From the IMG/VR virus record IMGVR_UViG_2706794665_000010: a stretch of DNA of 7,405 nt; one strand, 5' to 3'. Made by a program: the position numbers and the translations under genes. Origin of the DNA: a virus (Duplodnaviria; Heunggongvirae; Uroviricota; Caudoviricetes). The notes under the pieces are model-generated. The model was not told the origin of the DNA and ran no database searches. It worked only from the letters and a program-made list of their open reading frames with translations. Below, one piece after another: positions 1 to 7,405 of this stretch (the stretch's first letter is position 1; every line of letters starts with the position of its first letter).

Positions 1-2
1 GG

Positions 3-98
3 GGAATATCTCCCCGGCAGCCTTCAGGGAAAAATATCATCAGATGGCTGCTTAAAAAAAGAACAAATGGTAGTGTCCGCTATTGCCAGTACACCTCA
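3..98. repeat. Left copy of a perfect inverted repeat (partner at 7310-7405); covers the upstream region and first ~10 codons of ORF 67-297
   Basis: Reverse complement of 7310-7405 matches 3-98 base for base by manual comparison. Bases 1-2 (gg) would pair with sequence beyond 7405, so the repeat probably runs off-window. Confidence 0.85.
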
Positions 99-297
99 TC
101 CATCACCGAAAAAAATTGGCTTTTACACCATTGGCGATAAAAGCATTTACCTGTATGACCTACGCCGCATGGATGAAATCATGGAGGCTCTTGATAATCG
201 TTCGTCGATGGATTGGTGTGTTGCTGTTCATGATATGAATGCAGGGTTTGATGAAAAGATTTTGTTCCCCTCATCAGTTGAAAGCACTGCGGGTTAA
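67..297 (+). CDS. Hypothetical small protein (76 aa)
   Basis: Open frame ending in TAA at 295-297. No clear Shine-Dalgarno upstream (A-rich). Start and first codons lie inside the inverted repeat. Not recognised. Confidence 0.4.
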   Translation: MVVSAIASTPHPSPKKIGFYTIGDKSIYLYDLRRMDEIMEALDNRSSMDWCVAVHDMNAGFDEKILFPSSVESTAG

Positions 298-307
298 GGA
301 GTAACAC

Positions 308-475
308 ATGACCACTATTACCAAAGAACGTATTGAATTGTTCATTAAAAACCCGCTTGAAAACGGGCTTACCCGTGGTGAACAAATGGAACTGGCACGG
401 ATTGCGCTGGCATCGCTGGAAGCAGAGCCGGTTGTGTTCTGGTTTGAAAAATATCAAGAAGGGGCTACGGCATGA
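308..475 (+). CDS. Hypothetical small protein (55 aa), paralogous to the next ORF
   Basis: Strong SD AAGGAG at 296-301, 6 nt before ATG 308. Stop TGA 473-475 overlaps the next ATG (ATGA). Shares the N-terminus MTTITKERI and the motif [10 protein letters not shown] with ORF 472-816 ([19 protein letters not shown]). Confidence 0.55.
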
Positions 476-816
476 CGACTTTTACCAGAGAGCAGTTAAT
501 AGCTCACGCAGAGGAGACTATTGAAGCACAGAGACTGTGCATACCGGGCACAATCGACCATGACATCATCCGCACATATAAGATGGATATTGCTGTTCTG
601 GAAATCGCACTGGTATCGCTGGCAGCAGAGCCAGCCGGTAAATTGCATGAATACAAACCAGTGGGATATCAGCGTCTGGTCGATGAGTTAACCATGCTGG
701 TAAAGCAGTTAACCTGGCAACTGAGGAAAGCGAAGCCAGACTGCAAATTACCGGATAAGGCGATGAGTTATCTGGAGCGGAACGGACTGATAAGCGTGGA
801 GGATATTTTACGATGA
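472..816 (+). CDS. Hypothetical protein (114 aa), longer paralog of ORF 308-475
   Basis: ATGA start/stop overlap at both ends (472-475 and 813-816). GAAGGGG SD-like element upstream. Protein-like composition. Not recognised. Confidence 0.55.
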
Positions 817-896
817 CCTGGCCTGAAGCATTAACAACGGTAGGAATTGCGATGGCGGTGGCGCTGGTGGTGTATTCGATTTGCCGCTGGGGATAA
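813..896 (+). CDS. Small hydrophobic peptide (27 aa, [27 protein letters not shown]), predicted single transmembrane helix
   Basis: GGAGGA SD at 797-802, about 10 nt before ATG 813. ATG overlaps the stop of the upstream ORF. Too short for the supplied ORF track; translated by hand. Confidence 0.4.
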
Positions 897-1107
897 AAAC
901 GGTTTGCGGGAAAAGGAGAGTTAAGTAGAATTGCAGCGGGTGCTTGAGGCTATCTGTCTCAGGCATGAACACCAAAAGGCAGATAGAGAAAAGCCCCAGT
1001 TAACATTACGCGTCCGGCAAGACGCTTAACATTAATCTGAGGCTCAATCTATGAACGGCAAATCTAGGTTAGCCTCTTACGTGCCGAAAGGCAAGGAGAA
1101 GCAGGCT

Positions 1108-1263
1108 ATGAAGCAGCAAAAGGCGATGTTAATCGCCCTGATCGTCATCTGTTTAACCGTCATAGTGACGGCACTGGTAACGAGGAAAGACCTCTGCGAG
1201 GTACGAATTCGAACCGGCCAGACGGAGGTCGCTGTCTTCACAGCTTACGAACCTGAGGAGTAA
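1108..1263 (+). CDS. hokD: Hok/Gef-family type I toxin (51 aa), closest to HokD/RelF as recalled
   Basis: Translation MKQQKAMLIALIVICLTVIVTALVTRKDLCEVRIRTGQTEVAVFTAYEPEE has the Hok family signature (hydrophobic N-terminal helix, conserved Cys, TGQTEVAVF). SD AAGGAGAA at 1093-1100. The in-frame ATG at 1051 would give a 70-aa form but is not preferred. Confidence 0.9.
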   Translation: MKQQKAMLIALIVICLTVIVTALVTRKDLCEVRIRTGQTEVAVFTAYEPEE

Positions 1264-1332
1264 GAGACCAGGCGGGGGAGAAATCCCTCGCCACCTCTGA
1301 TGGGTCAGGCATCCTCAATGCACCCACACTTA

Positions 1333-1364
1333 ACCCGCTTCGGCGGGTTTTTGTTTTTATTTTC
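1333..1364 (+). terminator. Rho-independent terminator downstream of hok
   Basis: ACCCGC-TTCG-GCGGGT hairpin (6-bp stem, tetraloop) followed by TTTTTGTTTTTATTTT. Confidence 0.7.
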
Positions 1365-1371
1365 AACGCGT

Positions 1372-1401
1372 TTGAAGTTTTAGATGGTGCCGGAATAGAA
1401 T
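1372..1401 (+). promoter_or_regulatory. Candidate sigma70 promoter
   Basis: TTGAAG (1372-1377), 18-nt spacer, TAGAAT (1396-1401), about 80 nt upstream of ATG 1484. Consensus match by eye only. Confidence 0.25.
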
Positions 1402-1483
1402 CAAAAATACTTAAGTAGCGCGCAGGGAGAAGAGGGATGGACCCCGAACAGGGGAGTGCTATTTATCTGGAAGGATTCTGTTG

Positions 1484-1867
1484 ATGAAAATCGAAGAATT
1501 ACGTGAAATTTTTAGTGAAGATGGCCTCTATACTGTGCGCGTTGAGAATGGCGCTATTGTCAGCCACTGCCTTCCAGACTACACAATTCTGATANNNNNN
1601 NNNNNNNNNNNNNNNNNNNNNNNNNNNNNNNNNNNNNNNNNNNNNNNNNNNNNNNNNNNNNNNNNNNNNNNNNNNNNNNNNNNNNNNNNNNNNNNNNNNN
1701 NNNNNNNNNNNNNNNNNNNNNNNNNNNNNNNNNNNNNNNNNNNNNNNNNNNNNNNNNNNNNNNNNNNNNNNNNNNNNNNNNNNNNNNNNNNNNNNNNNNN
1801 NNNNNNNNNNNNNNNNNNNNNNNNNNNNNNNNNNNNNNNNNNNNNNNNNNNNNNNNNCAGGCCGTGA
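1484..1867 (+). CDS. Hypothetical protein (about 127 aa); roughly two thirds of it is masked
   Basis: SD GGAAGGA at 1470-1476 before ATG 1484. Visible N-terminus MKIEELREIFSEDGLYTVRVENGAIVSHCLPDYTILI. The frame reaches TGA at 1865-1867 only if the N-run 1595-1857 is open and length-preserving. Confidence 0.4.
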   Translation: MKIEELREIFSEDGLYTVRVENGAIVSHCLPDYTILIXXXXXXXXXXXXXXXXXXXXXXXXXXXXXXXXXXXXXXXXXXXXXXXXXXXXXXXXXXXXXXXXXXXXXXXXXXXXXXXXXXXXXXXXRP

Positions 1868-1871
1868 ATCA

Positions 1872-2052
1872 ATGTCAGCATTCCATAACGGCAGAATACT
1901 GGTGGAGCCGGAACCAAAAAGCATGCGTAATCTGCCGTCCGGGGTCGTTCCTGCCGCTCGCCAGCCGCTGGTGGAAGACAAAACATTGCTGCCGTTTTTC
2001 AGTAACGCACGGGTGATTCGTGCTGCTGGTGGTGCTGGTGCATTGTCTGACT
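1872..2052 (+). CDS. 5' portion of an ORF (MSAFHNGRILVEPEPKSMRNLPSGVVPAARQPLVEDKTLLPFF...) running into mask 2053-2304; possibly the N-terminal part of the downstream YbcO-like protein
   Basis: ATG 5 nt after the upstream stop; protein-like frame for 60 codons. The frame differs from the coding frame after the mask, so this is either a separate gene, a frameshift, or a mask-length artefact. Confidence 0.35.
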
Positions 2053-2304
2053 NNNNNNNNNNNNNNNNNNNNNNNNNNNNNNNNNNNNNNNNNNNNNNNN
2101 NNNNNNNNNNNNNNNNNNNNNNNNNNNNNNNNNNNNNNNNNNNNNNNNNNNNNNNNNNNNNNNNNNNNNNNNNNNNNNNNNNNNNNNNNNNNNNNNNNNN
2201 NNNNNNNNNNNNNNNNNNNNNNNNNNNNNNNNNNNNNNNNNNNNNNNNNNNNNNNNNNNNNNNNNNNNNNNNNNNNNNNNNNNNNNNNNNNNNNNNNNNN
2301 NNNN

Positions 2305-2866
2305 ATCCTGGTGGGCGGTCCGCAATCAGGTGGCGGACGCGCTACCGGAAGCGGTATTACGTCGTTCGCTGGGGTTGCGTGCGGAAAAAATTCGCTCTGT
2401 GTACAGTGAAAGCGACATCATACCGGGAGAGCAGACAGCCACCAGCATACTGAAGCAGCGCACAAAAAATATTGCGTTACTGCCTCACGTCCACCAGCAA
2501 CAGAACCCACCACAGGAAAAGACGGTGGTCAGCATTGCCGTTGATCCGGAGTCACCGGCTCAGTATCTCCAGCGCCAGAAATCACAACGGGAAGAGATGC
2601 CTGTATACACGCGCTGGGTAAAAACGCAGAAATGCATGACGTGTGGCAATCAGGCAGATGATCCGCATCACATCATTGGTCATGGACTGGGAGGGATGGG
2701 AACAAAGGCTGATGATTTGTTTGTTATTCCGTTATGCCGTAAATGCCGTAACGAACTACATGCCGGAGTAAAAGATTTTGAAGAGAAACACGGCAGTCAG
2801 CTGTTGTTGCTGATTCGTTTTTTAATGCACGCGAGAAATTCGGGTGTTCTGAAGTGGAAAGCATAA
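2305..2866 (+). CDS. C-terminal portion of a nin-region protein with a YbcO-like (DUF1364-type) zinc-binding putative nuclease domain; possibly DUF968/YdfU family. 5' end masked.
   Basis: Frame is open from the first unmasked base to TAA 2864-2866. Motif CMTCG...DPHHIIGHGLGGMGTKADDLFVIPLCRKCRNELH parallels the recalled YbcO pattern H-x-I...GxGTK..DL...CxxC. Stop abuts the rusA start. Confidence 0.75.
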
Positions 2867-3247
2867 ATGACCGAGCGCATAGAATTTGTTTTACCTTACC
2901 CGCCGACGGTGAACACTTACTGGCGTCGTCGTGGCAGCACATATTTTGTATCAAAAGCCGGGGAGCGTTATCGCCGGGCAGTGGCGCTTATTGTTCGCCA
3001 GCAGCGGCTGAAATTAAGCCTGTCCGGAAGGTTGGCAATAAAAATTATTGCAGAACCACCGGATAAGCGCCGCCGTGACCTGGACAATATTCTGAAAGCG
3101 CCGCTGGATGCGCTGACGCATGCGGGGTTGCTAATGGACGATGAGCAGTTTGATGAAATCAATATCGTTCGTGCTCAGCCAGTATCTGGTGGACGTCTGG
3201 GGGTGAAGATTTATCCCATAATGCTTGAAGGGCAGGTCAAAAAATGA
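2867..3247 (+). CDS. rusA: RusA-family Holliday junction resolvase (126 aa)
   Basis: Similar in length and motifs to recalled E. coli RusA (PxxRRRDLDN, LDDxQ, GGRL). Sits in the canonical position just upstream of Q. Stop overlaps the Q start (ATGA). Confidence 0.88.
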   Translation: MTERIEFVLPYPPTVNTYWRRRGSTYFVSKAGERYRRAVALIVRQQRLKLSLSGRLAIKIIAEPPDKRRRDLDNILKAPLDALTHAGLLMDDEQFDEINIVRAQPVSGGRLGVKIYPIMLEGQVKK

Positions 3248-4098
3248 AACTGGAAGATTTACCGAAATACTACTCCCCAAAATCCCCCGGCCTGACTGAT
3301 GCATCGGCCTCAACGTCGAAAGATGCGCTGAGTATCACTGATGTGATGGCCGCGCAGGGCATGACACAGAATCGGGCTGAGATGGGGGTTTCTGCGTTCC
3401 TTGGGAAAATGGGCATTAGTATGAATGACAGAGAGCGGGCAACAGAATTGCTGACAGAATATGCACTCAGTCGGTGTGATCGCGTGGCGGCGTTAAGAAA
3501 ACTCCCGGCAGAAATAAAACCGGCAGTGATGCGTATTATGGCTTCGTATGCGTTTGAAGATTATGCCCGTAGCGCGGCGAGCAAAAAACAGTGCCCTTGT
3601 TGCTATGGGGAAAAATTTATTGAAAGCGTAGTTTTTACAAACAAGGTCCAGTATCCGGATGGTAAGCCGCCGGTATGGGCAAAGTGTACGAAAGGTGTGT
3701 ATCCGTCTTACTGGGAAGAATGGAAAAAAGTCAGGGAGGTGGTAAAAGTTGCCTGTCCGGAGTGTGGCGGAAAGGGTGAGGTTTCCACCGCCTGTAAGGA
3801 TTGCCGTGGGCGTGGTGTCGCCATTCATCGTGAAGAGTCGGTAAAACGTGGTATGCCTGTTATCAGAGACTGCCAGCGTTGTGGTGGTCGTGGCTATGAA
3901 AGACTACCATCAACGGAGGCATTTAATGCTATATGCGAGGTGACAAACCAGATAACACGCGCGTCATGGGAAAAAACAGTTAAGAAATTCTATGATGCGC
4001 TGGTGACTCGGTTTGATATTGAAGAAGCATGGGCTGAGCGGCAGTTAAAAAAGGTAACTAGGTTGATTTTTCCGGAATCTGTGGTAAATTCGTCATAA
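3244..4098 (+). CDS. Lambdoid late-gene antiterminator Q (284 aa), zinc-finger type
   Basis: N-terminus MKLEDLPKYYSPKSPGL resembles recalled QuuD-type Q proteins. Cys clusters CPCC, CPECGGKG, CKDCRGRG and CQRCGGRG. Followed by a PR'-like promoter and short terminated leader. Confidence 0.88.
   Translation: MKLEDLPKYYSPKSPGLTDASASTSKDALSITDVMAAQGMTQNRAEMGVSAFLGKMGISMNDRERATELLTEYALSRCDRVAALRKLPAEIKPAVMRIMASYAFEDYARSAASKKQCPCCYGEKFIESVVFTNKVQYPDGKPPVWAKCTKGVYPSYWEEWKKVREVVKVACPECGGKGEVSTACKDCRGRGVAIHREESVKRGMPVIRDCQRCGGRGYERLPSTEAFNAICEVTNQITRASWEKTVKKFYDALVTRFDIEEAWAERQLKKVTRLIFPESVVNSS
4063..4090 (+). promoter_or_regulatory. PR'-like late promoter (copy 1) overlapping the 3' end of Q
   Basis: TTGATT (4063-4068), 16-nt spacer, extended -10 TGgTAAATT (4082-4090). 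The TAAATT -10 with upstream TG matches lambda PR' as recalled. Predicted start near 4097-4099. Confidence 0.5.
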
Positions 4099-4101
4099 CT
4101 A

Positions 4102-4163
4102 TGGGCGTTTTATGCCTGACGTTAGAAGAGTTTCTACAACCCGCCGCCGAGCGGGTTTTTTAT
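4102..4163 (+). repeat. 62-nt block (initial transcribed region plus tR') identical to 4950-5011
   Basis: Manual alignment: identical over 62 nt, while the adjacent Q 3' sequence is clearly diverged between the two copies. Confidence 0.85.
4139..4162 (+). terminator. tR'-like rho-independent terminator (copy 1), about 60 nt downstream of the predicted PR' start
   Basis: CCCGC-cgccga-GCGGG hairpin followed by TTTTTTA. Confidence 0.6.
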
Positions 4164-4200
4164 TGCGGAATTAATTACGGACCGTTATTATTCTGCTCCC

Positions 4201-4276
4201 GGCCCTTTAGCTCAGTGGTGAGAGCGAGCGACTCATAATCGCCAGGTCGCTGGTTCAAATCCAGCAAGGGCCACCA
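4201..4276 (+). tRNA. tRNA with CAU anticodon, most like tRNA-Ile2 (ileX/ileZ type); elongator Met not excluded
   Basis: Hand-folded cloverleaf: acceptor GGCCCTT/AAGGGCC, D-stem GCTC/GAGC, anticodon loop CTCATAA, T-arm GCTGG-TTCAAAT-CCAGC, encoded CCA. C4-G69 and C5-G68 are consistent with recalled tRNA-Ile2 determinants. Confidence 0.85.
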
Positions 4277-4572
4277 TCACAAACCGCCATTAGCTTATCA
4301 GGAAGAGCAGACGACACGATNNNNNNNNNNNNNNNNNNNNNNNNNNNNNNNNNNNNNNNNNNNNNNNNNNNNNNNNNNNNNNNNNNNNNNNNNNNNNNNN
4401 NNNNNNNNNNNNNNNNNNNNNNNNNNNNNNNNNNNNNNNNNNNNNNNNNNNNNNNNNNNNNNNNNNNNNNNNNNNNNNNNNNNNNNNNNNNNNNNNNNNN
4501 NNNNNNNNNNNNNNNNNNNNNNNNNNNNNNNNNNNNNNNNNNNNNNNNNNNNNNNNNNNNNNNNNNNNNNNT

Positions 4573-4647
4573 TACGATACGTTGGTGGTTCGGTTTGACA
4601 TTGAAGAGGCATGGGCGGAGCGGCAGTTAAAGAGGGTAACGCGATAG
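4573..4647 (+). pseudogene. 3' remnant of a second, diverged Q gene (visible part YDTLVVRFDIEEAWAERQLKRVTR*)
   Basis: Aligns to the Q C-terminus (YDALVTRFDIEEAWAERQLKKVTR) with substitutions, a roughly 10-nt insertion and an earlier in-frame TAG. At most about 300 nt lies between tRNA copy 1 and this point, so a full Q cannot fit. Confidence 0.6.
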
Positions 4648-4652
4648 TGTTG

Positions 4653-4680
4653 TTGATTTTTCCCGAATCTGTGGTAAATT
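4653..4680 (+). promoter_or_regulatory. PR'-like late promoter (copy 2)
   Basis: TTGATT (4653-4658), 16-nt spacer, TGgTAAATT (4672-4680); same elements as copy 1. Followed by mask 4685-4949 where copy 1 has only about 8 nt. Confidence 0.4.
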
Positions 4681-4949
4681 TGCTNNNNNNNNNNNNNNNN
4701 NNNNNNNNNNNNNNNNNNNNNNNNNNNNNNNNNNNNNNNNNNNNNNNNNNNNNNNNNNNNNNNNNNNNNNNNNNNNNNNNNNNNNNNNNNNNNNNNNNNN
4801 NNNNNNNNNNNNNNNNNNNNNNNNNNNNNNNNNNNNNNNNNNNNNNNNNNNNNNNNNNNNNNNNNNNNNNNNNNNNNNNNNNNNNNNNNNNNNNNNNNNN
4901 NNNNNNNNNNNNNNNNNNNNNNNNNNNNNNNNNNNNNNNNNNNNNNNNN

Positions 4950-5011
4950 TGGGCGTTTTATGCCTGACGTTAGAAGAGTTTCTACAACCCGCCGCCGAGC
5001 GGGTTTTTTAT
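4950..5011 (+). repeat. Second copy of the 62-nt initial-transcribed-region/tR' block, including the terminator hairpin at 4988-5009
   Basis: Identical to 4102-4163; hairpin CCCGC/GCGGG followed by a T-run. Confidence 0.85.
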
Positions 5012-5131
5012 GACTGAAATCGCGTCAGTACAGTAAACGCGCTGGTGGCGGTGAATACCTGTCTTTCAGCTTGCTGGCTTTTTCGACAAGAGTTATTGGT
5101 GTGTCACGTTAACCGGAAAAGGGAAAAAGAC

Positions 5132-5329
5132 ATGCTAAAACAGCAGGATATGACAGAAACCGCCAGAGTGGTGTTTAATGAATTAAGCGTTACCGAACCG
5201 GCGACAGTCGGGGAGATAGCGCAGAATACTTACCTTTCACGCGAACGCTGCCAGTTAATACTGACCCAGCTGGTTATGGCGGGTCTGGCAGACTATCAGT
5301 TCGGTTGTTACAGACGCCTTCCGCAGTGA
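5132..5329 (+). CDS. Small putative winged-helix DNA-binding protein (65 aa)
   Basis: GA-rich SD-like region (AAGGGAAAAAG) before ATG 5132. The segment TVGEIAQNTYLSRERCQLILTQLVMAGLA fits an Lrp/MarR-like helix-turn-helix pattern. Followed by an intrinsic terminator. The ATG at 5045 is not preferred. Confidence 0.5.
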   Translation: MLKQQDMTETARVVFNELSVTEPATVGEIAQNTYLSRERCQLILTQLVMAGLADYQFGCYRRLPQ

Positions 5330-5343
5330 AGGCTTTTTTATTT
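5316..5343 (+). terminator. Rho-independent terminator overlapping the stop of ORF 5132-5329
   Basis: GCCTTC-cgcagt-GAAGGC hairpin followed by TTTTTTATTT. Confidence 0.6.
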
Positions 5344-5356
5344 GTGGTAAATGGGC

Positions 5357-5387
5357 GGCTGGTGGGTGTTAGGGGCACCCACCAGCC
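5357..5387. other. Perfect 12-bp inverted repeat with a 7-nt spacer (GGCTGGTGGGTG-ttagggg-CACCCACCAGCC)
   Basis: Seen directly; all 12 pairs are Watson-Crick. No T-run follows on either strand, so it is not a canonical terminator. Confidence 0.6.
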
Positions 5388-5487
5388 ATCTGCTCATGCG
5401 TTGGGTTCACAAGCAAACCTCAGGCCCACTGCTTTGCGCAAAAGCAGAATGAGCCTATCAGAGACAGGCTTAATGATCCATGCTTAA

Positions 5488-5507
5488 TACTGTAAAAATA
5501 TCCAGTT
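5488..5507. promoter_or_regulatory. LexA (SOS) box-like palindrome TACTGTAAAAATATCCAGTT
   Basis: Fits the CTG-N10-CAG core and most of the recalled consensus TACTGTATATATATACAGTA. Lies 1 nt before mask 5509-5774, upstream of the visible methyltransferase body. Confidence 0.35.
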
Positions 5508-5774
5508 GNNNNNNNNNNNNNNNNNNNNNNNNNNNNNNNNNNNNNNNNNNNNNNNNNNNNNNNNNNNNNNNNNNNNNNNNNNNNNNNNNNNNNNNNNNNN
5601 NNNNNNNNNNNNNNNNNNNNNNNNNNNNNNNNNNNNNNNNNNNNNNNNNNNNNNNNNNNNNNNNNNNNNNNNNNNNNNNNNNNNNNNNNNNNNNNNNNNN
5701 NNNNNNNNNNNNNNNNNNNNNNNNNNNNNNNNNNNNNNNNNNNNNNNNNNNNNNNNNNNNNNNNNNNNNNNNNN

Positions 5775-6560
5775 ATGATGCGTGAACGCTTCAGTGTGCT
5801 GAACCATATTATCTGGGCGAAGCCGTCCGGACGCTGGAACGGATGCAACAAGGAAAGCCTGCGGGCGTATTTCCCCGCCACAGAGCGCATTCTGTTCGCG
5901 GAACATTATCAGGGGCCGTATCGTCCGAAAGATGCCGGGTATGCGGCGAAGGGCAGTGCACTGAAACAGCATGTGATGGCCCCGCTGATTTCTTACTTTC
6001 GTGATGCGCGAGCTGCCCTGGGGATAACGGCAAAACAGATTGCAGATGCCACAGGAAAGAAAAACATGGTGTCGCACTGGTTCAGTGCCGGTCAGTGGCA
6101 GTTGCCGAATGAAAGCGATTATCTGAAATTACAGGCGCTGTTTGCCCGGGTGGCAGAAGAGAAGCATCGGCGTGGTGAACTGGAAAAGCTCCACCACCAG
6201 CTGGTGGATACGTATACCTCACTGAACCGGCAGTATGCGGAGCTGCTGAGTGAATATAAACATCTGCGGCGGTATTTTGGCGTGACGGTGCAGGTGCCGT
6301 ATACCGATGTGTGGACGCATAAACCGGTGCAGTTCTATCCCGGGAAACATCCGTGCGAAAAACCGGCAGAAATGCTGCAGCAGATAATCAGCGCTAGCAG
6401 TCGTCCGGGTGACCTGATTGCAGATTTTTTCATGGGGTTGGGTTCGACAGTGAAAGCGGCACTGGCGCTCGGGCGTCGTGCAATTGGCGTTGAGCTGGAG
6501 ACTGAACGTTTTGAGCAGACGGTTCGGGAAGTACAGGATTTAGTCAGCCAGAACGGATGA
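5775..6560 (+). CDS. DNA methyltransferase, beta-class amino-MTase (N6-adenine or N4-cytosine), C-terminal about 260 aa; 5' end masked
   Basis: HPCEKP followed by DLIADFFMGLGSTVKAALALGRRAIGVE parallels the recalled YhdJ arrangement (HPTQKP ... DPFAGSGTT...IGIE). The expected N-terminal DPPY-type motif would fall in mask 5509-5774. Stop TGA 6558-6560. Confidence 0.8.
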   Translation: MMRERFSVLNHIIWAKPSGRWNGCNKESLRAYFPATERILFAEHYQGPYRPKDAGYAAKGSALKQHVMAPLISYFRDARAALGITAKQIADATGKKNMVSHWFSAGQWQLPNESDYLKLQALFARVAEEKHRRGELEKLHHQLVDTYTSLNRQYAELLSEYKHLRRYFGVTVQVPYTDVWTHKPVQFYPGKHPCEKPAEMLQQIISASSRPGDLIADFFMGLGSTVKAALALGRRAIGVELETERFEQTVREVQDLVSQNG

Positions 6561-6600
6561 TATTGAAGAATTAATTACGCGTCGTTATTATGCGGCTCCC

Positions 6601-6676
6601 GGCCCTTTAGCTCAGTGGTGAGAGCGAGCGACTCATAATCGCCAGGTCGCTGGTTCAAATCCAGCAAGGGCCACCA
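6601..6676 (+). tRNA. Second copy of the tRNA(CAU), 76/76 identical to 4201-4276
   Basis: Same cloverleaf. Flanks are similar but clearly diverged (upstream roughly 85% over about 35 nt, downstream diverging after about 30 nt). Confidence 0.85.
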
Positions 6677-7101
6677 TCACATACCGCCATTAGCTCATCA
6701 GGAAAGAGCGCCAGCCTNNNNNNNNNNNNNNNNNNNNNNNNNNNNNNNNNNNNNNNNNNNNNNNNNNNNNNNNNNNNNNNNNNNNNNNNNNNNNNNNNNN
6801 NNNNNNNNNNNNNNNNNNNNNNNNNNNNNNNNNNNNNNNNNNNNNNNNNNNNNNNNNNNNNNNNNNNNNNNNNNNNNNNNNNNNNNNNNNNNNNNNNNNN
6901 NNNNNNNNNNNNNNNNNNNNNNNNNNNNNNNNNNNNNNNNNNNNNNNNNNNNNNNNNNNNNNNNNNNNNNNNNNNNNGAATCCCCCTGTGCGGAGGGGCA
7001 ATCAGCGAGTAGGTATATGGGATAATCGCGGATTCAGGTGCTGGTACTGAATTCACCGGGAGGCACCCGGCATCATGCAATGGCACATAGCGCCACTCTC
7101 C

Positions 7102-7126
7102 AGCCCTCTCCGGAGGGGCTTTTCTG
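7102..7126 (+). terminator. Candidate rho-independent terminator
   Basis: AGCCCT-ctccgga-GGGGCT hairpin (includes one G-U pair) followed by TTTTCT. A weaker candidate than the others. Confidence 0.35.
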
Positions 7127-7309
7127 TGCCGGATACATCACAGTTTCTGGAACCTTAGGTACTACAGTATCAGTCAGGGTGCTATATTTTCAGATGTGAT
7201 GAAAGCCTGTCAGCAGGCAGGGCGTATCGGAAATGACCCAGTAGAGAAAACGTTGACTCAGATACCGGTGCTGAGTTACCGGGAAACCGGCATCACATGA
7301 CCGCTATCC

Positions 7310-7405
7310 TGAGGTGTACTGGCAATAGCGGACACTACCATTTGTTCTTTTTTTAAGCAGCCATCTGATGATATTTTTCCCTGAAGGCTGCCGGGGAGAT
7401 ATTCC
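7310..7405. repeat. Right copy of the perfect inverted repeat (partner 3-98); on the minus strand it encodes the same start MVVSAIASTP fused to a different 11-codon tail
   Basis: Manual reverse-complement comparison. Minus-strand translation from 7339 gives MVVSAIASTPQDSGHVMPVSR then stop. Confidence 0.85.

Follow-up and report, generated by a model that had tools for sequence, protein, structure and literature searches.

IS600 is an insertion sequence of the IS3 family, found in Shigella and E. coli, and is one of the five IS expanded in all Shigella, with 229–348 IS per chromosome (PMC7373316). The RefSeq-annotated element, used here as the reference for mapping, is 1264 bp in length. Its transposase is encoded by orfA and orfB with a programmed -1 frameshift (RefSeq annotation), and its terminal inverted repeats are imperfect, in the form 5'-TG...CA-3' (IRL TGAGGTAGCCTG..., IRR reverse complement TGAGGTGTACTG...). 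Rearrangement between IS copies is also known, and the documented IS inversions of S. sonnei span 20–130 kb (PMC12795559).

Here I analyze a stretch of viral DNA of 7,405 bp (the window), bounded by inverted arms. It is very probably the whole short-read scaffold of a Shigella sonnei prophage piece, bounded by two inverted full IS600 copies. The feature is real but ordinary, and the biology is already known.

The inverted arms are IS600 right ends

A preliminary description had reported an exact 96-nt inverted repeat at the window ends, and direct comparison of the window with itself confirms it: positions 3–98 and 7310–7405 are 100% reverse-complementary, which far exceeds what chance would give in 7.4 kb. 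At the right the match runs to the window edge, and at the left two extra bases (1–2) are unpaired within the window. The identity breaks exactly at 98/99 and 7309/7310, which are also the points where matches to uninterrupted phage sequence in E. coli genomes stop.

The left arm (1–98, plus strand) corresponds to nt 1167–1264 of IS600, with 100% identity, and the right arm (7310–7405, minus strand) to nt 1169–1264, with the IS terminus at 7310, reading TG... on the plus strand. The left arm contains the last 17 codons of the transposase orfB, the TAA stop (53–55) and then the right terminal inverted repeat, whose terminus ...ACACCTCA at 98 is the canonical ...CA end, and the right arm begins with TGAGGTG. 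The orfB C-terminal peptide, GNISPAAFREKYHQMAA*, is identical between the window arm and IS600, and sequence annotated as IS3-like element IS600 family transposase matches the arm with 100% identity in 6104 places of E. coli genomes. The arms are the ends of two oppositely oriented IS600 copies, and not a new repeat.

The same locus in complete chromosomes

Complete S. sonnei chromosomes possess the same locus, with two full-length inverted IS600 copies around a 6.4-kb lambdoid prophage remnant. It is shared by ten distinct neighbourhoods, on chromosome records of 4.8–5.0 Mb; the records CP060117 and CP022457 are S. sonnei chromosomes. All ten neighbourhoods have a full-length left IS600, and eight of them also have a complete right copy of 1264 bp (in L002, at 16398–17661 on the minus strand). 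Both copies in these related genomes are 1264 bp long, with 99.2–99.9% identity to IS600, and they differ from one another by 0–3 nt in the five loci where a base-for-base comparison was possible. The earlier suggestion that the arms belong to a larger inverted duplication is therefore borne out, the full repeat length in the flanking genome being 1264 bp, an entire IS600, on each side. These flanking copies encode a 385-aa product with the Pfam domains HTH_Tnp_1, HTH_21 and rve (DDE). Near-identity to IS600 over 1264 bp, TG/CA termini, a frameshifted transposase and a 3-bp duplication, the traits that define IS600 and the IS3 family, were all found. Neither IS600/phage junction is present in any of the complete E. 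coli genomes searched, and a genome-contig scan gave no exact match for the left junction, the source of the window not being a GTDB species representative; the source scaffold was reached through contigs encoding the Q protein of the window.

Between the arms (99–7309, plus strand) lies a segment of a defective lambdoid prophage. It includes three small ORFs, hok/sok (938–1263), DUF968/HNH (about 1858–2866), RusA (2867–3247), a Q antiterminator (3244–4098), a 65-aa ORF (5132–5329), an N6/N4 DNA methylase ending at 6560, and a tRNA (6601–6676). Most of its aligned blocks match complete S. sonnei chromosomes with 100% identity, and from this identity the source organism is almost certainly Shigella sonnei. 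The segment is interrupted by six N scaffold gaps, and part of the interior (about 3597–4949) is unlike every complete genome examined; the second Q 3' end and the extra tRNA found there may come from a scaffolding chimera between two paralogous prophages.

These gaps, the apparently chimeric interior and the position of the repeat, exactly at both scaffold ends, are what an assembly foldback or chimera, absent from the genome, might produce, and this had been put forward as equally likely. However, complete chromosomes that were assembled independently and contain full IS600 copies show both junctions with identical flanks, and at the right junction a regular target duplication is accompanied by an empty site that matches it. 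I therefore reject the foldback reading, the probability of which is negligible.

Insertion history of the two copies

At the right copy, the sequence ...gctaTCC|IS600|TCCttccagg is found in L002 and seven other neighbourhoods, and the TCC at 7307–7309 (plus strand) of the window is the inner repeat of this 3-bp target-site duplication. L003 and L008 carry the exact empty site, ...gctatccttccagg. A simple insertion with a TCC duplication accounts for the right IS600, which some strains have and others lack, and which could be of minor use as a lineage marker.

The left copy is also followed by TCC, as the first three phage bases (99–101, plus strand), and the uninterrupted target in L001 reads ...gatcgctg|tccatcacc. 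In complete genomes there is no TCC on the outer side of this copy, where the flank reads ...ctttaatttt|IS600. The left IS600 lacks a duplication, and its outer edge is therefore read as a recombinant junction; the missing duplication is consistent with later recombination. At least one strain, represented by L010, shows recombination of the left IS600 with a different copy. I also considered whether the TCC beside both IS ends marks a single event, but relative to the IS the flanks are TCC and GGA respectively, and a true duplication exists at the right copy only, so I regard the resemblance as a coincidence.

The same alleles bear on whether the segment could be a site-specific invertible element of the Hin/Gin/Cin/Pin type, or a composite transposon moving the prophage segment as a unit. 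Inverted repeats are indeed present at both segment ends, and in complete genomes a large serine recombinase gene lies upstream, ∼6.2 kb before the left IS600 and 7.5 kb before the segment. This gene is however of prophage type (506 aa), and host genes (4HBT, ispA, ompW) intervene before the segment; neither within 99–7309 nor beside it is there a recombinase or invertase gene. An invertase-type segment has no support, the arms being IS termini rather than short crossover sites, and a single orientation was seen in the ∼25 long contigs read, a sample of those available. As for a composite transposon, its outer ends would both be IRL, but the outer flanks (ttt... and tcc...) share no duplication, so that no single target duplication surrounds the whole unit. 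Empty and filled alleles differ by exactly one IS600 and 3 bp: the empty-site alleles lack the right IS600 only, and not the composite unit. Either arrangement is thus exceedingly improbable.

Why the scaffold stops at the arms

The draft scaffold CWSW01000180.1 (7405 bp; GCA_001252695.1) matches the window letter for letter over its whole length, down to the Ns. The arms are ∼96–98 nt long and touch the edges because the scaffold ends inside the repeat, and since IS600 is multi-copy in the genome, the assembler probably extended only about one read or k-mer length into each copy. The proposed sequence of events is as follows. A piece of decayed lambdoid prophage lies between two inverted full-length IS600 copies, both with IRR inward. 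The left copy would be the older one, its outer junction probably remodelled by recombination with another IS600 copy, and the right copy would stem from a recent simple transposition, with its 3-bp TCC duplication. The multi-copy IS600 would then halt the assembler about one read or k-mer length into each copy (98 and 96 nt), which would leave identical inverted tips on both scaffold edges.

That arm length reflects read or k-mer length is inferred from these lengths. The arms are unequal by 2 nt (98 and 96), for which a pure k-1 rule alone is insufficient, and this counts against the explanation, as does the deviating scaffold interior. The difference would need a further IS600 copy sharing the first two flank bases, or extension of the ends after assembly; with such a third copy, k = 99 would fit both arms.

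Hybrid reading frames at the junctions

The repeat had been described as carrying a gene start, and this holds in that the ATG at 67 lies inside the left arm, together with 32 nt (10 codons and 2 nt) of the ORF 67–297 (plus strand, 76 aa). Codons 1–11 of this ORF come from the IS600 right end and the remainder is phage: residues 12–76 are identical (65/65) to residues 23–87 of an 87-aa lambdoid-phage hypothetical protein (L001, 2936–3199), the homology beginning exactly at 99. The IS600 junction has removed the 5' end of the phage gene, and the "gene start" is an ATG that occurs by chance within the end of IS600, in frame with the truncated gene. A scan of 1–98 revealed no sigma-70-like promoter on the plus strand to drive the hybrid ORF. 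The fusion is accidental; the arms are the 3' end of an insertion sequence and form no regulatory or invertible module around a gene start.

As had been noted, the right end encodes the same start with a different short tail on the minus strand: the ATG at 7341 opens a 21-codon ORF (7276–7341, minus strand; MVVSAIASTPQDSGHVMPVSR*), with an IS600-derived start, reading out into the right flank. This mirror-image ORF is a chance ORF. More generally, ORFs starting inside IS-derived contig ends are fusion artefacts. Of the 795 collection blocks that list the hybrid protein, 325 have a longest carrying contig of 5–10 kb, as would be expected if assemblies repeatedly break at IS600.

Possible inversion by homologous recombination

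RecA-dependent homologous recombination between the inverted 1264-bp IS600 copies could flip the segment; the late and lysis genes downstream would then lose their linkage to the Q antiterminator, methylase and tRNA. In favour of this are the inverted orientation of the two copies, their spacing of 6.4 kb and their difference of 0–3 nt; IS-flanked inversions are documented in S. sonnei (PMC12795559), and the recombined left copy of L010 indicates that IS600 exchange has occurred at this locus in at least one strain. Against this, the orientation is the same in 8/8 distinct complete-genome neighbourhoods holding both copies, the right IS600 keeps its TCC duplication intact, and the empty-site alleles, like uninterrupted E. 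coli prophages, show the segment in collinear arrangement. The roughly 25 long contigs read, a part of those available, include no inverted allele. The short-read scaffold itself is uninformative on inversion, since the junction sequences are the same in either orientation. Of the invertibility originally suggested, the site-specific form fails, the arms being IS termini and the segment having no invertase, and the homologous form is possible in principle, with the inverted allele in 0 of the ∼25 long contigs. I consider such flipping of the segment very unlikely. That the pair would act in S. sonnei as a low-frequency homologous-recombination switch, making the Q antiterminator/methylase/tRNA module phase-variable relative to the late and lysis genes, is more improbable still.

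Comparison with known systems

The preferred reading, a scaffold bounded by two inverted IS600 copies, makes this locus a further example of how IS600 has expanded and prophages have decayed in Shigella sonnei, which is already well described. With respect to inversions mediated by IS in Shigella, it is alike in possessing a near-identical inverted IS pair, a known substrate, but differs in being a 6.4-kb segment with no inverted allele observed. Compared to IS600 itself, the arms show no difference of any kind; the window holds just the last 96–98 nt of each copy, because the scaffold ends there.

The window also resembles the IS-bounded ends of short-read contigs in Shigella, where assembly similarly stops on both sides after entering a multi-copy repeat by about one read or k-mer length, and the locus is likewise recovered as 5–10 kb contigs in hundreds of collection blocks. 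Unlike in the usual IS-bounded contigs, both edges here are the same IS600 end in opposite orientation, giving a perfect terminal inverted repeat that can be mistaken for a biological feature. Such a repeat at the ends of a draft contig should be read with caution, as the expected signature of a unique segment between inverted multi-copy IS.

The terminal repeats are IS600 ends

Positions 3–98 are the exact reverse complement of 7310–7405 (96 nt, 100% complementary), both by repeat finder and by direct string comparison, which bears out the perfect inverted repeat reported in the preliminary description. The arms are spaced by 7211 nt; bases 1–2 at the left end have no partner within the window, and the match reaches past the right window edge. 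A perfect repeat of this length in 7.4 kb cannot have arisen by chance.

Megablast placed window 1–98 at 6104 sites in a set of 5,426 complete E. coli genomes; 899 of these sites are on plasmids, a single genome has as many as 43, and the annotation at all of them is IS3-like element IS600 family transposase. Compared with a RefSeq-annotated IS600 of 1264 bp (locus L012, 1335–2598), window 1–98 corresponds to IS600 nt 1167–1264, and window 7405–7310 to nt 1169–1264. The last 17 transposase codons and the stop are found in window 2–55 (GNISPAAFREKYHQMAA, then stop), identical to the annotated orfB end, and the arm ends at 98 with ...ACACCTCA, the canonical CA terminus of the IS3 family. E. coli genome matches to the adjoining phage DNA end exactly at 98/99 and 7310/7311, so repeat and insertion sequence share the same boundary. 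Neither the left nor the right IS600-phage junction was found in any complete E. coli genome.

This also accounts for the gene start contained in the repeat. The ATG at 67 sits within the arm, and its minus-strand mirror at 7341 begins an ORF of 21 codons, as had been described; at this right end the start again lies in the shared IS600 sequence, from which reading continues into unrelated DNA. ORF 67–297 is a fusion of the IS600 end and a phage gene: codons 1–11 come from the stretch of IS600 that follows the transposase stop, and residues 12–76 are identical (65/65) to residues 23–87 of an 87-amino-acid lambdoid-phage hypothetical protein. No sigma-70-like promoter was found upstream of it on the same strand.

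The window is a complete draft scaffold

The 284-amino-acid Q antiterminator of the window is present in a single public record, CWSW01000180.1 (assembly GCA_001252695.1; 7405 bp, matching over 1–7405), which agrees with the window letter for letter, down to its six N runs (1595–1857, 2053–2304, 4321–4571, 4685–4949, 5509–5774 and 6718–6977). The window is therefore a whole draft-assembly scaffold, whose Ns are scaffold gaps already present in the deposited record. The flanks of the gaps are 100% identical to complete genomes, yet four of the six runs differ from the real distance there (263 nt for 304 at 1595–1857, 252 for 244 at 2053–2304, 266 for 244 at 5509–5774 and 260 for 245 at 6718–6977), and are therefore estimated gaps rather than masked sequence of true length. 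The arms touch the window edges because assembly could not be carried deeper into a repeat present in many copies, and their length of ∼96–98 nt would fit one read or k-mer. The feature is thus a known insertion sequence, seen where a draft scaffold ends on either side.

Within the scaffold, positions 3597–4949 are unlike every complete S. sonnei genome examined, with clustered SNPs at 3597–3646, an 8-nt indel at 4059 followed by an extra tRNA piece (4164–4320), a second Q 3' end at 4572–4684 that is 100% identical to the Q of an E. coli prophage, and a duplicated post-Q stretch of 62–69 nt (4102–4170 and 4950–5018). Other prophages naturally show the order Q 3' end, post-Q stretch, tRNA-Ile. 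In this scaffold the part probably consists of two paralogous prophages interleaved during scaffolding. The first of two tRNA genes (4201–4276 and 6601–6676) falls within it. Both are called tRNA-Met (CAT) by ARAGORN, but their homologue is annotated in RefSeq E. coli prophages as tRNA-Ile, of the lysidine-modified ileX/ileZ type that lambdoid late regions typically carry. The segment also carries a hok/sok type I toxin-antitoxin module (938–1263), consisting of sok (938–1113; Rfam, 112 bits) and a Hok/Gef-family ORF (1051–1263) annotated hokD in a related E. coli prophage. An STnc100 sRNA match (6949–7131; Rfam, 69.8 bits, gathering score 47) begins inside an N gap and reaches into the DNA that precedes the right IS600.

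Full-length IS600 copies in complete chromosomes

The hybrid protein of ORF 67–297 was found in 795 collection blocks; the longest contig that carries it is over 1 Mb in 83 of these and 5–10 kb in 325. Ten distinct neighbourhoods were obtained, on chromosome records of 4.8–5.0 Mb. Two of the records, CP060117 and CP022457, are named in papers as Shigella sonnei UKMCC1015 and 2015C-3566, and the window is 100% identical to both across most blocks. In eight neighbourhoods, a full-length IS600 precedes the segment (8769–10032, + strand) and a second one follows it (16398–17661, − strand), with late-region SASA esterase and holin genes beyond. The true inverted repeat thus measures 1264 bp, with a spacing of 6365 bp. 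The larger inverted duplication proposed earlier thus exists, but as two copies of a known insertion sequence, cut short at the scaffold ends. The two copies are 0–3 nt apart in the five loci comparable base for base.

The right copy has TCC on both sides (...gctaTCC-IS600-TCCttccagg), and its exact empty site, ...gctatccttccagg, is present in the two neighbourhoods that lack it (L003 and L008). It arose by simple IS3-type insertion, duplicating 3 bp, and is polymorphic among strains. A composite-transposon origin is excluded, the filled and empty alleles differing by one IS600 plus 3 bp. In L003 and L008 there are also ∼250 additional bp (11505–11760), which include a Rem-family ORF (PF27490), between hok and the DUF968 gene (∼11528 in L002, which has both copies), at a site spanned by the N gap at 1595–1857; this looks like a linked lineage difference.

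At the left copy no target duplication was found. The sequence on its outer side, ...ctttaatttt, is part of a DUF977 gene in opposite orientation rather than the lost 5' portion of the interrupted phage gene, whose target is uninterrupted in an E. coli prophage (...gatcgctg/tccatcacc), so the left junction is a later recombination involving another IS600 copy. On the + strand TCC adjoins both copies (99–101 and 7307–7309), which relative to the element gives TCC and GGA; the sharing is probably a coincidence, with a true duplication only at the right copy. In L010 the outer-left flank (8170–8768) differs again, wholly, from that of L002 (8379–8768), which shows ongoing IS600-mediated rearrangement. 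The left-copy flanks suggest that IS600 has mediated rearrangements, in both prophage and chromosome, that differ between S. sonnei strains.

The segment might also flip by RecA-dependent inversion, since inverted 1.26-kb repeats are a substrate for it, and IS-flanked inversions are on record in S. sonnei (PMC12795559). However, all neighbourhoods with both copies show a single orientation, in which the segment is arranged collinearly with its counterparts in empty-site alleles and intact E. coli prophages, and the duplication at the right IS600 is still intact, all of which argues against inversion. Nor did a nearby recombinase emerge: there is none within the segment, and a serine recombinase, a 506-amino-acid prophage-type enzyme, lies ∼6.2 kb upstream of the left IS600 and 7.5 kb from the segment, with host genes between. 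Short reads are uninformative on orientation, because flipping the segment would leave each junction sequence unchanged.

IS600 belongs to a group of five insertion sequences that have expanded in every Shigella species. The Shigella reference chromosomes have 229–348 IS copies each; these disrupt genes, mediate rearrangements and are hard to place from short-read data (PMC7373316). The locus described here is an ordinary instance of this known expansion.

Follow-up and report, generated by a model that had tools for sequence, protein, structure and literature searches.

Probable shuffled accessory genes and a candidate membrane microprotein gene upstream of hokD in a lambda-like E. coli prophage

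We analyzed a window of 7,405 nucleotides (the whole stretch of DNA taken from IMG/VR virus record IMGVR_UViG_2706794665_000010, a member of the Caudoviricetes), in which positions 308-896 hold three small open reading frames upstream of a hok gene. The features discussed here are as follows.

67-297, plus strand: ORF0, hypothetical protein of 76 aa, encoded by the cistron that comes before ORF1 in the same operon, with its stop codon at 295-297
308-475, plus strand: ORF1, 55 aa, an Eaa-type N-terminal hairpin module (residues 1-41, nt 308-430) followed by a 14-aa tail
401-429, plus strand: joint repeat copy 1, coding for 10 residues at the end of hairpin helix 2
472-816, plus strand: ORF2, 114 aa, a variant hairpin module (residues 1-54, nt 472-633), a disordered linker and a conserved C-terminal module (residues 68-114, nt 673-813)
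604-632, plus strand: joint repeat copy 2, coding for the corresponding 10 residues in ORF2
813-896, plus strand: the 27-aa ORF, a predicted single-pass membrane microprotein gene, with its hydrophobic core at residues 6-24 (nt 828-884)
903-931, plus strand: inferred hok promoter, with -35 TTTGCG at 903-908, a 17-nt spacer and -10 TAGAAT at 926-931
938-1113, plus strand: leader of the hok mRNA with the sok antisense region (match to Rfam RF01794 sok at 112.4 bits, E=1e-25), part of a separate type I toxin-antitoxin system
1051-1263, plus strand: mok-like frame, containing hok/hokD at 1108-1263
1332-1349, plus strand: intrinsic terminator-like hairpin and T run, after hok

An initial annotation had described three ORFs joined by ATGA overlaps, and both junctions can be read directly from the sequence: the ATG of ORF2 (472-474) overlaps the TGA of ORF1 (473-475), and the ATG of the 27-aa ORF (813-815) overlaps the TGA of ORF2 (814-816). 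Shine-Dalgarno-like (SD) sites precede all three starts (AAGGAG at 296-301 for ORF1, GAAGGGG at 458-464 for ORF2 and GGAGGA at 798-803 for the 27-aa ORF), and 10 nt separate the stop of ORF0 from the start of ORF1. ORF0 matches PHROG 1714, a family of unknown function (E=5e-37), and a mosaic breakpoint falls inside it, near window position 99.

A near-identical E. coli prophage places these genes in a long early operon that runs from repressor/Cro, YdaT and the replication genes through about 12 small genes (ead/Ea22-like ones included) to ORF0-ORF1-ORF2, hokD, DUF968, RusA and Q, with 4-nt overlaps between many adjacent genes. This early-operon accessory array context is annotated in NZ_CM136155.1 and in phage vB_EcoS-689R5. 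Among 5426 complete E. coli genomes, 240 have exactly the gene order of the window, as do about 35 of 120 hok-linked loci.

The resemblance between ORF1 and ORF2 noted in the initial annotation, a common N-terminus and an internal motif, goes beyond chance, and the two products are homologous. BLASTP aligns them with 18 of 54 residues identical (E=1e-5), and the motif is encoded by a 29-nt direct repeat of which the two copies, 401-429 and 604-632, agree at 25 of 29 positions. Both products are identical to catalogued hypothetical proteins (ORF1 to WP_000207997.1 and ORF2 to WP_000206826.1), and both match the same PHROG families, 3323, 660, 60 and 5117. The strongest of these matches are to PHROG 3323 (1.3e-19) and PHROG 60 (4e-18) for ORF1, and to PHROG 660 (8e-43, in two stretches) for ORF2. 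These are families of unknown function, and the searches gave no assignment to nin genes of known function. On the strength of these profile matches, ORF1 and ORF2 are placed in the mosaic "Eaa"-type family found in lambdoid prophages (PHROG 3323/660/60).

The mosaic character of the family is visible in its modules. The N-terminal module of ORF1 also heads DUF550 (PF04447), DUF551 (PF04448) and Eaa proteins, and among homologues the same N-modules are fused to DUF551, to DUF550, to the Eaa middle domain or to the C-module of ORF2. At least eight hairpin variants exist, all ending in a near-invariant 10-residue joint, and MAFFT aligned the ORF1 homologues onto the ORF2 hairpin. The ORF2 C-module, marked by ELTMLVKQL and a later stretch of 11 residues, is absent from ORF1; it matches 291 cluster representatives, 50-389 aa long, and always lies at their extreme C-terminus. 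ORF1 and ORF2 thus share with Eaa-type proteins the N-terminal hairpin, ending in the joint motif, and the location in the early-operon accessory array, and ORF2 shares the C-module as well. They differ in that ORF2 lacks a middle domain of about 80-100 aa and ORF1 lacks any C-terminal module. An AF2 model of ORF2 shows helices at residues 6-26 and 30-51 with pLDDT above 90, disorder at residues 56-62, and C-terminal helices at 64-87, 95-103 and 109-113. The pN/pS of ORF2 is 0.18-0.22.

Deleting the 203 nt between the two repeat copies yields a predicted 101-aa protein that is identical to one present in other genomes (P0031), and elsewhere the same modules make up either this fused 101-aa gene or a longer single gene of roughly 190-200 aa. 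We think it likely that the similarity between ORF1 and ORF2 reflects the sharing of modules by recombination at the 29-nt joint and not a toxin-antitoxin pairing. Other searches added little: ORF0, ORF1, ORF2 and the 27-aa product gave nothing above threshold against Pfam, NCBIfam and PADLOC, a Pfam scan of ten longer relatives returned DUF551 alone, and no meaningful hit came from sequence searches of the PDB, made with a profile of the ORF2 family and with ORF1. An AF2 single-sequence model of a natural ORF1-ORF2 fusion (P0001), used as a proxy for packing of one hairpin against the other, had a pLDDT of 38.8 and was uninformative.

The closest precedent is Ea22 of lambda and its variants in Stx phages, in which a conserved N-terminal helical part is joined to interchangeable C-terminal domains, DUF551 among them; the mosaic nature of Ea22 is explicitly documented, and pro-lysogenic activity and tetramer formation have been shown for it (PMC10834534, PMC7093339). 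Like ORF1 and ORF2, Ea22 is an early-operon accessory protein, and the same array carries ead/Ea22-like genes, a few genes further upstream. ORF1 and ORF2 are much shorter, however, and neither matches Pfam Ead_Ea22 at E values up to 1.

ORF1 may not be a working gene. In one account, which we hold possible but somewhat doubtful, it is the non-functional 5' remnant of a longer Eaa-type gene that was cut by recombination of the ORF2 gene and is still open because the event was recent. Its full length aligns with the first 68 residues of ORF2-type proteins, it carries no C-terminal module, its tail looks like the beginning of the middle region of longer relatives (PVVYMWD, PVAW), and rare indel variants fuse it to ORF2. 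Variation in ORF1 is almost nil, so no selection is visible; this is too little for a selection test, and ORF1 may therefore be a dead remnant. Against this account, the 14-aa tail is found behind three hairpin variants, each forming an intact gene of 54-61 aa before an ORF2-type gene, many genomes carry the 55-aa form (cluster P0122, 65 members), and the SD site of ORF1 (AAGGAG) is the strongest of the three.

Downstream of these genes, the window carries a complete hok locus. The hok gene itself matches Pfam Hok/Gef (E=3e-23) and is labeled hokD by PGAP in near-identical genomes. The inferred hok promoter starts 7 nt past the stop of the 27-aa ORF and fits an Rfam match that begins at 938; it scores below the threshold of the consensus scan, and we therefore count it as an inference. 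At the equivalent place in phage 933W, sokW is annotated.

The initial annotation had described the three ORFs as standing where relBE would be expected, since K-12 carries relBE directly upstream of hokD. The comparison with K-12 points the other way. In the Qin prophage of K-12, the DNA shared with the window begins no earlier than about 17 nt ahead of the ATG of hokD, so that relBE has there replaced the hok promoter, sok and the start of mok. Judged by this alignment, the relBE-hokD arrangement of K-12 is the derived state, and the intact hok/sok/mok leader has been kept in the window. The K-12 relBE-hokD (relBEF) locus resembles the window in having small coupled genes directly upstream of a nearly identical hokD, but relBE has no sequence or family relationship to ORF1, ORF2 or the 27-aa ORF. 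K-12 YdfW and YdfX were also checked as relatives and are unrelated.

We consider it highly improbable that ORF1 and ORF2, alone or together with the peptide, make up a toxin-antitoxin module or a regulatory module of small proteins in the position of relBE. That proposal draws on the layout of a small gene followed by a larger one, coupled by ATGA and followed by a membrane peptide, on the location directly upstream of hokD that relBE occupies in K-12, and on the lack of an assigned function for all three products. Adjacent co-directional small genes with overlaps (472-475 and 813-816) do have the arrangement looked for in type II systems, but 4-nt overlaps are common along the whole prophage operon and are therefore not specific to toxin-antitoxin genes. 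No toxin-antitoxin or defense model in Pfam, NCBIfam or PADLOC was matched at E values up to 1, and a consensus-based scan found no promoter-like site before 308, where ORF0 ends just upstream, and hence no sign of a promoter belonging to the set. ORF1 and ORF2 are homologues of one another, not a toxin and an antidote of different folds, and the pair is not a conserved unit, being replaced by single fused genes in many loci. The derived state of the K-12 relBE arrangement and the independence of the 27-aa ORF from ORF1 and ORF2, described below, argue against it too.

The third product had been called a membrane peptide, and its composition bears this out: residues 6-24 have a mean Kyte-Doolittle hydropathy of 2.16, and the value stays between 2.07 and 2.45 across four diverged variants. 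The first 1.6 kb of the window contain 25 ORFs of at least 20 aa, among which an ORF of 27 codons is by itself unremarkable, so that the case for its reality rests on comparative evidence. Homologues were traced with tblastn, with DNA patterns and by looking up exact matches. About a quarter of complete E. coli genomes (1346 of 5426) have a close copy, which is rarely annotated; the DNA-pattern search of genome contigs gave 5 loci. The range covers Escherichia/Shigella, plus one partial Salmonella record. In 121 hok loci, 99 homologous copies lie upstream of hok, of which 91 are intact and two carry an in-frame deletion of one codon.

These copies are not tied to ORF1 and ORF2, and the view of the three ORFs as one unit does not stand: the 27-aa ORF is an independent module found behind unrelated upstream genes. 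Homology to 933W starts exactly at the ATG of the 27-aa ORF, the gene upstream of it in 933W being unrelated. The 4-nt stop-start overlap and a GGAGG site are kept behind at least five unrelated upstream C-termini, and the start codon switches between ATG and GTG among copies with the overlap retained. Downstream, the start, SD site, length and hydrophobic core are kept before at least five contexts, with or without hok, one of which has a terminator directly after the stop codon. Copies lacking hok are found in BP-4795, E. coli ECMA0423 and others, and in BP-4795-type phages copies of about 63% identity still keep 27 codons.

In the diverged copies pN/pS is 0.36 and 0.48, a synonymous excess (Fisher p=0.0014 and 0.04). 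Among close copies pN/pS lies between 0.14 and 0.94, which speaks for no more than moderate selection, and some of the copies are broken, by a change of W3 to a stop in 2 loci and in phage POCJ13 and by frameshifts in 4 loci. Variable columns fall at codon positions 1, 2 and 3 in the numbers 16, 11 and 20, which are not individually significant. From this comparison we consider the 27-aa ORF to be probably a separate and genuinely conserved gene, predicted to encode a single-pass inner-membrane microprotein.

The nearest described locus is hokW-sokW-mokW of 933W and Sp5. DNA from the 27-aa ATG through hok is about 92% identical to 933W, and the order of small ORF, hok promoter, sok, mok and hok is the same; the difference is that the 27-aa ORF lies upstream of the hok transcript and is found also without hok. 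The published description of the hokW-sokW locus (PMC8621323) does not include the 27-aa ORF. In size (below 50 aa), in having one hydrophobic helix and in being often missed by annotation, the peptide resembles microproteins of the KdpF, AcrZ and MgtS type, but it is prophage-borne and has no sequence similarity to them. Profile searches with the peptide returned sub-threshold noise (DUF883_C at 0.029, KdpF at 0.12, the latter below cut-off). A cluster look-up had grouped it with DUF551 proteins as though the two were fused; the grouped proteins do not contain the peptide, and we take the grouping for a clustering artefact.

Two other readings of the peptide region have to be weighed against that of a conserved microprotein gene. 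The 84 nt might be kept as DNA and left untranslated, either as a linker for recombination where ea-type genes end or as an upstream element belonging to the hok promoter. This would fit the usual lack of annotation, the distance of 7 nt to the inferred hok -35 element, the broken copies, and a literature search for the 27-aa sequence that found no mention of it and no translation or expression data. It fits less well with the diverged copies in hok-less contexts, which keep the start codon, SD site, 27-codon length and hydrophobic profile, with the synonymous excess, with the codon deletion being in frame, or with the ATG/GTG alternation that leaves the overlap intact. One antisense frame is open in all variants of the region, which could be taken in favor of a DNA-level role; it is the sole open antisense frame, it has no usable upstream start codon in most contexts, and an antisense ORF was rejected as a candidate gene for that reason. 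We regard retention as untranslated DNA as unlikely.

Still less probable, in our estimation very much so, is that the peptide damages membranes, in the manner of a type I toxin or a holin, or acts as a functional partner of the neighboring Hok. Its size and single hydrophobic helix are like those of small membrane toxins, and it adjoins hok in most of the surveyed hok loci; yet 22 of the 121 have hok without it, just as it occurs without hok. The ORF ends at 896, outside the hok transcript as marked by the Rfam sok match from 938, and a consensus scan detected no antisense promoter at it. The peptide has no likeness to Hok/Gef or to any toxin model in Pfam, NCBIfam or PADLOC, and its helix is rich in Ala, Val and Gly with one charged residue per side.

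Our preferred interpretation, which we believe to be probably correct, is that the genes at positions 308-896 are accessory genes of an ordinary, shuffled kind in a lambda-like E. coli prophage and not a toxin-antitoxin set. They would be the last three cistrons of an 'ea-like' accessory array in a prophage of the Rac/Qin type, lying between the replication genes and a self-contained hok/sok/mok module. Gene order suggests transcription of the array together with the early operon, in which case no expression would be expected in the lysogen. Within the array, a two-helix hairpin would have been recombined onto interchangeable downstream modules, with ORF2 as a minimal member of the family (hairpin, linker and conserved C-terminal helical module) and ORF1 as a hairpin-only protein or else as what is left of the 5' part of a longer gene invaded by the ORF2 gene. 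By analogy with lambda Ea22, where an N-terminal and coiled-coil part is set against a variable C-terminal domain, the hairpin may serve as a common handle for oligomerization or partner binding, and the C-terminal modules may give specificity. Translation of the 27-aa ORF would be coupled to that of the gene before it, be this of the Eaa, DUF551 or Ea22 type, and by the positive-inside rule the product of the ORF likely has its N-terminus outside and its C-terminus inside.

A bolder version, which we offer tentatively and think rather doubtful, is that the 27-aa ORF encodes a functional new microprotein of the inner membrane found in lambdoid prophages, the Shiga-toxin phages 933W and Sp5 among them, made in a fixed ratio with the preceding Eaa/DUF551/Ea22-type protein through stop-start coupling and acting with that protein or on a host membrane target in early lytic development. 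Separately, a hairpin-only ORF1 might modulate hairpin relatives such as ORF2 by hetero-oligomerization.

For the biology of these prophages, the analysis removes a false lead, in that no new toxin-antitoxin system appears to sit beside hokD, and the textbook relBE-hokD arrangement of K-12 would be the exception. It also provides what seems a clean case of modules being shuffled at a 29-nt joint, in the region of lambdoid prophages about which least is understood. The mildly new item is a conserved gene for a 27-aa membrane peptide, mostly unannotated and present also in the medically important Stx phages. No long-standing question depends on this peptide, but the hokW-sokW neighborhood makes it easy to test, and if it is made, it would be one more candidate phage microprotein acting at the host membrane.

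The three open reading frames joined by ATGA overlaps in the initial annotation are confirmed by the list of ORFs and by the sequence itself, and a 76-aa gene, ORF0, precedes them:

67-297, + strand: ORF0, 76 aa, with its stop 10 nt before ORF1
296-301: AAGGAG, Shine-Dalgarno-like site of ORF1
308-475, + strand: ORF1, 55 aa
458-464: GAAGGGG, Shine-Dalgarno-like site of ORF2
472-816, + strand: ORF2, 114 aa
798-803: GGAGGA, Shine-Dalgarno-like site of the peptide ORF
813-896, + strand: peptide ORF, 27 aa, a predicted single-pass membrane microprotein

The ATGA overlap occurs at both the ORF1/ORF2 and the ORF2/peptide junctions, and a consensus scan found no promoter-like or terminator-like site dividing the series from ORF0 to the peptide ORF. 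ORF1, ORF2 and the peptide ORF are co-directional, tightly packed cistrons of a prophage early operon. The first 1.5 kb of the window is 98-99% identical to E. coli chromosomes, with at least 80% of it present in 240 of 5426 complete E. coli genomes. In NZ_CM136155.1 the matching region lies inside a Rac/Qin-type lambdoid prophage, which runs from a LexA-family repressor, Cro/CI and YdaT to replication genes, through some twelve small genes, ead/Ea22-like by annotation in several cases, to ORF0, ORF1 (WP_000207997.1), ORF2 (WP_000206826.1) and hokD, and ends with DUF968, RusA and antiterminator Q. The remainder of the window carries a DUF968/RusA/Q/tRNA/methyltransferase block, as expected for such a prophage.

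Several other features of the window were recorded. A mosaic breakpoint falls within ORF0 at about 99-100, where most close E. coli matches start; residues 1-76 of ORF0 are common to six surveyed loci, and most share only residues 12-76. Segments 85-96% identical are duplicated at 3991-4058 and 4573-4640, 4102-4170 and 4950-5018, and 4161-4304 and 6561-6704, comprising the 3' end of the antiterminator gene Q, the terminator-like stretch behind it, and a 144-nt block with tRNA-Met(CAT); tRNA-Met is therefore present twice in the window (4201-4276 and 6601-6676), and the Q 3' end recurs in part. Six masked runs of N (1595-1857, 2053-2304, 4321-4571, 4685-4949, 5509-5774 and 6718-6977) break up several ORFs, the last partly overlapped by an Rfam STnc100 sRNA match (6949-7131).

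The proposed paralogy of ORF1 and ORF2 was borne out by BLASTP (E=1e-5, over their first 41 and 54 residues respectively), by a 29-nt direct repeat (401-429 and 604-632, 25/29 identical) and by common PHROG families. ORF1 matches PHROG 3323 (1e-19) and 60 (4e-18) and ORF2 matches 660 (8e-43, in two stretches), all families of unknown function, and each cross-matches the families of the other. ORF2 as modelled by AF2 (mean pLDDT 78.9) has a two-helix hairpin (6-26 and 30-51, pLDDT >90), then a disordered linker (56-62) and further helices (64-87, 95-103 and 109-113); the repeat codes for the end of the second hairpin helix in both proteins, a near-invariant 10-residue motif that we call the joint. 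In large-scale searches, residues 1 to ~41 of ORF1 head proteins variously named Eaa, DUF550 or DUF551, and residues 1-54 of ORF2 head DUF551 proteins (clusters P0064 and P0066), while the last ~47 residues of ORF2, its C-module, stand at the extreme C-terminus of 50-389-aa proteins in 291 clusters at 50% identity. When 48 relatives were aligned, at least eight distinct N-terminal sequences all ended in the same joint, past which the sequences diverge again. Diverged ORF2 alleles have pN/pS of 0.18-0.22; ORF1 alleles are too alike for this measure. ORF1 and ORF2 are thus Eaa-type mosaic proteins with a hairpin module in common, already catalogued in known, uncharacterised families.

Many other arrangements exist besides the ORF1-ORF2 pair. 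Of 120 hok-linked viral contigs, ~35 have exactly the order ORF0-ORF1-ORF2-peptide-hok; elsewhere among them the ORF1 hairpin begins one longer gene or is fused straight to the ORF2 C-module. One such fusion (P0031, 101 aa) is the exact product of removing the 203 nt between the window's 29-nt repeats, and the 29-nt joint is a site where alternative gene structures differ. Since the whole of ORF1 aligns with residues 1-68 of ORF2-type proteins, ORF1 is a C-terminally short paralogue, which could be a recent 5' remnant or a maintained small gene. Its 14-residue tail also stands behind three different hairpins (P0122, P0240 and P0230), each before an ORF2-type gene, a recurrence that argues mildly for the maintained gene.

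The peptide gene forms a conserved, self-standing unit, coupled to whatever gene precedes it. Similarity between the window and phage 933W begins exactly at the peptide ATG, and 933W carries an intact 27-codon ORF, also with an ATGA overlap, behind an unrelated gene (L0139). A search anchored on the hok promoter region gave 121 hok-linked loci, 99 with a homologue of the peptide ORF (91 intact and in register, 2 with an in-frame one-codon deletion, 6 disrupted) and 22 with unrelated DNA in its place. It follows genes with no fewer than five unrelated C-termini (the Eaa C-module, DUF551, L0139-like and others), and behind every type there is still a 4-nt overlap, ATGA or GTGA, with GGAGG 8-12 nt before the peptide start. 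Copies ~63% identical (tblastn) in BP-4795, VT1-Sakai and YYZ-2008 lie between a DUF551 gene and DUF4222-xis-int, with no hok nearby, and in another context a terminator immediately follows the stop. All diverged types keep 27 codons, a WPEA(F/L) start, a hydrophobic core and a (Y)S..RW(G/R/W) end. For the diverged copies, synonymous differences are in excess (pN/pS 0.36 and 0.48; Fisher p=0.0014 and 0.04).

Unrelated upstream proteins of the DUF551 and 933W L0139 types end alike in QEVN(Q/R) (loci L005-L124, e.g. L087, L123 and L103); because these codons contain the peptide gene's GGAGGTGA Shine-Dalgarno site, the border of the module falls a few codons before the end of the upstream gene.

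Across all variants of the peptide region one antisense frame stays open; its third codon positions coincide with those of the sense frame. We rejected an antisense gene as the source of the conservation, since in most contexts this frame lacks a start codon ahead of the region. In Shigella phage POCJ13 (L128, 1501-1634) peptide residue W3 is replaced by TAG, and RefSeq instead places a 42-aa 'hypothetical protein' (YP_009100295.1) on the opposite strand of this DNA, probably through a false call on the open antisense frame.

Downstream of the peptide gene lie the following:

903-908 and 926-931: TTTGCG and TAGAAT, 17-nt spacer, putative hok promoter just past the peptide stop
938-1113: sok (Rfam sok model, 112 bits)
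1051-1263, + strand: mok-like frame enclosing hok
1108-1263, + strand: hok (Pfam Hok/Gef, 3e-23)
1332-1349: terminator-like hairpin after hok

A complete hok/sok/mok type I module, terminator included, thus spans 938-1350, and the sok match together with the putative promoter indicates that this hok is equipped with a full type I regulatory system of its own. The expectation of relBE upstream of hokD came from K-12 Qin, which proved a derived, atypical reference: its similarity to the window begins only ~17 nt before the hokD ATG, and its entire accessory array is lost. By sequence comparison, relBE took the place of the hok promoter, sok and mok region in K-12. That the three ORFs themselves form a toxin-antitoxin module, as their coupling had suggested, we consider highly improbable; 4-nt stop-start overlaps recur throughout the early operon of the NZ_CM136155.1 prophage, so ATGA junctions are the local norm and not the signature of a special module.

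Close copies of the peptide are present in 1346 of 5426 complete E. coli genomes, with at most five in any one genome. Among GTDB species representatives the gene was found only in E. coli, Shigella flexneri, one Escherichia sp. and two tiny non-enteric contigs that carry it with its flanks, from Xanthomonas pisi (L132, 431 nt, also with the hok promoter) and Acinetobacter idrijaensis (L134, 369 nt); both are most likely assembly contamination. A segment of Actinobacillus phage vB_Apl-pPE4 (PP818812.1, 13011-13649) covering the ORF2 end, peptide and hok is 96.7% identical in nucleotides to window ~718-1355, unexpectedly E. coli-like for a phage attributed to Actinobacillus pleuropneumoniae. 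The peptide is generally unannotated in 933W, VT2-Sakai and Stx2 phage I and by PGAP; the few annotations read 'putative prophage protein' or give a 45-aa N-extended form. The 90%-identity clusters holding 27-aa peptides are represented by DUF551 proteins without the peptide sequence, apparently a clustering artefact. We found no mention of the peptide in the literature, the hokW-sokW study included.

The ORF1, ORF2 and peptide genes would be expressed on induction or infection and not in the lysogen. By analogy with lambda Ea22, which is modular and tetrameric (PMC10834534), the hairpin may be a handle for oligomerisation or for binding a partner, and specificity may come from the C-modules. 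The peptide is predicted to insert in the inner membrane, N-out/C-in, and its output would be proportional to that of its upstream neighbour. It belongs to the broad class of membrane microproteins of phages and bacteria, within which it is essentially undescribed.

Follow-up and report, generated by a model that had tools for sequence, protein, structure and literature searches.

The ileZ-argN-argO cluster of tRNA genes has been annotated for decades in Stx and other lambdoid phages, where it lies between the late-control region (Q, PR', and tR') and the late genes; the three gene names are used here as they appear in phage records and in general knowledge. Other lambdoid phages, such as SfI, Sf6, ST64T, and P21, carry tRNA genes in the same slot directly after Q, although the tRNA species differ (tRNA-Asn, tRNA-Thr), and the role proposed for them is the same, i.e., the decoding of codons that the phage over-uses (PMC3636060). 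The stretch of DNA analyzed in this work (7,405 nt, hereafter the window) comes from a Shigella sonnei draft assembly (GCA_001252695.1), in which it forms a scaffold with gaps (CWSW01000180.1), and it contains two tRNA genes with the anticodon CAU. Our data show that these two genes are real but ordinary members of this already known cluster.

ARAGORN found exactly two tRNA genes in the window, at 4201-4276 and 6601-6676, both on the plus strand and both with the anticodon CAT, and each copy scored 72.5 bits (E = 7e-15) against the Rfam tRNA family RF00005, the gathering score of which is 29. The two genes are identical to each other at 76 of 76 positions and sit in a 144-nt repeat (4161-4304 and 6561-6704) that is 94% identical overall. 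The nine differences within this repeat are all confined to its 68 flank positions; a distribution that spares the tRNA in this way has a chance probability of (68/144)^9 = 0.0012. Outside the repeat, the upstream flanks are unrelated (24/61 matches), and the downstream sequences diverge past position 4304. An earlier, sequence-only reading of the window had described two identical tRNA(CAU) genes with diverged flanks, and this description was borne out. The same reading had drawn a parallel with the ileZ-argN-argO tRNAs of Stx phages, and the correspondence proved closer than a parallel: the window genes are ileZ itself, identical at 76/76 positions to ileZ of Stx2a_WGPS8 and to tRNA-Ile of phage 24B (both Stx2 phages), as in the clusters of 933W and VT2-Sakai. 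Records of Stx2 phages name the identical gene either ileZ or 'tRNA-Ile, codon recognized AUA'.

Comparison with the tRNA genes of E. coli K-12 revealed that ileZ is 70/76 (92%) identical to ileY, with a much lower similarity to metT, metU, and metZ; for metT and metU, the difference is clear across the acceptor, anticodon, and T stems. Its acceptor stem carries C4-G69 and C5-G68 (CC at positions 4-5 and GG at positions 68-69), as do ileX and ileY, whereas metT and metU have U4-A69 and A5-U68 instead. These two C-G pairs are the dominant identity elements of E. coli TilS (PMC1635315, PMC11947777, and PMC12514573), i.e., the lysidine synthetase determinants are present in both window genes. The hallmarks of the initiator tRNA-fMet, namely the C1xA72 mismatch, A11-U24, and three G-C pairs in the anticodon stem (G29-31/C39-41) (PMC1635315), are absent from ileZ, which has G1-C72, C11-G24, and an anticodon stem of AGCGA/UCGCC with no GGG/CCC. 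That the two genes might encode elongator tRNA-Met reading AUG is suggested by the CAT anticodon, by the ARAGORN label (tRNA-Met), by the use of the same label for ileZ in some phage records and in one publication (PMC7946995), and by the fact that tRNA-Ile2(CAU) receives methionine if it is left unmodified (PMC1635315). Yet the identical sequence is labeled tRNA-Ile by PGAP in every RefSeq record that we inspected, and this annotation, together with the kinship to ileY and the retained TilS elements, renders a Met identity scarcely credible. On sequence grounds, both window genes are ileZ, of the tRNA-Ile2 type, and not tRNA-Met; callers that consider only the anticodon mislabel ileZ as tRNA-Met.

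The chromosomal ileX and ileY share the anticodon loop of ileZ in addition to the acceptor-stem determinants, whereas ileZ is set apart by being prophage-borne and multi-copy and by six substitutions relative to ileY (G20, G26, A27, C43, A44, and A59), which are invariant over thousands of prophages. One of their consequences is an A27.C43 mismatch in place of the host G27.U43, a feature that may bear on the predicted recognition by TilS or IleRS.

The first ileZ copy occupies the same slot as its Stx counterparts, directly downstream of Q, PR', and tR'. Its antiterminator gene Q (3244-4098, plus strand; allele Q_A) encodes 284 aa with the Pfam domain PF03589 (Antiterm) and has an exact protein match named 'antitermination protein Q [Shigella sonnei]'; this type of Q differs from that of 933W and 24B. 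Overlapping the end of Q, we infer a PR'-like late promoter (4063-4090, plus strand; TTGATT, 16-nt spacer, TAAATT), which agrees with the consensus at 8 of 12 positions and was not listed by the promoter scan. In the second Q fragment of the window, conservation reaches 97% over the 29-nt PR'-like block, compared with 85% for the neighboring coding sequence. A tR'-like intrinsic terminator with a 7-bp G+C-rich stem and a T run follows (4138-4165, plus strand), and its second copy was located by the terminator scan and repeat alignment at 4986-5013 (plus strand). Immediately upstream of the tRNAs are the two homologous copies of a putative tRNA promoter, pT, at 4163-4191 (TTGCGG, 17-nt spacer, TATTAT) and 6563-6591 (TTGAAG, 17-nt spacer, TATTAT; 9/12 to the consensus), both on the plus strand. 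The -10 element TATTAT is kept in all upstream flank variants, the -35/-10 block is conserved upstream of the Stx and lambdoid clusters as well, and the equivalent site in phage 24B is annotated as 'pT; putative tRNA promoter'.

The claim that both genes are placed after Q, PR', and tR' holds: the first copy follows them directly, and the second, preceded by a Q fragment, PR', and tR' of its own, lies 1.6 kb past the second tR', after orf65 and a DNA methylase gene, an insertion that is not a feature of the Stx cluster. This part of the window begins with a 113-nt island (4572-4684, plus strand) in which the 3' end of Q_B, a third Q allele with its stop codon at 4645-4647, is followed by a PR' copy (4653-4680). 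In two E. coli records (L001 and L004), the 3' end of Q matches the island at 100% identity, and Q_B is distinct from Q_A as well as from the Q carried by sibling S. sonnei scaffolds. The small conserved orf65 (5132-5329, plus strand), which belongs to an orf65-methylase-tRNA module, occurs downstream of several unrelated Q families, and its other contexts are generic E. coli ones. An N6/N4 DNA methyltransferase gene (Pfam PF01555) is represented by its 3' part at 5775-6560 (plus strand); 261 aa were called in the window versus 349-352 aa in E. coli. A prophage methyltransferase described elsewhere (PMC10810198) belongs to another type (MT-A70) and has no bearing on this gene. Both scaffold boundaries are formed by the terminal 96 nt of IS600 (3-98 on the minus strand and 7310-7405 on the plus strand, a perfect inverted repeat), sequences also found, in thousands of E. 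coli records, at the ends of the 'IS3-like element IS600 family transposase'. Unlike the situation in Stx phages, neither stx nor late genes follow the tRNAs, and the remnant ends in IS600.

Runs of N begin 44 nt after the first tRNA (at 4321) and 41 nt after the second (at 6718), and the sequence-only reading had guessed that further tRNAs might lie behind them; relatives with matching flanks support this guess for both copies. Following the second copy, with the same 7-nt spacing as in Stx phages, the window retains the first 34 nt of argN, tRNA-Arg(UCG), at 6684-6717 (plus strand), the remainder falling in gap 6 (6718-6977). These 34 nt are identical to positions 7314-7347 of a relative (L108) in which ARAGORN calls tRNA-Arg(tcg). 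This relative and another (L049) are 100% identical to the window over 5775-6717 and again from 6978 (to 7405 and 7310, respectively), and at the site of gap 6 they carry 245 nt holding the 3' part of argN, argO(UCU), and then ~110 nt. The first copy is followed by the 5' part of a decayed argN (4284-4320, plus strand), recognized by alignment to intact argN; this pseudo-tRNA retains its acceptor halves, has a damaged D arm and a destroyed anticodon arm, and received no ARAGORN call. One contig (L022) that is 99.5% identical to 2305-4320 has tRNA-Arg(tct) about 100 nt after ileZ, with the decayed argN as the spacer. By analogy, gap 3 (4321-4571) would cover the remaining part of this decayed argN as well as argO(UCU), the latter at about 4377-4453. 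The first copy may accordingly be read as part of a module A (Q-tR'-ileZ-decayed argN-argO), set apart from the Stx cluster by its decayed argN, and the second as part of a putative module B (Q-tR'-orf65-methylase-ileZ-argN-argO).

The N runs had been taken for masks. Their distances from the tRNAs were given correctly, but the deposited contig has the same N runs, i.e., they are scaffold gaps rather than hidden sequence of known length. We rejected the notion of added masks since a 186-aa product that starts at a gap edge is exactly the NCBI protein WP_114012050.1 ('DUF968 ... partial [Shigella sonnei]'), a partial protein of CWSW01000180.1, and since sibling scaffolds have runs of 211-265 N at other positions. 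All N runs in the window are 251-266 N long, and three of them cover exactly 244-245 nt in relatives.

The two ileZ copies are located on different contigs of the scaffold, and the 2.4 kb that separate them are probably a scaffolding artifact of paralogous prophage remnants, because nothing but three gaps and the 113-nt island of a third Q allele connects them, and because only single modules are seen in sibling scaffolds and closed genomes. The 265 N of gap 4 (4685-4949) correspond to 7 nt in 17 of 17 relatives, and the two anchors of gap 3 do not occur in order in any relative. Two siblings with the same IS600 ends (L129 and L130), as well as the contig L022, have one module each. The junction of the module A ileZ flank with the Q_B-tR'-orf65 piece was found in none of the 5,426 closed genomes searched, all of which are E. 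coli, and the exact tandem arrangement was not found in gap-free sequence from these genomes, phage records, or IMG/VR; gap-free 16-kb contexts contain at most one ileZ. It is conceivable that the copies truly lie 2.4 kb apart, as a tandem of partial late-control modules generated by prophage recombination and kept identical by selection or gene conversion. Read-pair support presumably underlies the scaffolding, other isolates (L108, L049, L042, L126, and L127) likewise have scaffolds in which two or three ileZ modules are joined, and one further scaffold (L128) has two rusA-Q segments with an IS21 helper (IstB) gene between them. However, every multi-ileZ relative has N in the interval between two ileZ copies, and we regard a real tandem as unlikely, albeit with an appreciable chance of being correct. 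The window is best described as IS600-bounded prophage remnants joined in one gapped scaffold.

The identity of the two copies had been attributed either to selection on both or to gene conversion. We found ileZ in 3,057 of the 5,426 closed E. coli genomes, at 7,527 places and at up to 12 places per genome, and the best copy was at least 99% identical in 2,776 of 3,068 records. In addition, 113 of 120 copies in IMG/VR loci were identical despite varying upstream flanks. Since ileZ is invariant population-wide, copies are identical even where their flanks have diverged; the selection half of the proposal is therefore favored, whereas gene conversion is not needed, given that the gene is near-invariant in thousands of prophages with diverged flanks. 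The same invariance makes gene conversion superfluous for a tandem as well. We attribute the identity of the two copies to strong purifying selection on ileZ across the whole prophage population.

Codon usage is consistent with the classical role of the cluster. The comparison covered one related intact prophage and one 50-kb host sample. In the 26 late genes of this prophage, AUA, AGA, AGG, and CGG occur at 5.9, 4.1, 4.0, and 16.8 per 1,000 codons, respectively, and in its 10 nin/early genes at 8.8, 6.2, 6.7, and 17.7, versus 2.4, 1.2, 0.7, and 3.5 in 42 K-12 core genes, i.e., an enrichment of about 2.5-10-fold. The AUA frequencies of late genes and host (5.9 versus 2.4) thus provide a rare-codon rationale for ileZ, and the enrichment as a whole supports a rare-codon role of the cluster. 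A published comparison found codon adaptation to be neither better nor worse in lambdoid phages with these three tRNAs than in those without them (PMC4631060). As judged from established knowledge, transcription of the cluster would start at a conserved promoter of its own immediately before ileZ, and a second route may be provided by Q-antiterminated read-through from PR'. The sequence determinants and what is known of host tRNA-Ile2 suggest that host TilS would convert C34 into lysidine via C4-G69 and C5-G68, after which IleRS would charge the ileZ tRNA and the rare AUA codon could be read; argN (UCG) would decode CGA/CGG, and argO (UCU) would decode AGA/AGG. The late genes have been lost from the window remnant, and any benefit of the tRNAs here would fall to the host, or be nil.

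Phage tRNAs in other systems can counter anticodon nucleases, and the sequence-only reading had raised the idea that these tRNAs replace host tRNAs targeted in this manner. A main function of the prophage tRNAs as decoys for anticodon nucleases (of defense systems or colicins), or as substitutes for the host tRNAs under attack, could fit the conservation across phages of the six positions at which ileZ differs from ileY (20, 26, 27, 43, 44, and 59), as well as the presence of argN(UCG), an isoacceptor that we take to be absent from K-12. We found no support for the idea: the anticodon loop of ileZ and four of its five anticodon-stem pairs (28-42 to 31-39) are the same as in host ileX/ileY, and the anticodon loop of argO is that of host argU, so that the usual cleavage sites carry no escape mutation. 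Moreover, we know of no nuclease that targets tRNA-Ile2, and the prophage is enriched in precisely the codons that correspond to the three anticodons. A mainly decoy function is accordingly very improbable. There is a slim chance that the six substitutions give ileZ a property beyond those of host ileX/ileY, which might be resistance to toxins that read the anticodon stem or elbow, or TilS/IleRS kinetics that favor phage translation.

Collectively, we assign a probability of about 0.9 to the reading that both genes are tRNA-Ile2 genes of prophage ileZ clusters, under purifying selection, in a gapped scaffold of prophage remnants in which their adjacency is probably due to scaffolding. As a discovery this carries little weight, with ileZ occurring in over half of the closed E. 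coli genomes, and its value is practical: N runs in draft scaffolds are not to be taken as masks of known length, and where short-read scaffolds of IS-rich Shigella seem to contain prophage modules in tandem, long reads are needed before the arrangement is trusted. Should the six ileZ-specific substitutions confer such an additional property, the ileZ-argN-argO triad would do more than supplement the decoding of rare codons.

The window contains two ARAGORN-predicted tRNA genes, copy 1 (4201-4276) and copy 2 (6601-6676). Both lie on the + strand with a CAT anticodon, and each scores 72.5 bits (E = 7e-15) against the Rfam tRNA model. The copies are identical at 76/76 positions and lie within a 144-nt repeat (4161-4304 and 6561-6704, 94% identity). 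Its differences fall in the 68 flanking positions in 9/9 cases, a distribution with a chance of 0.0012 if they were randomly placed. The distance from the tRNA 3′ end to the next N run is 44 nt for copy 1 and 41 nt for copy 2. Hence, the sequence-only reading correctly described two identical CAU tRNAs with diverged flanks, as well as the N runs that follow them.

ARAGORN labels both genes Met because it reads the anticodon alone. In our alignment with the CAU tRNAs of K-12, the window tRNA matched ileY at 70/76 positions, and its similarity to the elongator metT/metU and the initiator metZ was clearly lower. Its acceptor stem carries C4-G69 and C5-G68, the pairs reported as dominant identity elements when E. 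coli TilS turns C34 of tRNA-Ile2 into lysidine (PMC1635315, PMC11947777, PMC12514573). At these positions elongator tRNA-Met carries U4-A69 and A5-U68, and we reject that identity on these determinants together with overall similarity. The initiator signatures (C1xA72 mismatch, A11-U24, and GGG/CCC anticodon stem; PMC1635315) are absent. The identical sequence is annotated as tRNA-Ile by RefSeq in all E. coli records inspected. It also matches, at 76/76 positions, two phage genes: one annotated in Stx2 phage 24B as "tRNA-Ile, codon recognized: AUA," and one called ileZ in the Stx2-converting phage Stx2a_WGPS8. In the latter, ileZ, argN, and argO lie directly 5′ of stx2A and stx2B. Judged by sequence, these matches make both window genes ileZ itself, in line with the earlier proposal of an ileZ-like Ile2 tRNA located after Q. 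Compared with host ileX/ileY (A26, G27, U43, U44), ileZ has G26, A27, C43, and A44, whereas its anticodon loop and remaining four stem pairs are those of the host. An A27.C43 mismatch therefore replaces the host G27.U43 wobble pair (window 4226-4244, and the same in copy 2). Because protonated A.C and G.U wobble pairs are isosteric, the feature conserved at 27-43 may be pair geometry.

Both window termini carry the same IS600 end in inverted orientation (3-98 and 7310-7405, a perfect 96-nt inverted repeat), which marks the scaffold as a prophage remnant between two inverted IS600 copies. The inner region is a lambdoid prophage nin/late-control region. It begins with small nin-region ORFs, followed by a hok/sok type I toxin-antitoxin locus (sok 938-1113, Rfam, 112 bits, overlapping a HokD-like hok ORF at 1108-1263), a DUF968 gene, rusA (2867-3247), and the antiterminator gene Q (3244-4098, + strand, Pfam PF03589), whose end overlaps a PR′-like promoter (4063-4090; TTGATT, 16 nt, TAAATT). 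An intrinsic terminator (4138-4165) separates Q from copy 1. Beyond copy 1, part of another Q gene, together with a further PR′ copy, occupies 4572-4684, and the terminator region recurs at 4950-5018. Then come the 65-codon orf65, an N6/N4 DNA methyltransferase gene of which the 3′ part is present (ending at 6560), and copy 2. The tRNA cluster is followed by an STnc100-family sRNA region (6949-7131; Rfam, 69.8 bits), which enters the last gap on its 5′ side and contains a terminator-like hairpin (7102-7120).

Several of these genes vary among relatives. Q encodes 284 aa in the window versus 273 aa in two sibling S. sonnei scaffolds (L129 and L130), owing to an 8-nt deletion near its 3′ end (4050-4098); the resulting frameshift places the stop within the PR′ region. 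In other S. sonnei scaffolds, Q is interrupted at the equivalent of window position 3646, beside an IS21 helper (IstB) gene (L128 3561-3567; L108 2769-2770), which suggests an IS21 insertion in Q in some lineages. The methylase (window 5775-6560; 497-1555 in the gap-free Logan contig L131) is predicted to encode 261 aa in S. sonnei assemblies and 349-352 aa in E. coli. Its 5′ part forms a separate 65-aa ORF in L131, so the S. sonnei gene looks like a frameshifted pseudogene. Across orf65 contexts (L134-L143), the antiterminator lying 5′ of the orf65-methylase-tRNA block comes from no fewer than three unrelated families (PF03589, PF06323, and PF06530/PF06576); the block thus acts as a mosaic module that moves among lambdoid prophages.

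Through the exact Q protein sequence, the window was matched to contig CWSW01000180.1 (7405 bp) of NCBI assembly GCA_001252695.1, whose proteins NCBI names Shigella sonnei and whose N runs are identical. WP_114012050.1 ("DUF968 domain-containing protein, partial [Shigella sonnei]"), found on one contig of 7405 bp, is the exact 186-residue product starting right after the second N run. Since this partial protein begins at the gap edge, the gaps were already in the deposited sequence at annotation; the supposed masks are original scaffold gaps. The sibling scaffolds, from the same series, have runs of 211-265 N at differing positions, and one of them holds an 8-nt island between two gaps. N-run length does not match the hidden length in relatives, measured as the distance between exact 25-nt anchors flanking each gap: gap 1 (1595-1857) has 263 N versus 304 nt, gap 2 (2053-2304) 252 versus 244, gap 5 (5509-5774) 266 versus 244, and gap 6 (6718-6977) 260 versus 245. 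The six N runs all span 251-266 positions, and for three of them the relatives have exactly 244-245 nt. The window thus consists of seven contigs linked by estimated gaps (1-1594, 1858-2052, 2305-4320, 4572-4684, 4950-5508, 5775-6717, and 6978-7405).

Relatives reveal what two of the gaps would hold. In those with the copy 2 arrangement (Q-tR′-orf65-methylase-ileZ-argN-argO; L001, L004, L108, and L049), ARAGORN reports tRNA-Arg(tcg) from 8 nt past ileZ and then tRNA-Arg(tct). Those with the copy 1 arrangement (Q-tR′-ileZ; L002, L005, L022, and L108) have a single tRNA-Arg(tct) 100 nt past ileZ, and the 100-nt spacer is a decayed argN with its acceptor halves kept, D arm damaged, and anticodon arm destroyed. 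L108 and L049 are 100% identical to window 5775-6717 and again from 6978 (L108 to 7405; L049 to 7310), and the 245 nt equivalent to gap 6 comprise the argN 3′ part and the whole of argO. Window 6684-6717 is the initial 34 nt of argN, and 4284-4320 is the 5′ part of the decayed argN. The suggestion that further tRNAs lie behind the N runs is therefore well supported by homology, although they are not directly readable in the source record. Together with the ileZ identity, this upholds the main interpretation of an Ile2 tRNA after Q followed by hidden tRNAs.

The 2.4-kb adjacency of the two copies, on the other hand, is probably a scaffolding artefact (we put the probability at about 0.65-0.7). 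The copies sit on different contigs, separated by three gaps and the 113-nt island at 4572-4684. That island represents a third Q allele, of which it is the 3′ end; it is 100% identical to Q of E. coli L001 and L004 and differs from both the window's intact Q and that of the sibling scaffolds. Multi-module scaffolds do recur in several isolates, but this third allele argues against a real tandem, as do the flanking gaps: both anchors of gap 3 (4321-4571; 251 N) occur together in no relative, and gap 4 (4685-4949), with 265 N, corresponds to 7 nt in 17/17 relatives. Single modules between IS600 ends also speak against a tandem. L129 and L130, with the same two IS600 ends, hold one rusA-Q(273 aa)-tR′-orf65-methylase-ileZ module in 6.4-6.5 kb, and contig L022, which is free of N and 99.5-99.9% identical to window 1-4320, holds one copy 1 module. 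Moreover, all relatives with two or three ileZ (5/5; L108, L049, L042, L126, and L127) have N between two of those copies, whereas gap-free 16-kb orf65 contexts (n = 10) have at most one each. A search of closed E. coli genomes with window 4201-5140 found no ileZ within ~1 kb of the Q-tR′-orf65 piece that carries the island's allele. Finally, loci of the two module types are almost the same over the left 4 kb, a stretch that a short-read assembler would collapse; it could then string the divergent right arms in series.

The ileZ 76-mer occurs in 3057/5426 closed E. coli genomes, at 7527 places and up to 12 per genome, and in 2776/3068 records the best copy reaches at least 99% identity. At 116 loci from IMG/VR and other sources, 113/120 ileZ copies are identical, and the 25 nt 5′ of the gene come in at least 12 variants. 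Across lambdoid prophages the flanks diverge by 7-13%, and the gene itself is essentially invariant, a sequence pattern indicative of purifying selection on a working tRNA. Copies from any two prophages would match, so local gene conversion, one of the two causes proposed earlier, is unneeded.

Copy 1 follows Q, PR′, and tR′, and a conserved block (TTGAAG/TTGCGG, 17 nt, TATTAT) ends 9 nt 5′ of the tRNA. Its -10 element is retained in all flank variants, and the equivalent site in phage 24B is annotated "pT; putative tRNA promoter." From established knowledge, ileZ would be transcribed from pT and via Q-dependent read-through, host TilS would form lysidine on the tRNA, and IleRS would charge it for decoding AUA; argN (UCG) would decode CGA/CGG, and argO (UCU) AGA/AGG. 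Per 1000 codons, the late genes (n = 26) of a related intact prophage in E. coli O121 have 5.9 AUA, 4.1 AGA, 4.0 AGG, and 16.8 CGG, and its nin/early genes (n = 10) have 8.8, 6.2, 6.7, and 17.7, respectively, versus 2.4, 1.2, 0.7, and 3.5 in K-12 core genes (n = 42). These counts give the tRNAs a rare-codon rationale. CGG is ~5-fold enriched in this prophage (17 versus 3.5), matching argN(UCG), to our knowledge an isoacceptor absent from E. coli K-12. Rare-codon supply is the classical explanation for phage tRNAs (PMC3636060, PMC7946995); in one study, however, codon adaptation of lambdoid phages showed no difference with versus without the three tRNAs (PMC4631060). The other role considered, resistance to anticodon nucleases, is unsupported. 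In the anticodon loop, ileZ equals host ileX/ileY and argO equals host argU, so the usual cleavage sites carry no escape change; the conserved stem and elbow differences leave this role a small possibility.

Overall, the feature is a textbook and very common prophage tRNA cluster, and the 2.4-kb spacing of its two copies, the only point out of the ordinary, most likely stems from the draft scaffold. The codon counts fit a role in rare-codon decoding; since the late genes are gone from this remnant, any present benefit would be the host's or nil.

Follow-up and report, generated by a model that had tools for sequence, protein, structure and literature searches.

M.EcoGII, carried by a prophage of E. 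coli O104:H4 C227-11, is a characterised non-specific adenine methyltransferase which is silent in lysogens and harmful when expressed constitutively (Murray et al. 2018, PMC5778455). In duplex DNA it can methylate as many as 99% of adenines, blocking many restriction enzymes; its authors inferred an anti-restriction role with late expression and pointed to phage 1720a-02 as carrying a closely related methyltransferase (PMC5778455). The biochemistry and the silence in lysogens are also supported by PMC7544214 and PMC12707154. In vitro the substrates include RNA and single-stranded DNA (PMC5778455, PMC11551740), and the target-recognition region is predicted to comprise residues 160-237 (PMC11551740). 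Adenine-methylation footprinting makes wide use of M.EcoGII as a reagent, and the enzyme is a textbook phage anti-restriction enzyme of the "protect everything" kind. The two-gene cassette to which such a gene belongs is already known and is common in lambda-like prophages of E. coli and Shigella. As a cassette it is ordinary: annotations of it exist for hundreds of lambdoid phages, Stx phages among them, and for most E. coli genomes, and the enzyme family has been characterised biochemically.

The window analysed here, 7,405 nucleotides from a viral record (IMGVR_UViG_2706794665_000010), is the whole of the draft contig CWSW01000180.1. Its features are collected in Table 1. There is strong support for the segment 5012-6567 being the widespread cassette of lambdoid prophages that lies directly behind PR'/tR' and comprises ORF65 and an M.EcoGII-type methyltransferase, and we consider it probable that the enzyme is non-specific, kept silent and expressed late in a Q-dependent manner, with a structured leader and a LexA box as candidate locks.

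Table 1. Features of the methyltransferase cassette and its flanks; positions are counted from the first letter of the window.
Feature	Position	Strand	Basis
3' part of the short PR' transcript and terminator tR'; left boundary of the slot	4950-5011	+	terminator scan
Insertion/deletion module: ORF65, leader and methyltransferase	5012-6567	+	window 4102-4210 compared with 4950-5030 and 6540-6610
ORF65, small winged-helix protein (predicted fold), 65 aa	5132-5329	+	ORF list; PHROG 331
Intrinsic terminator after ORF65, stem GCCTTC/GAAGGC	5316-5343	+	terminator scan
Leader helix P1, long hairpin including a 12-bp perfect repeat	5351-5397	+	inverted-repeat search, fold
Leader domain 2, helices P2-P4	5398-5483	+	folds, consensus structure
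Orphan beta-class N6-adenine DNA methyltransferase, M.EcoGI/GII family	5480-6560	+	PF01555; L093 full sequence
LexA (SOS) box-like palindrome TACTGTAAAAATATCCAGTT in methyltransferase codons 3-9	5488-5507	none	matrix score
N run, an assembly gap of overestimated length	5509-5774	none	266 N against 244 real bases
tRNA, anticodon CAU (ileZ-type tRNA-Ile2); right flank of the slot, outside the cassette	6601-6676	+	ARAGORN, Rfam

A finished version of the window locus is available in chromosome CP146298.2 (locus L093), which matches four of the seven sequenced stretches of the window at 100% (1-1594, 1858-2052, 5775-6717 and 6978-7405) and a fifth at 99.6%. The earlier note had taken 5509-5774 for masked sequence, but it is an assembly gap: the same flanks enclose 244 nt in L093, L089 and L002 alike. 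The remaining N runs of the window, of 263, 252 and 260 N, correspond to 304, 244 and 245 nt in L093. The N runs behave as gap estimates of wrong length and not as length-true masks. Length-true masks would have implied a 22-nt frameshift in the methyltransferase, and fixed 244-nt masks with random padding were suggested by the three relatives with exactly 244 nt; both ideas were dropped because of the gap lengths in L093 (304/244/244/245 nt) and because the gene calls of the contig record begin exactly at the edges of N runs.

The earlier note had also placed the cassette between a second PR'/tR' copy and a second tRNA. These are joined to the first ones solely via N runs, and L093 contains a single Q-PR'-tR'-ORF65-methyltransferase-tRNA array flanked by two inverted IS600 copies; therefore the apparent second copy most likely arose when two paralogous prophages were joined in scaffolding. 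A 113-nt piece of the window (4572-4684) belongs to a different Q allele, being 81.7% identical to L093 and 100% identical to L094, L002 and L003. The correction gained is to read both the apparent tandem duplication and the "masked" N-terminus as artefacts of the draft scaffold.

The methyltransferase ATG is found at 5480 and its visible 3' part at 5775-6560, codons 11-91 including DPPY being under the gap. With the 244 nt of L093 in place, the ATG and 5775 share one frame and the gene is intact at 352 codons. The encoded protein has VTDPPYF at residues 33-39, a central target-recognition domain and FFMGLGST near residue 310. This order, catalytic DPPY (motif IV) first and SAM-binding FxGxG (motif I) last, together with the match to PF01555 (91.5 bits for the visible part and 154.3 bits for a full-length relative, cutoff 26.7), bears out the beta-class amino-methyltransferase that had been proposed; in the window itself FxGxG is sequenced and DPPY is not. 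The enzyme had been left unplaced and can now be assigned to the known, characterised M.EcoGI/GII family, being prophage-borne, lambdoid and without a partner nuclease. Using the M.EcoGII sequence from PMC11551740 Table S1, the L093 protein was identical at 324 of 349 positions (93% over the full length, the reference having been machine-read from a PDF and containing a few reading errors) and the visible part at 233 of 258, while M.EcoGI and M.EcoGII are identical at 333 of 349. The N-terminal MLNTVKISSCELINADCLEF is common to the window allele and M.EcoGII, which therefore have the same LexA-like box. The two differ in length (352 and 349 aa) with unlike C-terminal tails, and in 25 substitutions, among them some in the predicted target-recognition region and a Ser-to-Leu change in the motif I FxGxG (FMGLG). 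Non-specificity, toxicity and silence are established for M.EcoGII, and the sequence suggests that the window enzyme would likewise methylate adenine N6 in essentially any sequence.

The best PADLOC match of the gene was to the "Type II methyltransferase" model (E = 5e-163) and the window is partly N, as might be expected if the enzyme were half of an ordinary restriction-modification system with its endonuclease in the gap or the flanks. However, the gap lies inside the methyltransferase gene and the 244 nt in L093, L089 and L002 are methyltransferase coding, which excludes an endonuclease hidden there, and the flanks hold ORF65 and tRNAs. The neighbours are ORF65, the tRNAs, Q and lysis genes, with no adjacent cognate endonuclease. 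Nor was any nuclease found beside the gene in annotated phages and genomes or, across 80 diverse loci, in those clusters of neighbour genes that occur most often, most clusters with a single member being unannotated. The methyltransferase thus stands without an endonuclease, as had been noticed at the outset. For the window locus a restriction-modification half is refuted by the finished sequence of L093, and the reading as a whole is so improbable that it can be set aside in favour of an orphan enzyme.

The intact gene also bears on whether the cassette is a dead passenger of its source genome, in an IS600-trimmed prophage where it is never expressed and where the intact frame merely reflects recent history. 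The window begins and ends with one and the same IS600 end, in inverted orientation, the segment is flanked by IS copies in L093, and it is strongly supported that the host segment is an IS600-bounded prophage remnant in a Shigella-like genome. In a Shigella boydii relative (P0122, 99% identical) the N-terminus is altered, Shigella flexneri records hold partial genes only, and the Ser-to-Leu change in motif I is unusual. Against this, L093 has an intact reading frame, DPPY, FxGxG, leader, LexA box, Q, PR' and tR', and the question concerns use in the source strain and not the identity of the cassette. We regard a dead passenger as rather unlikely. It may be added that the locus is a degraded, IS-flanked prophage which may never be induced.

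The cargo slot proposed behind Q, PR' and tR' is genuine, since both empty and occupied alleles exist and Q lies upstream and lysis genes downstream elsewhere. In the empty allele four bases, tgcg (window 4164-4167), replace the module. This form, in which Q-PR'-tR' runs straight into tRNA-Ile, was found with an unbroken junction in 1199 complete E. coli genomes, and 1414 have the occupied form, showing a discrete presence/absence module between conserved phage genes. The region was matched in 3363 of 5426 complete E. coli genomes and in 287 phage records, mostly Stx2 phages, a recurrence well beyond chance. Other cargo is joined inside P1 in four viral contigs. In other genera the cassette sits between Q proteins of three Pfam families (PF06530, PF06323 and PF03589) and holin/lysozyme/Rz genes, so the slot between Q antiterminators and lysis genes extends across Enterobacterales. 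Downstream tRNAs of the ileZ type occur in Escherichia loci only (RefSeq labels the equivalent gene tRNA-Ile), and in thirteen Xenorhabdus loci a Thoeris anti-defence (Tad2-like) gene follows directly 3' of the methyltransferase.

A lambdoid moron, as reportedly defined by Juhala et al. in 2000, is a self-contained cargo unit whose own promoter and terminator allow it to be expressed from the repressed prophage. No promoter of its own was found for the cassette, whose sole terminator follows ORF65, and therefore it is not a classical self-contained moron. No sigma-70 promoter was recognised between tR' and the methyltransferase in consensus scans of the window, the Salmonella locus L024 and the Providencia locus L073. 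Among extended -10 motifs examined by eye, TGTGAAAAT and its variants were not conserved as a -10; inspection for sigma-54, sigma-32, sigma-E and sigma-28 motifs gave none that could serve the methyltransferase or LexA box, and the same scans and inspection found nothing on the antisense strand. A hairpin at 5452-5470, terminator-like on the minus strand, was discarded as it occurs in E. coli only and is not conserved in other genera. Upstream, the PR' -35 and -10 elements were read by eye as TTGATT ... TGgTAAATT at 4653-4680. The stem of tR' occupies 4986-5005 with a T run to 5011, and 4950-5011 is 96% identical to the other copy at 4102-4170 and equivalent to L093 10244-10305. The terminator ascribed to the small ORF is present as a hairpin at 5316-5333 followed by TTTTTTATTT, with the ORF65 stop codon in the loop. 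Its stem co-varies across genera (GCCTCC/GGAGGC, GCTGCC/GGCAGT) and its T run is weaker outside Escherichia. It is the second terminator between PR' and the methyltransferase.

ORF65, the 65-aa winged-helix-like ORF of the earlier note, matches phrog_331 (E = 1e-37), and among 62 distinct full-length homologues the third codon positions are the most variable. Its NCBI name, "TrmB family transcriptional regulator", appears to rest on weak similarity, the Pfam scores being below threshold both for TrmB (18.0 bits, cutoff 25.6) and for MarR_2 (14.7, cutoff 27). Structure prediction gives it a winged-helix fold (H1-H2-H3 and a beta hairpin): the best AlphaFold2 model had a pLDDT of 88.6 with H1-H2-H3 and a wing, the other four models scoring 55-70, and Foldseek returned winged-helix domains of IclR, MarR and SelB, with TM 0.7-0.8 for IclR/MarR and a best E-value of just 1e-3. 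Of 78 evaluable genome loci, 62 have ORF65 ahead of the methyltransferase, as do 105 of 109 viral contigs. Thirteen loci without ORF65 retain the leader, the LexA box and the methyltransferase; ORF65 is thus frequent but dispensable, and because of these loci the proposal that it regulates the methyltransferase is weakened, as is the idea of an obligatory Com-like activator.

Between ORF65 and the methyltransferase there is a leader of about 130 nt which is better conserved than either protein and persists from Escherichia to Proteus although methyltransferase identity falls to 61%. The 12-bp perfect hairpin noticed earlier (5357-5368 with 5376-5387, loop of 7 nt) is part of helix P1, which has 16 pairs, 5-6 of them with compensatory changes, for example GCUGGUGGGUG/CACCCACCAGC to ACUGUAAAGGUG/CACCCUUACAGU in Providencia and Proteus. 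Domain 2 is closed by helix P2, whose 3' strand ends beside or over the methyltransferase AUG (5480-5482), ahead of which there is no good Shine-Dalgarno sequence. Minimum-energy folds of the window and of L024 (-64.3 and -59.9 kcal/mol; z = -3.5 and -4.1) pair the start codon. In the consensus structure 95.6-97.6% of cells are paired and there are 10-11 compensatory pairs against 3.2-3.3 in shuffles, none of 500 shuffles being as high. About 106 of 1463 cells are G-U by our own tally of the per-pair rows, and as G-U pairs are mismatches on the opposite strand the mRNA strand is favoured. As most compensatory changes stem from a single clade, Morganellaceae, the number of independent events is small. 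The UGGGC foot of the leader may have two mutually exclusive pairings. Xenorhabdus and Photorhabdus alleles are without the LexA box and helices P2-P4. An exact-word scan of viral contigs placed the methyltransferase ATG 129-131 nt downstream of the P1 core in 112 of 116 independent contigs. No Rfam 15 family matched 5330-5480 at the gathering threshold and nothing credible appeared up to E 10, the best sub-threshold match being P26 (24 bits against 36, opposite strand). The leader, of which there are more than 150 natural examples, is a candidate for a new RNA motif.

The same palindromes might instead be DNA operators at which ORF65 acts in a controller-protein-like circuit, given its predicted DNA-binding fold, a palindrome-rich region (for example GCTTTAGC/GCTAAAGC) and good folding on both strands. 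Yet conserved G-U pairs (in 33 and 30 of 42 sequences at two positions) would be mismatched half-sites in DNA, the stems of 10-16 bp with loops are unlike operator half-sites, and the long-range P2 pairs co-vary across about 70 nt. The thirteen loci without ORF65 retain the region and no promoter was found for ORF65 to control. An operator function is accordingly improbable, and the region is treated below as leader RNA.

The LexA-box-like palindrome of the earlier note was recovered with a score of 22.7 bits, using a matrix from 21 E. coli LexA boxes, which themselves score 15.3-28.3; the best unrelated site elsewhere in the window reaches 9.2 bits. It has an A/T-rich spacer and matches TACTG(TA)5CAGTA at 16 of 20 positions. 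Of 57 genome loci, 49 carry CTG-N10-CAG, as do all 112 viral contigs. In codons 4, 7, 8 and 9 the third positions are conserved at 100, 100, 100 and 98%, compared with 40-72% for codons 16-40 (85% in one codon), and codon 8 encodes S, N, H, T or P despite its fixed third position. This points to a high-scoring candidate LexA box held at synonymous sites. It resembles the SOS boxes of the E. coli LexA regulon in CTG-N10-CAG, spacer and mid-range matrix score, and differs in lying inside coding sequence; LexA binding is putative. Where a LexA operator overlaps or closely follows the promoter it represses, here no promoter was recognisable within about 150 nt on either strand. A box of this kind has no nearby promoter to repress, and any roadblock at this point would affect the late genes downstream as well. 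Literature reports of LexA control of the methyltransferase were not found; precedent for LexA-controlled prophage functions has been claimed for prophage endolysins (PMC9621596).

It is conceivable, though doubtful, that the palindrome was conserved for RNA reasons, as a small mRNA hairpin or an A/U-rich feature of translation initiation. RNAalifold pairs ACUG with CAGU, the palindrome lies just past the AUG where unstructured A-rich sequence aids initiation, and a promoter near it was not found. The four ACUG/CAGU pairs never vary, however, so that RNA structure there is without positive support, and the fifth pair is broken in Escherichia-type alleles (ACAG to CCAG), leaving a 4-bp stem with a 10-nt loop. 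Such variation is typical of real LexA boxes, for example those of uvrB and recN, and the full 20-mer scores mid-range for genuine boxes. A LexA box is therefore retained as the candidate.

We infer the working of the regulatory parts (leader, LexA box and terminators) as follows. An enzyme of the M.EcoGII type harms its host and so must be silent in the lysogen, where, judging from the anatomy, it would be kept off by having no detectable promoter of its own. The two terminators, tR' and that after ORF65, would be passed only by Q-modified polymerase; if only this polymerase reaches the methyltransferase, the latter is a late gene, in line with the late expression supposed in the earlier note and by the M.EcoGII authors (PMC5778455). 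The structured leader, pairing the start-codon region in the absence of a Shine-Dalgarno sequence, is a candidate lock that may limit translation of stray transcripts. As a second candidate lock, a LexA operator in the first codons may tie residual expression to SOS, the signal that also induces the prophage. ORF65 would be a co-transcribed winged-helix accessory protein. Adenine methylation in any sequence would mean that a single enzyme covers many adenine-sensitive restriction systems, and the 93% identity suggests that it could shield progeny phage DNA in this way. The anti-restriction role suggested earlier agrees with what the M.EcoGII authors inferred (PMC5778455), and a sequence-specific epigenetic role does not suit an enzyme that is non-specific and silent in lysogens. 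The anatomy of two terminators, a leader over the start codon and an SOS box gives a concrete and cheaply testable account of the silence. The conserved leader RNA and the SOS-type operator seem not to have been described previously. More tentatively, leader helices P1-P4 hiding the start codon, a LexA operator in codons 3-9 and a frequent winged-helix ORF65 may form an undescribed, conserved three-part safety device of the M.EcoGII family. If true, the device would explain both silence in lysogens and firing only upon SOS induction with Q antitermination.

The main target of the enzyme could be RNA or host gene expression instead of phage DNA, since M.EcoGII in vitro methylates RNA and single-stranded DNA, and RNA m6A writers occur among its beta-class relatives (PMC7544214). 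This is very unlikely: the RNA activity of M.EcoGII is about 100-fold below that on DNA (V0 0.12 vs 11.12; PMC11551740 Table S3), nearly all duplex-DNA adenines can be methylated with many restriction enzymes blocked (PMC5778455), and the Tad2-like gene of the Xenorhabdus loci suits a counter-defence neighbourhood. Protection of phage DNA is preferred.

The cassette may finally be set beside other systems. In Type II restriction-modification, the C proteins have an Xre-type helix-turn-helix and work through C-boxes in the promoter from which they are themselves expressed. ORF65 resembles them as a small predicted DNA-binding protein encoded beside a methyltransferase and differs in being a winged helix, with no endonuclease to time and no promoter or C-box found. 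In the com-mom operon of Mu a late, toxic DNA-modifying function is silent in the lysogen, the small Com protein (62 aa) is encoded upstream, and the mom start is held within an inhibitory RNA stem; Com binds RNA as a zinc-finger protein and its gene overlaps that of its target, while Mom is no methyltransferase and its transcription depends on Dam, OxyR and C. The window locus likewise has a small ORF just upstream (65 aa) and a modifier whose start region is predicted to lie in an RNA stem. There is no homology, however, and ORF65, a predicted winged helix with just two Cys and without CxxC pairs, lies 150 nt upstream with a terminator between and is dispensable in thirteen loci. The safety device, if real, would parallel com-mom in function while consisting of unrelated parts. 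A parallel between Mom and M.EcoGII as silent, toxic modifiers has been drawn (PMC12707154). By position, about 4941-5011 of the window is equivalent to StxS, which is the short PR'-tR' RNA in Stx phage Sp5 (PMC7547250), and to HnrS (PMC13502914), and by analogy a short, constitutively made, tR'-terminated transcript, starting inside an N run, may precede the cassette as part of its context. Closest of all in layout are Stx2 phages and their relatives (Stx2_EH1910, LC567834, Stx2a; 1720a-02, KF030445; phiP27, AJ298298), whose late regions share the order Q, PR'/tR', small ORF, "DNA methylase" and tRNA-Ile/Arg/Arg at 86-94% DNA identity to the window region (94.5% for 1720a-02). In the Stx2 phages stx2AB follows the tRNAs, whereas the array of the window is cut by IS600 and is toxin-free.

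The window is the entire draft contig CWSW01000180.1 (assembly GCA_001252695.1). The same end of IS600 is found at window 1-98 and, inverted, at 7308-7405 (96 nt, 100% complementary), so each side of the contig breaks off in a repeat. Full inverted IS copies bound the segment on both sides in the finished chromosome CP146298.2 (locus L093), thus the segment is an IS600-bounded prophage remnant. L093 is 100% identical to window 1-1594, 1858-2052, 5775-6717 and 6978-7405, and 99.6% identical to 4950-5508. The window contains six N runs, each of 251-266 bases, and the one inside the methyltransferase gene had been taken in the earlier note for masked sequence. For the four runs which can be compared, L093 holds 304, 244, 244 and 245 real bases versus 263, 252, 266 and 260 N, the third pair being that of the methyltransferase. 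The run 4685-4949 (265 N) corresponds to 7 bases in relatives and the run 4321-4571 has no counterpart in the single array of L093. Given these lengths, and given that the stored gene calls of the record start exactly at the edges of the N runs, the runs behave as scaffold gaps of estimated size and not as length-preserving masks. Reading frames across them are therefore untrustworthy.

A "second" copy of PR' and tR' (the late promoter and terminator) had also been proposed. L093 has only one array, Q, PR', tR', ORF65, methyltransferase and tRNA, in a segment of 6559 bases versus 7405 in the window. Window 2305-4320 is only 98.9% identical to L093, and within it tR' passes directly into a tRNA at 4163. 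A 113-base island at 4572-4684 is a different allele of the antiterminator gene Q, 81.7% identical to L093 and 100% identical to three other loci (L094, L002 and L003). Both pieces are joined to the remaining window only via N. These points suggest a join of two prophages, most simply explained if the scaffolder strung together one with an empty slot and one with an occupied slot; the tandem duplication in the window is probably an artefact. The direct tR'-tRNA junction is real, being found uninterrupted in 1199 complete E. coli genomes, and it sometimes shares one genome with the occupied form. Window 4950-6717 is a faithful picture of one locus.

The Q gene at window 3244-4098 has 284 codons rather than 273. 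Compared with L093 it has lost 8 bases (ggtaactag[gtaacaag]gttgatt, window 4056-4098), which removes its stop codon, and the protein gains LIFPESVVNSS, running into the -35/-10 region of PR'. The exact 284-codon protein is on record in CWSW01000180.1 only and may reflect either a true paralogue or a mistake of assembly.

Comparison of the empty with the occupied allele inside the window sets the boundaries of the cassette at 5012 and 6567, with four bases, tgcg (4164-4167), replacing it in the empty allele. The earlier note had assigned the cassette to the classic lambdoid moron site. Window 5012-6567 does fill a genuine cargo slot; with no detectable promoter of its own, it does not count as a classical moron. 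Stx2 phages and E. coli chromosomes have, in succession, Q, a small ORF, "DNA methylase", tRNA-Ile, tRNA-Arg and tRNA-Arg, followed by stx2 or an esterase gene and then by holin and lysozyme genes. Eighty loci, with E. albertii at one end of the range and Proteus and Xenorhabdus at the other, were collected from species-representative genomes; identity of the methyltransferases in them to the query is 61-98%. The upstream neighbours are Q antiterminators of the unrelated families PF06530, PF06323 and PF03589, DUF968 and DUF1367, and the downstream neighbours lysozyme, Rz and holins of four families; Escherichia-type tRNAs come after the methyltransferase in Escherichia only. No nuclease family was present among the 20 commonest neighbour clusters of these loci, most single-member clusters being unannotated, and the gap inside the gene is methyltransferase coding sequence in L093.

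Features of the window, with their positions and the basis of each assignment
Feature	Position	Basis or remark
ORF65, 65 codons	5132-5329	ORF list
Terminator and T run after ORF65	5316-5333	Terminator scan
P1, long hairpin containing the 12-bp repeat	5351-5397	RNAalifold and folds
Perfect 12-bp inverted repeat	5357-5368 with 5376-5387	Inverted-repeat search
Domain 2, long-range helix P2 around P3 and P4	5398-5483	RNAalifold and folds
LexA-type palindrome TACTGTAAAAATATCCAGTT	5488-5507	Methyltransferase codons 3-9
tRNA, CAU anticodon	6601-6676	Listed in the earlier note, present
N runs	1595-1857, 2053-2304, 4321-4571, 4685-4949, 5509-5774, 6718-6977	

Several other elements were noticed. A protein of 271 aa carrying a Tad2-like domain (Thoeris anti-defence 2, PF11195) is encoded directly downstream of the methyltransferase at L081:5190-6005, with the same placement in 12 other Xenorhabdus loci, so that two counter-defence functions adjoin in the late-region slot. 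A short transcript of ∼65-70 nt from PR' to tR' (window 4093-4170 and 4950-5011, the second start lying inside an N run) is by position the counterpart of the Stx-phage sRNA StxS, and may also be that of HnrS, a multicopy prophage sRNA of 66 nt; it gave weak sub-threshold Rfam matches to isrK and Trp_leader. An Rfam match to the enterobacterial sRNA STnc100 (window 6949-7131, 69.8 bits, gathering score 47) is located downstream of the tRNAs, partly under an N run. A type I toxin-antitoxin of the hok/sok type is present at window 938-1263: Rfam detects sok at 938-1113 (112 bits), and the ORF that terminates at 1263 is of the Hok family, its counterpart in relatives being annotated hokD.

The PF01555 methyltransferase listed in the earlier note is present. 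With the 244 bases of L093 in the gap, the reading frame from the ATG at 5480 continues at 5775 and encodes an intact protein of 352 residues. Its motifs, VTDPPYF towards the N-terminus and FFMGLGST towards the C-terminus, stand in the beta-class order. Table S1 of PMC11551740 gives the protein sequence of M.EcoGII, and the L093 methyltransferase is identical to it at 324 of 349 positions (93%), the part sequenced in the window at 233 of 258. M.EcoGI and M.EcoGII themselves differ at 16 of 349 positions (PMC5778455). M.EcoGII is one of a very large family sited in a well-defined prophage, and phage 1720a-02 encodes a very similar enzyme (PMC5778455); the DNA of this phage is 94.5% identical to the methyltransferase region. 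On these identities the window methyltransferase is a member of the characterised M.EcoGII family. The earlier note was right in outline about a cargo slot and an orphan enzyme with an anti-restriction role; it missed the M.EcoGI/GII family, and artefacts of the scaffold misled it. On both double- and single-stranded DNA, M.EcoGII methylates adenine whatever its context, and it methylates RNA weakly; it is without expression in the lysogen, and constitutive clones grow slowly and are unstable (PMC5778455). From the identity to M.EcoGII, the window allele would be expected to share the lack of sequence specificity. Two database proteins have unusual forms. P0122 of Shigella boydii is 99% identical to the window methyltransferase and starts with MESLPADCLEF instead of MLNTVKISSCELINADCLEF, so its 5' end is altered in that genome, and P0121 (386 aa, Logan contig L089) contains an internal repeat where the assembler merged two alleles.

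ORF65 and its terminator, both listed in the earlier note, are present. Of 78 evaluable genome loci, 62 have a homologue ∼150 bases before the methyltransferase, with identity down to 37%, and 105 of 109 viral contigs have one too. The 62 distinct versions hold a frame of 63-68 codons, their third codon positions are the most variable and helix 3 (RCQLILTQL.MAGL) is strongly conserved. ORF65 is assigned to PHROG 331; Pfam matches to TrmB and MarR were under threshold. AlphaFold2 predicted H1-H2-H3 plus a beta hairpin (best model pLDDT 88.6, the other four lower), and Foldseek matched generic winged-helix domains of IclR/MarR regulators, O-methyltransferase dimerisation domains and the RNA-binding SelB, with a best E-value of just 1e-3. 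By its predicted fold, ORF65 is a real winged-helix protein, in agreement with the earlier proposal, and its ligand may be DNA, RNA or protein. It cannot be obligatory for the cassette since 13 loci keep the leader, LexA box and methyltransferase with unrelated genes in its place.

Across Enterobacteriaceae, Erwiniaceae and Morganellaceae, conservation of the ∼150-base interval between ORF65 and the methyltransferase exceeds that of both proteins. The same architecture emerges from RNAalifold and from single-sequence folds, and the perfect 12-bp hairpin noticed earlier forms part of P1. In the predicted folds the 3' strand of P2 stops 1-2 bases before the AUG, and in the window P2 covers it; no good Shine-Dalgarno sequence precedes this AUG. 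In alignments of 32 and 42 sequences, 97.6% and 95.6% of leader cells form pairs. Compensatory pairs number 11 and 10 versus 3.3 ± 1.4 and 3.2 ± 1.3 in shuffles, none of 500 shuffles reaching the observed count, and slid controls give 1-7; most of the compensatory changes come from a single clade. These counts support the predicted structure. By our own tally of the per-pair rows, G-U occurs in ∼106 of 1463 leader cells, and as such cells would be mismatches on the other strand, the mRNA strand is pointed to. The UGGGC foot of P1 can also pair with GCCCA of P3 (window ∼5352-5356 with ∼5425-5429; alignment A4 columns 32-36 and 108-112). This pairing is invariant in 41 of 42 sequences, the sole exception, L013, changing both sides, which suggests a switch between two mutually exclusive conformations of the P1 foot. 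Rfam contains no family for the leader.

As an independent check, IMG/VR viral contigs were scanned for the 21-base P1 core. The methyltransferase ATG lies 129-131 bases downstream of it in 112 of 116 evaluable instances. In the remaining four (L112, L150, L176 and L195) other cargo, an A/T-rich gene of ∼240 codons instead of the methyltransferase cassette, is joined inside P1. From the position of this junction, P1 may serve as a joint at which cargo is exchanged by recombination. The leader start in Escherichia alleles, TGTGGTAAATGGGCG (window 5344-5356), resembles the extended -10 of PR' (TGTGGTAAATT ... TGGGCG; window 4670-4684) and may be a trace of cassette insertion. As a conserved promoter it is ruled out because other genera differ, having TGTGAAAAT, TGTGGAAAT or shorter forms.

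The LexA-box-like palindrome previously noticed is indeed present. On a matrix built from 21 E. coli LexA boxes it scores 22.7 bits. The boxes used for training reach 15.3-28.3, whereas the best unrelated site after it in the window has 9.2. Of 57 genome loci, 49 have CTG-N10-CAG in this position, as do 112 of 112 viral contigs. Among 47 distinct box-bearing N-termini, which were selected on CTG and CAG so that part of the conservation is by construction, position 10 (A) and position 21 (codon 7 third base, A) are 100% conserved, and position 27 (codon 9 third base, T) is 98% conserved. The third base of codon 8 is invariably C despite Ser, Asn, His, Thr or Pro being encoded, and the Ser9 codon is invariably AGT or AGC. 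Third positions deeper in the gene are conserved at 40-72%, with one codon at 85%. This pattern reflects a constraint acting on nucleic acid and not on protein. The ACAG/CCAG alternation of the site is typical of real LexA boxes. A role as a plain operator is argued against by the failure to find a promoter near the box on either strand. Both the box and P2-P4 are gone from Xenorhabdus and Photorhabdus alleles. Literature searches found no report of LexA control of the methyltransferase gene. In two prophages very strong LexA-box matches of 24.5-26 bits are located ∼3.6 kb upstream of the methyltransferase (L027:384 and L018:364).

The sequence thus offers two terminators between PR' and the methyltransferase, no nuclease, intact catalytic motifs and a conserved leader and box. 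In Stx phage Sp5, PR' is constitutive but halted at tR' (PMC7547250), and PR' would behave likewise here. Only Q-modified polymerase would pass tR' and the ORF65 terminator, and such read-through would make ORF65 and the methyltransferase late genes. The enzyme would then methylate replicating phage DNA before packaging, and on entering the next host the methylated DNA would be protected against many restriction systems. Stray transcripts may be held untranslated by the leader, and LexA may add an SOS-linked lock. The cassette is of a known type at a known site, and the residual interest lies in an apparently undescribed leader RNA and SOS box in a well-used enzyme family. A review pairs Mom and M.EcoGII as silent, toxic modifiers (PMC12707154); the parallel between Mu com-mom and the cassette is functional only.
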